Source of the DNA: Candidatus Methanophagales archaeon
GTDB lineage: Archaea; Halobacteriota; Syntropharchaeia; Alkanophagales; Methanospirareceae
Direction of reading: 5' to 3'
Assembly: GCA_014859735.1 (NCBI GenBank)
Contig: JACUTR010000001.1
Location: 1 to 59,395 of the forward strand
Length of the DNA: 59,395 nucleotides
Shown here: piece by piece, positions 1 to 59,395 of the stretch
Layout of the letters: each line of letters starts with the position of its first letter
Numbering within the stretch: the stretch's first letter is position 1
Translations under genes and position numbers: made by a program
The notes under the pieces: generated by a model
The model's database searches: none
What the model was told of the DNA's origin: nothing
What the model saw: the letters and a program-made list of their open reading frames with translations, nothing else

Positions 1-366
1 GATGCCGGCGTGTATCATACCGAACGTGGATATTCGGAGTTAGAGCTGCATAAGGAGGGCGATTTGAGAACAGAGTTAGCAGATGCCTGCTTAAGCCAGA
101 TGTTCGTTGCTCACGCGCCCGTATCATTCGTGATCGCCGCTGAATATGAACGGACAACGCGAAGATATGGAGACCGCGGTGTCCGATACGTGCTTATAGA
201 GGTGGGGCATGCATCGCAAAACGTCTATTTAGAGTGCGAAGCGTTGGGTCTGGCGACCGTCGCCATCGGTGCGTTTTATGATGAGGCAGTTGCACGGGTC
301 TTGGATCTCCCGAGGCAGCAGAGGCCACTCTATCTGATGCCGGTGGGTGTGAGTGCAGAAAAATGA
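1..366 (+). CDS. nitroreductase-superfamily / SagB-type dehydrogenase domain protein, C-terminal fragment (5' end outside window)
   Basis: Frame 1 is open from base 1 to TGA 364-366. The tail ...RYVLIEVGHASQNVYLECEALGLATVAIGAFYD...LYLMPVG resembles the FMN nitroreductase/SagB fold (from memory). Confidence 0.6.
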   Translation, partial: DAGVYHTERGYSELELHKEGDLRTELADACLSQMFVAHAPVSFVIAAEYERTTRRYGDRGVRYVLIEVGHASQNVYLECEALGLATVAIGAFYDEAVARVLDLPRQQRPLYLMPVGVSAEK

Positions 367-394
367 ATTCACGCATTGATTAACACCTGAACGC

Positions 395-535
395 ATGTGG
401 GGCTCTGCCCCATCACGGGCTCCGCCCGTGCCTCCGCAAACCTTTTCTTAGTAAGAAAAGGTTTATCAAAAGAATATATCTTTCTTAATAAACGTTCTTT
501 CTTTAGAAAGAAAAGGTTTACTGTAAGGGCTTATG
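395..535. repeat. composite repeat cluster: GC-rich palindromic modules (395-437), AT-rich type E element (438-520) and ctgtaagggctta module (521-535)
   Basis: tggggcNNNgcccca; cacgggctccgcccgtg (identical to 53911-53927); the 27-nt perfect palindrome aaaccttttctta-g-taagaaaaggttt (438-464); ttctttc-ttta-gaaagaa; then ctgtaagggcTTA overlapping the ndk stop. Confidence 0.85.
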
Positions 536-1058
536 CCCATTCAGTCACCTCGCACCTGTTCCTAATGACCTTTTTGGTGGGGTAGATCTCTTCAATAATC
601 TCGTCCGGATCGAACCAGAGATAGATCTCTTTTTTCGCGGATTCTTCGGAGTCCGAGCAGTGGATGACGTTCTCCATGATGCCCTTTTTGTTAATCCTGC
701 CGTATGCTCCGCGGATGGATATCGGGTCTGCTTCGAGCGGATTCGTTGCACCGGCGATCCTTCGCACTTTCGAGATCGCGTCCTCCCCTTTGTACACAAA
801 CGCAAGTACGCGTTCATATTCCGGGCCATAGGTTTTACCGGAAAAGTATTCATAAAGGTCATTAAAAAACGGTTCGTCTTTTAAATGCTCGTAATGCTGC
901 TCCGCAAGTTCCCGAGATACCTTGACAACCTTTGCACCAATGATCCTCAGGCGTGCTTCTGAAAGGCGGGTGAGGATGTTCCCGGTCAATGATTTCACCA
1001 GTGCGTCTGGCTTCAGAATAATCAGGGTGTATTGATGTCCCTTTGTTGCTTCGGTCAT
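531..1058 (-). CDS. ndk: nucleoside-diphosphate kinase
   Basis: 175-aa ORF with LIILKPDA, FFNDL, GATNP, IRGAYG and NVIHCSDS motifs. ATG at 1058; the TAA at 531-533 lies inside a repeat module. About 20 aa of C-terminal extension. Confidence 0.85.
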   Translation of the reverse strand: MTEATKGHQYTLIILKPDALVKSLTGNILTRLSEARLRIIGAKVVKVSRELAEQHYEHLKDEPFFNDLYEYFSGKTYGPEYERVLAFVYKGEDAISKVRRIAGATNPLEADPISIRGAYGRINKKGIMENVIHCSDSEESAKKEIYLWFDPDEIIEEIYPTKKVIRNRCEVTEWA

Positions 1059-1194
1059 TGCTTGTACACCTCTCTAGTTACCTTCTCAAGAGGATTATTC
1101 AGTATACGTAAATATAAAATCACCTACCTGATCGAAGGTGGAAACGTAATCACCGTGGCGAGTGGCATAGACGTGCAGCGAAATGTAAGACCCG

Positions 1195-2484
1195 TCACGT
1201 CAACAACGTCACCAAAAACTTCACATAATCCTTTAAATCCTGGATTCTAACGTTCTCATCAGGCCCGTGCGCGTTGCTCTCGATCGATCTGCCAACACCA
1301 AACGCACAAACTGGCTGCTTCGTCCTTTGAACGGCATACGCAACATCTAACCCCCCTTGCACACCTATTGCCGCTTTAGAAACGCCAAAAGCAGCAGATG
1401 CTGCAGCCTGTACCCGTCTTACCCATTCGTTATCCGGATCGGTAAGCATAGGCGGATAGCCAGGTTTACAATACAGGTCTAAGTCTATTCCCTGCGTTGT
1501 TTTTATGGCTTCCACTGCATCTTCAAACTCTTGTATCACTTCCTCAACTGCTTCCTCGGATAGATAGCGCCGGTCGCCCCGCAGGGTGCAACTCGGTGGT
1601 ATAAGATTCTCCTTCACACCACCATTTATCATCGTAACGTTAAAGACCGGCTTTATATGCCTCTGCCCTGTTAGTTCCCTGATCTCAGGACTGCAGGGTA
1701 CTTTCGATGCCCTCTGCTCAATCTCCTTCTTCAGCTCAGCTAACTCCCGAATCACGAGCACTGCCTTTTCGATCGCATTCACCCCCAAAAAGGGCAGAGA
1801 ACTATGGCATGACTTGCCATATACCTTTATCTCCCAGTTCATCACCCCATTCGTCGCTACAATTATACCCTCGTTATCGCCATCCATACAGAGTAGATAA
1901 CCGCCCTGGAGGAGTCCATCATCGGCAAAGAAGCACAATCCGGAGTAGAGTCCGATCTCTTCATCCGTGGTTAACGCAACCCGAATGTTATAGGTGCTCT
2001 CTAATCCCAGCTCATCCATAATGCGTAATGCAGTTACAAGTGATGCGACGCTTCCTTTCGAATCCGCTACACCACGCCCATATATCCTCTCATCGCTCAT
2101 CACCGGCTCAAAGGGAGCGGTACTCCACCCTTCTCCTGCTGGAACCACATCTAAATGCGTGTATATCACGATACTCTCCTCTGCGCCGAAATCCTTGGTG
2201 GCGAGGAGGTTCACTCTCTCACCTCGTAACTCCTCTCTCTTCTGTCGTGCTTCATATACCTTTTCCGGTATCGTTATCCGTTCGCATCCAAACCCAAGAT
2301 CCTCGAATACCGGGATGAGCACCTCAACTATCTTCCCATAATGCTCGCCGGGGGGAACAAATGTAGGTATTCTGACCAATCCCTTGAGACAATCTATCAG
2401 ATACCTCTCTGTTTCTCCTCGCTCCACTGTTTCTTCCAGATCCTCTTTTATTCCTTCTTCCATCTTTCCCTTTTTGCCGCTCAT
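1195..2484 (-). CDS. M20-family metallopeptidase (ArgE/DapE/CPG2-like deacylase)
   Basis: 429 aa with HLDVVPAGEGW, GRGVADSKG and TTDEEIG motifs of M20 peptidases. Substrate not assignable. Confidence 0.8.
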   Translation of the reverse strand: MSGKKGKMEEGIKEDLEETVERGETERYLIDCLKGLVRIPTFVPPGEHYGKIVEVLIPVFEDLGFGCERITIPEKVYEARQKREELRGERVNLLATKDFGAEESIVIYTHLDVVPAGEGWSTAPFEPVMSDERIYGRGVADSKGSVASLVTALRIMDELGLESTYNIRVALTTDEEIGLYSGLCFFADDGLLQGGYLLCMDGDNEGIIVATNGVMNWEIKVYGKSCHSSLPFLGVNAIEKAVLVIRELAELKKEIEQRASKVPCSPEIRELTGQRHIKPVFNVTMINGGVKENLIPPSCTLRGDRRYLSEEAVEEVIQEFEDAVEAIKTTQGIDLDLYCKPGYPPMLTDPDNEWVRRVQAAASAAFGVSKAAIGVQGGLDVAYAVQRTKQPVCAFGVGRSIESNAHGPDENVRIQDLKDYVKFLVTLLT

Positions 2485-2547
2485 ACTCTACACAAAATCT
2501 TAAATACGCAGACAAAAATAGTAAAGCGGGGGTGAGACGATTAATTA

Positions 2548-3228
2548 ATGCACGAGAAATTTAGCTGCATGGTGGTTGATTGGGACTATGCATACGACCT
2601 CTGCAAGGATGTAGATGAGGAGATAAAGGCCGCGGGGTTTCAGCCTGAGGTTATAATAGGAGTAGCGCGAGGGGGCTGGTTTCTAGCTCGAGTGCTCTGT
2701 GATTTCTTCCTGCTTAAAGAGTTGCTCAGTTTGAAGATGGAACACTGGGGGCTAACAGCTACGATTACTGGTGATGCGCAGATGAAATACGGGCTTGATG
2801 AGGAAGCTAAGAGAAGACTGAAAGAGAAGAAAGTACTGATAACAGATGACGTGACTGATACCGGGGAGAGCATAAATCTTGTAGTTAAGTATGTTAAATC
2901 ACTGGGAGTAAAGGATGTAAAAACAGCGACCATGCATCATAAAACGTCTTCCTCATTCATTCCTGATTTCTATGGCGAGCTTATACGAGAATGGAAATGG
3001 GTGATCTATCCCTGGAGCATCCATGAAGACGTGATGGAATTGGCCGGAAAGGTACTCGATAAAAGAGCGAAATCGATGAGTTTGGTTGAAATTCGGACTA
3101 ATCTGAAGGAGGAGTTTGACTTTTACGTGCCCTATAACCTGCTCAAGGAAGTAGTGGAGAATATGGCATTCCACGGTAAAATAAGAAGCAAAGAGGAAGG
3201 GGGGAAGGAGGTGTGGCTACCGTGCTAG
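2548..3228 (+). CDS. type I phosphoribosyltransferase (purine PRT-like) with C-terminal extension
   Basis: 226 aa with the PRPP loop VLITDDVTDTGES and GVARGG upstream. ATG at 2548. Confidence 0.7.
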   Translation: MHEKFSCMVVDWDYAYDLCKDVDEEIKAAGFQPEVIIGVARGGWFLARVLCDFFLLKELLSLKMEHWGLTATITGDAQMKYGLDEEAKRRLKEKKVLITDDVTDTGESINLVVKYVKSLGVKDVKTATMHHKTSSSFIPDFYGELIREWKWVIYPWSIHEDVMELAGKVLDKRAKSMSLVEIRTNLKEEFDFYVPYNLLKEVVENMAFHGKIRSKEEGGKEVWLPC

Positions 3229-3251
3229 AGCTTCGATCTGTGCGGAAAGAA

Positions 3252-4217
3252 TTATACCGTCTCTATCCCAAAAGACTCCAGTAACACCTCGGGATTTATC
3301 TCACCACTGGTAAACGTTTTACCACTGGTCAAATCGTTCACGGTAATCTCCGCCGGAGCGAACATCGCAGCATCTACTTTGAAGAAGTCGAACCCAGCGT
3401 TCTTAAAGGTGACGTAGAATGGCTGTCCATAATCACGTGAGTTCCGTGAGGGCACTTTCTGTACATAGCCTTTCAATTCCTCTACCTTCTCGTACTCCAC
3501 CGCATAATACACGCGACCACAGTAGATAATGCAATCATTGGTCGAACCCATACATCTCACATCATCACCAACGAGTGGTGAGATCGGTACGATCCCATGA
3601 GCATGTTTTATGCTGTTTATATCAAACCCTAACGTTTCGAGCTTGTGAATCCCGGTTTCCACGACCCGCGCAGATATTTGCACCGTGCCCGCAACGGAGG
3701 CCGTCGGCACCACCACGATGTAGAGGTCCTCGGGTTCCACCCGGCAGGCCTTTGCAATCTCCGCTGTCACTTCCTCGTCAGGTATCGTGCTGCTTTCTAA
3801 GACCAATACCGCCTCATCCGCATCGTCCGTATACATGATCTTCTCATAGAGTTCGCGGGGATTGAGCGAAAGCGCCCTTGCGGGTCCCGACCCCATGCCG
3901 AAGAATTTCTTCACCTTTATCCGCCATCCCGCAAATTGCGATGCCATGCAGGCGAGTATAGGATGGTCTGTGGTAACTTCTATTGCCGGTACGGCGAGTT
4001 TACCAAGGTTAAAACTGCTGAATGTAAGATCCGCAAGATCAGCCATACATATTCTCGCGACGTATAACCCCGCTTCAAATCCCCCCTCTTCTTCCACACC
4101 TGCATCTATTATCGTTGTCCCATTATCCAACTCCTCGATACCCACATTCAACTCATCTGCATTGTCCATCATCTCTTCAAATACGTCCAATCCATACTCA
4201 TTCACGCTTATCATCAT
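3252..4217 (-). CDS. mch: methenyltetrahydromethanopterin cyclohydrolase
   Basis: MISVNEYG... N-terminus, GSGPARAL and NGTTIIDAG are typical of Mch. I place the start at ATG 4217 (or 4214) rather than the ORF-track 4250. Confidence 0.9.
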
Positions 4218-4281
4218 TCTAGCCACCCTTCCTATACCAAAGCCATTCACCTATTTATAAGAATAGGATTTTTTTTGAGTT

Positions 4282-4848
4282 ATGAATGAGTATAAAACAG
4301 TCCTGGTTGAGCCCAGAGTACGCGTTAAAATGCTGGAAGAGTTAGTTTTCCCCTCTATCTTCCGGTCATCATGGCACGAGGAAGAAAAAATTCGGGCTCT
4401 GTTTCGGCATAAACTCAGGGTGGCGGAAAGTATAAAAGGAATCAGGGATGCAGAAGAGCGGGAAGAACTATGCACTGCCCTGAACGCACTTTACTCCTAT
4501 TACCTAGCCCTTATCGGGTGCTCCTCGTCTGAAGTAGAAAGAGGGGAAAGCGCGGTTAAGGAAGAATTTAAAAGGATCGAAATAGAGGTTAAGGCCTCTA
4601 TACCCGCTCAGAGTGAATCCGCAGAAGAAGTGACAGCTTCCGTGAGATGGATAAAAGCTCGTTTAGGAATGGTATGGGCTCAACTCGTGAAGAACGCATC
4701 TATGCATCAATCCTTCACCGAGGACGAATTGGATACATTCAAGAAGGATTTAAATCGTATAGAACTGAAATTGTCTGAGCAACCCAATTCTCAGGTTAAA
4801 GTAGAGATAGGTGAGGAGATAGAACGACTAAGAGAACTCCTGTTATAG
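4282..4848 (+). CDS. hypothetical helical protein
   Basis: 188-aa ORF from ATG 4282 to TAG 4846-4848, with no recognised motif. The 3' end carries a 26-bp tandem duplication, and the frame stays open 66 codons past the TAG. Confidence 0.5.
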   Translation: MNEYKTVLVEPRVRVKMLEELVFPSIFRSSWHEEEKIRALFRHKLRVAESIKGIRDAEEREELCTALNALYSYYLALIGCSSSEVERGESAVKEEFKRIEIEVKASIPAQSESAEEVTASVRWIKARLGMVWAQLVKNASMHQSFTEDELDTFKKDLNRIELKLSEQPNSQVKVEIGEEIERLRELLL

Positions 4849-4872
4849 GAGATAGAACGACTAAGAGAACTC
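4814..4872. repeat. 26-bp direct duplication (aggagatagaacgactaagagaactc) with 33-nt period
   Basis: Copy 1 is 4814-4839 and copy 2 is 4847-4872, identical by direct reading. The TAG stop of the 4282 ORF lies between the copies. Confidence 0.9.
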
Positions 4873-5032
4873 TTACGATTGCCCGCCACAGATCCCCTCT
4901 TCCGGGACCCACCTACAACAGCCGGTATGGAGCCGACTGTTGTTTACGGTCACCCCAGAAGCGACACCCTTGTAGCGGCTTCCCTCCTACCAACAACCTC
5001 AGTAGGGCTTTCATATTTGCACCACAATCGAA

Positions 5033-5040
5033 TTTTTTTT
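5033..5040 (+). terminator. oligo-T (T8) archaeal-type terminator candidate
   Basis: A run of 8 T at the end of the GC-normal tail 4873-5032, immediately before the AT-rich island. Confidence 0.4.
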
Positions 5041-5351
5041 ATCTTGTAGGTAGGTTTGGGGGCTTCTACAAGAAGTTTAGGTTTTTGAAAGTGTGGTTAT
5101 TTTAACTACACCAAAGGGGCAGTAGAAAGAGGAGAAGGATATAATAAGCTCTCCCTTATCAACTTTATCCATACCGATTATCTCTTGCATAAAGGGAAAA
5201 AATATTATATATTTTGAAAAAGCTTTTAAGTTAATTTATCCAATTTATTTATCCCCGAAAGAGGTAAAAAGATGGGTGGAAAAGGAGGTGAAATTATGGA
5301 GGATGACAAAAAGGGTACAAGAATGAGGGCACTAAAAGAAAGGTAGATAGC

Positions 5352-6005
5352 ATGGCAATAGATACTGATTTGCATGCAGGGGTAGCAATTTTTTTTAAAT
5401 TAGACATCAATCCAAATATTCAAATGGAAATTCTCAGTAAGGGAGGATTTAAGGCGGCAACTCAAAGAATAATAACGAGGGAAATAGCCCCTGGAATGGC
5501 TATCGGTCCTTCCTTTGTACCAATTGCAGAAACTGAAAATGCAACAATAGAGTACAATGGTGAAAGATATTTACTTCGGTTGGCGACAAGTTTAAATAAA
5601 ATTCATAAGGTAAGTGAAAAAGTATCCTCAGCATTTGAAAAAAGCGGATATCCTTTTTCAGAGATGGTAAGATATTGTGAATTCAATTTTCCAGACCAAT
5701 CTTTAGAAATCCCGGACCTAATTAATAAGATAAGATCAATGATAACTGTTCACACTGCTGGGGTACTATCTTCTATATTTGGTGTTGAATTAGAGCCTTA
5801 TTCATTTTCGCTTAGCTATCCAGAGACTCCTTTGACTGACCAATGGATGCATGTCACCTTTACTCCAGAATCGAACAATCCGGAAAATAGAGTTATCTTG
5901 AAAATCACAAAAAGAACGCCAACATACGATGAAATGCTAGATTTTCTTTTGGATATAGAAAGCAAGATAGAGAATATCAAGGATCTATTTAAGGAGAAGA
6001 TATAA
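5352..6005 (+). CDS. hypothetical protein (low-GC cassette gene 1)
   Basis: 217-aa ORF with no recognised motif. It is preceded by a 16-24 codon uORF (5272/5296-5346) with a perfect SD, aggaggtga. Confidence 0.45.
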   Translation: MAIDTDLHAGVAIFFKLDINPNIQMEILSKGGFKAATQRIITREIAPGMAIGPSFVPIAETENATIEYNGERYLLRLATSLNKIHKVSEKVSSAFEKSGYPFSEMVRYCEFNFPDQSLEIPDLINKIRSMITVHTAGVLSSIFGVELEPYSFSLSYPETPLTDQWMHVTFTPESNNPENRVILKITKRTPTYDEMLDFLLDIESKIENIKDLFKEKI

Positions 6006-6008
6006 AAA

Positions 6009-6476
6009 ATGGCCCAAACCCCTAGTTCATATTCTAGGAGAACCCAAAACCCTATTTCATATCCTGTCGCAGAGGGAGAAGAGAGGTCATCTGATAGTAC
6101 TACCACTATAGGGATAGTAACTGGAATACGCCAAGATATAGATATTTCACGAATTTTATATCCCTTTGCAGAGATAGTGCGAGAAGAAATAAGATCAATG
6201 GAGGAAAGAATGATTGAAAGAATTGATTATAGAATTTATTATAGGATTAATGAACTCAAAAGGCAAAACATTGAAGAAGAGGGGGCTACTGAAAAGGTGA
6301 TTATGCTGAGGTCTATATCAAGAGAGCAAGCAAAAGAAGAGATTATGGCATTGCTTGATGAATCAGATAAACTGTATTACAGCGATATAGCCGAAGCGTT
6401 AAGATTGGATTTAGAACTTGTCGTAGAGATCATACAAGAATTAGAGGCAGAAGGGAAAGTAGGGGAAGCTGAATAA
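6009..6476 (+). CDS. hypothetical protein with C-terminal winged-helix-like domain (low-GC cassette gene 2)
   Basis: 155 aa, starting 3 nt after gene 1. The C-terminus ...EEIMALLDESDKLYYSDIAEALRLDLELVVEIIQELEAEGKV looks like a wHTH. Confidence 0.5.
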   Translation: MAQTPSSYSRRTQNPISYPVAEGEERSSDSTTTIGIVTGIRQDIDISRILYPFAEIVREEIRSMEERMIERIDYRIYYRINELKRQNIEEEGATEKVIMLRSISREQAKEEIMALLDESDKLYYSDIAEALRLDLELVVEIIQELEAEGKVGEAE

Positions 6477-6679
6477 TGCCTGAAACACTTTTTGCGAAGG
6501 GAGATGGTATAAAAGGAGATAAAATAACGGTACAATGTCGGGAACATCATTTTAGTGGACGACCGATCAAAGGAACAAGTAGAGATAAATTACAACGTGG
6601 TAGTTTAGAGGGTACGGTTTATTGTATCGTTGATAAGCCTTTAAAGAGTCTAAGGAAAAGCGTACAACATATTGATTGA
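6476..6679 (+). CDS. small hypothetical protein (low-GC cassette gene 3)
   Basis: 67 aa. Its ATG overlaps the TAA of gene 2 (TAATG). No recognised motif. Confidence 0.3.
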   Translation: MPETLFAKGDGIKGDKITVQCREHHFSGRPIKGTSRDKLQRGSLEGTVYCIVDKPLKSLRKSVQHID

Positions 6680-6852
6680 CAAAATATAATATCTAAATTG
6701 AAGAGCGTGTGAAGGACAATGTTTCAATATGTTTCATCCCAAAAGGTTTTTGTAATTAGCTCTTAATTGCGGTATAAGAGGCGCGAAAAAGCGGATATGA
6801 AAGGAAGGAGTTAGAAATATAAAACAAATTGTTGACAATTAATTAACTCTTG

Positions 6853-8079
6853 TTATCTGAGTAGTATTACCCTCTTTCTCCTCCTCTCCCGCTCCCATTC
6901 CTCCATCCTTTCGGTAAGAACATCCTGGTCTACAAAAGCGAAATCTTCTTCAGCTTCTTTTAAGAGCACAGGTATTTCATCAGTGGAAAAAGCGGGTATC
7001 CCCAATTCAGAAAACCGTGCAGCCGCGAAATGCGATAACTCTTTACCATATATTACGGCAACGACACCTTTTCTCGCTAATAGGTCCACGGTGCTTGCTC
7101 CCCCGCCGCTGCCATCCTCAAGGAATACGATGTCACCTTTTTCAAGACCATATCTCCTATCAATCTTCACGATTGCATCCTGACTGAACGATGGTATCAT
7201 TTTTATCCGTATTCCACCTTTCACCTCTTTTCTCCCTTTTAATCCTTCAATGATCTCCACGAGCTCAGCATTCCCCTTCTCTCTCGCTCTTACTTCCTCT
7301 TTCAGTCTCTCTATCTCCGTGTCCCTCTTTCTAATCTCCTCTGCTTTTTTTAGCTCCTTCATGCTCTCTGTCCGCATAGCATCGAGTTTGCGCTTCAAAC
7401 TTCTTATTTCACCTTCCTTTTCCTGCACATCCGCCTTTAAAACGGTAGTAAGCTCCTCCAGCAGCTCTATTCTCTCCTCTTTCTCCTTCATCATCCCGCG
7501 TAATCTGAGCAGATCTTTGCTTTCACTCTCTTCACCCCCTCTCTTCTCGTCCTGCCCCTTCTCTTCCGTCCTCTTCCTCTTCTCCTCTTGAGCACTGATT
7601 AATCGGTTTATCGCAGCACTTATGGACATGCCTTTAACCACCAATGCTTTGACCTCTTCTACAGTCACTCCGGGCGGTGTCTTCTTCTGTACCTGCGAGA
7701 ATTTCTTCTTATATCGCTTGAATGCGCTGATACAGGCGGCTAATGCATCCCGCTCATGTACATTTTTATATTCGTAGCCTTCGCCTTTCGTCAGTGCAAT
7801 CTTCTCGTCCGTTGATAATGAGCCGTATAGTTCATGAACAAAGGAAGAGAACAAACCGCCTATCTTTTTTACCATTGAGGGGGTGGGAGTTACGTCAGAA
7901 GCGACGATCAAGGGTTTTCCACGCGATATGATCCGTGTTATCGTATCGGCGATCGAATAATTTTTTGAGCTGAAGACTTCTACCGGGGTTCCGTTAAGGT
8001 CGATTATGGCCACCCCTATCGTCGTGCCAGGATCAATGCCAACGATGGTGTAATTTCGCGTTGCGTGTGAATCTGCCAT
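6853..8079 (-). CDS. DUF460-like archaeal protein (RNase H/RuvC-like N-terminal domain + long coiled coil)
   Basis: 408 aa. The N-terminus YTIVGIDPGTTIGVAIIDLNG...PLIVASDV resembles the RNase-H-fold start of DUF460 proteins. The central region of about 130 aa is a charged coiled coil. Confidence 0.65.
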   Translation of the reverse strand: MADSHATRNYTIVGIDPGTTIGVAIIDLNGTPVEVFSSKNYSIADTITRIISRGKPLIVASDVTPTPSMVKKIGGLFSSFVHELYGSLSTDEKIALTKGEGYEYKNVHERDALAACISAFKRYKKKFSQVQKKTPPGVTVEEVKALVVKGMSISAAINRLISAQEEKRKRTEEKGQDEKRGGEESESKDLLRLRGMMKEKEERIELLEELTTVLKADVQEKEGEIRSLKRKLDAMRTESMKELKKAEEIRKRDTEIERLKEEVRAREKGNAELVEIIEGLKGRKEVKGGIRIKMIPSFSQDAIVKIDRRYGLEKGDIVFLEDGSGGGASTVDLLARKGVVAVIYGKELSHFAAARFSELGIPAFSTDEIPVLLKEAEEDFAFVDQDVLTERMEEWERERRRKRVILLR

Positions 8080-8168
8080 CTATTTATTTTTATCCTCCGT
8101 AGGCATATAAAATTATACATACCACTCAAGAGAAGTAGTGTTCAGAAAAAGGCGAGGAATAAATAAGA

Positions 8169-8432
8169 ATGAAGGTGGGAATAGTAGCAGATACCCATGA
8201 TAATCTCGATGCAATACGCAGAGCGGTGGAGATTTTTAACGACGAAGGCATCGAACTACTCATTCACGCCGGTGATTTTGTCGCACCATTTACCGAGCAG
8301 TCATTTAGAATGCTCAACGCTCCACTAGTAGGGATATTTGGCAATACTACTCGATTTAGAAAAGGAAGAGGCGAGAATCGTGGAATTGTAAAAACCACGA
8401 GATTCCACGAGATTAACACTGAAACTTTTTAG
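8169..8432 (+). pseudogene. truncated MJ0936/YfcE-type metallophosphoesterase
   Basis: MKVGIVADTHDN...LLIHAGDF...GIFGN matches the first half of this roughly 165-aa family. After GN the sequence diverges and stops at 87 aa. No continuation was found in other frames, and repeat sequence follows. Confidence 0.6.
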
Positions 8433-8455
8433 GAACGTGTTTTATCAAAATCCAA

Positions 8456-8487
8456 TTTCTTTGATCAAACTTTCTTTGTGAAAGAAG
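8456..8487. repeat. AT-rich palindromic repeat, type C
   Basis: tttctttgatcaaactttcttt (22 nt) is identical to 31465-31486. It continues into a ctttc...gaaag hairpin. Confidence 0.8.
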
Positions 8488-8589
8488 GGTTGTGCGTGAA
8501 AAAATAGCAAATTATTTATACTGGGAATTTAAAGTCATCTAAAGAAAGAAGGAAGAGGTAAACAATAGTGGATAAGGAGGTATACTCAA

Positions 8590-9141
8590 ATGGGAACATT
8601 GCTGGATGAAATAATTGAGTGGGGAGGCGGGGTTTTCGGCGAAGAACACATGGAAACGCTGATGCAGTGCGTGCAATGCGGTAAGTGTACAGGGGGTTGT
8701 CCATCAGGGAGAGTTACCGCGCTAAGGACAAGAAAGTTATTCCGGATGGCTCAGGAAGATATGCGCGAGGAGATTTTTAACGCTCCTGAACTGTGGTATT
8801 GCACGACTTGTTACACGTGCTATGAGCGATGTCCAAAAGGAGTAAAATGCACAGATATAATACGGGTGATAAGAAACCTGGCAGCTAAAGAGGGACATAT
8901 GTCAGTGCCCCACCGGAAGATCGGTGTTTATGCGCTGAAAACCGGTCATGGCGTGCCGATAGGTCCTGACCAGATGAAGATACGGGAAGCGCTCGGTCTC
9001 GATTCACAGCCACCAACCACGCAGAAATACAAAGAACAGTTGGAACAGGTACAAACAATATGCAGAGAGACCGGATTCGACGCACTGATTGATTTTGATT
9101 GGGATAAGATGGATCTTAAAGAAGCGGAGGCGAAGAAATGA
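8590..9141 (+). CDS. hdrC: heterodisulfide reductase subunit C
   Basis: 183 aa with two ferredoxin-like Cys clusters (CVQCGKCTGGCP and CTTCYTCYERCP). SD ggaggt lies upstream, and the stop overlaps the hdrB ATG. Confidence 0.9.
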   Translation: MGTLLDEIIEWGGGVFGEEHMETLMQCVQCGKCTGGCPSGRVTALRTRKLFRMAQEDMREEIFNAPELWYCTTCYTCYERCPKGVKCTDIIRVIRNLAAKEGHMSVPHRKIGVYALKTGHGVPIGPDQMKIREALGLDSQPPTTQKYKEQLEQVQTICRETGFDALIDFDWDKMDLKEAEAKK

Positions 9142-10028
9142 GTGAAGAAACGAAGGAATATGCTTATTTCCTCGGTTGTATCACACCAAACCGATTTCCA
9201 GGGATAGAAACATCGGCAAAGAAGGTCTTTAAGGGATTTGGTATAGAGTCGAAGGAAATGGAGGGTGCTTCCTGCTGTCCCGCACCGGGCGTCTTTGGCT
9301 CTTTCGATATGTACACCTGGCTTCCGATTGCAGCACGAAATCTCGCTATCGCCGAGGAGATGGGGCTTGAGATCTATGTAACCTGTAATGGTTGTTACGG
9401 GTCGCTTCAGGAAGCGGACCATTTGCTTAAAGAACATCCAAAATTAAAGGAAAAGGTCAATGAGATATTAGCAAAAGCCGGAAGAGAGTACAAAGGGACC
9501 ACGAAGGTGAACCATTCAATTGTGGTTCTTCATGATGTTGTCGGGTTAGACCGGCTGAAAGAGAAGGTAACAAAGCCGATGAAAGGTGTGAATGTAGCGA
9601 TACATTACGGCTGTCACTTCCTCAAGCCGCATGAGGTGAGGGGGCATGGGTCTTCTGAAACACCTTACATTTTAGAAGATATCGTGAAGGCGATCGGCGC
9701 AAAACCAGTCGAGTACAAGGACAGACTGATGTGTTGTGGCGCGGGTGGTGGCGTGCGAACCGCGGATACCCAAACGTCGTTGGACTGGACACGTCAGAAG
9801 TTGGTTAACATGATAGAAGCGGGCGCCGATTGTGTGATTCACCCCTGTGCATTCTGCCATTTGCAGCTTGACCGTGGGCAATACGAGATGAACGAAGCTT
9901 TTGGGACCTCGTTTAATTTCCCTGTTCTCTTCGCGTTGCAACTCGTCGCTCTCGCCATGGGATTCAGTGAGAAAGAACTGGGGTTGGATCAGCAAATAAC
10001 CAAAATGCCTGAGAAATTGCTCAAATAA
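9138..10028 (+). CDS. hdrB: heterodisulfide reductase subunit B
   Basis: 296 aa with two CCG-domain signatures (ASCCPAPG and LMCCGAGGG). Confidence 0.9.
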   Translation: MSEETKEYAYFLGCITPNRFPGIETSAKKVFKGFGIESKEMEGASCCPAPGVFGSFDMYTWLPIAARNLAIAEEMGLEIYVTCNGCYGSLQEADHLLKEHPKLKEKVNEILAKAGREYKGTTKVNHSIVVLHDVVGLDRLKEKVTKPMKGVNVAIHYGCHFLKPHEVRGHGSSETPYILEDIVKAIGAKPVEYKDRLMCCGAGGGVRTADTQTSLDWTRQKLVNMIEAGADCVIHPCAFCHLQLDRGQYEMNEAFGTSFNFPVLFALQLVALAMGFSEKELGLDQQITKMPEKLLK

Positions 10029-10044
10029 AAGAGAAAAAATTTAA

Positions 10045-10068
10045 TTTTTTTCTTTTTTCTTTTTGTTT
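10045..10068. terminator. T-rich terminator region between convergent genes
   Basis: T7-C-T6-C-T5-G-T3 lies directly after the hdrB stop, followed by a tandem tttgattcga x2 (10071-10090). Confidence 0.45.
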
Positions 10069-10108
10069 GATTTGATTCGATTTGATTCGATTCAATTCAA
10101 AATAAGAA

Positions 10109-10333
10109 TTACCAGAGTTTTGTTGGTCTTGCTAATATTGCGCGTAGTTGTCCCTTCTTCTGCCTCACTGCACGCAAATCCTTCTCCTTCTCGGTAATTT
10201 TATTGATTAGTTCCAGTTTCTTCGCCTCATCGGTTGCACTTTTATATTCGCTCGCTAAATCTCCTATCTCCTTTACCAGTGCCGCAATTTCAGCATCCTT
10301 CCCTTTTATTACTTCATCCGGTACAGCTCCCAT
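10109..10333 (-). CDS. small coiled-coil hypothetical protein
   Basis: 74-aa ORF with an ATG start and charged heptad-like composition. No recognised family. Confidence 0.4.
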   Translation of the reverse strand: MGAVPDEVIKGKDAEIAALVKEIGDLASEYKSATDEAKKLELINKITEKEKDLRAVRQKKGQLRAILARPTKLW

Positions 10334-10423
10334 TTTATCACCTCTCTTTTAGTTATACAGAATTGGATACTATCAGCTATTTATATCTTTCTATATTTAT
10401 CGCAGTTTTATCCCTTCCCTGCC

Positions 10424-10735
10424 CTATCCCTTTAATACAATCTCGATGTGAACATCCTTGGGAATGGGTATGCGCATCAGTTGTCGCAGAGCTCTTTCAT
10501 CCGCTTCCAGGTCTATCAACCGCTTGTGTATACGCATTTCCCAATGGTCCCACGTTGCAGTCCCTTCACCATCAGGACTCTTCCTGCAGGGTACAACAAG
10601 TTTCTTGGTAGGAAGAGGTATTGGTCCCGACATTCTGATTCCTGTGGTCTCAACTATCTTCTTCACCTGTTGGCAGATATCATCCAACTTCTCATGGTCC
10701 GTGCTCGAGAGCTTTATCCGTGCTTTTTGATTCAT
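10424..10735 (-). CDS. rps10: 30S ribosomal protein S10 (uS10)
   Basis: 103 aa: ARIKLSS...GPIPLPTK...HKRLIDL. Immediately downstream of tuf, as in the archaeal str cluster. Confidence 0.95.
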
Positions 10736-10793
10736 TTATTCATTCATTCCCGTCCCTCTTCCCCTTTGCTTACGTTGATTGGGTTGCTCTGGT

Positions 10794-12059
10794 TTACTTC
10801 TCCTTTATGTCTATTACCATGCCCGCGGCGACCGTTTGTCCCATATCTCGGACTGCGAACCTGCCGAGATGAGGTATCTCCTTCACCCGCTCGATAACCA
10901 GGGGTCTTGTTGGTTTTACCTTTACTACCGCGGCATCGCCTGTTTTTATGAAGTCGGGGTTCTCTTCTATCGTTGCACCAGTCCGTGGGTCCAGTTTCTT
11001 AGCAATCTCTATTATCGTGCATGCAACTTGGGCGGTGTGGCAATGGAAAACGGGCGTGTACCCCACAGTAATTGCGGTCGGATGCTGGAGCACAATGAGC
11101 TGTGCGGTAAACTCGTCGGCAACCGTTGGTGGGTTATCAACATGTCCACAAACATCTCCTCTCCGTATATCAGTTCTACCGACTCCACGAACGTTCCAGC
11201 CGATGTTATCGCCGGGAATCGCTTCTGGAATCTCTTCATGGTGCATCTCTATTGATTTTACCTCCCCTTGCTTACCCGGAGGGTTGAAAATTACCTTATC
11301 GCCCTTCTTGAGCTTTCCGGTCTCCACCCTTCCTACAGGAACCGTTCCAGCGCCAGTTATTGAATACACATCCTGCACCGGGATACGAAGCGGAAGCTCA
11401 ATGGGCTTCTCCGGTACTTTCATGAGGTCCAGCGCCGCTAAAAAGGGAGGACCATCAAACCATTTCATCTTCTCGCTTGGCTTCGTTATATTCTCGCCCG
11501 CAAATGCAGAAACCGGAACGAAGACGAGATTCTCTTCCCGGTATCCGACGACCTTCATGAGGTCTAACAGCTCCTTCTTCACCTCCTCGTATCGCTTCTG
11601 ATCGTACTCCACCCGGTCCATCTTGTTTACCGCGACAACGAGCTGAGCCACTCCTAAGGTTCGTGCTAAGAATACATGCTCCCTTGTCTGTGCCATTATC
11701 CCATCCTTGGCATCCACGACTAATACCGCTGCATCCGCCTGTGATGTCCCGGTGATCATGTTCTTCACGAAATCCCTGTGGCCGGGGCAATCCACGATCG
11801 TATAATAATACTTATTCGTATCAAACCTCTGGTGAGAAACATCGATGGTAATGCCCCGCTCTCTTTCGTCTTTTAACGTATCCAGCACCCAAGCGAACTC
11901 GAAAGACCCTTTTCCTATCGCCTCTGCCTTTTTCCGGTACTCATCTATCACATGTGGGTCGATCGTCCCGGTATCCATCAGCAGCCTTCCCAGCAGTGTT
12001 GACTTACCATGGTCTATATGCCCTATCATAGCCATATTCATGTGTTCTTTCTCAGCCAT
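10794..12059 (-). CDS. tuf: translation elongation factor EF-1 alpha
   Basis: 421 aa with [17 protein letters not shown] and NKMD GTPase motifs, plus full-length resemblance to aEF-1alpha. Confidence 0.97.
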
Positions 12060-12219
12060 TTTTCATATTCCTCCTATTCATTCGCTCTTCTACCCTATAC
12101 CACTTATGAGGCTATATTATTTCTGCCTTATATCCTATTTATTTTTATCTTATTTATTTTATCTCAGATACGTGGTCTTCACCTCGCCGGTGGCACCTCC
12201 ATTTTTAAGTTGAGTGCAA

Positions 12220-13125
12220 ATGAAGCTAAAACCCGAGTGTATCCCCTGTTTGGTAGAAAGAGCGAAATATGAGTGCGATATTGTATTTGATGAGGATAGG
12301 GGAAAACTACGTGCACTGAAGGAATTTACTGCCTTCCTTTCTGAACATCTCAATCTCACTGAATTGAAACCACCGCCATTCTTCGGTACTGAAAGGGAGA
12401 GGATACTAAAAAGGCGAAGTGGTGTGGAGGATCCTCACGGGGAGGTAAAAAGGCGGAGCAACGAGGTAGCGAAGAAGTTGCTTTCCGAGGCATCTCAATT
12501 TTATGATGCGGCGGGTGATAAAATAGAAGCCTTGATACGGATAGCGGCAGCTGCGAACTCAATGGAATATGGGATAACGGGATATTCATACAGCGAGGCT
12601 GATTTTCAGCATGAGTTTGTCCATACGTTAAATGAGAACCTCAAGTGGGATAGAGAATCGATACGGTCTGCGATAGAGAATCGAGCGAAGATATTATATT
12701 TGACGGACAACGCGGGCGAGATATTTTTTGACGCGTTTGTGATAAGGGAGCTGATAAGAATGGGTAAAGAGGTGGTCGTCTCGCCAAAGAGCGCTCCTGT
12801 TATCAACGACGCTACGGTAGAGGACTTGAAGGAAGCGGGTATTTCCTATTTCGAGGAGCGGTGTAAGATAATTCCGAGCGGCGCATACATAGGGATCTCA
12901 TTAGGAGAAGTGGAGGAGGAGTTCCTGGATGTCTTCAGCGATGAGAGGTATTTGGTGATAGCAAAGGGAATGGGGAACTACGAGACGATATCGGAGTTTG
13001 AAGCACGGTTCGGGCTGAAAGGCAGGTTGATCTATATTTTGAGGGCGAAATGCGAGCCCGTGGCGCGGAGCATGGGGGTAAGGAGAGGAGAACTTGTTGC
13101 TCAATTCGTTACGTTACGTACGTGA
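12220..13125 (+). CDS. DUF89 / ARMT1-like damage-control phosphatase family protein
   Basis: MKLKPECIPC... N-terminus, TDNAGEIFFD and KGMGNYE motifs. ATG 12220 is preferred over GTG 12214. Confidence 0.75.
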   Translation: MKLKPECIPCLVERAKYECDIVFDEDRGKLRALKEFTAFLSEHLNLTELKPPPFFGTERERILKRRSGVEDPHGEVKRRSNEVAKKLLSEASQFYDAAGDKIEALIRIAAAANSMEYGITGYSYSEADFQHEFVHTLNENLKWDRESIRSAIENRAKILYLTDNAGEIFFDAFVIRELIRMGKEVVVSPKSAPVINDATVEDLKEAGISYFEERCKIIPSGAYIGISLGEVEEEFLDVFSDERYLVIAKGMGNYETISEFEARFGLKGRLIYILRAKCEPVARSMGVRRGELVAQFVTLRT

Positions 13126-13181
13126 AGCGGAAAGATGAACCTCTTTTCAGTCCTTCGCTAACGCGGGCATTTTCTCTCTCG

Positions 13182-13718
13182 TTACCTTTTTCCCGGTACC
13201 GTTACCCTCACCCGCTTCTTAAGGACGGGAACTAACCGTTTTATCTCTATCTCCCCGCCTTGTTCCATCTTATACTCATCGATCGGCATGGTTGGGAATT
13301 TGCCATCCACCTCATAGATATAAAAACCCTCTTCATCGTCTATTGATGCAATGAATTCTTTATCCCCTATTCTCTTTATTCCTATCCCCGCAACTTCCTT
13401 TAACGCATCCAATATGCTTGTTCCTTTCTGAACTTCTATTTCATAGTCCTCGCTAAAGGTCTCCATCACGTCATACAGCTTTTCTTTGTTCACCTTTAAC
13501 ACGTGCGTCTTACCGAATACCGTACTTTCCAGCAGCTCCGCCGCCTCCAAAATTCTGACGTGCTTCGCAGCAACGGGCACTGATATGCCTAACGCCTTTG
13601 CGAGACCGGTTACATGATAATCCCTCTGCATCAGCAGCTTCAACATCTCCACCCTCGTTTTACTACCCAATGCTTTGAATATCATCTCACAACTCATACC
13701 TACTATTATTACCCGCAT
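13182..13718 (-). CDS. ArsR-family wHTH regulator with uncharacterised C-terminal domain
   Basis: ALGSKTRVEMLKLL...VTGLAKALGISVPVAAKHVRILEAAELL is a typical ArsR HTH. It starts 3 nt after the upstream gene stop. The start may be an internal Met. Confidence 0.7.
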   Translation of the reverse strand: MRVIIVGMSCEMIFKALGSKTRVEMLKLLMQRDYHVTGLAKALGISVPVAAKHVRILEAAELLESTVFGKTHVLKVNKEKLYDVMETFSEDYEIEVQKGTSILDALKEVAGIGIKRIGDKEFIASIDDEEGFYIYEVDGKFPTMPIDEYKMEQGGEIEIKRLVPVLKKRVRVTVPGKR

Positions 13719-13721
13719 AGG

Positions 13722-14651
13722 TTATAACTCTTTGAGGTGATACAACTCCTCAGCCAACCGCTTTATATAACTCTTCCCTTTTTCACCCTCTTCTAACCTC
13801 TCCACCCAGTCGGTGGGAATTGCCCCGTCGCCATAATAAGCACCACTTATCGCACCCGTCATGGCCCCAATCGTGTCAGTATCGCCACCCAAACTTACCG
13901 CATAGACCACGCTATCCTCAAACTTATCGAAACGAAGAAAGGAGTAAATAGCGGGGGGTACCGAGTTAAAAGCCGCTTCTCCATTACCCAATTCAGCTAT
14001 TACCTCCTTTTTGGAAGCCTCTTTATCCAGAAGGATTGCTATCTTTCTTATCTTCTCCTTATACACGTCATTTCGAACAAACTCGCTCAGGGCGGACACC
14101 ATACCTTCTTGCTGTCCACGAACCGCTAAAGCGATAGAAAAAGCCTGTAACGCTGCTCCCTCTTTGCCCAGCTCGTGAGAATGGGTGATATGGCTTGATT
14201 TATACGCTATCTCCCTCAACGTATCTGCATTATCATAATACACGATTCCGATAGGGGCGATTCGCATCGCAGCTCCGTTTCCGTACGAGCCTTCGCCACC
14301 AAACAGGTTCTCCGAGGCCGCTTCCCAGCCCTCCCCCTCACGTAGCCTTTTTAATGCCTCTTTCGACCCTGGACCATATCCTCTCTTCGCATCATAATTC
14401 TGGATGAACCTACGTGCCATATTCGCACCATTGAAGCCTTTATGCTCGATTAAAGACTCCGCGACCCCTATCATCATCTCTGTATCGTCCGTGTAGCGAC
14501 CGTAAATCATCTTCCACGGTGTTTTCTCGCCGTACACCGAACTTACCATCTCCATGCTCCATCCCTCTACAGGAGCGCCTATTGCATCGCCTACCGCACT
14601 GCCGATGAGCGCCCCGGTAAATTTAGATTTCAGGTCTACATACATGCGCAT
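13722..14651 (-). CDS. ADP-ribosylglycohydrolase family protein
   Basis: 309 aa with GALIGSAVGDAIGAPVEG, YTDDTEM and GGDTDTIGAMTGAISGAYYG motifs of the ARH/DraG family. Confidence 0.8.
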   Translation of the reverse strand: MRMYVDLKSKFTGALIGSAVGDAIGAPVEGWSMEMVSSVYGEKTPWKMIYGRYTDDTEMMIGVAESLIEHKGFNGANMARRFIQNYDAKRGYGPGSKEALKRLREGEGWEAASENLFGGEGSYGNGAAMRIAPIGIVYYDNADTLREIAYKSSHITHSHELGKEGAALQAFSIALAVRGQQEGMVSALSEFVRNDVYKEKIRKIAILLDKEASKKEVIAELGNGEAAFNSVPPAIYSFLRFDKFEDSVVYAVSLGGDTDTIGAMTGAISGAYYGDGAIPTDWVERLEEGEKGKSYIKRLAEELYHLKEL

Positions 14652-14820
14652 TAAAGCCCGCTTTTTCTTTCACTTTCACGTATCTCATTTAAGAATCAGA
14701 TAGAACTCACATTCCGTTGCCGTAACGATTTTATTTTATTGTATTTTATTTTATATCCCGGAGGTGTCATTTGTAGTAATGGTATATTGTTAGCGAAGCA
14801 AATAATTTCGTTTCTGCAGC

Positions 14821-16389
14821 ATGAAGAGAACTATTGTCATTATAATTAGAGATGGATGGGGCATAAATCCAAATTCAAGCTATAACGCAGTGGCAAATGC
14901 GCACACTCCTCACATAGATTCGTTTTTAAAAAGGTATCCCAGCACAATCTTAGAGGCGGCAGGAACCGCTGTCGGACTACCTCCAGGGTATCAGGGTTCT
15001 TCCGAAGTTGGTCACCTTAATATGGGTGCAGGAAGGATAGTAAAGCAAGAGATAACGAGGATAAATGAGGCAATAGAGGACACGTCGTTTTTTTCAAGTT
15101 CTTGCTTCCAGAGCGCTATTAATAACTGCACCTCGAATAACTCAGCGCTGCATCTCATGGGACTTATCCAGGATGCGGGCGTCCACGCGCATCAGGATCA
15201 TCTCTTTGCCATAATGAAATACGCGAAGGGGAGGGGTGTAGACAAGATATATCTTCATTTCTTTTCTGATGGGAGGGATACCGCACCACGGAGTGCATTA
15301 GAATTTCTCGGTGTCGTCAATGAGAAGATAGCGGAATATCAAGCAGGCGAAATTGCTACCTTGATGGGCCGCTACTACGCTATGGATCGCGGAAAGAACT
15401 GGCATTTGACCTCTCAAGCCTACAACACCCTCACAAAAGGAGAGGGTATCAAGGTGAGCAGTGCAGAAGAAGCGGTGAGAAGAGCATACAATGAGGACAG
15501 AACACCCGATGGCGGACAGATGACCGATGAATACATTCCTCCCTCGATTATTGGCACTTTCTCCGGCATCAAAGATGGTGATTCAGTCATTCATTTTAAT
15601 TACAGACAGGATAGAGCGATCCAATTGGCGATGGCTTTTGTCGAGGACGAATATCCTGGAGCGAGGTGGAAGAAGTTAGACATCGTGTATTGTGGTCTCA
15701 CGCGATACTATGATACCTTCCCCGGTTATATGATGGAACCGATCTCGGAAGGTGTAGGGATGGCTAATATTCTGGGGGAGGTACTGAGTGAAAAAGGGTT
15801 AAGACAACTCCGAATTGCAGAGACGCAGAAATTCAGGCATGTGACTTCTTTCTTCAATGGTAAACGAATCGAGCCATTTCCAAACGAAGAGCAAATAGAG
15901 ATTAAGAGTATGTATGACCCTGCGCTGTTTGCCGATCACCCTGAGATGAACGCCTTTGATGTTACTGAGGAAGTAATCAGGAGAATAGAGTCCGAGGGCT
16001 ACCACTTGATCGTTTTAAACTATGCAAACTGTGATATGGTTGGTCATACGGGCGATTTTGAAGCGGCAAAGAGAGCGGTCGAGGTTGTAGATGAATGCGT
16101 GGGCGCAGTAGTTAAGACAATCCTGGCACATGATGGTGTAGCCCTCGTCACCGCAGACCATGGGAATGTCGAGGAGATGAGGGATTACCAAACGGGACTG
16201 CCTAAAACAAGCCATACGAACAACCCGGTGGAATTCATTTACGTTGCGGAAGATTATAGGGAGATTAAACTCAGACCTCGGGGAATTCTTTCGGATATCG
16301 CGCCAACCGTTTTGTTTCTGCTGGGAATAGATAAGCCACAAGAGATGACCAGTGAAAATTTAGTTCGAGCTATTTGTAGAGCGGAGTAA
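14821..16389 (+). CDS. gpmI: 2,3-bisphosphoglycerate-independent phosphoglycerate mutase (bacterial-type iPGM)
   Basis: 522 aa with SEVGHLNMGAGR, DGRDT and NCDMVGHTG...TADHGN motifs. Confidence 0.9.
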   Translation: MKRTIVIIIRDGWGINPNSSYNAVANAHTPHIDSFLKRYPSTILEAAGTAVGLPPGYQGSSEVGHLNMGAGRIVKQEITRINEAIEDTSFFSSSCFQSAINNCTSNNSALHLMGLIQDAGVHAHQDHLFAIMKYAKGRGVDKIYLHFFSDGRDTAPRSALEFLGVVNEKIAEYQAGEIATLMGRYYAMDRGKNWHLTSQAYNTLTKGEGIKVSSAEEAVRRAYNEDRTPDGGQMTDEYIPPSIIGTFSGIKDGDSVIHFNYRQDRAIQLAMAFVEDEYPGARWKKLDIVYCGLTRYYDTFPGYMMEPISEGVGMANILGEVLSEKGLRQLRIAETQKFRHVTSFFNGKRIEPFPNEEQIEIKSMYDPALFADHPEMNAFDVTEEVIRRIESEGYHLIVLNYANCDMVGHTGDFEAAKRAVEVVDECVGAVVKTILAHDGVALVTADHGNVEEMRDYQTGLPKTSHTNNPVEFIYVAEDYREIKLRPRGILSDIAPTVLFLLGIDKPQEMTSENLVRAICRAE

Positions 16390-16422
16390 AAAAACCACGA
16401 GATTTCACACAAATACGGAGAA

Positions 16423-17679
16423 ATGAAAGAGGAGACGAGACTATTTGTGAAGCGCAAATTTAAGGAGTATTATACCCGGGCGAGGATAGAACTCCCGAAG
16501 GATTTCTGGATGCGAGAGTGGGGCTTTGTTCTCTTCGACCAGTATTTTCCCGCAAAACTCGTGATGCGAAGGCATAAATCGTTTACTACGAAGGATGACT
16601 TAATGCATTACCTTGGAGAAAATGCCCCTGCCCACGCGTATTATTCCTCTGCCCTTTATCAATATCCTGCAGCAGATATGGCGAAAAAGGGATGGATCGG
16701 CTCTGACTTGATTTTTGACCTCGATGCGGATCATATCATAAGTGAGGCAGAGTTCAAGCGCTCTTCTTATGAGCAGGTGTTAGAGCGCGTGAAAGAAGAA
16801 ACGGTGAAGCTGATTGATTTCCTGATCAACGATTTTGGATTTGGTGAAGATGATATAGAACTGGTATTTTCAGGCTCGAGGGGCTATCATATCCATATAA
16901 AAACAGATGAGGTGCGAGGGCTTGGAAGTAGAGAAAGAAGGGAGATTGTTGATTATGTGGGGAGAGGGCCGGATGTTGATGTATTTCTGGTATACAAGGC
17001 GATTGATTATGGTGGCGAAGAATTACGAAGATGTCAATATTGTAACAAAATTACAAAAATGAAAATATGTCCTATCTGTCACGGGAACACAACAAGTCTC
17101 AGTGGACAAGGCGATCTGAGATTATTAACCCACGGAGCATGGGGCAAACGACTTCTTAAGGGATTAATCGATTTTCTTCATGAAATAGCGGAGATGGAAG
17201 AAGAAAAGGCTATTACGGCATTGAAAAAAATTGGGGGTGTAGGTGAGCAAAGGGCAAGAGACCTAATAAGAGTTGTAAAAGATGAGATGTCTATGAAAAG
17301 GATAGCGGAGGGAAAACTCGGGCAAATATCCGGCTTTCCTCAGTCGGCGTGGCAAGAAATAATAAAAAGTGTGCGTGTGAGAATTGACACCGATGCACCG
17401 GTCACAGCAGACATAAAGCGGCTTATACGGCTGCCTACCTCACTCCACGGGAAATCCTCTTTAGAAGTAAAACCCTTACGGATCGAAACGTTTAACGAGT
17501 TTGATCCTGTAGTGGATGCGGTAGTATTTGGGGATTCGCCCGTCGAGATAAGAGTTGTTCGAGACTCCTCGATAACGCTTAACGGTGAACGATATAAGGT
17601 GGAAGAAGGCGAGATTGCCTCGGTGCCTGAGCATGCAGCACTGTATTTTATCTGTAGGGGTGTTGCGGAGATCAAGTGA
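16423..17679 (+). CDS. priS: DNA primase small (catalytic) subunit
   Basis: 418 aa with the catalytic LIFDLDADH and SGSRGYHIHI motifs, plus a Zn-ribbon insert CQYC...CPIC. Confidence 0.9.
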   Translation: MKEETRLFVKRKFKEYYTRARIELPKDFWMREWGFVLFDQYFPAKLVMRRHKSFTTKDDLMHYLGENAPAHAYYSSALYQYPAADMAKKGWIGSDLIFDLDADHIISEAEFKRSSYEQVLERVKEETVKLIDFLINDFGFGEDDIELVFSGSRGYHIHIKTDEVRGLGSRERREIVDYVGRGPDVDVFLVYKAIDYGGEELRRCQYCNKITKMKICPICHGNTTSLSGQGDLRLLTHGAWGKRLLKGLIDFLHEIAEMEEEKAITALKKIGGVGEQRARDLIRVVKDEMSMKRIAEGKLGQISGFPQSAWQEIIKSVRVRIDTDAPVTADIKRLIRLPTSLHGKSSLEVKPLRIETFNEFDPVVDAVVFGDSPVEIRVVRDSSITLNGERYKVEEGEIASVPEHAALYFICRGVAEIK

Positions 17680-17697
17680 AAAAGGACCGAAAATTAT

Positions 17698-17740
17698 TTG
17701 TTCTTAGTAAAGATTCTTTCTTTAGTTTAGAGAGAAAGTG
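17698..17740. repeat. degenerate AT-rich palindromic repeat
   Basis: ttcttagtaa...ttctttctttag... resembles parts of 438-520, in the priS/GINS spacer. Confidence 0.4.
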
Positions 17741-17742
17741 CA

Positions 17743-18372
17743 ATGGATATAGAGCAGCTCTGGGAGATCTTATACAAGGAACGAAACACGGCATCACTGC
17801 AAGAGTTACCGGGGAATTTCTGCGAGGAGGTGAGGCACTATTTCGAGCGATTGAAGGAAGAGCGAGGAGAAGCGGATGAACGGAGAGGAGCGCTTTTGGA
17901 AGATGAGATACGGAATGCGAGGATGAAAGTGGAGGATATAGTCAGAAGGCGGATAGGAAAGATAGTAAAGCTCGCCAGTTCGGGCATGAAGGCGTCACCG
18001 AAGGGCATGTTAGGGGAAGAAGAGAGGATATTTGAGGGTGTAAAAAGTCACGTAGAAGAGGGCAAGGAGAGAATATTTGCATTGATGGTGGGCGCGAAAG
18101 AGAGCGAAAGTGAAGGCGGGGGAGAAGAGAGAAGCGGAAAGAAGAAATCTTCGGGGGACGTCTTAAAAAGGGATGAGTCTCTCCCGGCAAAGAAGAGAGA
18201 TGAAGAACTGCAGATAGTTCGGATATTAGAAGATATACCTACCTTCATGGGTACTGATGGAAGAATTTATAGAGTGAAAAAAGAAGATGTTATTATGTTG
18301 CCAAAGACTAACGCTGAGATATTGTGTAAGCGTGGAGTTGCAGTGCGATTCGAAGGAAAAAAGAAGAGGTGA
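17743..18372 (+). CDS. GINS-family replication protein (Gins51-like)
   Basis: 209 aa. The N-terminal helical domain (LWEILYKER...LQELPGNF) and C-terminal beta domain (VRILEDIPTFMGTDGRIYRVKKEDVIMLP) fit GINS. Adjacent to priS. Contains a central acidic/low-complexity insert. Confidence 0.6.
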   Translation: MDIEQLWEILYKERNTASLQELPGNFCEEVRHYFERLKEERGEADERRGALLEDEIRNARMKVEDIVRRRIGKIVKLASSGMKASPKGMLGEEERIFEGVKSHVEEGKERIFALMVGAKESESEGGGEERSGKKKSSGDVLKRDESLPAKKRDEELQIVRILEDIPTFMGTDGRIYRVKKEDVIMLPKTNAEILCKRGVAVRFEGKKKR

Positions 18373-18384
18373 GTGCAGAGAAAG

Positions 18385-18663
18385 ATGAAGATGCCGAAAC
18401 GTCTGAGGACCTATTGCCCTTTTTGTGGGAAGCACACCGTACACGAGGTGGAAAAGGTAAAACGGGGAAGACCTTCTTCCTTGAACTGGATCGTAAGACA
18501 GAAGAAACGCCGGTCAGGCATAGGTAACACGGGTAAATTCTCAAAAGTGCCGGGGGGAGATAAGCCAACGAAGAAGGTTGCTCTCCGTTATAAATGCATA
18601 GAATGCAAAAAAATGCATCAAAGAAAGGGCTTTCGGGTATCCAAGCTTGAGTTGGTGGAGTGA
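18385..18663 (+). CDS. rpl44e: 50S ribosomal protein L44e (eL42)
   Basis: [20 protein letters not shown]...CIECKK zinc-ribbon protein. ATG 18385 is preferred over the ORF-track GTG 18373. Confidence 0.9.
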
Positions 18664-18666
18664 AAA

Positions 18667-18846
18667 ATGGAGAGGAAAACGAGTAGCCAATTTTTGAGGG
18701 TTAAATGCAATGATTGTGAAAATGAGCAGGTCATCTTTGATCATGCATCGACGAGTGTGAAATGCAGTGTCTGTGGGAGAACCTTAGTTGAACCAAAAGG
18801 GGGGAAGGCGGAGATAAAAGGCGAGATAATCGAGGTTCTTAAATAG
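18667..18846 (+). CDS. rps27e: 30S ribosomal protein S27e (eS27)
   Basis: 59-aa ORF absent from the track (below its cutoff): [59 protein letters not shown], with a C4 zinc ribbon. It sits between rpl44e and aIF2alpha, as in the conserved cluster. Confidence 0.9.
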
Positions 18847-19674
18847 ATGGTAAGGGAAGAATGGCCGGAGAAGGGTGAATTAGTAGTTTGTACGGTAAAA
18901 GAACTCAAACCTTTTGGCGTTTTTGTTACGCTTGAAGAGTATGGAGGAAAAGAAGGACTCATCAATATTGCCGAGGTATCCACGGGGTGGGTGAAACATC
19001 TGAGGGATTACGTGCGAGAAGGGCAGAAAGTCGTGTGTAAAGTGCTCCACGTGGATGAACGGAGAGGACATATCGATTTATCCTTAAAGGCGGTAAAAGA
19101 GGGACAAAGAAGGAAGAAGATAAAGGAGTGGAAGAACGAGAAGAAAGCAGTGAAGTGGCTTACCCTCGCCCTCGCGGCTCCCTCCTCTAAAATCGGATTG
19201 AGCAACGATGAGCTCGACGAGATCGAGCTAAAATTATTTGATGCGTATGGAAGCCTGTACGATGCATTTGAGGATGTCTTACGGGTTGGCAAAGAAGCGC
19301 TGATCGAACTTGAGATAAAGGAGGACTACGCAGAGGCAATACACGAGGTGGCTCGTGCCAATGTAAAACTCCCTTTTGTGCAGATTACGGGGTATGTAGA
19401 GCTGAAGTGTCCTCTGCCTGATGGTGTGGAGATAATAAAGGAAGCATTGAGGAAGGCCGAAGAGGTGATAACGATAAAATCTCCAAAAAAAGACAAGGAC
19501 ACGAATGGTACCAAAGTAGAATGCTTCTATATCGGTGCACCGAAGTATAGGATACGTGTTACCGCTCCCAATTATAAAGAGGCAGAGAACGTACTGAGCG
19601 ATGCGGCTAATGCTGCCATTGAGTTAATAAAAACAAACGAAGGATACGGGAAGTTCTACCGAACTCTTCCTTAA
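18847..19674 (+). CDS. eif2a: translation initiation factor aIF-2 alpha subunit
   Basis: 275 aa with an N-terminal S1 domain (GELVVCTVKELKPFGVFVTLEEY...GLINIAEV). Conserved cluster context. Confidence 0.92.
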   Translation: MVREEWPEKGELVVCTVKELKPFGVFVTLEEYGGKEGLINIAEVSTGWVKHLRDYVREGQKVVCKVLHVDERRGHIDLSLKAVKEGQRRKKIKEWKNEKKAVKWLTLALAAPSSKIGLSNDELDEIELKLFDAYGSLYDAFEDVLRVGKEALIELEIKEDYAEAIHEVARANVKLPFVQITGYVELKCPLPDGVEIIKEALRKAEEVITIKSPKKDKDTNGTKVECFYIGAPKYRIRVTAPNYKEAENVLSDAANAAIELIKTNEGYGKFYRTLP

Positions 19675-19679
19675 CAAAG

Positions 19680-19757
19680 AAACCTTCTCTTGAGAAGAAA
19701 AGCGGTGCTATAAAGATTTTTCTTTAATAACCCTTTCTTTTTAAGAAGAAAAGTTTT
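19680..19757. repeat. AT-rich palindromic repeat, type E (copy 2)
   Basis: Colinear with 438-520 at roughly 75-80% identity by eye (aaaccttCtcttGaGaagaaaag...tttctttaataa...ctttctttttaagaagaaaag). It ends at the base before the nop10 ATG. Confidence 0.8.
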
Positions 19758-19943
19758 ATGAAGTCACAGATAAGGAAATGTGGAGCGTGTGGAGAATATA
19801 CCTTGAAGGAGGTTTGCGAGAAGTGTGGAGGAGTGACAGAGAATCCACTACCTCCAAGGTTCTCCCCGAAAGATCCGTATGGGAAGTATAGAAGGATGAT
19901 GAAATATGCAAGAGATAGAAATACGCGAGCTAAAAAAGGTTAA
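19758..19943 (+). CDS. nop10: H/ACA RNP protein Nop10
   Basis: 61 aa: CGACGEYTLKEVCEKCGG...PPRFSPKDPYGKYRR. Confidence 0.9.
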   Translation: MKSQIRKCGACGEYTLKEVCEKCGGVTENPLPPRFSPKDPYGKYRRMMKYARDRNTRAKKG

Positions 19944-20664
19944 ATTGAAGAAGCCCGTGATGATCGAGGGGCTCCCGGGAGTGGGGAACGTCGGAAAATT
20001 GGTAGCTGAGCATATAATACATGAGCTGAATGCCGAGAAGATCATTGAGATCTACTCATGGCATTTTCCACCACAAGTATTGGTAAATAACGATGGAACA
20101 GTTCGTTTAAGCAAATATGAGTTCTATGCATGGAAATCAGAGAAGCAGGACTTATTGATTCTCAGCGGGGACCAGCAGAGCGTCACCAATGAGGGGCATT
20201 ATCTTCTCGCCGAGGCCGTGCTTGACATCGTAGAACAGTATGAGGTTTCCCGCATCTACACACTGGGAGGATATGGCATAGGTCAGCTTGTGGAAAGACA
20301 AAAGGTGCTTGGGGCCGCGAATGAAGCTGAACTTGTCGAGGAGATGAAGAGATATGGAGTGGAATTCAGAGAGGAAGAACCGGGGGGAAGTATAGTAGGA
20401 GCTTCAGGGCTTTTGTTGGGTCTCGGGAAGCTGCGGGATATTCCAGCGGTGTGTTTGCTGGGCCTTACCTCGGGTTATTTAGTCGATCCGAAGAGCGCAC
20501 AGGCAGTTCTCGAAATATTGTGCCGTGCATTGGATCTCGAAATAGACATGCAGGCTTTGAAAGACCGTGCAGAAGAGATGGAAAAAGTCGTCGAGCGACT
20601 GAAAGAGATGGAACAAGCGCAGATTCCGAGGAGGAGAGAGGAAGAGTTAGAATATATCCGGTAA
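19906..20664 (+). CDS. PAC2-family proteasome assembly chaperone (PbaA/B-like)
   Basis: 252 aa: PVMIEGLPGVGNVGKLVAEHII...YTLGGYG. It follows nop10 as in many archaea and overlaps nop10 by 38 nt. Confidence 0.78.
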   Translation: MQEIEIRELKKVKLKKPVMIEGLPGVGNVGKLVAEHIIHELNAEKIIEIYSWHFPPQVLVNNDGTVRLSKYEFYAWKSEKQDLLILSGDQQSVTNEGHYLLAEAVLDIVEQYEVSRIYTLGGYGIGQLVERQKVLGAANEAELVEEMKRYGVEFREEEPGGSIVGASGLLLGLGKLRDIPAVCLLGLTSGYLVDPKSAQAVLEILCRALDLEIDMQALKDRAEEMEKVVERLKEMEQAQIPRRREEELEYIR

Positions 20665-20764
20665 GTTTAAAAAATCCCAAATCCCAATATAGGCGAGAAA
20701 TACAAAATCTAAATACTACCAAATTCTTGGGATTTGGAAATAGGGATTTACTTGGGATTTGGTA

Positions 20765-20828
20765 GTGGGGCCCCGCCCCACGGCCCCGAAAACCCTGTAA
20801 GGGTTTACCTGAAAGGCTCAGTAAGGGC
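20765..20828. repeat. GC-rich modular palindromic repeat
   Basis: Modules are gtggggcNNNgccccac, ggccccgaaa, accctgtaagggt, cctgaaagg and ctcagtaagggctt. The same module set occurs at 38710-38789 and 49288-49331. Confidence 0.85.
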
Positions 20829-20856
20829 TTATGTGACATTGGGATTTTCGCTGACG

Positions 20857-22032
20857 TCAGGCGGACTCAGATGTTAGTATCTTCAGAGATGTCGGTATTT
20901 TAACGACATCGCCCATTTTAATCCCTACCACGTATTCCAAATCCTTCTCTTTTGCGATATCCACGATCCTTTGTGTGATTACACCGTCAAACACCACGCT
21001 CTTTGCATTATCGTTCGTATCCTTCAATTCTTTTGCGAGGTCTCTGACCGTCGTCTCCTTTAGTATGTTCTTCTCTTTGTCTAACAATCGTGCCTTAAAC
21101 GTGCCTTCGAGTTCTTCGAGATGGGTTTTAAAGGGGTTCGGAGCTTTTTCCTCTTTCTCTTCTTTGGTCTTCTTTCTTTGGATTACTCTCTGCTGCTCCT
21201 GTTCTTGCTCCTTCTTCTCACCAACGTATCCTTCCTGCTCCACGGGTGTTTTGTTATGCAGTGCTTTCATTATCTCTTTGTACGTCATGTCCTCCACACT
21301 CCTCCCCTCGGGCGCTAATGCGATATAATCGATATCAGCGACCTGTAAGAGCTCCTTTAAGATGAGGTCACCGCCTCGGTCACCGTCGACGAACGCGGTA
21401 ACCGTCTTTCTCTTGCTCAGTTTATTTATTACCGGGGATATATTCGTGCCTTCTACCGCGATTGCATTTTTAATCCCATATTTAAGCAGATTTAACACAT
21501 CTGCTCTTCCCTCTACCACTAATATGGCATCAGAACTCTCTACATTCGGTCCTGCCGGCAATCCCTTATAACTCGATATCTCTTCCATTCTCACTGCCTG
21601 CTTCACTTCACTCACCATCATCTCACTCTCTATACCTTTCTCGATAGATTCATGCATCAGCAGTTTTGCTCGCTCTACTATCTTCTTTCTCTTTGTCGCT
21701 CTTATGTCCTCTACCTTGGTAACTACCACCTTCGCAATACAGGGACCTACTCGATCGATGGTCTCTAACGAAGCAGCCAGTATCGCGGTTTCAACCTTGT
21801 CCAAACCAGAGGGTATGAGTATCTCTCCACTTGATTTCCCGCCTTTCGACTCCACGTTCACCTCTATTCTGCCAATTCGGCTACTCTTCTGCAAGTCTCT
21901 CAGGTCCAATTCTTCACCCAATAACCCCTCTGTCTGACCAAATATTGCACCCACCACATCGGATTTCTCGACAAAACCCTCAGCTGTGATGTTAGCATGA
22001 ATAACATATTTTGTTGTATCTACATCGTGCAT
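20857..22032 (-). CDS. dnaG: archaeal DnaG-type Toprim primase (exosome-associated)
   Basis: MHDVDTTKYVIHANITAEGFVEKSDVVGAIFGQTEGLLG is the typical archaeal DnaG N-terminus, followed by a Toprim domain (VVEGRADV...DGDRGG). Start placed at ATG 22032, not the track's 22161. Confidence 0.88.
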   Translation of the reverse strand: MHDVDTTKYVIHANITAEGFVEKSDVVGAIFGQTEGLLGEELDLRDLQKSSRIGRIEVNVESKGGKSSGEILIPSGLDKVETAILAASLETIDRVGPCIAKVVVTKVEDIRATKRKKIVERAKLLMHESIEKGIESEMMVSEVKQAVRMEEISSYKGLPAGPNVESSDAILVVEGRADVLNLLKYGIKNAIAVEGTNISPVINKLSKRKTVTAFVDGDRGGDLILKELLQVADIDYIALAPEGRSVEDMTYKEIMKALHNKTPVEQEGYVGEKKEQEQEQQRVIQRKKTKEEKEEKAPNPFKTHLEELEGTFKARLLDKEKNILKETTVRDLAKELKDTNDNAKSVVFDGVITQRIVDIAKEKDLEYVVGIKMGDVVKIPTSLKILTSESA

Positions 22033-22248
22033 TTTATTTCTCTCCTCAAACGTTTCATCTCCTTTATCTTTTAACTTTGCCACCGCTCTATCTATCTTGG
22101 TTGGCAAACAGAATTTTTCCCGATATATATATGGTGAGGATAAAAGATAAACGTTGAACATAGGAGGTAAGAATATAAATCAAGAGAATCGAGTTTTCAC
22201 GAGATACACGCATAGTACTACTTAAAATCTTCAGAGGAGTTACTGGAA

Positions 22249-22322
22249 TGGGCTCGATGCGATTCGAACGCATGACCTCCGCCTCGTGAAGGCGGTGTCA
22301 TAACCAGCTAGACCACGAGCCC
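22249..22322 (-). tRNA. tRNA-Val (anticodon CAC)
   Basis: Hand-folded cloverleaf: acceptor gggctcg/cgagccc, anticodon loop ttCACga, T-arm atgcg-ttcgaat-cgcat. No encoded CCA. Confidence 0.9.
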
Positions 22323-22403
22323 TTCACTCTTTATTTAATTAGAGAATAAAAATGGAGTGATTTAAATAACTTTTCGTGTACAATCCAGAGGTAAGAGAAA
22401 AGC

Positions 22404-23603
22404 ATGAAGATAAAAGTGGTGAAAGGTGGAATCTGTGCTGCGAAAGGAGTAAGAGCATACGGAATAAAAGAAGGGACTAAGGGGTTAGCCTTGATGGAAG
22501 GGGAAGGAAGAGCGGTAGGTATGTTTACTTCAAATAACCTAAAAGCTGCACCGGTGAGGTATACGAAGAAGCAGCTTGAGACAGGAAGAATAAGCGCGAT
22601 AATAGCAAATAGTGGCTCTGCGAATAGTTTCACCGGCGAGCGGGGGATGAGGAATGCAGAAAGAATGGCAGAGCTCGCTTCGTCATGTTTAGGTGTTGAG
22701 CGAGAGGAGGTAGCTGTCGCGTCTACCGGTCCTATTGGGGTACAACTGGATATGGACTTAATAGAACGGCAGCTTGGAGAAGTTGTGAGAGGGTTGACTT
22801 CCGGAGAAGGCGGGAGCACGGCAGCAGCGAAGGCTCTAATGACCACGGACACCTTCCCTAAGGAGAAGGCGGTACGCATCGATACGGGCACGGATGAGCG
22901 GGTGGCAATAGGAGGAATAGCAAAAGGCGCGGGGATGATATTCCCTCATCTTGCTACCGCTACCATGCTCTCTTTTATTTATACCGATGCTTCTCTGGAG
23001 GAAGAAGTCCTGGGCAGGAGTTTGAAAGAAGCAGTTGACAATTCATTCAATATGGTGGTAGTGGATGGCGATATGAGCACGAACGACATGGTATTGCTTG
23101 TATCCACGGGGAGGAGTGGTAAGATAAGCGAAGAGGATTTCAAAGCGGGGTTAACTTTTGTGTGCCAGGAGCTTGCGAAGCTGATGGCGAAGGATGGCGA
23201 AGGGGCAACGAAGTTCATCGAGGTGAGAGTAAAAGGTGCTCCCTCCACTGCGGATGCAAGGGAGGTAGCACGGTCAATACTCAGGTCACCGTTAGTGAAA
23301 AGTGCTCTCTTTGGTGAACGCCCTGACCTTACCTGTGGTCGTATAATAGCAGCAATCGGGAGTTCAGCTCTCGCCGGAGCTGTCGACCCCAAGAGGATAT
23401 CTATACGCGTGAAAAGCGATAAGGAGATTTTAGCAGTGAAGAACGGCGAATTTATGGATCTTTTTGGGTTGGCAAGAACCATAATGAAGGGTAAGGAGCT
23501 CTTCATCGAGGTGGATCTAGGAACTGGAGAAGAAGTGGAGGCGAGAGCGTGGGGTTGCGATTTAACCTATGATTATGTCAGAATAAATGCGGGCTTGCAT
23601 TAA
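22404..23603 (+). CDS. argJ: bifunctional ornithine acetyltransferase / N-acetylglutamate synthase
   Basis: 399 aa with MTTDTFPKE and the autocleavage region ATMLSFIYTDA. Confidence 0.92.
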   Translation: MKIKVVKGGICAAKGVRAYGIKEGTKGLALMEGEGRAVGMFTSNNLKAAPVRYTKKQLETGRISAIIANSGSANSFTGERGMRNAERMAELASSCLGVEREEVAVASTGPIGVQLDMDLIERQLGEVVRGLTSGEGGSTAAAKALMTTDTFPKEKAVRIDTGTDERVAIGGIAKGAGMIFPHLATATMLSFIYTDASLEEEVLGRSLKEAVDNSFNMVVVDGDMSTNDMVLLVSTGRSGKISEEDFKAGLTFVCQELAKLMAKDGEGATKFIEVRVKGAPSTADAREVARSILRSPLVKSALFGERPDLTCGRIIAAIGSSALAGAVDPKRISIRVKSDKEILAVKNGEFMDLFGLARTIMKGKELFIEVDLGTGEEVEARAWGCDLTYDYVRINAGLH

Positions 23604-23680
23604 GGGAGTATCAGGTACTTACGATTTCGACCATGATCATCCTTCTCAACTTCTCACTTTTACGATTCGGAATGTGGGAT

Positions 23681-24283
23681 TTAGTTCGGATTTGTTGTTG
23701 AAGCAAGAACTTTTCGCGTAGCTTCTTCATTTATCTCTTCATACAGGCTATTACCGTGGGCATCTATGCCGAGCACAAGCGGACCGAAATCTTCGACAAG
23801 GAGATGCCATACTGCCTCAGCCATACCGAGGTCAGCCCAATATACCGCTTTTACCGCTTTTATACGTATAGCAGCCAAGACTGCTGCACCACCCGGTATC
23901 GCGAAATATACACAGCCATATTTCTGCAGTGCTTCTCGCGTTGCAATCCCCATGCCTCCTTTTCCTATTATGCCTCGAATCCGCAGCGTTTCTATTACTT
24001 GTGGCGTTGTCGCTTCCATTCGTGAGCTGGTGGTAGGACCGGCTGCTATAATCTCCCCGCCTCCGGTGCTATTCTTCCTCACGAGCGGACCGCAGTGATA
24101 CAGCACAGCGCCTTTTTCTATCGGTATATCCTCTTCTGCATCCGTGATTGTATATTCTATGATTCGATTATGCGCTTTGTCCCTCGCGGTATATACGTCG
24201 CCACTGAGATATACGATATCCCCCACCTGCAATTCCTTTATCTCTTCTTCCTTGAGCGGTGTGAATAATCTCTTTTTCATCAT
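23681..24283 (-). CDS. class I fumarate hydratase / tartrate dehydratase beta-type subunit
   Basis: 200 aa: GDIVYLSGDVYTARDKAHNRI...GIIGKGGMG. No alpha subunit is adjacent. Confidence 0.85.
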   Translation of the reverse strand: MMKKRLFTPLKEEEIKELQVGDIVYLSGDVYTARDKAHNRIIEYTITDAEEDIPIEKGAVLYHCGPLVRKNSTGGGEIIAAGPTTSSRMEATTPQVIETLRIRGIIGKGGMGIATREALQKYGCVYFAIPGGAAVLAAIRIKAVKAVYWADLGMAEAVWHLLVEDFGPLVLGIDAHGNSLYEEINEEATRKVLASTTNPN

Positions 24284-24329
24284 TGCACTTTCTTTCTAAA
24301 GAAAGAACCTGCACTAAGAAAGAGTATAA
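24284..24329. repeat. AT-rich palindromic repeat, type B (copy 1)
   Basis: tgcactttctttctaaagaaagaacctgcactaagaaagagtataa. Related copies lie at 31397-31438 and 57587-57627. Confidence 0.75.
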
Positions 24330-24509
24330 TTCTTCTGACATTTGGAATTAGCAAATGTAGATGATAGAAATAGTGCTTATTTTTAACAATATAACAATTA
24401 GTTAACTATAAGTAACACCAATAAAATTATTGTATTACCTTTTTAATACAAAGATAAGGTGAAAGGTGTGGAAAAGATAAAAGCGTGAATATAAAAAGGT
24501 GTCCCCTGC

Positions 24510-24908
24510 GTGGTGCGAATCCATGACAGGGCGAAAAGGCGAAGAAGGAAGGCGAGGCGTCGAGGAGGGGCGCTTAAATATACAGATGATACAAACCGGG
24601 CCGATCACAAAGACCCATTTTTGTATGTAGGTGATAGTGCAGTGTGGTGGGATACGGGAATTACAACGAATTGGCGAGGGAGCAATCCTGTGCGGGAGAG
24701 CGAATACGAACTAGGCGATGTGGATCTGTGCTGGCTTGAGCAGGTGTATAAAGAAGAGAGATCCTCAGGAATGTATCCGTGTCTTCGCATCTATATTGGC
24801 GGAACGGAAGAAATCGGGGTTACTTTCGTAGTATTTGTAGACTTAGAAGAGGAACGAGTGATTCACGTAGGCCACGATTATCGTAGAGGGCCACCGCTAG
24901 CGCCGTAA
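24510..24908 (+). CDS. questionable hypothetical ORF
   Basis: 132 codons with only a GTG start, a poly-Arg N-terminus and no in-frame ATG until near the end. It lies in an AT-rich 0.8-kb gap. Confidence 0.25.
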   Translation: MVRIHDRAKRRRRKARRRGGALKYTDDTNRADHKDPFLYVGDSAVWWDTGITTNWRGSNPVRESEYELGDVDLCWLEQVYKEERSSGMYPCLRIYIGGTEEIGVTFVVFVDLEEERVIHVGHDYRRGPPLAP

Positions 24909-25112
24909 TTGATGGAACTCAGATGGTTTTCAGCTTGATTTATCTTTTAATAATTAGTATGGGGATTGAGCGTTAATTTGAGTGTTTTTTGAACTTTTCT
25001 TGTACCCTGTGCTCACACCCCTTTATTCCCGTTCAAACATGCCCACGGATTGCTATAACGGGGTTATGGTCAGCATTATGCTTTATAACTAAGCTTTTCA
25101 ATTCAATACGTG

Positions 25113-26414
25113 ATGAGCATGCAAGATGATCTGCGAAAGCCTTTCGAGGAAGTAAATAAGCCTGAAGAACTCGCTTTGGAGTATCATTCTCGCTATAACG
25201 GAAAGATAGAGATAGGACTGAAGGTTCCAATTCGCAGTTATGATGAGTTTGCGATATGGTACACGCCGGGTGTGGCAGAGCCGTGTAGAGCGATAAAAGA
25301 TAGTCGAGAGCGTGTATATGAGTACACGGGTAAGGGAAATTTTGTGGCAATAATCACCGATGGAACGAGGGTCTTGGGATTGGGTGATGTAGGGCCGGAG
25401 GCGGCACTTCCGGTGATGGAAGGCAAAGCCCTGCTCTTTAAGTACTTGGGTGGTGTGGATGCGTTTCCCATCTGTTTGGCGACGAAGGATGTGGAGGAGA
25501 TACTAAATATCGTGAAGTGGATTGCCCCGACTTTTGGGGGTATCAATTTAGAGGACATAGCAAGTCCAAAGTGCTACTACCTCCTGGAGCGGCTAAAAGA
25601 GGAATTAAATGTGCCGGTATGGCATGATGACCAGCAAGGCACCGCATTGGTGATACTTGGAGGGTTGATAAATGCCTTGAACGTAGTTGGGAAGAGCTTG
25701 CAAGAGGTGACGATATCGCTGGTAGGCGCGGGTGCAGCGAATATGAGCGTTGCAAAATACGTGCACAAAGCAGGTGCAAAGTGGGGAAATATGGTCATGG
25801 TGGATAGCAAGGGGATATTGAATACTGAGCGGGTGGATGTGAAGGGGGATAGAACTAAGTGGGAAATCAGCCAGAAGACGAACAAAGAAGGTAGAAAGGG
25901 AGGTATCAAGGAGGCGATGCGTGATACCGACGTGTGCATCGCGCTTTCAACGCCCGGGCCGGGTGTAATAAAAAAGGAGTGGGTAGCTGATATGGCTGAC
26001 GATGCGATCGTATTCGCCTGCGCAAATCCCGTGCCGGAGGTATGGCCATGGGAGGCAGAGGAGGGTGGAGCGAAGATAGTTGCCACGGGAAGGTCGGACT
26101 TCAAGAATCAAATAAATAATTCTTTAGGTTTTCCAGCAGTTTTCAGGGGCGCTTTGGACGTCCGTGCTACGTGTATAACAGATGAGATGTGTCTGGAGGC
26201 GGCGTATGCGATAGCGAGCTATACCGAAGAGAAAGGTATACGTGAGGACTTTATAATTCCGAGGATGGAGGAGAGAGAGATGTACGTGTGCGAAGCAGTA
26301 GCAGTGGGTATGAAGGCGATAACGCAGGGAGTGGCTAAGAGGAAGATGAGCAGGGAGGAATTAGAGGAGGCTGTGCGAAAGAGGATAGTTAGCAAAACGG
26401 CGAAAACTTTTTAA
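25113..26414 (+). CDS. NAD(P)-dependent malic enzyme (short form)
   Basis: About 433 aa with WYTPGVAEPC, GTRVLGLGDVGPEAALPVMEGKALLFK and GAGAA motifs. Confidence 0.9.
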   Translation: MSMQDDLRKPFEEVNKPEELALEYHSRYNGKIEIGLKVPIRSYDEFAIWYTPGVAEPCRAIKDSRERVYEYTGKGNFVAIITDGTRVLGLGDVGPEAALPVMEGKALLFKYLGGVDAFPICLATKDVEEILNIVKWIAPTFGGINLEDIASPKCYYLLERLKEELNVPVWHDDQQGTALVILGGLINALNVVGKSLQEVTISLVGAGAANMSVAKYVHKAGAKWGNMVMVDSKGILNTERVDVKGDRTKWEISQKTNKEGRKGGIKEAMRDTDVCIALSTPGPGVIKKEWVADMADDAIVFACANPVPEVWPWEAEEGGAKIVATGRSDFKNQINNSLGFPAVFRGALDVRATCITDEMCLEAAYAIASYTEEKGIREDFIIPRMEEREMYVCEAVAVGMKAITQGVAKRKMSREELEEAVRKRIVSKTAKTF

Positions 26415-26426
26415 GGTGTTAAGCCC

Positions 26427-26437
26427 AATATATATAT
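26427..26437 (+). promoter_or_regulatory. TATA-box candidate for the rRNA operon
   Basis: aatatatatat lies about 200 nt upstream of the 16S 5' end and about 130 nt upstream of the processing stem. Confidence 0.4.
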
Positions 26438-26563
26438 GTGGCAACCGGCGTCGGCTTCGATTACGGGGATACCCAGAAGATGAGAAGCGGACTTCTGCTA
26501 CGCGACAAAGATAGGACTAAATGGGGACACGAAGAGAAGAAAATTTCGTGTCCGACATGGATA

Positions 26564-26602
26564 CTTGAACCTAATCTGACGAACCAGTAAATCTGATTGG
26601 TT
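26564..26602 (+). other. 16S rRNA processing stem, 5' strand (pairs with 28132-28170)
   Basis: 26564-26582 pairs with 28152-28170 (19 bp, 1 mismatch, 1 G-U). 26592-26602 pairs with 28132-28142 (11 bp). Unpaired bases between the helices give bulge-helix-bulge-like geometry. Confidence 0.8.
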
Positions 26603-26635
26603 AAGTCAGGTGTGTGTCAAACCCTGCTAATTTTA

Positions 26636-28122
<1,487 letters not shown>

Positions 28123-28218
28123 AAATTTACCAACCAATCAGAGCTGAAAGATCGTCAGATTAAGTTTAAGTTTTACATGTGAGCAGGGTAAATATAATAA
28201 ATAGCTGGGATAACTTCG

Positions 28219-28290
28219 GGGCTCGTAGATCAGTGGAAGATCGTCGCCTTTGCGAGGCGAAGGCCCTGGGTTCAAATCCCAGCGAGTCCA
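28219..28290 (+). tRNA. tRNA-Ala (anticodon UGC) in the 16S-23S spacer
   Basis: Hand-folded, with a G3:U70 pair in the acceptor stem gggctcg/cgagtcc, anticodon loop ttTGCga and T-arm ctggg-ttcaaat-cccag. Confidence 0.95.
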
Positions 28291-28389
28291 TTTTTGAGGA
28301 AGGTAAATAAATGCACCTAACGACCTCGGTTGTTAGGGAAGTTACGGATGGCAGTTGTTTCACACTACTGTCAGATGAAGTTCTCATAC

Positions 28390-28423
28390 GCACTTTGCAT
28401 CTCTGACATCCAATGAGCTCAGT
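28390..28423 (+). other. 23S rRNA processing stem, 5' strand (pairs with 31367-31400)
   Basis: gcactttgca.ctctga (28390-28406) pairs with tcagag.tgcaaagtgc (31384-31400). tgagctcagt (28414-28423) pairs with actgggctca (31367-31376) with 1 mismatch. Confidence 0.75.
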
Positions 28424-31366
<2,943 letters not shown>

Positions 31367-31396
31367 ACTGGGCTCAGATGAAATCAGAGTTGCAAA

Positions 31397-31438
31397 GTGC
31401 ACTTTTTCTTTAAAAGAAAACCTGCACTAAAAGAATAA
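31397..31438. repeat. AT-rich palindromic repeat, type B (copy 2)
   Basis: gtgcactttttctttaaaagaaaacctgcactaaaagaataa, colinear with 24284-24329. Confidence 0.75.
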
Positions 31439-31464
31439 CCTCATGCTTTTTGCGGTAGAAAGTT

Positions 31465-31499
31465 TTTCTTTGATCAAACTTTCTTTTTGAAAAAGAAAG
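31465..31499. repeat. AT-rich palindromic repeat, type C (copy 2)
   Basis: Its first 22 nt are identical to 8456-8477, followed by the ctttctttttgaaaaagaaag palindrome. Confidence 0.8.
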
Positions 31500-31504
31500 T
31501 TTGA

Positions 31505-31577
31505 GCCAAGGTGGCGGAGAGGCTGACGCGGCTGACTGCAGATCAGCTATACCCCGGTTCAATTCCGGGCCTTGGCT
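31505..31577 (+). tRNA. tRNA-Cys (anticodon GCA)
   Basis: Hand-folded: acceptor gccaagg/ccttggc, anticodon stem gctga/tcagc with loop ctGCAga, T-arm cccgg-ttcaatt-ccggg, discriminator U. Confidence 0.92.
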
Positions 31578-31737
31578 TCCTTGGCTTGGCACGATCTGCA
31601 TTTGATTGCCGAACCTCTTGTGAATTATTGTTTGAGATTTATTATAGGACTGGAAGTGGGGTAGAAAACATTATATAGAGTTAGCATAAATGTGAATTTG
31701 TCTTTGTTTATTTCCCCTTACGTGCGGTGGAAGAAAG

Positions 31738-32004
31738 ATGGAAATAAGAGTTTATACGACGAAAATATGCCCAAATTGTAAAAAAGTCAAAGAGTTTTTA
31801 GCAGCGGAAGGGGAAGCGTATGAGGAAGTGGATATCACAACGGTGGAAGCGCTTACTGAGTTAAGATTGAATGGGGTTTTCGCGCCCTTTGCCCCTGTTC
31901 TTCAGATTGGTTCGACTTTTCTTACGAATCATGATTTATTTGACGGTGATGAGTTGCGAAAAGGAAGAATTAAAGAAGTGATTAAGCGAGAGGGATTGGC
32001 ATGA
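31738..32004 (+). CDS. glutaredoxin/NrdH-like redoxin
   Basis: 88 aa: IRVYTTKICPNCKKVKEFL with a CxxC thioredoxin fold. The stop overlaps the nrdD ATG. Confidence 0.7.
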   Translation: MEIRVYTTKICPNCKKVKEFLAAEGEAYEEVDITTVEALTELRLNGVFAPFAPVLQIGSTFLTNHDLFDGDELRKGRIKEVIKREGLA

Positions 32005-34292
32005 AAAAAGGCTTTAATATGGATAATGGCACGGTGCAAACCACGCTGGACGGCATGAAATTGCGATTCCCGAAGGTAAGAACCAGCGATGGGCACATGC
32101 TGGAGTGGGACAGAGAAGCAATTGTAAAACAGCTTTTACGTGAAACCAAATTAAGTGAGGAGTTTTATAGCAGTTCACCGATAGACAATAACACGGCGCG
32201 GGAGATAGCGAAGGAGGCTGAGAAGAGGATAAAAGTAATGGGTATCTCCCAGCTCTCCGGTGCGTTAGTACGGGAAATAGTAAACCAGATTTTATTGGAG
32301 GAGTATCATAAGCAGGAGTGGCGGAATATATGCACGAGGGTTGGCACGCCGGTCTACGATGCGCATCTCATTGATATAGGCGAAGGATTTGAGGCGAAGG
32401 AGAATGCAAATCTGCAGGAGAATGCCGAGACGTCACATAAGAAGAAAGCGGACAAGATTTGCAAGGAACAATACTTGTTACTCTTACCATCCCAGCTTGC
32501 AGATGCACACCTCAGTGGTGATGTGCATATCCATGACCTTGAATATTTCGGGACGAGGGGTTTTTGTCAAGACTGGGACCTCCGTTACTTCTTCTATTAT
32601 GGCTTAATGCCCGATGGTTCGGGGACAAAAGCATCGGTAGCTGGACCTGCGAAGAAGCCTGAGGTCGCCATCCTGCACGCCGTGAAGACGTTGGGGAGTG
32701 CACAGACCAACTTCGCAGGTGGGCAAGGCTTTTTTAACTTTCTTTCCTTCATAGCCCCGTATTTTGAAGGACTTTCCTACGAGGAGATCGAGCAACTGAT
32801 GCAGATGTTCGTCTATGAAATGACGCAGATGCAAGTTGCACGCGGAGGTCAATTGGTCTTCTCTTCGGTTCAGCTCACCCCCGGTATTCCCCGGGTATGG
32901 AGAGATAAACCAGTAGTTTATAAAGGAGAGGTCTGGAATGGCGAGCATGTGCCGCTTCGAACATACGGTGAGTTTGAACGAGAGGTGCGGTTGGCGTTCA
33001 AGGCGCTTATGAACGTAATGCTCCAGGGAGATTATTGGGGGAAGCCCTTTAACTTCCCGAAGCCGGAGATAGCGATAGAGCGGGATTTCCTGGTAGAGGA
33101 TGAGGAATACAATCAGAGGAATCCGGATTTGCCTACCTATGAAGAACTTTATGATTTAGCCTTTGAGCTGACGGCAAAGTATGGTACGCCGTACTTCGAT
33201 AATAAGATCCCGGAGTATAGAGGCGCTGGGGAAGGAGTTTCGTGCTACCAATGCTGTGCGTACAGTTTCAAAACGTCGCCTGATGATGAGGATTTTCAGG
33301 ATAAGATGTATTTCCGTAATGGCGAGCACTTCTCGATGGGCGGCTGGCAGGTAATAACGATAAACTGTCCGAGAGCGGCTTATCGAGCGAATGGAGATGA
33401 TGAGAAGCTGTTTGCGGAACTGAGAAGGATGATGGCCCTCGCGGTAGAGGTATTAAAGGTGAAGAAGCGATGGATGAAAGCGATCGTTGAAAGCGGACGG
33501 ATGCCGTTTGCTACACAACGACCTAAAGATCCGCACACGGGCGAAAAAGGAACTAGGGCGGTTTATCTTGATGAGCTCGTGTATATCATCGGCGTGGTAG
33601 GCATAAATGAGATGGTGCAGTACCATTACGGCAAGCAAATACACGAAGACAAGGGTGCTTTACGGCTTGCGGTACGGGCAATGACGGAGCTGGAGCTGTA
33701 TGCGAAGGAGCTCTCGAAACGGGAAGGTATGACGATAAGTTTTGCACGCACTCCTGCAGAAACGGTCTCGCAGCGATTCGCCGTGGCAGACCTCTTGAAT
33801 AAGGAATTCAGGGATAAAGCGCGGAAAGTAGTGAAAGGGGATGTTGAACGCGCTCTTTCGCTTATACATGAGACGCGCGACCTGCCGATTTACTATACGA
33901 ATGGGACGCATGTGCCTCCGAATGCTACTATCTCGCTTGCAGAGCGGATAAAGATCGAGCATATCTTCTTTCCCATTGTTGACGGTGGGAACATCATGCA
34001 TATCTTCCTTGGCGAGGGGTATCCTGATCCGCAAGGGATAAAGAGCCTTGCGGTGAAGATCGCAAAGAAGACGCAAACGGGCTATTATGCATTTACCAAG
34101 GATATGACAGTCTGCATGGACTGCTCGCACGTCACCATGGGGTTGATAGAGGAGTGTGAGAAGTGCGGGTCTAAAAACCTCGATTATATATCACGAATAA
34201 CCGGCTATCTGCAGGCGGTGAGCGGGTGGAACGAGGGCAAGAAGCAGGAGTTGCTCGATCGGATGCGGTATGGTGGGAATGAGATAAGGTGA
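32001..34292 (+). CDS. nrdD: anaerobic ribonucleoside-triphosphate reductase (class III)
   Basis: 763 aa with an N-terminal ATP-cone-like region, a C-terminal Zn ribbon CMDC...CEKCG and the glycyl-radical motif SRITGYLQ. Confidence 0.93.
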   Translation: MKKGFNMDNGTVQTTLDGMKLRFPKVRTSDGHMLEWDREAIVKQLLRETKLSEEFYSSSPIDNNTAREIAKEAEKRIKVMGISQLSGALVREIVNQILLEEYHKQEWRNICTRVGTPVYDAHLIDIGEGFEAKENANLQENAETSHKKKADKICKEQYLLLLPSQLADAHLSGDVHIHDLEYFGTRGFCQDWDLRYFFYYGLMPDGSGTKASVAGPAKKPEVAILHAVKTLGSAQTNFAGGQGFFNFLSFIAPYFEGLSYEEIEQLMQMFVYEMTQMQVARGGQLVFSSVQLTPGIPRVWRDKPVVYKGEVWNGEHVPLRTYGEFEREVRLAFKALMNVMLQGDYWGKPFNFPKPEIAIERDFLVEDEEYNQRNPDLPTYEELYDLAFELTAKYGTPYFDNKIPEYRGAGEGVSCYQCCAYSFKTSPDDEDFQDKMYFRNGEHFSMGGWQVITINCPRAAYRANGDDEKLFAELRRMMALAVEVLKVKKRWMKAIVESGRMPFATQRPKDPHTGEKGTRAVYLDELVYIIGVVGINEMVQYHYGKQIHEDKGALRLAVRAMTELELYAKELSKREGMTISFARTPAETVSQRFAVADLLNKEFRDKARKVVKGDVERALSLIHETRDLPIYYTNGTHVPPNATISLAERIKIEHIFFPIVDGGNIMHIFLGEGYPDPQGIKSLAVKIAKKTQTGYYAFTKDMTVCMDCSHVTMGLIEECEKCGSKNLDYISRITGYLQAVSGWNEGKKQELLDRMRYGGNEIR

Positions 34293-34374
34293 TAGGACCT
34301 CTTAAAAAATGGATGATCTGCAATTTCGGGCTATCCAAAAAAGAAATTAAAACAGAGGATAGAGTAGCGGAATA

Positions 34375-35097
34375 TTATGGCAAGAAGCGTGCATGAAACG
34401 CTTCTACGATCTCCTTTCCTTCCATAAATACCACGTCATGTTCCGAAGCGAACGCCTTTGCCTTAGCCTTGGAAAGAGCACCTCCAGATTCGGCGTCTAA
34501 CATCTCGCATATGACCATTGCAGGGGCTATCTCTGCAAGCACCGCTAATGCCACGGAGAGCTCGGTCTGCCCTCTCCTTTCATCGAGCAGCCTATCCGCA
34601 GCTCTTAATAGTGAGACATGCCCGGGTGTTCGGAATTCGGTATAAAAATCGTAAGAATTGTCATTACCGTTTAATACTCGCTCTACTGCTTCTCCTATCT
34701 TCGTTATCGTCAGTGCCCTGTCTCTATCCGTTATGCCGGTGAATGTAGCACGATGATTCACCCAAAGGGAGAAAGAAGAACGTTTATCGTATGAAAGATC
34801 GCCCTTTTCTTCCACTAATCTTCTCAGCGAGGAGTAGGTGTCGTTCACGTTTCTCAAGATGTCACTCATGAGTGGAAGCCCAAGCTTCTCGGCGGCAACG
34901 GGATGAATAGCAATGCAGATAAGTCCGCCCGCCTCATTTCTAAAATAAGCGACCTTTCGTGGTGTCACAGAAGAAGCCGGTAGTACAAAGTCGGTCTCAC
35001 CTTCTCTATCCTCTGCATCGTAGATTAATACAAGTTCTCCCTTTCTTATCGATTCTATGCCATTTTCTACCGACCTGGGAATGTTACTAGTGTTCAT
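34375..35097 (-). CDS. ribB: 3,4-dihydroxy-2-butanone 4-phosphate synthase
   Basis: 240 aa with DAEDREGETDFV and GHVSLL motifs. Confidence 0.9.
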   Translation of the reverse strand: MNTSNIPRSVENGIESIRKGELVLIYDAEDREGETDFVLPASSVTPRKVAYFRNEAGGLICIAIHPVAAEKLGLPLMSDILRNVNDTYSSLRRLVEEKGDLSYDKRSSFSLWVNHRATFTGITDRDRALTITKIGEAVERVLNGNDNSYDFYTEFRTPGHVSLLRAADRLLDERRGQTELSVALAVLAEIAPAMVICEMLDAESGGALSKAKAKAFASEHDVVFMEGKEIVEAFHARFLP

Positions 35098-35103
35098 AGT
35101 TAT

Positions 35104-35817
35104 TCATATCACCACCCTGGTTCTTACCTCATCTCCGTCCTTAAGCTGAAGTTCATGTCTGAGATAAACCGGCGAAATTATCTCCAGAACATCATCTGGA
35201 TAATGGGTGCGGTCAGGAATGATAACCGCGCTTTTAATTCCTCCCGCTTCGTTGTCTATTAGCTTACAGAGGAAGCACTTGCCGCCGCCAAAGGTTCTCT
35301 TTTCTGACTCAAAACCTTCTATTTCTATCCCCTTTCGCGCATCCAGCTTCTTCCGTGCTGCTATACTTTGTGCTTCCAGGCTGAGATTTAACGTGCCGGG
35401 AAAAGGGGTAAAGCCTAATTTAGCCTCGAATTGCCTTTTATACCCCTCCAGTGTTGTATAATATTTTCCTTCTCCCAGACCGGTGATCAAGCGTCCAGCG
35501 ATTTCAACCTCGATATTCGTTCGGGAGAAAAATATCTCCTGGTATTCATAACATTCTTTCTTTAATTGCTCTATTCCCTTGTTGGTGAGCATTATCCACT
35601 GTCCATCCGCTATGATTCTTCTATGCACGAGACCTTCTCGTTCAAGCTCTTGAAGGCGCCTCGCAGCGGTTTGTACGCTTGATTTAATAGCCTCTGCGAA
35701 ATGACCGGAAGACAACTTAATAGGTTGTGCTATCGCACCTAACAAGGCGAGCTTCCGTAACGAAACCATGATGTCCCCCCTCATCTTTCCGCCATTCATA
35801 TCAATTTTGAGACGCAT
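35104..35817 (-). CDS. ribK: CTP-dependent riboflavin kinase fused to an N-terminal wHTH (RbkR-type regulator/kinase)
   Basis: The C-terminal GRLITGLGEGKYYT...GFTPFPGTLNL is the archaeal riboflavin kinase fold. The N-terminal 80 aa or so are wHTH-like. Adjacent to ribB. Confidence 0.8.
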   Translation of the reverse strand: MRLKIDMNGGKMRGDIMVSLRKLALLGAIAQPIKLSSGHFAEAIKSSVQTAARRLQELEREGLVHRRIIADGQWIMLTNKGIEQLKKECYEYQEIFFSRTNIEVEIAGRLITGLGEGKYYTTLEGYKRQFEAKLGFTPFPGTLNLSLEAQSIAARKKLDARKGIEIEGFESEKRTFGGGKCFLCKLIDNEAGGIKSAVIIPDRTHYPDDVLEIISPVYLRHELQLKDGDEVRTRVVI

Positions 35818-35872
35818 CTCATAAATAGGAGGGTGGTAGGTATATAAATAGGTTAGTGGTTGACATCTATAC

Positions 35873-36655
35873 CTAGGCAGAGCTTCTTTTTAAACTCATA
35901 CCCGCAAGCAATCCGAAAAATAGCCCTGATAAATGCGCTGTGTGGGCAATCATGTCGCCAGAGCCGATCATAACGAAATCGTAGATGGCAAAGAGGACAA
36001 GTACCATCCATATCTCCATCGGTATTAAAAAGAAGAAGTATACCCTCATCCGTGGCATCAGCACCGCAAGGGTCGCGAATATCCCTGATAATGCCCCACT
36101 TGCGCCCACGGCGGGGTTAACGGAGGTTAAACTCCAGCCAGTTCCGGCAAAAATACCCGCGAGGAAAAAGATGAGCAGAAATTTCGAACTCCCTATCTTC
36201 CTCTCCAGTACCGGACCGAAGAAGATGAAGAAGAGCATATTAAAGAAGAGGTGTTCGAAGCTTCCGTGGAGGAAGATATGGGTTATTAACGTCCATGGTC
36301 TTTCCGATACAAGTGCTGGAATCAGCACCAATTGTTGCGTATAGCCCGGGATGAGTAATTGCAGAACAAAGGAGATGGAAATGAGAAATAAAAGCAAGAA
36401 CGAATAGTTACCAGAGAAGATGCTCAATGGATTTTTTGTATGAATACTCTTTTTCACACTCCATCCCCGGTGTTCTGGTCTGAGGTCCTGGGGAATAGAA
36501 GAGGTACCTCGGGCTTCACGGTCTCGATTGTATTCTTCAAGTCCGACGCACCAGTGCATTTCAGGCGGGAGATGTGCCTTGCAAAGGGTATCACCACAGT
36601 ACGCACATCTATACAATGCCTGTTTATTGCAGACGGTGCACCTGCGCGGTGTCAT
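35873..36655 (-). CDS. rhomboid intramembrane serine protease with N-terminal AN1-type zinc finger
   Basis: CTVC-x7-CAYC-x4-CKAH-x5-HWC fits the AN1 pattern. The membrane core has HGSFEHLFFNM, GASGALSG and a downstream HLSG. Confidence 0.85.
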   Translation of the reverse strand: MTPRRCTVCNKQALYRCAYCGDTLCKAHLPPEMHWCVGLEEYNRDREARGTSSIPQDLRPEHRGWSVKKSIHTKNPLSIFSGNYSFLLLFLISISFVLQLLIPGYTQQLVLIPALVSERPWTLITHIFLHGSFEHLFFNMLFFIFFGPVLERKIGSSKFLLIFFLAGIFAGTGWSLTSVNPAVGASGALSGIFATLAVLMPRMRVYFFFLIPMEIWMVLVLFAIYDFVMIGSGDMIAHTAHLSGLFFGLLAGMSLKRSSA

Positions 36656-36713
36656 ATGTGTGAAAAGAAAGGTCAGACATTTAAAAGTTGCAGGAAAAGA
36701 AAAGGCGGTGAGT

Positions 36714-37613
36714 TCAGAACAAAGTAAACGCTGTGGCTAATATTACCACGGGTATCCACTCGCCGTCAACGAGCACATCTAAAGATTCCCCTATCTTTTC
36801 CAGCTTACAGAACTGTAAGATGTACCAGTATCCATATCCAATGGCGAAGATTAAAACGACGAGATAGTGGTGGAAAAAGCCTGAGTGATAAGAGAATGCA
36901 AGCCAGGGTATGAGCGTTGAGTTTAAGATGAGAAGCAGATTTTTTGTTTTTTGCCTCCCCCAAACTACCGGTATTGTTCTTACACCGCTTGTTCTATCCC
37001 CTTCGATGTCTCGCACATCGAATAAGATGGTATTGATGAGACTTTTTAAGAAGAAGAAGTAAAATATGGTGATGATTAATACAATATCTTTTTCCACGAG
37101 GCAAAATACCGGAAGAAGTGCCATGGTTACTGCCCAGGTTAGAGCTATAGTCATATTCTTCACGCCGAGCATATCCTTTAATCGAGGGAGATTTTTGGAG
37201 AATTTCACACTGTATAAAGTACCAGAAAATAAGGGAAGCAGAAGAATAGGCAGTGTCAGAAGATTCACTAAAAACCCCAGAAGCAACGAAAGTATGAACG
37301 CGAAAAGTACTGATAATTTGAAAACAGGCGCTATTTTCTTAATAAGTCTCGCTCTTTCAGGCGCATTTATTATATCCTCTTTTAGATCGGTTAATTTATT
37401 TAATCCGTATACGCCATAAGTAGCTAAAAAAATTGCGAGAATGATAGTTAAGGTAAATGTATTGAATAATAAACAGGAGAAGAGCAGTTTTAGAGCGCCA
37501 TTGATCGCCAAAAAAAGGGATGTTGCTATTAGAAATGAGAGAAACTTATTACCTAGTTGAAAAAACTTCACCTCTGTACTTGTTGTATGAAGCCTCTTTA
37601 CAGAGAATTTCAT
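36714..37613 (-). CDS. UbiA-family prenyltransferase
   Basis: 299 aa, polytopic, with NKLTDLKEDIINAP and FDVRDIEGDRTSGVRT Asp-rich motifs. Its ATG overlaps the stop of the upstream regulator (ATGA). Confidence 0.8.
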   Translation of the reverse strand: MKFSVKRLHTTSTEVKFFQLGNKFLSFLIATSLFLAINGALKLLFSCLLFNTFTLTIILAIFLATYGVYGLNKLTDLKEDIINAPERARLIKKIAPVFKLSVLFAFILSLLLGFLVNLLTLPILLLPLFSGTLYSVKFSKNLPRLKDMLGVKNMTIALTWAVTMALLPVFCLVEKDIVLIITIFYFFFLKSLINTILFDVRDIEGDRTSGVRTIPVVWGRQKTKNLLLILNSTLIPWLAFSYHSGFFHHYLVVLIFAIGYGYWYILQFCKLEKIGESLDVLVDGEWIPVVILATAFTLF

Positions 37614-38419
37614 ACCTCATATTTCTTTGCTTTTTCCCGGTAGTATTCAAAGAGTTCAATGCCCCAACGAATAGCTCTCTCTTCAGTGCTGATTAAATCA
37701 AGTGTGGTGTCATATATCCCATCAGGTTTAAATAAGCCAAAAGAGAGAAAGGTATCGGTGACCGTAAAAGCCACTTTTACCTCTTCTTCAGTTACAAAGA
37801 ACTCCAGATGATGATTTAAGATTAAACTTTTAATCGTTTCTGAACCAACGGTATCGATTACCTTCTTCAACACGTTTTCAGTTAATACAAGCTGTGTAAG
37901 GGCACGCTTAGCCAAATCTTCGAATACCTCTGGATAGTCAGGCGAGAATATAGGGGAACCCCCTTTTATCCACCTCGCAGTCGTGAGGAGCTCCATGTAA
38001 GTCCTATGTGCCTTGATTATATCTAATGCATCTATATTTACTATATTTGAGTTACTCAGCCACCCAATCTTCCCAAGCAGATGCTCCGGAATTCCGCTGA
38101 GGTCATGGGTAAGCCAAAACTCCTTATGATTTTTCAACACCGTTATCGCGTCTATGAAATCGGTTAATTTTAATGCGATAAGCTCACCGATTTTTGTCAG
38201 CGCATAATTTCTATTCTCATCTTGAAAAACGCAGGTATCCTTTTCAAGGTCTCTTAAAGCATGTATAGCTGTTGTAGAGCTTACTCCCAGCGTATCTCGT
38301 ATCGCGCTGAGCGGTTTCTTACCTTTCTCCAAATAAATAAGGATATCCCTCCGCAGAGCAGAGCACGTGGCGAGGCGAAGGGTATCTTGAGTATTTTTTC
38401 TCTTACTTGCCGTCACCAT
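37610..38419 (-). CDS. wHTH transcriptional regulator, DUF1724/FilR1-like
   Basis: 269 aa: an N-terminal wHTH (RRDILIYLEKGKKPLSAIRDTLGVSSTTAIHALRDLE) plus a C-terminal domain as in methanogen DUF1724 regulators. Confidence 0.7.
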   Translation of the reverse strand: MVTASKRKNTQDTLRLATCSALRRDILIYLEKGKKPLSAIRDTLGVSSTTAIHALRDLEKDTCVFQDENRNYALTKIGELIALKLTDFIDAITVLKNHKEFWLTHDLSGIPEHLLGKIGWLSNSNIVNIDALDIIKAHRTYMELLTTARWIKGGSPIFSPDYPEVFEDLAKRALTQLVLTENVLKKVIDTVGSETIKSLILNHHLEFFVTEEEVKVAFTVTDTFLSFGLFKPDGIYDTTLDLISTEERAIRWGIELFEYYREKAKKYEV

Positions 38420-38622
38420 TGCATCGTTTCCCTTCTGTTCATTACCTCCCTAGATACTATTTTTTAATTTTTCGATTATATAGTTAAAGAAAGATAATAT
38501 TGCTCAAATTTAGCAACATGGGGCGCATAACAAGTTGTAGTAGACGATGGGGTTGCATGCGATTGGAGAAATGCCTGATCTCTACGGGATATAAGGTCGT
38601 GGGGCATCTTTGGGGGAAAGCG

Positions 38623-39948
38623 TTACGCAATAACTTCTCCCATCAAATACGTGCTCTTTGCCTCCCGTATCCGCACCGTATACGTGGCACCGAGTGGCAA
38701 ATCATTATAAACGGGGCTCCGCCCCGTTGACCCCGAAATCGCGGGCTCTGCCCGCGTTCCCGCGAGCCTGAAAGGCTCAGTAAGGGTTTTTAGTACGATC
38801 ATCCGATACGCCGGGTCCCTTCCTATTACGCCTCCTTTCTTCCCCTTCTCCGTTATTAAAACAGGGAGTTCCTTTCCTTCCAACTCGTTATTCTTCTCGA
38901 GAACAATCGTGCGATAAAGCGAAGAGAAGATTCTCGACCTCCTTTTCTTCTCCCGCTCCAGCAAGTCCTTTAAATTCGATGCTTCCGTCCCCGGTCGTGG
39001 AGAAAACCTCGTTATATTCACTTTTTCCGGTTTTACTTCATCCAACAGGTTCAAAGAGGAGAAGAAATCCTCTTCCGTCTCGGTTGGAAATCCAATGATG
39101 AAATCCGTGCAGAGTGTGCTGTATTCGAATCGCTTTCGTATGCTTTTTACTAGCTCAACGAAATCATCAGCTTTATAATCCCTTCTCATATCTCTCAGCA
39201 CCTTATCAGAGCCAGATTGCACGGGCACGTGAAAGAATTTGAAGATCTTCTTGGAGTCGAATGCCTCAAGGAGTTCATCTAAGATCCGAATCACGGTAAA
39301 TGGGTTCATCATGCCCACTCGTATTCTAAAATCACCCTCCAGAGAGGTCACCATGTCTAACAACTCGGGGAGCTTTAAGGTACCTAACTTCTCCCAGCCA
39401 TAGGCACTACAGTCCTGTGCAGTAATTCTTATTTCCTTCGCACCTCGTTCCACCACACTTTTAACCGCTTCGCATATCTTTTCGGGCTTGTAGCTTCTCA
39501 TATCGCCCTTCGCTTGTCTCACGATGCAATACGAACATTCCCCTACGCAGCCTACTGCTATCGGAATGATACCAACCACACCGTCAACATCAAGCCCTTG
39601 ATCCTCACTATACCTATCACCGATATCTCGTGGTGTTAGCAGTGTCACATCTTCGCCTAAAATACTCTTCACCAATCCAGGCTGTGCTGCCGCCATACAA
39701 CCTGCTACAACCACCTCTTTACTCTCGTCCTTCAACTCCTTCAGCCTCTTTATCACATTTAATTCCGTCCTTTTCGTTACCGTGCACGTATTCACGATAA
39801 CAACATCGGCTTTACTTTCCTCTACGAGCTCGTGCCCATTATTCCTTAGGATAGCGCGCATCTTCATCGTGTCACCCACATTGGCAGTGCAGCCGAACGT
39901 TTCGAAGTAAAATTTTTTGGGCTTTATGTATGTGTTTACTAAAGGCAT
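38623..39948 (-). CDS. radical-SAM methylthiotransferase, archaeal MiaB-like (UPF0004 + radical SAM + TRAM)
   Basis: 441 aa: N-terminal FETFGCTAN...NTCTV, a CxxxCxxC cluster (CVGECSYC) and a C-terminal TRAM-like domain interrupted by the 27 codons encoded by repeat 38710-38789. Confidence 0.85.
   Translation of the reverse strand: MPLVNTYIKPKKFYFETFGCTANVGDTMKMRAILRNNGHELVEESKADVVIVNTCTVTKRTELNVIKRLKELKDESKEVVVAGCMAAAQPGLVKSILGEDVTLLTPRDIGDRYSEDQGLDVDGVVGIIPIAVGCVGECSYCIVRQAKGDMRSYKPEKICEAVKSVVERGAKEIRITAQDCSAYGWEKLGTLKLPELLDMVTSLEGDFRIRVGMMNPFTVIRILDELLEAFDSKKIFKFFHVPVQSGSDKVLRDMRRDYKADDFVELVKSIRKRFEYSTLCTDFIIGFPTETEEDFFSSLNLLDEVKPEKVNITRFSPRPGTEASNLKDLLEREKKRRSRIFSSLYRTIVLEKNNELEGKELPVLITEKGKKGGVIGRDPAYRMIVLKTLTEPFRLAGTRAEPAISGSTGRSPVYNDLPLGATYTVRIREAKSTYLMGEVIA
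38710..38789. repeat. GC-rich modular palindromic repeat, 80-nt copy inside a CDS
   Basis: Reverse complement of 43906-43985 with 79/80 identity by hand alignment. Confidence 0.9.
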
Positions 39949-39952
39949 CTCT

Positions 39953-39996
39953 CTTTCCTTTCCTTTCCTTTCCTTTCCTTTCCTTTCCTTTCCTTT
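39953..39996. repeat. pentanucleotide microsatellite (CTTTC)8 plus a partial unit
   Basis: Counted directly: eight perfect units at 39953-39992 plus cttt. It begins 4 nt upstream of the ATG at 39948 (minus strand). Confidence 0.95.
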
Positions 39997-40071
39997 TACA
40001 TTTACAAAGAGAAATAAATTTAAGAGAAGTTAGATAAATTCTCTTTGAAAGAGGGGGATGAGATAAAAAGA

Positions 40072-41178
40072 ATGAACCAAACGTCGAAGAGAAAGATAGA
40101 GCAACTCCGGATTTGTGCGGAAAAGGAAGTGGAAGTGAGAGAGAATTGCTTTACCGACGTTAAGCTTGTCCATGTTGCGTTACCTGAAGTGGATAAAGAG
40201 GAGATAGATTTGAAGACGGAGTTTTTAGGCTTTTCCTTTAACTATCCCATAATTATAGCCTCGATGACGGGCGGTCATCCGGAGACCAAGAGAATAAATG
40301 AAGTTCTTGCGGAAGCTGCTGCAGCTCTTGGCGTGGGTATGGGCGTGGGCTCTCAGAGAGCGGCACTGGAAGGCGAGGAGCACGAGGACTCGTTCCGCGT
40401 GGTTCGTGATGTTGCGCCTGATTCGTTTATTTACGCGAACTTAGGTGCTCCCCAGGTGAAGGAGTATGGGATAGAAGGAGTTGAACGGGTTATAGAGATG
40501 ATCGATGCAGATGCACTTGCAATACACCTCAACTTTTTACAGGAAGCTGTTCAGCCCGAAGGTAACATAGATGCAAGGGGTTGCCTTACCGCGATAAAAG
40601 AGGTATGCAAGGCGATAAAAAAGCCGGTCATTGTAAAGGAGACAGGGGCCGGGATAAGTTACGCGGTGGCGAAGAGGTTACACGATGCAGGAGTATCAGC
40701 AATAGATGTCGGGGGCCTGGGAGGAACAAGTTTAGCCGCAGCGGAGATATACCGGGCGAAAGCGGAAGGAGATGAACTGAGTGAACATTTAGGGACCCTT
40801 TTTGGATGGGACTGGGGCATCACCACGGTTGAGAGCATAGTGGAGTGCAGTGCAATTCCTTTTCCCATTCCGGTAATCGCCACTGGTGGAATACGAAATG
40901 GGATTGATGTTGCAAAAAGCATGGCTTTAGGTGCTGATCTCTGTAGTGCAGCGTTACCATTCCTTAAACTCGTGATGGAAAGTGTACGTGCGGATAACGT
41001 GATAAAAAGGATACAAGAAATGGGAGAGGAACTAACGGTTGCCATGTTCCTAACAGGCTGTAAGACCACGATGGACCTGAAGGAAGCAGAGGTGGTAATA
41101 ACCGGTAAGGCCCGGGAGATAATGGAACAGCGAGGCTTTTTCGATCGGGTGAAGAGGAGAAAGAGACTGGCATCGTAG
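40072..41178 (+). CDS. fni: type 2 (FMN-dependent) isopentenyl-diphosphate delta-isomerase
   Basis: RKIEQLRIC, IIASMTGG, VKETGAGIS and ATGGIRNG motifs. ATG 40072 is preferred over the track's TTG 40045. Confidence 0.9.
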   Translation: MNQTSKRKIEQLRICAEKEVEVRENCFTDVKLVHVALPEVDKEEIDLKTEFLGFSFNYPIIIASMTGGHPETKRINEVLAEAAAALGVGMGVGSQRAALEGEEHEDSFRVVRDVAPDSFIYANLGAPQVKEYGIEGVERVIEMIDADALAIHLNFLQEAVQPEGNIDARGCLTAIKEVCKAIKKPVIVKETGAGISYAVAKRLHDAGVSAIDVGGLGGTSLAAAEIYRAKAEGDELSEHLGTLFGWDWGITTVESIVECSAIPFPIPVIATGGIRNGIDVAKSMALGADLCSAALPFLKLVMESVRADNVIKRIQEMGEELTVAMFLTGCKTTMDLKEAEVVITGKAREIMEQRGFFDRVKRRKRLAS

Positions 41179-41258
41179 CGGTGATAGTGTTATATTATAG
41201 TCTCACATAGTCTCTGTATTTACTTTCTTCCTGTTATTTCCACGCCTTTGAAACCAAG

Positions 41259-43796
41259 TTACGTGCTCTTTTGAATCACATCTACTGCTACCACACGCTC
41301 GCCATCATTTACATGCATCAGCCTCACACCCTGCGTATTTCTCCCTTTCATGGGAATACTTCGGGCAGAAATTCGTGTCACCATCCCGTTAGAAGTGGTA
41401 ACCATCAACTCATCGTCATTCTTTACTTGCTTTATACATACCACGTTCCCATTTCTTTCCATAACTCTCATACTAATCACACCTTTACCACCCCGATGTG
41501 TTTCTCGGTACGCATTCAACCTCGTTCTTTTACCATACCCTTTCTCGGTTATCGTAACGACCTTTGAAGAACTCAAACTCAAATTAACGGCATCAATACT
41601 CGCTATCTCATCGTCCCTTTCCAACCTCATCCCCCTTACTCCTGATGCATATCTGCCCATCTCCCGCAGTTCCTCTTCCTGGAACAAGATTGCCTTTCCA
41701 TTCTTAGAGCTTATGATTATACCATTCCGCTCTCCACCCAGGTGGGCGTGTACGGGCTCAATCAACGCCACATCAGCTAACGAATCGCCCTTGATACGAT
41801 CAATCCTAACGGCAACGATCCCCGTGGCGCGTATAGACCTCAGCTTAACAAGTGAGCTCCTTTTTACCACGCCTCGTTTGGTAGCGAAGACGATAAATGA
41901 ATCCTCGGTTTTAGTTTCTATACCCTTATCTACCTCCTCAGGTATAGCGATAGCGGCTACGAATTTTTCCCTTTCTTCGGTCTCCGTTTGGCTTATGCTC
42001 AGTCCTGGGATGTTCAACAGGGGTTTCCCTTTTGTATGTCGGCTACTTGAAGGGATTTCGTAGGTCTTCACCTGGTATGCCCTGCCAGAATCGGTGAAGA
42101 GGATCAGACGTTCCCGTGTGGACGCGCGTATGAAATTGACGATCGCATCATCTTCTCTCTTCTCTATCACGGCAATTCCTTTTCCTCCCCGTCTTTGCTG
42201 CTTAAAAATGTTCGCCGGTAATCGCTTCACATAGTCACGCTGCGTAAAAAAGAGGATGACTTCTTCCTCCTCTATAAAATCGCGCTCGCTTAAAATCACC
42301 TCTTCCTCTATTTCGGTCCTTCTCGCATCGCCGTACTTATCCTTCAGCTCGATCAGTTCTTCTTTTATGATGCCACGTATTCGGGCTTCACTTGCCAGCA
42401 CCTCTTTTAACCACGTTATCTTCGTCTCCAGCTCTGATCGCTCAGTTTCTATTTTGTCACGCTCTAAAGCACTCAATCGCGAGAGCCGCATCTCCAGTAT
42501 CTCTTTCGCCTGCTCCTCGCTCAGCTCAAATTTCTCAATCAGAGCGGATTTTGCCGTTTTGCTATCGCTTGAAGCTTTTATAAGCCTTATCACCTCGTCT
42601 ATATGCGCTATTGCAATGATTAAGCCCTCTACTATGTGCTTTCGCTTCTCAGCACGATCTAATTCATATTGCAGCCTTCTGATCGTTACTTCTCTCCTGT
42701 GCGTGATGTAACATTCGATCAACTCTTTGAGCGTTAATATCCGTGGTTCGCCATCCACCAGGGCGAGATTGATTACACCAAACGTGGTTTCCAATTGCGT
42801 GTGTTTATAAAGCTTGTTTAAAACAATCGAGGAATTAACTCCGGTTTTCAGTTCTATTACAATCCTCAATCCTTTGCGATCTGATTCATCTCTTAATCCC
42901 GTAATGCTGTCCACCTTGTATCTCCTGACGAACTCAGCTATCTCCTCTACCAGTTTGCTTTTGTTTACCTGGTATGGTATCTCGTTGACGATTATTCGCT
43001 CCCTCTTTGCCGTTCTTTCTATCTCCACCGTTGCTCTTAGCTTTAAGCTGCCCCTACCAGTTTCATACGCCTGTTTTATGCCGTCGTAGCCAGAAATGAT
43101 TGCGCCTGTGGGGAAATCAGGAGCTCTTATTATCAGCATCAGCTCTCCAATACTCACGTTTGGCTCGTCTATCACTCTTATTATGCCATCCACCACTTCG
43201 GCTAAATTATGGGGGGGCATGTTAGTAGCCATACCAACAGCGATACCGGAAGAGCCGTTTATCAAGAGGTTAGGGAGCTTTGCGGGTAAAATCAGTGGCT
43301 CTTTGAGCGTGTTATCAAAGTTAGGACTCCATGCGACGGTATCTTTATCGAGATCAACCAGCAGTTCCTCGGCTATCTTTGATAGCCGCACTTCGGTGTA
43401 TCGCATTGCAGCAGCAGCATCTCCGTCTATACTCCCGAAATTGCCCTGACCATCTATCAACGGGTACCGGTGAGCAAAATCCTGCGCCATTCTCACCATG
43501 GTATCGTAAACGGCAACGTCACCGTGGGGATGGTATTTCCCGAGAACATCTCCTACTATCCGCGCTGATTTCTTATGCGGTTTGTCATGGGGGACGCCGA
43601 GTTCATGCATTCCGTATAATATACGACGATGCACCGGTTTTAGCCCATCACGAGCGTCAGGAAGAGCTCTCCCCACAATTACGCTCATTGCGTAGTCTAT
43701 GTACGAGCTCTTCATCTCGTCTTCAACGCTGACTTCTATCACACGCTCACGGTCATCGTCTCGCATCTCGTTTCTCTCATGCTCGTTTTCGTTCAT
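41259..43796 (-). CDS. gyrA: DNA gyrase subunit A
   Basis: 845 aa: [27 protein letters not shown], the active-site AAMRYTE and a C-terminal beta-pinwheel repeat region. Confidence 0.97.
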
Positions 43797-43905
43797 AGCT
43801 ATAGTTAGAATTATGGATTCGAAGGTAATAAAGGATGAGAGCGTCTCAAAACCCGCAGCCGGTAAACTTTTATAAGGGATAAAGGAGATACTAATTACTA
43901 AATAT

Positions 43906-43985
43906 AAACCCTTACTGAGCCTTTCAGGCTCGCGGGAACGCGGGCAGAGCCCGCGATTTCGGGGTCAACGGGGCGAAGCCCCGTT
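43906..43985. repeat. GC-rich modular palindromic repeat, 80-nt intergenic copy
   Basis: Lies in the gyrA/dnaK divergent spacer and ends 23 nt before the dnaK ATG. Modules are ccttactgagcctttcaggctc, gcgggcagagcccgc and aacggggcgaagccccgtt. Confidence 0.9.
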
Positions 43986-44008
43986 AGAAAGGATTTGGAG
44001 GCTAAAAA

Positions 44009-45841
44009 ATGGCCAAAACAATAGGTATAGATGTGGGAACGAGCAATTCGGCTGCGGCTGCGCTCATAGGTGGTAAGGCCACGATAATACCGAGTGCCGA
44101 AGGGACGAGCCTTGGCGGTAAAGCCTTCCCTTCCTATGTGGCATTTACAAAAGATGGCCAGAGGCTGGTTGGAGAACCTGCGAAAAGACAAGCGGTCTCC
44201 AATCCAGAAGGTACGATAACAGCGATTAAACGAAAGATGGGAACTGATTATAAAGTGAAGGTTCATGGCAGGGAGTACACGCCGCAGCAGATCACTGCCT
44301 TCATACTCCAGAAGATAAAAACCGATGCAGAAGCATTTTTGGGCGATAAAGTTGACAAGGCGGTCTTGACCGTACCGGCATACTTCAATGACAATCAGAG
44401 GACGGCGACAAAGGATGCGGGTAGAATTGCAGGCATGGAAGTGGTTAGAATAATTAATGAGCCAACCGCCGCAGCACTTGCTTATGGGATTGACAAAACA
44501 GAGAAAGATCAGAAGATCCTGGTATACGATTTTGGTGGTGGCACTCTTGACGTAACGATTATGGAGTTCAGTGAAGGCGTATTCGAGGTCATATCCACGA
44601 GTGGCGACACCCAATTGGGTGGCACCGATATGGATACCACAATCGTGAATTACGTGGCGGGGGAGTTCAAGAAGGAATCGGGAATAGATGTACGGAACGA
44701 CAAGATGGCGTTGCAAAGGTTGAGAGAGGCAGGTGAAAAAGCGAAGATCGAACTCTCGAATGTGCTTGAGACTGACATCAATCTGCCATTCATTACGGCG
44801 GATGCCACGGGCCCGAAGCATCTGGTCATGAAGCTCACCCGAGCGAAACTGGAGGAACTCGTACGGCCGATCGTTGATAAATGTAAAGGCTCAATTGATC
44901 AGGCATTGAAAGATGCGAAACTCACTCCAGAGGAGATCACCAAGATCATATTCGTCGGCGGACCAACGAGGATGCCGATAGTCCAGAAATTTGTCGAGGA
45001 TTACGTGGGTAGAAAAGGGGAGCGCGGTGTTGATCCGATGGAATGTGTGGCGATGGGTGCTGCAATACAAGCGGGCGTATTAACCGGAGAAGTGAAGGAT
45101 GTGGTGCTTTTGGATGTCACGCCACTTTCCTTGGGCATTGAGACGTTAGGCGGCATATTTACCAAATTAATCGAACGGAATACCACGATTCCCACGAGGA
45201 AGGGTGAGATATTTTCGACTGCGGCAGATAGTCAGACGAGTGTTGAGATCAACGTTCTACAAGGTGAGCGCGAATTTGCACGAGATAACGTCAGTCTGGG
45301 GCGATTTCATCTGATGGGTATCCCGCCAGCGCCACGGGGCGTGCCTCAAATCGAGGTTACCTTCGATATCGATTCCAATGGCATCTTAAATGTCACCGCT
45401 AAGGATTTGGGAACGGGAAAGCAACAGGCGATCACGATCACAGCCTCGACAAAACTATCGCAAAGTGAGATCGATCGGATGATGGAGGATGCAAAGCGAT
45501 TTGAAGAGGAGGATAAAAGGCGTCGCGAGATTGTTGAGACGAAGAACCAGGCTGAGAATCTTATATATACCACCGAAAGATCTCTCAGGGATTTGTCCGA
45601 CAAGGTTACGAGCGACGAACGAACGAAGATCACTGCACTCATCGAACGACTAAGAGAGACGGTAAAGAGCGAGGATGTCCACAAAATGCGGGCTGAGATG
45701 GAAGAACTGACACGTGCATTCCACGACATCTCAATGCGCGCCTATCAACAAGCAGGAGCGCAGTATCAGCAACGAGAGGCTCCTAAGGAAGAAAAAGGAC
45801 CCAGGGATGCGGAATACAAGGTGATGGATGAGGAGGAATAA
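44009..45841 (+). CDS. dnaK: molecular chaperone DnaK (Hsp70)
   Basis: 610 aa with [19 protein letters not shown] and VGGPTRMP motifs. SD ggagg lies upstream. Confidence 0.98.
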
Positions 45842-46007
45842 AAAATAAACAAATCTAAATAAACAGATATACCAAAATCTACGAATAGCCACTAGCCATG
45901 TGAGTATACTCATGTGGGCATTGCTTATTCATCTACCTGGGGATTTTCTAAGAGATGCACTATTACCCGGAAGATAATCCAACCGAGACTGAAGTAGGGG
46001 TAGTATA

Positions 46008-47144
46008 ATGCCAAAGAAAGATTATTACGAGGTACTTGGCGTTAGCAGAGAAGCTACCGAAGAAGAGATTAAAAAAGCATATCGAAGGCTGGCGAAGCAA
46101 TACCATCCCGATGTGTATAAAGGTGACAAAAAAGAGGCGGAAGAGAGATTCAAGGAGATTTCAGAGGCATATGAAGTGTTAGTGGACCGGGATAAACGTG
46201 CGAAGTACGACCAAATTGGTGAACGGGTAGTGGATGAAGCTTTTGGCCCTGGAGGTTTCGACTGGACTCACTTCACGCATTATCGTGACGTTGAGGACAT
46301 CTTTGGAAGCGCTATATTTGAAACCTTTTTTGGCTCTGCATCGAGTCCCGGCTTTTCGAGTCGAGGCGGAATATTTGATACCCTGTTTGGGACACAGGAG
46401 GGGATCGAAAGGCCGATTCGGGGGGCGGATCTTCGTTTACAATTAGATATTACGTTAGAGGATGCAGCTCGGGGTGTGGAGAAGATGATCGAAGTTCCGA
46501 TGGCCCGAGTATGTAAGGCGTGTGGCGGTTCAGGAACTCGTTCTGGGAAATCGAGTGAGTGTCCCTCGTGCAAGGGTGCTGGTCAGATAAGAGCAGTGCA
46601 AACCAGGGGGAGTACCCGTGTGATAACAGCTACGGTTTGTCCTGAGTGTAAGGGCACTGGAAGAGCCACTTACGACCTCTGCAGCCTCTGCGGCGGAACA
46701 GGCAGGGTATCAAAGCGAACTAAGATAGCGCTTAAGCTTAAGAAAGGTGTTTATACTGGCTATGAGATAAAGATCCCCAAAGCGGGAAGACCTTCTGAGT
46801 CCAGGATTGGCGGAGAACCAGGTGACCTGTACGCGGTAGTAAACGTTTTACCACATCGGATCTTTGAGAGACGAGGAAATGACCTTTATATGAGAACGCC
46901 GGTAGGTTTCATGCAGGCAGCCTTAGGCGATGAGGTTACGGTCATGACGATAGACGGTAAGCAGGTGAAGGTAAAAATTCCAGCGGAAACGCAGACAAAC
47001 AGCGAATTTCGTTTGCGGGGGCTGGGAATGCCCAGACTCGAGGGTGGTCAGGGAGACCTGTATGTGGAAGCGATCGTGCAAACGCCACGGAATCTGACGA
47101 AGAGACAGAAGGACCTGTTACGAGAGGCGTTAAGCGGTACGTAG
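46008..47144 (+). CDS. dnaJ: molecular chaperone DnaJ
   Basis: 378 aa with a J-domain (YHPD), a G/F-rich linker and four CxxCxGxG zinc-finger repeats. Confidence 0.95.
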
Positions 47145-47148
47145 AAGT

Positions 47149-48033
47149 ATGGAAGAGAAAAGGGCAGAGAGAAAGAGAGCGAAATGGACTAAATTTTGCC
47201 CGAAGTGCGGTAAACAAACGGATATATTCTTTGATTCGGTCTGTGAGGACTGTTTCAGGGAAGGGATAACGTTACTTGAGCCTGGGAACTTAGAGATAAG
47301 CCTGGGTGTGTGCAAGCAGTGTGGCGGTTATTTTAAGGGTAGGGAGCAGACAAGCATAGAGGCAGTAGTTGAAGATTCAGTAAGGAAAGAACTCAGAAAG
47401 AAGTATGGTCTGGGCTGTGAAGTTGAGATAGCGGAATTAAGAAGAGAGATAGAAGAGGAAGAGCGCAGAGCACGTGTGGTTCTGGTTGTGAAAGCAGAGA
47501 TAGAAGGATTGGAGCTCGAAGAAAGAGCTGAGGTAGCGGTTATTTTGAAGCGGGAGACCTGTGAACGCTGTAGCAGGATAGCAGGAGGATATTACGCCGG
47601 TATCGTGCAAGTAAGGGCGGAGGATCGAATTCCAGCGGATGACGAACTCGCCATAGCGGAAGAAATAGCGTATTCCTCCTTAGATGAAGCGGATTTTGTC
47701 TCTAAAGAACGGATGTTGAGAGAGGGGCTTGACATTTATGTCAGCAGTATAGAATGTGGTCGTAGGATTTCGAGGGGGATAGTGAAGCACTTGGGTGGCG
47801 GGTTTTCGGAGAGTCGGAAATTATATGGACGAAAAGAAGGCAAGGATATCTACCGTGTCTCGTTTTCGGTGAGGCTTCCAGGGTTTAAGGAAGGTGATTC
47901 AGTGGCACTAGATGATCGGGTGATTTCAGTGGAGAAGGTGATAGAAGGAAAGGGAATTAAGGGCGTGGATACAAAGACGGGTAAGCCTCTCTTCTTGAGT
48001 AAGAAAGAGATGATGAGGGCAAGGAGGATTTAA
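47149..48033 (+). CDS. NMD3-family protein (archaeal homologue of the 60S export adaptor)
   Basis: 294 aa with N-terminal Cys pairs CPKCG...CEDCF...CKQCGG...CERC, as in archaeal NMD3/COG1499. Confidence 0.72.
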   Translation: MEEKRAERKRAKWTKFCPKCGKQTDIFFDSVCEDCFREGITLLEPGNLEISLGVCKQCGGYFKGREQTSIEAVVEDSVRKELRKKYGLGCEVEIAELRREIEEEERRARVVLVVKAEIEGLELEERAEVAVILKRETCERCSRIAGGYYAGIVQVRAEDRIPADDELAIAEEIAYSSLDEADFVSKERMLREGLDIYVSSIECGRRISRGIVKHLGGGFSESRKLYGRKEGKDIYRVSFSVRLPGFKEGDSVALDDRVISVEKVIEGKGIKGVDTKTGKPLFLSKKEMMRARRI

Positions 48034-48080
48034 GTAAGTGGTATTGTATTGTTTCCTTGGCTCTGCTCATGACGTACAAA

Positions 48081-48096
48081 GCCCTGTAAGAGCTTA
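48081..48096. repeat. degenerate gccctgtaagggc-type module
   Basis: gccctgtaagagctta lies between the convergent NMD3 and truD 3' ends. Confidence 0.4.
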
Positions 48097-48104
48097 TTTG
48101 ATAC

Positions 48105-49457
48105 TTATTGTTTCAGGTACTCTCGCAGCAGAACCGTTGCATACGAGCCTTTAGGCAGGGAAAACTGTACTGCCAGTTTAAATCGTCCGGGATTGAGTTC
48201 GTCTTCGTTAAGGTTATCATCGCTCAACTTCACCTTCACCGGCACCAAGACTGGTCTTCTCGTGCCTTTGGAACTTATTTCCGGCATCTTTTCGATAGAA
48301 AAAGTGCTTAATTCTACCGCTTCATCCCCAAGAACCTGCCTTTCTATCTCTCCTTGCACACCATCTGCAAACTCAGTTTCAGAGCCAACGAGAGGAGCAG
48401 TGACAAAAGCCCTTCCCCGCTTTATCAGCCGGTTTATGCCCTCTATTTTAGCTTCGGTGACGTTCTCCACCTTATCCGGGTCCGCAATTCCAAGATCAGT
48501 GTGAAAACAGACCACATCACCCACTACCGCTTCGTTAAAGGGTACGTTTCGTTTCATCCGGTGACTTAAAAGGAGATTGAAGAGATACGCTTGATACGCA
48601 TGAACGAAGAGTTTTTGTAAGTTCTTTGGGAGGACAGAAAAAGCAGAAATGAAATTTGCTTCACCTTCACTACCGCTTTTTACCAGCTCATTCAGCATCG
48701 CTCGTTCGTATCGTAAGAACAATGGCATTCGTTTCAAGCACTCTTTGAGTTCACCATTCCTGCATACCATCCGCGCCTGTTTCGCCTCCTCGCTTTCCTC
48801 TGGGAAGATATCGGAGATGTAAGACATCACCGCTTCTTGTAGTTCACCGTTTATCAGGTGTTTTCCCACGATATGCGTTATCGGGCGGCTGATGCCAAAC
48901 CGCTGAACGCCGAAGAAATTGGGTATTCCGCCCGTATTCTCTATTTCTTTTGTTATCAACTCGATTTTTTCCATTATCTCGTCTTTATTCCCTTCTATGC
49001 CACGAATAACAATCTCAAACTCGTTTCCATAAAGGTCGCCCAAGGAAACGGCTTTGTTCGATCGTCCGATTATTTTAAAGGAGACATCAGCGATTTTTAC
49101 TCGGTTTAGCTCGTCTTCATCGGTATCCCAGATACTAATGCGCTGCGTTGTCAGGGCGAATTTGTCCTTGGTGCCGGCGAACCCAATCCTGTTCCTGCTC
49201 ACGCGCAGCCTCCGTGAGATTTCTCTTATTACGGTATGAGTATCCCAGTTCTCCTTCGTCAGTTCTGCGATTAAATATCTCCCCTCTAACGGGGCTTCGC
49301 CCCGTTGGCCCCGCAAGCCCTGTAAGGGCTTTGTAATCTCACGCACGATGAAGTCAGTGGGTATTGTTTTTATCGTTCCACCTATTCCGTCGGGGTGCGT
49401 TGCGTAAAACCAGATCCCTATCCGTTTTTCGTACTCCGGGCTCTCTTTTAGTTCCAT
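48105..49457 (-). CDS. truD: tRNA pseudouridine synthase TruD/Pus7 family
   Basis: 450 aa with GIGGTIKTIPTDFIVREI, FAGTKDK (catalytic Asp region) and NFFGVQRFG motifs. 14-17 codons near residue 45-60 are encoded by repeat modules. Confidence 0.88.
   Translation of the reverse strand: MELKESPEYEKRIGIWFYATHPDGIGGTIKTIPTDFIVREITKPLQGLRGQRGEAPLEGRYLIAELTKENWDTHTVIREISRRLRVSRNRIGFAGTKDKFALTTQRISIWDTDEDELNRVKIADVSFKIIGRSNKAVSLGDLYGNEFEIVIRGIEGNKDEIMEKIELITKEIENTGGIPNFFGVQRFGISRPITHIVGKHLINGELQEAVMSYISDIFPEESEEAKQARMVCRNGELKECLKRMPLFLRYERAMLNELVKSGSEGEANFISAFSVLPKNLQKLFVHAYQAYLFNLLLSHRMKRNVPFNEAVVGDVVCFHTDLGIADPDKVENVTEAKIEGINRLIKRGRAFVTAPLVGSETEFADGVQGEIERQVLGDEAVELSTFSIEKMPEISSKGTRRPVLVPVKVKLSDDNLNEDELNPGRFKLAVQFSLPKGSYATVLLREYLKQ
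49288..49331. repeat. GC-rich palindromic repeat modules inside the truD CDS
   Basis: aacggggcttcgccccgtt is the exact reverse complement of 43967-43985. cccgcaagccctgtaagggctt (49310-49331) is identical to 53954-53975. Confidence 0.9.
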
Positions 49458-49631
49458 TCCTGTCGATCCTCACCGATTATTCAGGATTGTTTTTACGTGA
49501 ATTTCAGTGACCATGTTATTCGCCTGCTACTGGATTTATTGGAAAGAATTTCATAAATAACGAGGTAGCACGAACTACCGGACGAGACCAAACACGCTAT
49601 TAGGTAAAGTGCTGCTCCCCACCTCGTCACT

Positions 49632-49952
49632 TCAAGATCGTATCATTGTCAGAATCATCTTGAATCTCTTCACTGCTCTCAGAGCATGGGGTTGATTGGC
49701 GGGCATTATAACCATCTCACCTTCCTTCAAGCGAAGAGGTTTGCCCGAGATAACAATTTCTGCTTCACCCTCAAGAAGATAAACCAGGGCATCAAATGGC
49801 GCTGTATGTTCACTCAATCCTTGCCCCTCATCAAACGCGAAAAAGGTTACTGTTCCTGTCTTTTTCTCAATTATCGTTCGACTCACCACAGACTCCTCTT
49901 GATAATCCGCCAAATCAATTAATCTTATCGCGTGCGCTACAAGTTTCTCCAT
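49632..49952 (-). CDS. cupin-domain protein
   Basis: GQGLSEHTAPFDALVYLLEGEAEI...GEMVIMPANQPHAL is a cupin barrel. ATG 49952 is preferred over the track's TTG 50009. Confidence 0.7.
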   Translation of the reverse strand: MEKLVAHAIRLIDLADYQEESVVSRTIIEKKTGTVTFFAFDEGQGLSEHTAPFDALVYLLEGEAEIVISGKPLRLKEGEMVIMPANQPHALRAVKRFKMILTMIRS

Positions 49953-50136
49953 GCCTTTCCGTTCCTTATTACGCTCCACCCTTTTCACCTCCCTTGTTCT
50001 CTCAAGCAATTTTGTTTATCCTTGGTAGTGGGTATATCCTCCAATAGTGATATCATCGCCTTGGTACAAGATAATCATTCTTGACCCTTGTATTGTAGGT
50101 ACGATGATTGGTAAGGATAACGTTTAAAGTAAGGTT

Positions 50137-50170
50137 AAGCTTCTCTCAGAGCCGCTTCGGGGTTCAGGGT
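50137..50170. repeat. local about-34-nt motif, copy A (aagcttctctcagagccgcttcggggttcagggt)
   Basis: Direct reading; aligns with copies at 50425-50467, 51266-51300 and 52913-52946, all in the same orientation. Confidence 0.8.
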
Positions 50171-50424
50171 TAGCGGGTTTTCCAAAGGGCTAAGCACCCA
50201 AACTCAAAATAAAGATAAATAAAAGACTTAAAGTGAGAATAAGGAGAATTAAATCTTGATAGCTCTCTTTTAACCTTTTATCTCGCCGTGACTTTTCACA
50301 GCCGTGACGTGCGATTTTTTGATTAATTCTCATTGTTTCTTCTCTGTAGTAGTATAGATAGGTAGGAATGCTTATTAAATTAAACTTTTGAGCCGCTTAT
50401 AAGTACGTGAGCTTATTATTTCAT

Positions 50425-50467
50425 CCCTCTCAAAGCTCCTTTCACATCCGCTTCGGGGGTTCAGAGT
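50425..50467. repeat. local motif, copy B (with about 11-nt internal insertion)
   Basis: ccctctcaaagc[tcctttcacat]ccgcttcgggggttcagagt. Confidence 0.6.
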
Positions 50468-50563
50468 GCCTTTTACCGCGATAGCGGCCTCACAAAAGGT
50501 AAGCGAGGGGACACTGAGAAGGAGGATGAAGGAAGAAGGTATTTCCACTTATGCTCAGAATAA

Positions 50564-51175
50564 TTACTTCCCTTTTCGATGCGATCTAAGTAAATTGCGA
50601 TAATATCCCTCAGACCATGGTCTTCGGTGAGAAAATATTTTACTTACAAATCTCACATCTTCTACTGAGTAAAACGCATTGGGATTGTATCGTTTGATAA
50701 GTTCTATGATATTTGGAAGATCATGACGATCTATGATAACATAAATGATCTTTACGGGTCCTTCAATGCCTTCAGCATCGGTACTCGTGACTCCATAACC
50801 TTCAGATTTAAGAACCTCTACTAATTTTGATGCCCCCTTCCTGGTAATAATTCGAATAATCTCTGTTCCTATTAACAATTTATTGTCAAGGTAAATGCCA
50901 ACAAAAGTTCCCAGAGCGAAACCACCCGCATAGGCAACATAATAAACAATATTGGCAAAATGTTGAAAGATTTGTCCGATTGCAAGCAGCCAAACCATTA
51001 TCTCAAAAAAACCGACTATCGGGGCAAGATATTTAAAGCCTTTAGAAATAAAGATCACACGAATTGTGCCAAGGCTAACATCTAAAACTCGCGCGACAAA
51101 TATAAACAGTGGTAGGAGAACCAATGCATATATCTCTGAATTGAAGAGGGATAGGTACGCCATAGTTAGTATCAT
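50564..51175 (-). CDS. UPF0316 / DUF2179-domain membrane protein
   Basis: 203 aa: three N-terminal TM segments with ARVLDVSLGTIRVIF, plus a C-terminal DUF2179-like alpha/beta domain. Confidence 0.72.
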   Translation of the reverse strand: MILTMAYLSLFNSEIYALVLLPLFIFVARVLDVSLGTIRVIFISKGFKYLAPIVGFFEIMVWLLAIGQIFQHFANIVYYVAYAGGFALGTFVGIYLDNKLLIGTEIIRIITRKGASKLVEVLKSEGYGVTSTDAEGIEGPVKIIYVIIDRHDLPNIIELIKRYNPNAFYSVEDVRFVSKIFSHRRPWSEGYYRNLLRSHRKGK

Positions 51176-51265
51176 CTCGAATTAATTCATCGTCTCCTCT
51201 TTTAAAAGTTCGCCTTAGACCTTAGACTTTAACATGAGACACCTAAGATATGAGGAATGGAGAGC

Positions 51266-51300
51266 AAACTTCTCTCAGAGCCGCTTCGGGATTCGGGGTG
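51266..51300. repeat. local motif, copy C
   Basis: aaacttctctcagagccgcttcgggattcggggtg. Confidence 0.8.
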
Positions 51301-51330
51301 CGTTTTTGGAGGAACCGTTTTTGAATAGAC

Positions 51331-52740
51331 CTACACCGCCTTTTTTAGTAACCCCGCTATATACCGCCGTACCCAGGAGAATGCCACTGATGCACCAATA
51401 ATATTCGCTAGAACCAACCCCCACCAGACTCCCACGAGCCCCCAATCAAAGATGAAAGCGAAGAGGGCTGCGAGCAATGAGGTGAGGATGATCGTCCGTA
51501 AAAGGGTAACGAGCAGCGCATTCATCCCTTTTCCCGTTCCTTGAAAGACCGAAGAAGAGAGCATACCAAACGGTATAGCAGGATAGAAGAGACAAATTAT
51601 CCTGAGAAAGAGTGTCAGATCAGGTGCTATGTGCGCCGCCGCCTCCGCTTGGGTAAACACCGCGGCTATCTGATGGGCGAAAATGAAGGTTGCTCCAGCT
51701 AATGCGGTCTCTATAACGAGGCCTATTTTTAGTGCATATAGATGGAGAACACTGATCTTCCCAAAGGAGCGTGCACCAAATGCAGCACCACTTACCGGGA
51801 CAACGGCGGTAGCGATACCCATTGTTGGCAGGACCGCCATACTCGCCACCCGCCATCCGGTAGAATAGACAGCGACTCCATCAGTCCCGCCTGCCATAAC
51901 GACGATGACCGTCAGTATCAACATGGTGATCGACATGGAGAGCTGCATCACTGAAGATGGTAGGCCAACGCCCAATATATCCTTAACTATCTCCTTATCG
52001 CCTCTGAAATCCCTGAAAGTGAATGAGACATAGGTATCTCTCTTAAAGAGCAGCCAGTTTACCATGACAAGGGAGGTGATGCCCAGGGATAATATGGTCG
52101 CCCATGCCGCACCTGCAATGCCCATACCGAGTGTGTAGATAAAAAGTGGGTCTAATATGATATTGAGACCGGCACCCAGAGCCATGGCATACATAGCTCG
52201 TCGGGCATCGCCCTCACCCCGCAAGATCGCAGTGCCAACATTCGTGAAGAATAAAAAAATACTGCCGGCAAAGATCACCTGGCCATACGCTACGGCCATA
52301 TCTACAATCTTACCCGCACCTATCACCAAGAAGAGGTCTTCCGAAAAAGCAACAAGTGGTAGGGTGTAAGCTATCGCAAGTAGTATCATAATAATGAGTG
52401 TATGAACCGCTACGTTGTCTGCGCCCATCTTATCTCGGGCACCAATTCTTCGAGATAATGCCGAGCCAGTTCCTACACCCAATCCATTGGAGAGTGCCAT
52501 TGCCAGAAAGAAGAAGGGAAAGACGAAACCAATGCCCGCAAGTGCATCAGCACCAAGACCAGAAACCCAAAACGCATCAACGAGATTATAGATTGTCTGC
52601 ATCGACATAGCCGCGATCATTGGTACGGAAAGTTCAATAATAGCCTTTTTGGGATCACCCAGCAAGGTCTTCACGCCTTGCGTTTCCCCCTTCGGAGTTA
52701 ACTCTGCAGACATGACTTCTTCAGTTCGGCTAGCAGGCAT
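51331..52740 (-). CDS. MATE-family efflux transporter
   Basis: 469 aa, about 12 TM segments, with a typical N-terminus ...IELSVPMIAAMSMQTIYNLVDAFWVSGLG. Confidence 0.88.
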   Translation of the reverse strand: MPASRTEEVMSAELTPKGETQGVKTLLGDPKKAIIELSVPMIAAMSMQTIYNLVDAFWVSGLGADALAGIGFVFPFFFLAMALSNGLGVGTGSALSRRIGARDKMGADNVAVHTLIIMILLAIAYTLPLVAFSEDLFLVIGAGKIVDMAVAYGQVIFAGSIFLFFTNVGTAILRGEGDARRAMYAMALGAGLNIILDPLFIYTLGMGIAGAAWATILSLGITSLVMVNWLLFKRDTYVSFTFRDFRGDKEIVKDILGVGLPSSVMQLSMSITMLILTVIVVMAGGTDGVAVYSTGWRVASMAVLPTMGIATAVVPVSGAAFGARSFGKISVLHLYALKIGLVIETALAGATFIFAHQIAAVFTQAEAAAHIAPDLTLFLRIICLFYPAIPFGMLSSSVFQGTGKGMNALLVTLLRTIILTSLLAALFAFIFDWGLVGVWWGLVLANIIGASVAFSWVRRYIAGLLKKAV

Positions 52741-52912
52741 GCACGTATCCTCCTGAGTACCTTTTTTTCAACCATTCTCTACATTCCTCTTTGGTATCGA
52801 ATAATATAGCAGGCAGGGGTGCTGGCGTTACTTATTCCTTTATACGCTTTCCCCTCAAATTTTAAGGTAATTAATAGTGCATTGCAAATCTCTCCTGCCT
52901 CTCTCGCCTTCT

Positions 52913-52946
52913 AAGCTTCTTCCAGAGCCGTCTTCGTGTTTCGGGT
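52913..52946. repeat. local motif, copy D (more diverged)
   Basis: aagcttcttccagagccgtcttcgtgtttcgggt. Confidence 0.6.
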
Positions 52947-53104
52947 CTGCTTATTACTAATTTACTCCTATAGCCACACGTCCACCTTTTAAGGAAGAAC
53001 TCTACCGAAAGCTTAGATGTCGAAAAAATTATGACAAAATCGAAAGATTTATTATAAAGGACATGTATCGTTATATGGGAGGCGAGTCAAATAAATGGTG
53101 GAAA

Positions 53105-53806
53105 TTAAATCAAATCAATAATCTCTTCCTTCACGTACTGTATGAATTCATCCTTCGTCGCCTTGCTGAAGATCGTTACCACGCCGTTTCTCGTTACGCC
53201 TACCACCGAGCCATACCGTTTCGACTTCAGCACGATGTACCATATCTTCCCGTGCTTCAAATGCTCCACATACATCGAGGTATCACCCAGAGCAGAGCCA
53301 TAAAGAGAGAGCTTCTTGATATTCGGGAGGTCAACATCGTCGAAGAAGATGATCTTTGTATCCTCGAAGTTATCCTCGTGGAAACGCTTGAATCGTTCGG
53401 GCTCGATCCTCACTTCTACTATCCTCCCGGTTGTTATGAAGAGAATCTTACTCAATTGATTTGCGAGATTATTTGCCCTCGCTTTCTTCTCCAGAATGGT
53501 GAGTACCGTCCGCCCTTTCTGCTCTCCTTTTGCTTGCGTGACAAAGAAGAAAGGCGCCTCAGACGTGGTCGGGATGTGTACGCGCTCACCATGGTGATAG
53601 ACATCCAGAAGTTGGTCCTGAATGAACGTGCCATACAGGGAATCACCGACTAAGCGTAAGTCCTTTATCTCGGTTATCAAACTGATGTCTTTGTCATTCT
53701 CTTTCAATCTCTCCTCAGATTTAACCCCTTTCAGCTTTGAGGCTATGGTATGCAAGTCAACATCAATATCCTCTCCAACCCGGAATATCTTCCCTGCTAA
53801 GACCAT
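53105..53806 (-). CDS. hypothetical protein
   Basis: 233-aa ORF with an ATG start and protein-like composition. Preferred over the overlapping + strand ORF 53063-53653. No family recognised. Confidence 0.5.
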   Translation of the reverse strand: MVLAGKIFRVGEDIDVDLHTIASKLKGVKSEERLKENDKDISLITEIKDLRLVGDSLYGTFIQDQLLDVYHHGERVHIPTTSEAPFFFVTQAKGEQKGRTVLTILEKKARANNLANQLSKILFITTGRIVEVRIEPERFKRFHEDNFEDTKIIFFDDVDLPNIKKLSLYGSALGDTSMYVEHLKHGKIWYIVLKSKRYGSVVGVTRNGVVTIFSKATKDEFIQYVKEEIIDLI

Positions 53807-53896
53807 TTTACGTTCTATACTATGATAGGGTGATGAGATTAAAATACCATTCGAGCTTTGGCTTATTTATAAATGGTGGAAATGTACTTCCGCTCT

Positions 53897-53975
53897 GTGG
53901 CCTCTGCCCATCACGGGCTCCGCCCGTGCCCCCGCAAGCCCAGGAGAGGCTTACCCGCAAGCCCTGTAAGGGCTT
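53897..53975. repeat. GC-rich modular palindromic repeat array
   Basis: gtggcctctgcccat, cacgggctccgcccgtg (identical to 414-430), cccccgcaa, ...cccgcaagccctgtaagggctt. The last bases overlap the moeA stop codon. Confidence 0.85.
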
Positions 53976-55218
53976 ACCATGAGTAATATTCGGTTACCGC
54001 GACCAGCTCTCCTTCTGCTACTCCTTCCTTATTCTCCGGGATTACGACAAAGCCGTCCGACTTGGTCATGCTGGATAAGATGCCCGAGCCGCTTACCCGT
54101 ATCGGCTCTGCAAAATACCCCTGCTCGGTGCGAAGCACCTTCACACGCACGAAATCGGTTCTCCCAACTGCCGAAGGGATTTTCTTGCTCGCCCGAGCAA
54201 AGATTTTCCTTTGCTCTTCTGTCACACCGTGCATCGCATACAAAAAGGGGCGAACGAGCAGTTCAAACGCAGCTATCGTCGCCACAGGATAACCGGGGAG
54301 AACGAATATCGGCTTGGTGTTGATGATGCCGAAACCGGTTGGTTCCCCGGGTCGAATCGCGACGCCATGGAATATAAGCTCCCCTAAATCCTCGACTGCA
54401 TCACCCAGGAAATCTCTGGTACCTACCGAACTCCCACCACTCACTAATAACCCCTCACACCCTCGTTCTAACGACGAACGGAGTGCGTCCTTTATCTCGT
54501 CGTAATTGTCACGTACTATGCCGATTCTATACGGATTTGCGATCTTTTGCGTTAATGCTGCAAGGGTATAACTATTCGAATCTGCGATCTTCTGTTTCCT
54601 TTGCCACTGGTCGTGCTCGGCCGACTGCAACGCAGGGTCTATCAGCTCGTCGCCCGTGGCGATTATGCCGAGCTTTGCCCTCTTATACACCCTTATCGTT
54701 CTTGTAAAAAGAGATGCGAGCATGCCGAGATCATGAGCTCGCAGTATCTTCCCGGCCTTTAAGATCGCTTCGCCCTTCTTCACATCCTCACCCTGAAAAG
54801 AGACGTTTTTACCCGGTGTAACGGGCTTGAAAATCTCCACGGTATCGCCTCTTTCCCTCGTATATTCGAGCATAACAACCGCGTTGCTGCCTTGTGGCAG
54901 CGGCATCCCGGTTGCTATCGGCACGCAATCACCCTCCGCAAGTTCTGCGCGGTTTTCTTCTCCTCCCCCACTCTTCTTTCTCTTCAAAAGCACGGGATTT
55001 TGCGGAGATGCGCCAAAAGAGTCCTCGCCTCGAATCGCATACCCATCCATCGCAGCCCGGTCAAAAGGGGGGCTGTCGATGGGCGAAAGAATATCTTCTG
55101 CTAAAACCCTGGTCAATGCATCCTCAAATCGGATTTCCTCGAGTTCTGTCCTCTCTGCATGCGGTAACACCGTCTTTAATGCCTCTTCCCATGAGATAAG
55201 CGTACGAAAAAGCTTCAT
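53974..55218 (-). CDS. moeA: molybdopterin molybdenumtransferase
   Basis: 414 aa with PPFDRAAMDGYA, GGSSVGTRDF and LPGYPVA motifs. Confidence 0.9.
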   Translation of the reverse strand: MKLFRTLISWEEALKTVLPHAERTELEEIRFEDALTRVLAEDILSPIDSPPFDRAAMDGYAIRGEDSFGASPQNPVLLKRKKSGGGEENRAELAEGDCVPIATGMPLPQGSNAVVMLEYTRERGDTVEIFKPVTPGKNVSFQGEDVKKGEAILKAGKILRAHDLGMLASLFTRTIRVYKRAKLGIIATGDELIDPALQSAEHDQWQRKQKIADSNSYTLAALTQKIANPYRIGIVRDNYDEIKDALRSSLERGCEGLLVSGGSSVGTRDFLGDAVEDLGELIFHGVAIRPGEPTGFGIINTKPIFVLPGYPVATIAAFELLVRPFLYAMHGVTEEQRKIFARASKKIPSAVGRTDFVRVKVLRTEQGYFAEPIRVSGSGILSSMTKSDGFVVIPENKEGVAEGELVAVTEYYSW

Positions 55219-55221
55219 TTT

Positions 55222-55737
55222 TTATTCACCTTCCTCCAATCTATTCCTCCCTCGCAAATACACCGTTGTTATGCCCGCTTGTGACAATTTCGTCCTCAAG
55301 TTCTCATCGTTGGTAAGAACCGCCGCCTTTCTCTTCAACGCTAATGCGGTAATTATCTCGTCAGTGTCCTTCTCTTCTTCCTCACCCGCTGCTTCCTCTA
55401 TTGAGATCCTGGATCGTATCGTCACGCGTTCATCGCGCTGCGCGGCAGCAGGTGTATACCGTTGTAGTAACGAATAACCCACATTTGCCGCTCTTTTCTC
55501 TTTACCCTTCAAGCCCGGTCTTTTTCTGAGCTTATCCAGCTCCTTCAAGACCACCCTCGGCACGATTATATGCAGATATCCCAGTCTCTCCAGCTCGTCA
55601 AAGATATCAACGCCAAATTCACCGGGTATAAGTAGTGCATTGGTGTCCACTATCACCTCCTTTCTTAACGCATTTCCTTTACCCGTTCCTGATTTAGTTC
55701 CGCGTATCTCTTCTTTAACCATGTGACCATTCATCAT
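55222..55737 (-). CDS. PIN-domain protein (Fcf1/Utp24-like, COG1412-type) with internal insert
   Basis: VIVDTNALLIP...VPRVVLKELDKL...LTNDENLRTKL fits a PIN nuclease. It has an insert of about 50 aa with an acidic stretch, and ends 3 nt upstream of the moeA ATG. Confidence 0.6.
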   Translation of the reverse strand: MMNGHMVKEEIRGTKSGTGKGNALRKEVIVDTNALLIPGEFGVDIFDELERLGYLHIIVPRVVLKELDKLRKRPGLKGKEKRAANVGYSLLQRYTPAAAQRDERVTIRSRISIEEAAGEEEEKDTDEIITALALKRKAAVLTNDENLRTKLSQAGITTVYLRGRNRLEEGE

Positions 55738-55749
55738 CGCGTGCTAACA

Positions 55750-55832
55750 GTGCAAAATGAAGATTGAAGAGTGCAAATTGCAAAGTCATTTTCTATTTTG
55801 CATTTTTCAATTTGCATTCTGCATTTTGCATT
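55750..55832. repeat. inverted arrays of TGCAAA / TTTGCA heptamer-spaced motifs
   Basis: tgcaa occurs at 55751, 55772 and 55779. The complement-orientation tgcat/tttgca occurs at 55799, 55813, 55820 and 55827. Located in the spacer between the mutL stop and the PIN start. Confidence 0.7.
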
Positions 55833-55855
55833 GAACCATTGCGCTTAACATCTTA

Positions 55856-57586
55856 TTACCGCCTCTTAAACCGCTTCTCTATCTCCTCCTTACTCAACCG
55901 TATCATCGTCGGTCTCCCATGCGGGCACGTATAGGGTATCTTTGTGCTCTTCAACTGTGCCACGAGCTCGCGCATATACTCATAAGACAGCTTCTCTCCA
56001 GCCTTTATACTCGCTTTGCACGCCGCGGTGCTGAACAATACCTTTATCCGCTCCTCTTTTTTTCCACTCTCCTCCACCAACCGCATTATTACGTCGGTTA
56101 GCTCATCTTCCCCCAACATACCATGAAAAACGACTGGTATCGCCCGTATAACATAACTATCATCGCCAAGCCGCTCTATATCAAATCCCATCTCTCTGAG
56201 CACCTTCTCGTTCTCCCTCAGGACATAGAGTTGATGTGGACTGAGTTCAGGCATGTGTGGTCTTAAAAGCGTTTGTTTATCTATTCGCCCCCCATATTTC
56301 CCCATCAACCGCTCAAAATTTATTCGTTCAGCCGCAGCGTGCTGGTCTATCACGATCACATCCTCCTCCTCACTCAGTGCTATGATATAACTATCGAGGA
56401 CCTGGTAGAGAGGAGCAGACCGTATGGTTAAACTGCCTTCTCCCTTCTCTTTGACCTCTTCTTCCTTTAGCTCTTCTTGAAAGGAAGTTTGAACACTTAT
56501 AGCTGCTTTCTTCTCTCTCGGGAGGCCTAAGAAGTCAACAGCAGCGGCTATCCCTTTTTCACGGTGGACGACCACCTCAGGGATTAAATCTGCATGGCGT
56601 AACGCCGTGAAGACGGCGTTAGCGATGAGTTGAAAGATGTCGTCAGCGTCGTAAAAGCGTATTTCATGCTTCTTTGGATGGATATTCACGTTTATTTCGC
56701 TCGGGTCAATGGAAAGAGCAATAACCGCGAAAGGGTAGGCATGCTTTGGTAACAAAGACGAATAACCTCGCTTTATCGCTTTCTCCATAACCTCACTCCT
56801 CACAAACCTTCTGTTCACATACGTGAAGAGGTGTTTTTTGGTGCCGTACGATACCGAGGGTCTGGAGATATAGCCACTGATCGTGGCATGAGGAGGGGGA
56901 GCATTCTGCGCTTTCAGTTCGATAAGCTCTTTCGCAACGCTACTTCCATACGCATTGACAATGGCATCCAACATTTTTCCACGGCCTACCGTGCTTATTA
57001 TAGGGGTTTCCTCGTGAATGAGCTCGAATTTTATCTCCGGATAGATTACCGCATAATGTATACACACCTCCACAATGTGCCGTAGTTCAGTGGCTTTCGA
57101 TTTTATGGTGCCTATCCTCGCGGGGAGGTTGTAAAACAGGCTTTTTACTTCTATCGTGGTGCCGACCACCCGGGTTATCCTTCTCCGTTCTTTGAGCACT
57201 CCTCCCTCGATCTTCAGATGCGTGCCAAAATCTTCGCGCTCATGCCTTGTGCTCATCGCTATTCGTGACACCGCGGCAATGCTCGGTAATGCTTCACCAC
57301 GGAATCCAAGCGTTTGTAGGACTGCCAGGTCCTCTATTCCCCTTATTTTACTGGTTGCGTGCTTCTCAAATGCACGCTCTGCATCATCATCGCTTATACC
57401 ACTTCCGTCATCCGTTATCCTAATATAATCCCGCCCACCATTACCAACCTCGACAACCACATGGCGGCTTCCTGCATCTATCGAATTCTCTATCAATTCC
57501 TTAACCACCGATGCAGGTCTGTCGATGACCTCTCCAGCGGCAATCTTTCCTATTGTCTGCTCTTCTAAGACGAATATCTGCCTCAT
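55856..57586 (-). CDS. mutL: DNA mismatch repair protein MutL
   Basis: 576 aa with GHKL ATPase motifs (IAAGEVIDRPASVVKELIENSIDAG, DDGSGI and LGFRGEAL). Confidence 0.93.
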   Translation of the reverse strand: MRQIFVLEEQTIGKIAAGEVIDRPASVVKELIENSIDAGSRHVVVEVGNGGRDYIRITDDGSGISDDDAERAFEKHATSKIRGIEDLAVLQTLGFRGEALPSIAAVSRIAMSTRHEREDFGTHLKIEGGVLKERRRITRVVGTTIEVKSLFYNLPARIGTIKSKATELRHIVEVCIHYAVIYPEIKFELIHEETPIISTVGRGKMLDAIVNAYGSSVAKELIELKAQNAPPPHATISGYISRPSVSYGTKKHLFTYVNRRFVRSEVMEKAIKRGYSSLLPKHAYPFAVIALSIDPSEINVNIHPKKHEIRFYDADDIFQLIANAVFTALRHADLIPEVVVHREKGIAAAVDFLGLPREKKAAISVQTSFQEELKEEEVKEKGEGSLTIRSAPLYQVLDSYIIALSEEEDVIVIDQHAAAERINFERLMGKYGGRIDKQTLLRPHMPELSPHQLYVLRENEKVLREMGFDIERLGDDSYVIRAIPVVFHGMLGEDELTDVIMRLVEESGKKEERIKVLFSTAACKASIKAGEKLSYEYMRELVAQLKSTKIPYTCPHGRPTMIRLSKEEIEKRFKRR

Positions 57587-57627
57587 AAAGCTTTACTTTC
57601 ATAAAAGAACCTGTGCTAACTTAAAAG
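57587..57627. repeat. AT-rich palindromic repeat, type B (copy 3)
   Basis: aaagctttactttcataaaagaacctgtgctaacttaaaag. It spans the 12-nt mutL / 57599-gene junction and the last 9 codons plus the stop of the latter. Confidence 0.65.
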
Positions 57628-58630
57628 GGTCAGTGGAAATAACCGACGCGGCATACAGTTCCAAAGCACCGATATCCGAGTTCCTATCCTCCAAAGAACC
57701 TCGATCCAGAAGCCTGACAATATGATACGCTCCCAGCGGAAAGATAGCAAGATTGAACGATTGCACACCCATTTGTAAATAAGAGCTCAATAATGTAGAA
57801 ATGGTGTCTGCCATTTCATCGCTCTTCGTCGCTCGACTGATGACAAAAATCTCTTTCTCTTTTATCGGCGTCAAATAAACTAAAATTCGTTCTCCTTTAT
57901 TCTCACTCGCAAGCCCTAAACTCTTATGAACCCGGTATAAATCATCAAAATACGATGCATTAAATGCTCTTTGATACTCTGCGGCGACTTTTTCTAACAC
58001 TTCCAATTTCCCATACCGCTCCTCAGTAGCGGTTACTTGCATATGACCATGGATAATCGAAGCAGCACTTCTCCAGAGACAATTCCATAAGAAGAACTTG
58101 TGCAACGTTCCTCCCCGGGACCCAGAGGCCTCCTCAAACCAGTGCTCTGCGGTCCTTAAATAGTCCGCTATCCCTTCCCTTTGTATCTCTAGCGGATTAT
58201 GTTCAGTGAAGATGATTAAGCTATGGTAAGAAGCATACTTGGCTATGTTGCCCGCCGTAATAGAATAATCCCCTTTTATCCTGCCAAACGTATCTGCAGG
58301 GGTGTGCGTTTCGGGGTTACAAAAGGTACAATTCTTCCTCTCTTTAAGCTCTGCTAATTCAATCACCGATTTCGATTCGATAGGTCTATCAAGCCTTAAC
58401 TCGTTAAACAAGCTCTGCTCTCCCGTAAATTTGTTCTTGACGGATACTATTCGCTGATGTTCGACTCGCTCAAGAGAGCCAAACCGCCCTTTCACCCACT
58501 CTTCCATCTCCTTGGGAATCGCCAGGCTGCTCGTGGAGATGTCAAACGAATAAAAGCGGGTAAACAACTCTCTGCTCTCTTCTGCGAGCTGGTTAACCAT
58601 TTTGTCAAGCTCAGTTATTTTTGCGATCAT
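57599..58630 (-). CDS. HIT-superfamily, GalT-branch nucleotidyltransferase/phosphorylase-like protein
   Basis: About 343 aa with a Cys motif CTFCNPE and the His motif IIHGHMQ (HxHxQ, as in galactose-1-P uridylyltransferase or ADP-glucose phosphorylase). Start is either ATG 58630 or TTG 58642. Confidence 0.55.
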   Translation of the reverse strand: MIAKITELDKMVNQLAEESRELFTRFYSFDISTSSLAIPKEMEEWVKGRFGSLERVEHQRIVSVKNKFTGEQSLFNELRLDRPIESKSVIELAELKERKNCTFCNPETHTPADTFGRIKGDYSITAGNIAKYASYHSLIIFTEHNPLEIQREGIADYLRTAEHWFEEASGSRGGTLHKFFLWNCLWRSAASIIHGHMQVTATEERYGKLEVLEKVAAEYQRAFNASYFDDLYRVHKSLGLASENKGERILVYLTPIKEKEIFVISRATKSDEMADTISTLLSSYLQMGVQSFNLAIFPLGAYHIVRLLDRGSLEDRNSDIGALELYAASVISTDPFKLAQVLL

Positions 58631-58697
58631 CTCTTTAAGCAACGAAATATTATTAAATTTCCCAATTAGATTATATTATATAATTAAAAGGGGTACC

Positions 58698-59395
58698 ATG
58701 AGAATTGGATTTTTCGTGTGGGAATATCCGCCGAGGATTGTTGGTGGCTTGGGAACGTATGCAGAGAATATATGCCCTGAAATGGTGAAGCTGGGGCATG
58801 ACGTCTCGGTATTTACCCTGAACGATGGGACGTTAAAGACAAGGGAGACGTTGAAAGGCATTGATGTTAACAGACCGATGCTTGTGGAAGGGGGCAGCAT
58901 ACTACCGCTCTGCATGACCGAAGACCTGAGAAGATGGGGTACCGGAATAAAATTCTTCAACGATGTGCTTATCTACAACATCCTCAGTGCGACTAAATTT
59001 GTTAACGAACTGGTAAGAAAAGAGGGATATACCTTTGATATAATCTGCGCACATGACTGGCTGAGTGCGATGGCGGGGATAATGGCAAAGCGGGAGACGG
59101 GTCTACCCTTCGTCTTCCATATCCATTCGACCGAATGGGGTCGTGCACTCAATGGTGGCTCAGAGACGGTTATGCATATTGAAAAGACCTCAGGTGAGGT
59201 AGCTGACGGGATCATAACGGTAAGCTATCCGATGCAAGAAGACCTTATAAGGCACGGCTTCGACCCCGATAAAGTAAAAGTCTGCTGGAATGGCATTAAC
59301 GTGGAAAAATATAATCCCAACAAGCTCTCAAAAGAGGATCGTGCGGGCTTGAGGAGCAGATATGGGATTAGTTCAGAAGAACGGATGATACTCTT
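58698..59395 (+). CDS. GT-B glycosyltransferase, glycogen-synthase-like (3' end outside window)
   Basis: Open frame from ATG 58698 to the window end, not in the track because it has no stop. MRIGFFVWEYPPRIVGGLGTYAE...HDW...FHIHSTEWGR is typical of archaeal GT4/GT5 glycogen synthase-like enzymes. Confidence 0.75.
   Translation, partial: MRIGFFVWEYPPRIVGGLGTYAENICPEMVKLGHDVSVFTLNDGTLKTRETLKGIDVNRPMLVEGGSILPLCMTEDLRRWGTGIKFFNDVLIYNILSATKFVNELVRKEGYTFDIICAHDWLSAMAGIMAKRETGLPFVFHIHSTEWGRALNGGSETVMHIEKTSGEVADGIITVSYPMQEDLIRHGFDPDKVKVCWNGINVEKYNPNKLSKEDRAGLRSRYGISSEERMIL

Follow-up and report, generated by a model that had tools for sequence, protein, structure and literature searches.

A family of modular hairpin elements in ANME-1 archaea, with copies that appear to be translated within housekeeping genes

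ANME-1 archaea probably carry a lineage-wide family of small, noncoding, self-copying elements whose surviving genic copies are translated in frame. We arrived at this reading from a 59,395-nucleotide (nt) stretch of archaeal chromosome with an rRNA operon (Candidatus Methanophagales archaeon, GCA_014859735.1, contig JACUTR010000001.1, positions 1 to 59,395 of the forward strand), referred to below as the window. Frame and orientation of the genic copies, filled and empty sites in close relatives, and the structure of the repeat unit carry the argument. The presence of the insert in mRNA and protein, and the route by which the DNA is copied, are what we infer from them. The features of the window are collected in Table 1.

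Table 1. Members of the hairpin family in the window and the genes that host them
Position	Strand	Feature	Details
396..466	(+)	Intergenic family member	Hairpins TGGGGC/GCCCCA and CACGGGC/GCCCGTG plus extended hairpin-2
20763..20832	(+)	Intergenic member between convergent ORFs	GTGGGGC/GCCCCAC, AAACCCT/AGGGTTT, CCTGAAAGGCTCAGTAAGGGCTT module
38623..39948	(-)	Radical-SAM tRNA t6A37 methylthiotransferase (MtaB/CDKAL1 type), 441 aa, TRAM split by element	Pfam, alignments
38710..38790	(-)	Composite hairpin element, 81 nt / 27 codons	In frame in the MtaB-type host gene
41735..41770	(-)	Degenerate genic remnant, probably, in gyrA	Comparison with L001
43905..43986	(+)	Second copy of the composite, 82 nt, intergenic	Between gyrA and dnaK
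48105..49457	(-)	tRNA pseudouridine-13 synthase TruD, 450 aa, host gene	dN/dS 0.23
49287..49332	(-)	Canonical two-hairpin unit, frame R2	In frame in TruD; net +27 nt versus closest relative
53895..53977	(+)	Intergenic member, four hairpin modules	Adjoins stop codon of MoeA-like ORF 53974-55218 (-)

The original prediction was that positions 38710-38789 are the reverse complement of 43906-43985 with a single mismatch at the center of a hairpin module. Direct rereading of the letters agreed: 79 of 80 positions are identical between 38710-38789 (+) and 43906-43985 (-), and 0 such matches are expected from 100 shuffles. The two copies differ at the central loop base of aacggggc-tNc-gccccgtt, where the loop reads tcc in one and ttc in the other. 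All three of the short, perfect palindromes said to form a chain are present in the element. When the weaker flanks are included, the similarity reaches 95 nt at 94%. An 85-nt stretch including the element folded well below its shuffles (z about -4.5 to -5). Rfam 15 covariance models gave no match at the gathering score in the whole window and none at E ≤ 1 in 38600-38900. The element had been described as an 80-nt repeat lying in frame. The frame is right, but 80 nt is no multiple of 3, and the insertion relative to empty orthologues measures 81 nt. The reading frame of the host corresponds to frame R1 of the element, except that the terminal TAA appears there as AAA.

As predicted, the ORF reads straight through the element with no stop. 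The name MiaB-like stands as far as a radical-SAM methylthiotransferase is meant; the sources name the t6A37 type and not MiaB proper. Pfam profiles for UPF0004, Radical_SAM and TRAM matched the ORF, and the TRAM match broke off precisely where the insert lies, at profile position 35 of 61. Alignments to solved MiaB stopped at residue 386. The suggestion that the element splits the C-terminal TRAM domain was thus borne out. In an AlphaFold model, residues 389-412 form a coil with pLDDT <50 between TRAM strands 383-386 and 422-430. Both strands are modeled with confidence and the insert between them with little, a low pLDDT being no proof of a disordered loop. Predicted tryptic peptides of the translated insert include SPVYNDLPLGATYTVR.

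Alignment with orthologues identified the 27 residues as an insertion. Among 29 ANME-1 methylthiotransferases (28 orthologues and the window's own), 25 lack them and run directly from ...YRM(I/V)V(L/I)x to xDLPLG. Extra residues at this site were found only in the window and its three closest relatives: P0001 and P0002 have 15 residues, while the 27 of P0003 are different ones between the same edges. At the DNA level, the gains relative to the empty site are +81, +45 and +81 nt. An assembly or binning artefact, or a host gene decaying as a pseudogene, was considered as well. The source organism is uncultured, and repeats can mislead assemblers. However, independent assemblies from different projects carry an insertion at the same codon, identical in Yes46-13 (L047) and variant in L001, L060 and L002. 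Moreover, the ORF is intact, all domains are present, and dN/dS versus the relatives is 0.19-0.27. The host genes are under purifying selection, and we consider an artefact or pseudogene so improbable as to be negligible.

The intergenic near-twin, which sits 22 nt upstream of the dnaK ATG (44009), is an exact 82-nt gain in the gyrA-dnaK spacer versus three identical empty alleles. The empty site reads CCTTTC|TATTTAC in L001, L047 and L060, with flanks otherwise about 94% identical. By this comparison of alleles, the copy is a recent gain. The claim that the repeat is a copied, mobile sequence and does not reflect protein-level conservation is upheld by the absence of the spacer copy from three relatives and by the occurrence of the unit at dozens of unrelated loci.

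The picture of two copies of one 80-mer was incomplete. The match itself held, but a smaller 46-nt unit and four further loci in the window, one of them in frame in TruD, had been overlooked. In total, the window contains six family loci. Its overall GC content is 46.6%, and each 36-nt window across the elements has at least 72%. GC-rich islands in other ORFs (for example, 3854-3902 and 45310-45358) were also considered and proved to be ordinary conserved coding sequence. The TruD insert corresponds to a gap in the alignment to PDB 1Z2Z; the AlphaFold model of TruD was too poor to place it (mean pLDDT 59, N-terminus <50). At the site of the gyrA remnant, the relative L001 has a hairpin-2 module, AAGCCCTTACAGGGCTT (KPLQGLR).

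The basic unit of the family is a 46-nt double hairpin, TAACGGGGCNNNGCCCCGTT-GACCCCG-AAAACCCTGTAAGGGTTTA. Its consensus ends are sharp and uniform (TAAC...GTTTA) across dozens of unrelated sites, and its inverted termini amount to only TAA(A)C/GTTTA, 3-5 nt. The ends of the unit read TAACGGGGC... and ...AAGGGTTTA. Both hairpins are maintained by compensatory changes, with 96% of cells paired and a score that 0 of 500 shuffles reached. Composites extend to about 80-110 nt, and in 13 metagenome contigs we found a mosaic of common modules. A few variant hairpins start with GTAG (GTAGGGGC...GCCCCTAC). Judged from its letters and modules, the 80-mer is a composite member of this large modular family.

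Copies beyond the original two were abundant. One sub-pattern returned 92 stretches; among the 83 matches listed, ANME-1 MAGs strongly predominated and bacteria contributed single ones, so that ANME-1 genomes hold at least about 80 copies of this sub-pattern. An exact search of IMG/VR viral contigs with the canonical 33-mer found none. Two peptide queries also returned nothing, a 43-aa composite peptide in a word-indexed search (no candidates) and the 34-aa R2 translation of the intergenic copy in an exhaustive HMMER search (0 matches); these queries are short or compositionally biased and say nothing about abundance. Further filled/empty pairs came from the NnrD/YjeF gene (+108 and +75 nt), the gyrA of Yes46-13 (+42 nt) and one intergenic site.

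The wider pattern matched 88 two-hairpin units. About two thirds lie outside long ORFs, and 28 of the 88 lie inside long ORFs of housekeeping enzymes. The genic units share one orientation in 27 of 28 cases, whereas intergenic units neighboring a gene divide 13 to 10 between the two orientations (Fisher P=0.001). A general coupling of orientation to transcription was rejected as the cause, since the intergenic copies show no bias. Of 81 archaeal matches, 18 are flanked on both sides by at least 60 codons of open reading frame, and frame R2 is the one used in every one of these 18, although three frames are open. The hosts include YjeF/NnrD, a PLP enzyme, TruA, Asn synthase/diphthamide synthase, FlpD/ferredoxin, a class I aaRS, TraB, Clp1 and chorismate synthase; in the last of these, the element occupies a gap versus solved structures. 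In all, in-frame copies occur in at least 12 different housekeeping genes. Since several genic copies are orthologous pairs, the number of independent events is about 12-15 and not 27. Every measured net genic insertion is a multiple of 3.

These selection signatures argue for translation of the element as an extra protein loop of its host, and they bear on two other fates of the insert. The first is removal at the RNA level, which had been offered as an alternative: the element would be an archaeal mRNA intron cut by the tRNA-splicing endonuclease at a bulge-helix-bulge, and the protein would lack the 27 residues. Archaeal mRNA introns of this type exist (cbf5 in Crenarchaeota), and the element is strongly structured as RNA (-44.6 kcal/mol, z=-4.3). 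However, a strict helix-bulge-helix-bulge-helix search, defined by two 3-nt bulges with a 4-bp helix between them at the exon-intron junctions, turned up no such motif around the insert in either gene, and its total of 2 hits matched the 2.8 expected from shuffled sequence. An excised intron needs neither a length divisible by 3, nor one of three open frames, nor a bias restricted to genic copies, and the variable inner modules at one site would alter any junction pairing. Thus, frame and orientation selection, net lengths and the missing bulge-helix-bulge together favor translation over RNA removal, and we regard splicing as very improbable.

In the second, the insert stays in the mRNA and ribosomes hop over it. 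Programmed translational bypassing is known for inserts derived from GC clusters in Magnusiomyces mitochondria (PMC8811140), a precedent for GC-rich hairpin inserts in coding regions, and the insert studied here does form stable hairpins. Bypassed inserts are, however, free of frame and stop constraints, whereas frame, stop-freeness and orientation of the genic copies are under selection. There are also no matching take-off and landing codons, CTA preceding the insert and TAT/AAT following it. Bypassing appears just as improbable as splicing, and translation of the inserts as part of the host proteins is the reading that we retain.

How the DNA is copied is less clear. No consistent target-site duplication was found in six filled/empty pairs, the dnaK site fitting a TA duplication or none. 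Several genic junctions are not clean insertions, with 2-18 target bases replaced, a pattern that repair-linked capture or later adjustment would explain no less well than transposition. The element has no long inverted terminal repeats, and no transposase-like ORF was evident among the 46 long ORFs of the window, part of which were profiled. An explanation that dispenses with transposition would have modules captured during break repair or template switching and then kept similar by gene conversion, with the near-identity of 38710 and 43906 a product of homogenization. The junctions speak for it, as do the many combinations into which the modules have been shuffled, the similar behavior of yeast mitochondrial GC clusters (PMC8811140) and a microhomology of the empty TruD allele with the element (AACCGAGGGAAG versus AACGGGGCGAAG). 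In addition, the methylthiotransferase insert shows 0 differences in 82 positions between the window and Yes46-13, two species that diverge by 6.6% over the remainder of this gene (P=0.004). The identity of copies may thus reflect gene conversion and not recent movement, and the near-identity of 38710 and 43906 could partly be due to homogenization between copies, not only to recent copying. Capture with conversion has difficulty, however, with ends that are uniform at dozens of unrelated sites and with the dnaK site, where the whole 82-nt composite came as one clean block; both look like the recognition of defined ends. We consider capture and conversion unlikely as the full account, yet too probable to dismiss.

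Under the preferred reading, that of a self-copying family, the 46-nt unit with its TAA...TTA ends would give rise to larger members as hairpin modules insert into or beside an existing unit. New copies would land genome-wide, and most insertions into genes would be lost. The survivors in genes would be those with a net length that is a multiple of 3, no stop codon and a position in a surface loop. Their transcription and translation would yield a short Gly/Arg/Pro-rich loop, and from then on they would be passed down as part of the gene. For the copying step, our best guess by analogy, put forward tentatively, is a trans-acting enzyme that would read the hairpins on single-stranded DNA and leave no target duplication. 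An HUH/Y1-type transposase serves as the model, after REP-RAYT and IS200/IS605-derived elements. Capture by break repair or template switching between copies, and some agent not yet known, are each somewhat less probable for this step.

A bolder possibility, which we think doubtful but worth stating, is that these are a hitherto unrecognized class of self-propagating double-hairpin modules of ANME-1 that target hairpins themselves and leave no target duplication. By landing preferentially in the loops or apices of existing palindromes they would build the mosaics, their enzyme would stand outside those currently linked to mobile elements, and they would have seeded Arg/Gly/Pro-rich loops as new, lineage-specific protein surface into dozens of enzymes that handle RNA or DNA (TruD, TruA, MtaB, aaRS, Clp1, GyrA). 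Some of the inserted loops may now be functional, for example in RGG-like nucleic acid contacts.

In line with the original prediction, which knew of no equivalent in archaea or ANME-1, the portions of the literature on ANME-1 and archaea covered here yielded no description of such elements, and the in-frame hairpin family of ANME-1 appears to be undescribed so far. If the reading is true, protein-coding selfish palindromes, so far a matter of Rickettsia and mitochondria, would extend to Archaea, which would show that they emerge again and again where small hairpin elements multiply. The marine methane sink depends centrally on ANME-1, whose members are uncultured. In marker genes such as those for GyrA, an aaRS and TruD, the lineage-specific insertions can upset alignments and phylogenies as well as domain calls and structure predictions, and the elements are likely assembly breakpoints in ANME-1 genomes. 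The filled and empty sites in close relatives provide strain-level markers and a natural series on loop accommodation in essential enzymes. The sharp ends without target duplication point to a mobilization mechanism, one that work on ANME-1 enrichment cultures could reveal.

Compared with known systems, the family differs from several. Miniature inverted-repeat elements (MITEs) descend from a parent insertion sequence and are recognized by its terminal inverted repeats and target-site duplications. The ANME-1 elements resemble MITEs, including those of Sulfolobus and haloarchaea, in being small, noncoding, multicopy and presumably non-autonomous, but their inverted termini of 3-5 nt fall short of about 10 bp, and neither a target-site duplication of fixed length nor a parent element was found. 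Neither the bulge-helix-bulge of archaeal introns nor the features of translational bypass (byp) elements were found. With REP/BIME sequences and their RAYT partners, the family shares short, high-copy hairpin mosaics, mainly extragenic and in some cases intragenic; REP hairpins are believed to move when an HUH tyrosine transposase acts on them in single-stranded DNA, and to do so with no classical target duplications (PMC3733652). The GTAG (or CGTC) tag of REPs, however, is absent from the canonical ANME-1 unit and from the 80-mer.

Closer parallels come from mitochondria and Rickettsia. Yeast mitochondrial GC clusters (e.g., in var1) are likewise short GC-rich palindromes set in a genome richer in AT; most lie between genes, optional ones sit in frame in a protein gene, and they insert into each other's loops, merge and shuffle (PMC8811140), which matches the nested and mosaic ANME-1 forms. 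Unlike the archaeal family, they are organellar, have AG/TAG terminal repeats regarded as target duplications, of which we saw none, and affect one or a few genes versus at least 12. Double-hairpin and repetitive hairpin-forming elements of fungal and sponge mitochondria share the two-hairpin unit, evidence of mobility without flanking duplications and an occasional coding location (PMC2800124), but they are organellar and unrelated in sequence, and a large set of in-frame enzyme hosts is unreported there. The proposed likeness to Rickettsia palindromic elements holds at the level of behavior. These too are dispersed palindromes, both intergenic and in frame in many unrelated housekeeping genes, and their read-through as an extra peptide has been judged compatible with protein folding (PMC10969869). 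They are bacterial, about 100-150 bp long and end in a CGTC tag (PMC3733652). The ANME-1 family shows the same dispersed hairpin repeats and stop-free, in-frame insertions; its unit, in contrast, is 46 nt, archaeal and modular, with TAA...TTA ends, no terminal CGTC and no apparent sequence relationship to the Rickettsia elements. We would place the family in Archaea as the counterpart to Rickettsia palindromic elements and mitochondrial GC clusters.

Direct reading and a mismatch-tolerant search agree that 38710-38789 (+) pairs with 43906-43985 as its reverse complement, 79 of 80 positions being identical; no match of this kind appeared in 100 shuffles. The sole mismatch, tcc vs ttc, falls on the central base of the loop in the first hairpin. 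With looser flanks, the similarity extends to 95 nt at 94% (longer repeat match I1). The near-identical inverted pair of the original prediction was thus found again, and its reading of one copy through the 441-aa ORF without a stop was confirmed.

Features in the window, with strand and extent where available
Feature	Position	Strand	Remarks
Methylthiotransferase ORF	38623-39948	-	441 aa; first copy read through in frame
Genic copy	38710-38790	-	Inserted segment, 81 nt
Intergenic copy	43905-43986	+	gyrA-dnaK spacer
Further family locus	~396-466		Repeat and hairpin scans, reading
Further family locus	~20763-20832		Repeat and hairpin scans, reading
Further family locus	49287-49332		Inside TruD, ORF 48105-49457 (-); 15-residue read-through
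Further family locus	~53895-53977		Four hairpins; abuts MoeA-like ORF 53974-55218 (-)
gyrA segment	41735-41770		11 residues
Segment after methylthiotransferase stop	38576-38622		47 nt
(AGGAA)n microsatellite	39955-39995		~8 units
AT-rich palindromes	31475-31503; 8456-8483; 442-520		Separate family

The 441-aa protein matches UPF0004, Radical_SAM and TRAM in Pfam, and its named close relatives are tRNA t6A37 methylthiotransferases or CDKAL1-like proteins. The TRAM match covers profile positions 3-35 of 61 and stops at the insert, which splits this domain; alignments to solved MiaB stop at residue 386. We aligned 29 ANME-1 proteins (28 orthologues and the window's own). In 25 of them, YRM(I/V)V(L/I)x joins xDLPLG directly, showing that the 27 extra residues of the window protein are an insertion. 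Otherwise only its three closest relatives have extra residues here: 15 in P0001 and P0002 (89% identical), and a different 27, TLTGFSGKPLRACGGTGRAREGRSPVY, with edges as in the window, in P0003. At the DNA level, the filled alleles exceed the empty one by 81 (window), 45 and 81 nt; their flanking modules are common and their middle modules differ. From this comparison, the window's insertion is 38710-38790, 81 nt, and the predicted length of 80 nt holds for the sequence shared by both copies. In an AlphaFold model, two confident TRAM strands flank residues 389-412, which are modelled as a coil of low confidence. Elsewhere around this gene, the 47-nt segment directly after its stop is missing from the syntenic 87-kb contig L001 and is not hairpin-like. 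The microsatellite between its start and a divergent FMN-dependent dehydrogenase-like gene is shorter by 36 nt in L001.

At the intergenic site, the window has 82 bases, between nearly identical flanks, that are missing from the dnaK-gyrA spacer of L001 (CCTTTC|TATTTAC). The same empty site is present in L047 (Yes46-13) and L060 ('Nitrosotalea sp. BE2011_44_29'). Judged from these three contigs, the copy is a recent gain in the window's lineage, in line with the recent mobility or copying originally proposed. A TATA-like CTTTTATAAGGG precedes it and the dnaK start codon follows after 22 nt (43868-44008 region), so it would give dnaK mRNA a strongly structured 82-nt leader in this lineage only. 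In the neighboring gyrA, the hairpin-2 module encodes KPLQGLR in L001 (8238-8254), and the window has 11 residues at that site, probably an old genic copy in partial decay. The gyrA of Yes46-13 shows a net gain of 42 nt, read ETKT[KPLQGLRGRGAEPHR]DSF.

Repeat and hairpin scans and direct reading revealed four more loci in the window that are made of modules of this kind. A scan for the shared module GGGGCNNNGCCCCGTTGRCCCCG in one genome per species gave 92 stretches, 83 of them listed. The matches listed were overwhelmingly from ANME-1 MAGs, with about two dozen in "archaeon Yes46-13" and about 30 in "Nitrosotalea sp. BE2011_44_29"; the single bacterial ones listed look like chance. Both named genomes are ANME-1, since they share the insert-bearing methylthiotransferase and the gyrA-dnaK neighborhood. 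L060, L023 and other DYFG01 contigs carry ANME-1 genes in ANME-1 gene order, and the public Nitrosotalea label looks wrong. The pair thus belongs to a dispersed family with six loci in the window.

Aligned copies define a sharply bounded 46-nt consensus unit, TAACGGGGCNNNGCCCCGTT-GACCCCG-AAAACCCTGTAAGGGTTTA, made of two hairpins with 3-nt loops. In composites, extra hairpins occupy either the hairpin-2 loop or the position following ...CCCCGAAA. The window's exact composite recurs at a third, unrelated locus of another MAG (L078), and 13 metagenome contigs combine its inner block with different first hairpins. Compensatory changes among subfamilies maintain both stems, with C-G/U-A at one position and G-C/A-U at a second. 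Pairing was found in 96% of cells and the covariation score was reached by 0 of 500 shuffles, counts that subfamily relatedness inflates; we treat this apparent covariation as supporting evidence only. The element matched no Rfam family, and the exact canonical 33-mer was absent from viral contigs. The window also holds palindromes of another, AT-rich family (CAAACTTTCTTTTTGAAAAAGAAAGTTTG; core TTTGATCAAACTTT), one copy lying directly upstream of a tRNA gene. In other ANME-1 genomes (L066 and L014), such a palindrome lies in frame in the NnrD gene with a GC-rich unit nested at its center.

Among the 81 archaeal matches listed, 18 lie in a reading frame that stays open for 60 codons or more to each side, in every case with one orientation and frame (R2), KPLQG(F/L)RGQRG(G/E/R)APL, of the three fully open frames among six. 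The hosts are conserved genes: NAD(P)HX epimerase/dehydratase, PLP enzyme, TruA, Asn-synthase/diphthamide-synthase, FlpD/ferredoxin protein, class I aminoacyl-tRNA synthetase, TraB, Clp1 and chorismate synthase, in which the 15 element residues fall in a gap relative to solved structures. Several host ORFs have two inserts. In L041, L044, L049 and L014, single ANME-1 proteins carry two separate inserts, and the frame is not always the same for both; in one protein, KPLQGLRGRGAEPH... lies internally and a 14-residue element-derived stretch at the C-terminus.

In TruD, a 45-nt unit replaces 18 nt, and the closest orthologues have NRTEGSE in place of the window's 15 residues (the AlphaFold model was too poor for use). 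At this site, the insert of a more distant ANME-1-THS orthologue is modular and longer, and two others carry LCGAPPHDPASPVRAY at another site, a translation of the same module types in opposite orientation. In the protein alignments A1 and A2, many ANME-1 MtaB and TruD orthologues end in unrelated variable tails of 5-40 residues (e.g., ...SPSVHAAHHPQ...), which may have arisen where other repeats extend into a stop codon. The TAA stop of the MoeA-like gene falls within the last module of the adjoining element, which may have reshaped that C-terminus; this junction is also present in metagenome contig L103.

All genic net lengths measured are multiples of 3 (81, 45, 81, 27, 108, 75, 78 and 42), whereas the clean intergenic gain is 82 nt. 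They include the NnrD insertions, which relative to the empty site in L046 add 108 nt in L066 and 75 nt in L014. In a wider count of two-hairpin units, 27 of 28 genic ones had one orientation relative to the gene, against 13 vs 10 for intergenic ones next to genes (Fisher P=0.001), the genic cases including orthologous pairs and about 12-15 independent events. Twelve of 12 in one frame under a 2:1 prior gives P=0.008. About 32% of units are genic vs an ORF share of at least ~77% in the window, so insertions into genes have mostly been purged. Purifying selection acts on the host genes (dN/dS 0.19-0.27).

Selection on frame, stop-freeness, length and orientation that is limited to genic copies is the pattern predicted by translation of the inserts. 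Such selection is not expected if the insert were cut out of the RNA, and direct search found no bulge-helix-bulge motif bracketing either insert, matches being no more frequent than in shuffled sequence. Removal by the splicing endonuclease, the alternative in the original prediction, is therefore very improbable. Ribosomal bypass, which would leave the same selection unexplained and for which no take-off/landing codon pair is present, has an equally slim chance.

The ends are uniform (TAA...TTA) over dozens of sites, and the 82-nt composite at the dnaK-gyrA site is one clean block, suggesting that defined ends are recognized. The element has no long inverted termini, and filled/empty pairs showed no consistent target duplication. 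At several genic junctions a few target bases are replaced, and new modules tend toward the loop or apex of existing palindromes. Among mechanisms with these properties, the most familiar is single-strand transposition guided by hairpins, carried out by HUH/Y1 enzymes (IS200/IS605, REP-RAYT), which by analogy may copy the element. Repair-linked capture with gene conversion between copies is a serious alternative: the insert is identical in two species (window, Yes46-13) whose host gene differs by 6.6%, and yeast mitochondrial GC clusters behave in this way (PMC8811140).

The literature covered, in part only (including a 2024 prokaryotic MITE review, a 2025 REP survey and a 2013 REP-superfamily paper), contained no report of such ANME-1 elements or of in-frame palindromic elements in archaea, as originally supposed; this coverage is incomplete and an earlier description is possible. 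The element lacks the CGTC tag of Rickettsia palindromic elements and differs in size and host (PMC3733652). It also lacks the GTAG tag of REPs and the terminal inverted repeats and target duplications of strict-sense MITEs, and it belongs to none of these families. Mitochondrial GC clusters and hairpin elements were rejected as a class because the host DNA is not organellar; the names of the orthologues place the organism in ANME-1 (Methanophagales), and the window carries an archaeal rRNA operon. Overall, the main interpretation of the pair is supported and considerably broadened, to a dispersed family with many in-frame genic copies. It is apparently the first selfish element of this kind in Archaea and affects an unusually large number of essential genes. 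In behavior, it is closest to Rickettsia palindromic elements, which are inserted in frame in many genes (PMC10969869), as here, and to yeast mitochondrial GC clusters. The latter are likewise GC-rich palindromes that form optional in-frame inserts (in var1), nest and shuffle their modules (PMC8811140), and further parallels come from other mitochondria, with their double-hairpin and repetitive hairpin elements (PMC2800124).

Follow-up and report, generated by a model that had tools for sequence, protein, structure and literature searches.

The open reading frame (ORF) at 48105..49457 on the minus strand of the window (the whole stretch of 59,395 nucleotides analyzed here) encodes an intact tRNA pseudouridine(13) synthase TruD of 450 amino acids. 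Its product matched the Pfam profile PF01142 with 497 bits over the full profile length (positions 2-412 of 412) and TruD of M. mazei (1Z2Z) with E = 9e-138, and the catalytic GTKDK motif (K97 D98 K99) was invariant in TruD alignment A1. Embedded in this gene, and likewise on the minus strand, is a two-hairpin repeat unit of 45 nt (49287..49331) that contributes 15 codons in frame. It comprises T49287 and two segments that an earlier, sequence-only reading of this DNA had noticed as repeats, and is built from a GC hairpin, a GGCCCCG linker, and a CCCTGTAAGGG hairpin. The GC hairpin, referred to here as G-type, is AACGGGGC-TTC-GCCCCGTT (49288..49306), with a predicted 8-bp stem; the linker (49307..49313), which is GACCCCG in the canonical form, repeats the 3' arm of the hairpin according to the consensus; and the T-type hairpin, CAAGCCC-TGTA-AGGGCTT in the predicted fold (49314..49331), has an exact copy at 53958-53975.

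Pattern searches bore out the matches described in the sequence-only reading. Searching with AACGGGGCTTCGCCCCGTT returned exact matches at 49288-49306 (+) and 43967-43985 (-), confirming that the two segments are exact reverse complements, and a further match with one mismatch at 38710-38728, with a chance expectation of 0.01. CCCGCAAGCCCTGTAAGGGCTT occurred exactly at both 49310-49331 and 53954-53975 (chance expectation, 0.00), and the truD ORF indeed stays open across the repeat, as had been claimed. The interpretation offered there likewise stood up wherever it could be tested, subject to three refinements given below.

The window contains six repeat loci. A four-module copy (38708..38791, minus strand) lies in frame in the TRAM region of a MiaB-like methylthiotransferase gene (ORF 38623-39948, minus strand; UPF0004, Radical_SAM, and TRAM domains), where it encodes 29 residues. 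As the earlier reading had stated, its module set differs from that in truD, and translation of the hairpin common to both proceeds in a different frame, giving STGRSPV rather than the QRGEAPL of TruD. The spacer between gyrA and dnaK holds an 82-nt four-module copy (43905..43986, plus strand), which ends ∼20 nt upstream of the dnaK ATG and shows 94% identity to the reverse complement of the copy at 38698-38792. An intergenic array adjoins the moeA stop codon (53897..53976, plus strand) and has one 23-nt module more than the close relative L001, the 23-nt indel being flanked by an 11-nt direct repeat, GGGCTTGCGGG. Two further intergenic copies are a three-module one between convergent genes, within arrays of AAATCCCAA/TTGGGATTT motifs (20765..20831, plus strand), and a composite one (397..533, plus strand), in which AT-rich hairpins (446-519) interrupt the GC modules (397-445 and 520-533).

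The truD unit is a canonical member of a family whose modules are hairpins of ∼20 to 27 nt and whose canonical form, 45 to 46 nt long, reads T-AACGGGGC-TYY-GCCCCGTT-GACCCCG-[A/C]AA[A/G]CCC-TGTA-AGGG[T/C]TT-A. The unit fits the 46-nt consensus of 56 canonical copies, which were near-identical and differed only in the loops and at a single stem pair that covaries; in the T-type stem, A-T covaried to G-C at consensus positions 30/42. Fold prediction yielded two stable independent hairpins per unit, and stem pairing was kept through compensatory changes in 24 to 27 of 31 hairpin variants. When a 26-nt two-module pattern was run against 185,579 species genomes, 74 loci were found; all but two lay in archaeal MAGs, mostly labelled ANME-1/Methanophagales and representing at least 18 assemblies, and the two non-archaeal matches were chance hits in high-GC bacteria. 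The family appears to be specific to ANME-1 (Methanophagales), its carriers being ANME-1 or ANME-1-like MAGs. Among ANME-1 lineages whose proteins are only ∼75% identical, the element itself is near-identical.

No Rfam 15 family matched at the repeat loci, and permissive scans gave at most 18 bits against thresholds of at least 35 bits, i.e., sub-threshold noise, so that a known RNA family was rejected. A viral vector was likewise rejected, with 0 matches of the 26-nt pattern in 2.9 million viral contigs. A protein-database query with the 45-amino-acid peptide was uninformative, the word index yielding only 2 candidates and 0 matches. A full-text search of a limited literature collection found no description of repeats of this kind in ANME-1/Methanophagales. 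An in-frame repeat of this type apparently has so far not been described in archaea.

We took a census of the copies in 542 kb of ANME-1 DNA, counting as in-ORF those within ORFs of at least 120 amino acids. The suspicion that copies inside coding sequences might be genome-wide proved right, and the phenomenon extends across the lineage: 41 of 114 clusters (∼36%) lay within ORFs, and ten of the host ORFs were confirmed as bona fide, conserved enzymes with the element inside their Pfam domains. Hosts include chorismate synthase, TruA, GyrA, a TrpRS-type protein, a PLP enzyme, YjeF, an MvhD-type protein, and Clp1, with no common functional theme. The in-ORF copies were strongly oriented, 38 one way and 3 the other. 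An origin of this bias in the insertion mechanism was rejected on the basis of the intergenic copies, whose direction with respect to the gene next to them was evenly divided (23 forward, 23 reverse). In a second pass of this census, covering 48 in-ORF copies, reading frames were distributed 34:4:1:2, plus 7 variant forms, and the 34 copies in the predominant class use the TruD frame, reading KPLQG..RGQRG..APL. As to the proposal that only copies avoiding stop codons are retained, copies in coding sequences are stop-free, but stop avoidance is insufficient to explain the pattern: 34 copies share a single frame although three are open.

Comparison of 120 TruD homologues showed that the segment is rare. 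In 117 of them it is absent, and a short TNRTEG-xEG loop occupies the same site. ANME-1-THS was the only homologue compared that carries the same element in TruD, with the same junctions and 45 nt more, while the TruD of P0055 retains an eroded remnant with a degraded hairpin, CGAGCCGAAGCTCCC. A second, independent in-frame site (CGAPPHDPASPVRAY) is present in other ANME-1 TruDs after residue ∼261. A TruD with the same peptide and no nucleotide repeat, which would speak against an origin from the repeat, was not found among these homologues: the peptide recurs in a single homologue, and there the nucleotide repeat is present too. DNA alignment with L001 and L002 revealed that the truD copy is a substitution of 18 nt of host sequence rather than a clean insertion. 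The insert is lineage-specific, and the earlier reading had proposed to test for one of 14 to 17 amino acids. The element encodes 15 residues; compared with its orthologues, however, TruD is longer by just 9 amino acids, because 18 nt of the ancestral loop were replaced.

The distribution of the insert does not follow protein relatedness. The window's TruD is only 74% identical to that of the insert-sharing lineage, and five relatives at 85 to 89% identity have no insert. At informative sites, a patch of the window's truD (49262..49337 as the minimal extent, minus strand) agrees with the distant ANME-1-THS allele and not with L001. Its length is at most 110 nt, because L001-like sites resume at ∼49341 on one side and ∼49231 on the other. 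Within the patch, a run of 8 host-flank sites is ANME-1-THS-like (permutation P = 3.5e-5). Such a matching patch of ∼80 to 110 nt around the insert points to recombination at the level of alleles. The truD copy may have arrived or persisted in the window's lineage via a short homologous-recombination tract, and it would descend from an older, longer insertion like that still seen in ANME-1-THS.

An AlphaFold model of the window's TruD (mean pLDDT, 87) places the insert in a disordered loop that connects the β-strands formed by residues 36-42 and 61-69; pLDDT values fall below 50 for residues 46-54, and the equivalent loop in 1Z2Z is short. In all likelihood, the protein thereby gains a flexible loop of 15 residues at its surface.

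Presence of the repeat was polymorphic among close relatives at all sites examined. The 82 nt in the gyrA/dnaK spacer of the window are cleanly missing from L001 and L002, and in the reverse case L020 has 86 nt where the window is empty. In the MiaB-like gene, ANME-1-THS is empty, L001 has two modules, and the window has four (36 nt more than L001). Blocks of variable makeup, 75 to 108 nt long, were also inserted as composite units (L012/L055 versus L041). Copies in coding sequences differed in length by 45 and 78 nt, both divisible by 3, against 23 nt for an intergenic difference. The notion of a modular element that recombines is upheld insofar as whole modules differ at orthologous sites; free recombination of modules fits less well than nested insertion combined with slippage, or with deletion, from one repeated linker to another. 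In truD, the linker at 49307..49313 is likely such a slippage point, module indels being bounded by the repeated linkers.

The ends of the unit are sharp: of 31 non-redundant sites, 30 have T at position -1 and 26 have A at +1. T at -1 is the sole strong target base at these 31 sites, with weak conservation of A at -3 and of C at -5. The hairpins are subterminal, and the ends are not inverted repeats. Junction ambiguity amounted to 0 to 4 nt (TA, GCTT, or none), with no constant target-site duplication. Duplication of a TA target would fit the dnaK site and the T...A flanks but was excluded by the L042/L001 junction, which has no TA, and the L020/window junction, which has GCTT. A classical MITE was rejected as well, given the lack of terminal inverted repeats and of a fixed-length duplication. 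Within the 542 kb of ANME-1 DNA, we found no element-bracketed, ORF-bearing unit that could be a candidate transposase or other partner; the stretches between element pairs separated by 0.25 to 3 kb hold ordinary ORFs or none that reaches 90 amino acids. A parent IS or larger autonomous element was rejected, since sequence sharing beyond the hairpins extends only ∼60 to 100 nt. Mobility is accordingly read from the presence/absence patterns, because no partner, terminal inverted repeats, or consistent duplication was found.

We consider it probable that these elements are a dispersed, proliferating, and translated modular hairpin repeat, similar to Rickettsia palindromic elements (RPE) and REPs, that is filtered by selection. 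Such selfish or near-neutral DNA would proliferate by hairpin-dependent copying and insertion, probably based on single-stranded DNA, and its arrays would grow by nested insertion and shrink by slippage between repeated xxCCCCG linkers. In-gene copies would be translated, as their frame, length, and stop-codon statistics suggest, and selection would retain them in tolerant loops, read as the hydrophilic, Gly/Arg/Pro-rich KPLQG(F/L)RGQRGxAPL. Several observations count against this reading: neither a partner nor terminal inverted repeats nor a consistent duplication was found, the truD copy replaced host sequence, its insert is shared with a distant lineage but missing from five closer relatives, and elements appear more conserved than their flanks, which could mean a host-level function. 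How the repeat spreads is a separate question, on which template switching during repair or replication, with arrays copied by microhomology into a break or stalled fork and no dedicated transposase involved, competes with a single-strand enzyme of the HUH/Y1 type (RAYT or IS200/IS605-like). The short and variable junction overlaps with no fixed duplication, the host nucleotides lost at the truD site, the nesting of elements within other hairpins, the block insertion of variable composite units, and the conversion-like patch in the truD allele all suit template switching. Sharp ends and a uniform 46-nt form are nevertheless more typical of enzyme-defined ends, and subterminal hairpins lacking inverted repeats and duplication are also a signature of the IS200/IS605 type. 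We regard template switching as a tentative possibility.

Other accounts bear on what the element is rather than on how it moves. Host-selected cis elements working at the DNA or RNA level, for instance by binding a protein, by signalling mRNA stability or 3' ends, or by pausing translation, with the in-gene copies functional or maintained, would fit the compensatory changes that preserve the stems, the near-identity across divergent ANME-1 lineages, and the many copies that adjoin stop codons or occupy 5' leaders. They would also fit the lower substitution of orthologous copies than of their flanks (2/218 versus 132/1994; for the window versus L001, roughly 2/108 in elements versus ∼8% in flanks), a difference that is suggestive at most because loci retrieved with an exact pattern form a biased sample. 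Conservation would, however, follow just as well from a copying process that accepts intact hairpins alone or from homogenization among copies. Moreover, the polymorphic presence in close relatives, the intergenic copies with no preferred orientation, the diversity of host genes, the decayed copies found among the census and TruD relatives, and the lack of an Rfam match at these loci all speak against this account, which we judge unlikely. We are slightly more doubtful still of the 45-nt unit as an actively maintained, codon-length module with a host role, e.g., as a site for a DNA/RNA-binding protein or nuclease. That reading would make it a lineage-wide structured cis-code, more conserved than the surrounding coding DNA and moved by short recombination tracts, with dozens of housekeeping proteins altered as a by-product. 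Finally, the segment might be removed before the protein is made, by a bulge-helix-bulge mRNA intron, translational bypass, or an intein-like process, leaving TruD without the 15 residues; the sequence-only reading had raised splicing, and the strongly structured predicted fold and the length in multiples of three are compatible with it. Yet the predicted fold, a pair of hairpins independent of each other, lacks a bulge-helix-bulge, and the flanking sequences change from site to site, so that no conserved splice helix can form from them. Fifteen residues are far below intein size, and the stop-free sequence, multiple-of-3 differences, and one-frame bias of copies in coding sequences, constraints that intergenic copies do not share, are sensible only if the segment is translated. 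Removal is hence highly improbable.

Among known systems, the repeat resembles RPE, bacterial elements of ∼100 to 150 bp that are often in frame in housekeeping genes, as summarized in PMC10969869 from Ogata et al. 2000. Like these, as far as that summary describes them, the ANME-1 repeat is dispersed and palindromic, and a large share of its copies interrupts unrelated housekeeping genes in frame, contributing a conserved peptide at sites where the protein fold apparently tolerates insertion. It differs in being archaeal, in its unit of 45 to 46 nt, and in its interchangeable modules, which vary in number among close relatives. As an RPE-like class, it combines a dispersed multicopy palindrome with a large in-frame fraction and a conserved peptide in conserved genes, and tolerance of the fold at the insertion site is suggested by the structural model for TruD alone. 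It falls outside the RPE families proper by length, and it has no evident sequence relationship to them, a distinction drawn from their description rather than from RPE consensus sequences.

REP/REPIN elements are mobilized by RAYT transposases. REPs are by definition extragenic (PMC12306157), and one of their ends is marked by a GTAG or CGTC tag (PMC3733652). The ANME-1 repeat shares with REP/REPIN elements the short (20 to 40 nt for REP), GC-rich, imperfect palindromes, the high copy number and frequent clustering, and the lack of terminal inverted repeats and target duplication; unlike REPs, it has about a third of its copies in ORFs, and unlike the inverted doublets of REPINs, its two hairpins differ and lie in direct order. 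No GTAG/CGTC tag is present at the consensus ends, TAACGGGG... and ...AAGGGYTTA, and a GTAG start occurred in 1 of 31 hairpin variants. Within the 542 kb of ANME-1 DNA, no RAYT gene was found. The BOX elements of Streptococcus pneumoniae (boxA-boxB(n)-boxC) and other modular MITE-like repeats (PMC10969869) share the modular build of the ANME-1 repeat, in which end modules are conserved and the number of internal ones varies. BOX elements, however, are bacterial, exceed the ANME-1 unit in size, and lie essentially outside genes, with no evident sequence relationship.

Cyanobacterial very small dispersed repeats (SDR), reportedly described by Elhai et al. in 2008, measure about 21 to 27 nt. Together with the mobile GC clusters or double-hairpin elements of fungal and sponge mitochondria (PMC2800124), SDR resemble the ANME-1 repeat in being tiny, nesting hairpin units that occasionally interrupt coding genes in frame, or RNA genes, of otherwise AT-richer genomes. 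Their hosts and sequences differ from those of the ANME-1 repeat. To our knowledge, no comparable one-frame bias across dozens of housekeeping proteins has been reported for SDR or the mitochondrial elements. The palindrome-associated elements (PATEs) of haloarchaea are IS200/IS605-derived elements of hundreds of bp whose ends are recognizably from a resident IS. The ANME-1 unit resembles them in being archaeal and in having subterminal hairpins with no inverted repeats or target duplication, but no parent IS was found for it in the 542 kb, nor a conserved 4- to 5-nt target at the 31 sites.

Much of the anaerobic oxidation of methane is due to ANME-1 archaea, which have not been brought into culture. 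If our interpretation is correct, the element is a sharp marker of this lineage, revealing MAGs titled "Nitrosotalea" and "archaeon" as ANME-1, and it accounts for length heterogeneity, and possibly for mis-annotation, of ANME-1 proteins. Its filled, empty, long, short, and eroded alleles would then form a natural series on how conserved folds tolerate loop insertion, and it would pose the question of which enzyme copies a 45-nt double hairpin. Under the same condition, a tiny repeat has added loops to many core enzymes of these archaea, including TruD, TruA, GyrA, chorismate synthase, an aminoacyl-tRNA synthetase, and MvhD-type subunits, and the phenomenon of "selfish DNA in protein-coding genes" known from Rickettsia would reach the Archaea, with a much smaller, modular element.

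The repeats noticed in truD by the sequence-only reading proved genuine. The 19-mer at 49288-49306 recurs as its exact reverse complement at 43967-43985 (chance expectation 0.01), with a further copy carrying one mismatch at 38710-38728, and 53954-53975 repeats the 22-mer at 49310-49331 without change (chance expectation 0.00). Chance matching and assembly artefact were excluded by these match statistics and by recurrence in independent assemblies. Both matches lie within an open ORF (48105..49457, minus strand, 450 aa) encoding full-length TruD (PF01142, 497 bits; E = 9e-138 against the M. mazei TruD structure 1Z2Z), which looks functional in sequence since the GTKDK catalytic motif is invariant across the family alignment. 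The window is archaeal and contains a 16S-tRNA(Ala)-23S-tRNA(Cys) operon; by the sources of the closest relatives of its proteins, it belongs to ANME-1/Methanophagales.

Together with T49287, the two matches form a single 45-nt unit, or 15 codons on the gene strand, in which a G-type hairpin (AACGGGGC-TTC-GCCCCGTT) is joined by the linker GGCCCCG to a T-type hairpin (CAAGCCC-TGTA-AGGGCTT). Scanning 185,579 species (one genome per species) with the two-module pattern AACGGGGCNNNGCCCCGTTGNCCCCG returned 74 loci, which except for two chance matches in high-GC bacteria came from archaeal MAGs, mostly labelled ANME-1/Methanophagales (at least 18 assemblies), and the majority of which ran on into the same second hairpin. 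The consensus of 56 canonical copies was T-AACGGGGC-TYY-GCCCCGTT-GACCCCG-[A/C]AA[A/G]CCC-TGTA-AGGG[T/C]TT-A, with variation only in the loop and in one covarying stem pair (A-T to G-C). In longer forms, extra hairpins stand between the two end modules or follow them (CGCGGGC-TCT-GCCCGCG, GTGGGGC-TCT-GCCCCAC, GAGCC-TGAAA-GGCTC and additional CCCTGTAAGGG units). Across 149 hairpins, three positions of the G-type stem outside the fixed GGGC/GCCC core were paired in 24-27 of 31 variants; because several pair types maintain this pairing, the hairpin itself is the conserved feature. The predicted RNA fold comprised two independent stable hairpins (-20 to -27 kcal/mol), and the repeat matched no Rfam family.

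About 27 AACGGGGCNNNGCCCCGTTGNCCCCG loci each came from MAGs titled "Nitrosotalea sp. BE2011_44_29" and "archaeon Yes46-13"; judging by element flanks 92-100% identical to the window, both belong to ANME-1. More broadly, L020 and L050 (DYFG01, the former title), L042 (JASEFB01, the latter) and L074 ('Bathyarchaeia') are 92-100% identical to the window or orthologous to ANME-1 loci, so that by this comparison the titles or binning of these records look wrong.

The anticipated lineage-specific insert in TruD was borne out by an alignment of 120 homologues, 117 of which have the plain loop REV-TNRTEG-xEGKYLI instead. The loop holds 15 element-encoded residues in the window, 30 residues in P0006 of ANME-1-THS (74% identical) and APKTQRAEAP in the homologue P0055, whose DNA retains a degraded hairpin (CGAGCCGAAGCTCCC). 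In L001, the closest relative available (syntenic 87-kb contig; TruD 89% aa identity), the site reads ACG-AATAGAACCGAGGGAAGT-GAAGGA against ACA-[45-nt unit]-GAGGGG in the window; 45 nt have taken the place of 18 nt, so that the window gains 27 nt (9 aa) overall. In an AlphaFold model (54-sequence alignment, mean pLDDT 87), the insert falls between strands 36-42 and 61-69 and pLDDT drops under 50 at residues 46-54; the insert is thus predicted to be a disordered surface loop. In other ANME-1 TruDs (P0047, P0080 and P0092), an independent insertion follows residue ~261; it reads CGAPPHDPASPVRAY and is a GTGGGGC-type unit in opposite orientation nested in an AT-rich hairpin repeat. TruD has therefore been struck at least twice.

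The window's truD is L001-like at 244 of the 301 informative sites separating L001 from the THS contig L002, but an unbroken L002-like run spans the insert. After removal of the element columns, eight consecutive host-flank sites (three upstream, five downstream, mostly synonymous) were still L002-like (permutation p = 3.5e-5), and the patch covers at least 49262-49337 and at most ~110 nt. THS shares both insert junctions with the window, having 45 nt more of internal hairpins, and the same 18 nt are gone in both; no insert is present in five relatives of 85-89% identity, and P0055 keeps its eroded remnant. These sequence patterns indicate one old insertion, the allele of which would have been moved or retained via a short homologous-recombination tract; for the patch transfer between lineages, the direction is one that we infer. 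On the same evidence, a second, independent insertion at this site in the window and THS is much less likely.

Comparing site presence in the window with L001 and L002, we found the 82-nt copy in the dnaK/gyrA spacer (43905-43986) to be cleanly missing in both relatives. In the MiaB-like methylthiotransferase gene (38623-39948, minus strand), THS is empty (YRMVVLDEEVPLG), L001 has two modules and the window 36 nt over L001, and at 53897-53976 the window has one additional 23-nt module relative to L001, between 11-nt direct repeats GGGCTTGCGGG. At the latter two sites whole modules were gained or lost between orthologues, as the proposed modularity of the family had implied. The reverse case also occurs, an 86-nt array in L020 being matched by an empty site in the window. 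Junction ambiguity was 0, 2 (TA) or 4 (GCTT) nt, with no constant target duplication at the junctions compared and no terminal inverted repeats in the consensus. The only fixed flank positions among the 31 non-redundant sites compared were T at -1 (30/31) and A at +1 (26/31), with weak preferences for A at -3, C at -5 and T at -8. At the orthologous in-CDS sites of TruD and a YjeF-type gene, THS has a long form and the window's clade a short one; since the repeated linker CGGGGTC/GACCCCG lies at the edges of both, the sequences fit array contraction through slippage between linkers.

Several gene-level peculiarities were also noted. GyrA of close relatives contains element-derived stretches (L001 17579-17589, ALIKPLQGLRNG; L042 4532-4560, KPLQGLRGRGAEPH) that window gyrA (41259-43796) lacks. 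The THS MiaB-like gene is called as two ORFs (L002 13829-14203, UPF0004; 14219-15094, Radical_SAM + TRAM), which frameshifting, pseudogene formation or misassembly could explain. The terminal TTA of the element provides the stop codons (TAA, gene strand) of moeA (53974-53976) and ORF 531..1058 (531-533), and proteins at several MAG loci (L053, L063, L066, L036) end in a tail supplied by the element (e.g. ...KPLQGLRGQRGRAPLFEKRR).

The suspected genome-wide spread was evident in 542 kb of ANME-1 DNA, which held 114 element clusters, 41 of them within ORFs of at least 120 aa; this in-CDS share of 36% is approximate because loci were ascertained via one pattern and long ORFs stood in for gene calls, and orthologous pairs inflate the counts. 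All but three of the 41 in-ORF clusters had one orientation (38 to 3). Intergenic orientation was unbiased: near 3' ends 17 copies ran forward and 13 in reverse, and near 5' ends the numbers were 6 and 10. A second pass gave 48 in-ORF copies, with 34 in the TruD frame (KPLQG..RGQRG..APL), 4 in the MiaB frame, 1 in the third frame, 2 in the sole open forward frame and 7 variant forms. In-gene copies were indeed in frame and stop-free, as stop-avoiding retention would predict, but stop avoidance alone is not enough for this skew, since the canonical unit can be read through in three frames, in two of them only conditionally; selection on the encoded peptide is the simplest reading. Lengths within CDSs differed by 45 and 78 nt, both divisible by three, and one intergenic difference was 23 nt. 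In ten host ORFs, each a confirmed conserved enzyme, the element was seen to lie within the Pfam domain; hosts include chorismate synthase, TruA, GyrA, a class-I W/Y aminoacyl-tRNA synthetase, a PLP enzyme, a YjeF-type NAD(P)HX repair enzyme (two inserts), an asparagine/diphthamide synthase-like protein, a Clp1-type kinase and MvhD/FlpD-type iron-sulfur proteins.

Other repeats occur alongside the element. A second, AT-rich hairpin family (e.g. TTTGATCAAACTTTCTTTTTGAAAAAGAAAGTTT) is present at 442-520, 8456-8483, 17701-17725, 19717-19758, 24289-24323 and 31463-31510 and in the ANME-1 contig L078 (~2280-2400). It interrupts a GC element at 446-519, and in P0092 TruD (L078) a GC double hairpin is nested inside an AT hairpin, the whole stretch in frame; P0051, P0067 and P0102 have LSFKKKALPKK at that site. 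AAATCCCAA/TTGGGATTT motif arrays flank intergenic GC elements (window 20665-20763 and ~20838; L017, L054, L072), forming with them a recurring ~200-nt composite repeat in several ANME-1 MAGs. AGCGGAAATCTTTTTTGTCCGCAGGATAAATGGATGCAACAATTGATG, which may mark an orthologous locus or be another repeat, is conserved immediately 3' of the element in MAGs from different sites (L008, L031, L049, L074, L076). The 3 kb adjoining truD hold four intergenic copies, 71-91% identical, of a 34-nt direct repeat (AAGCTTCTCTCAGAGCCGCTTCGGGGTTCAGGGT; 50137-50170, 50433-50466, 51266-51299, 52913-52946). In one ANME-1 MAG, truD adjoins a gene with 23S_rRNA_IVP / bAvd-like Pfam matches (L078 3030-3398), a possible diversity-generating retroelement accessory gene.

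We consider it likely that the element is proliferating, translated and largely selfish. The unit would spread via a hairpin-dependent process, copies inside genes would be translated, and selection would then purge all but those in tolerant loops and a benign frame. The uniform unit ends, without inverted repeats or duplication, are reminiscent of single-strand HUH/Y1 systems, for example IS200/IS605 and REP-RAYT. Repair or template-switch copying fits the variable junction microhomologies, host-sequence loss and nested or composite insertions about as well, and within the selfish-element reading we give enzyme-driven and repair-driven spread roughly even odds. No mobilising enzyme or parent element was found beside the repeats in the 542 kb, and no viral carrier when the two-module pattern was compared with 2.9 million viral contigs.

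Compensatory stem changes and the apparently slow divergence of copies, the latter in a biased sample, could instead point to a structural cis element selected by the host. The polymorphic presence of the element from site to site, its lack of orientation bias between genes, hosts that are unrelated genes and decayed copies make this improbable. Removal of the segment at the RNA or protein level is harder still to credit, given the frame, length and stop-codon constraints on in-gene copies and the lack of a bulge-helix-bulge.

The element belongs to none of the known families with which it was compared, Rfam included. By behaviour its nearest analogue is the Rickettsia palindromic element (RPE), which is inserted in frame in many metabolic genes (PMC10969869), although the ANME-1 element is too short and its host unrelated. 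Nearest in form are REP/REPIN, modular BOX elements, very small dispersed repeats of cyanobacteria and mitochondrial GC-cluster/double-hairpin elements; unlike REP/REPIN, the element is not extragenic, lacks a GTAG/CGTC tag and forms no inverted doublet, and unlike MITEs it has neither inverted repeats nor duplication. Among the papers searched we found no description of it, and we regard it as a new archaeal, 45-nt, modular counterpart of the known in-frame palindromic repeats. Specialists would be moderately surprised by the element, which alters many core ANME-1 proteins and makes its mechanism a concrete question that can be tested.
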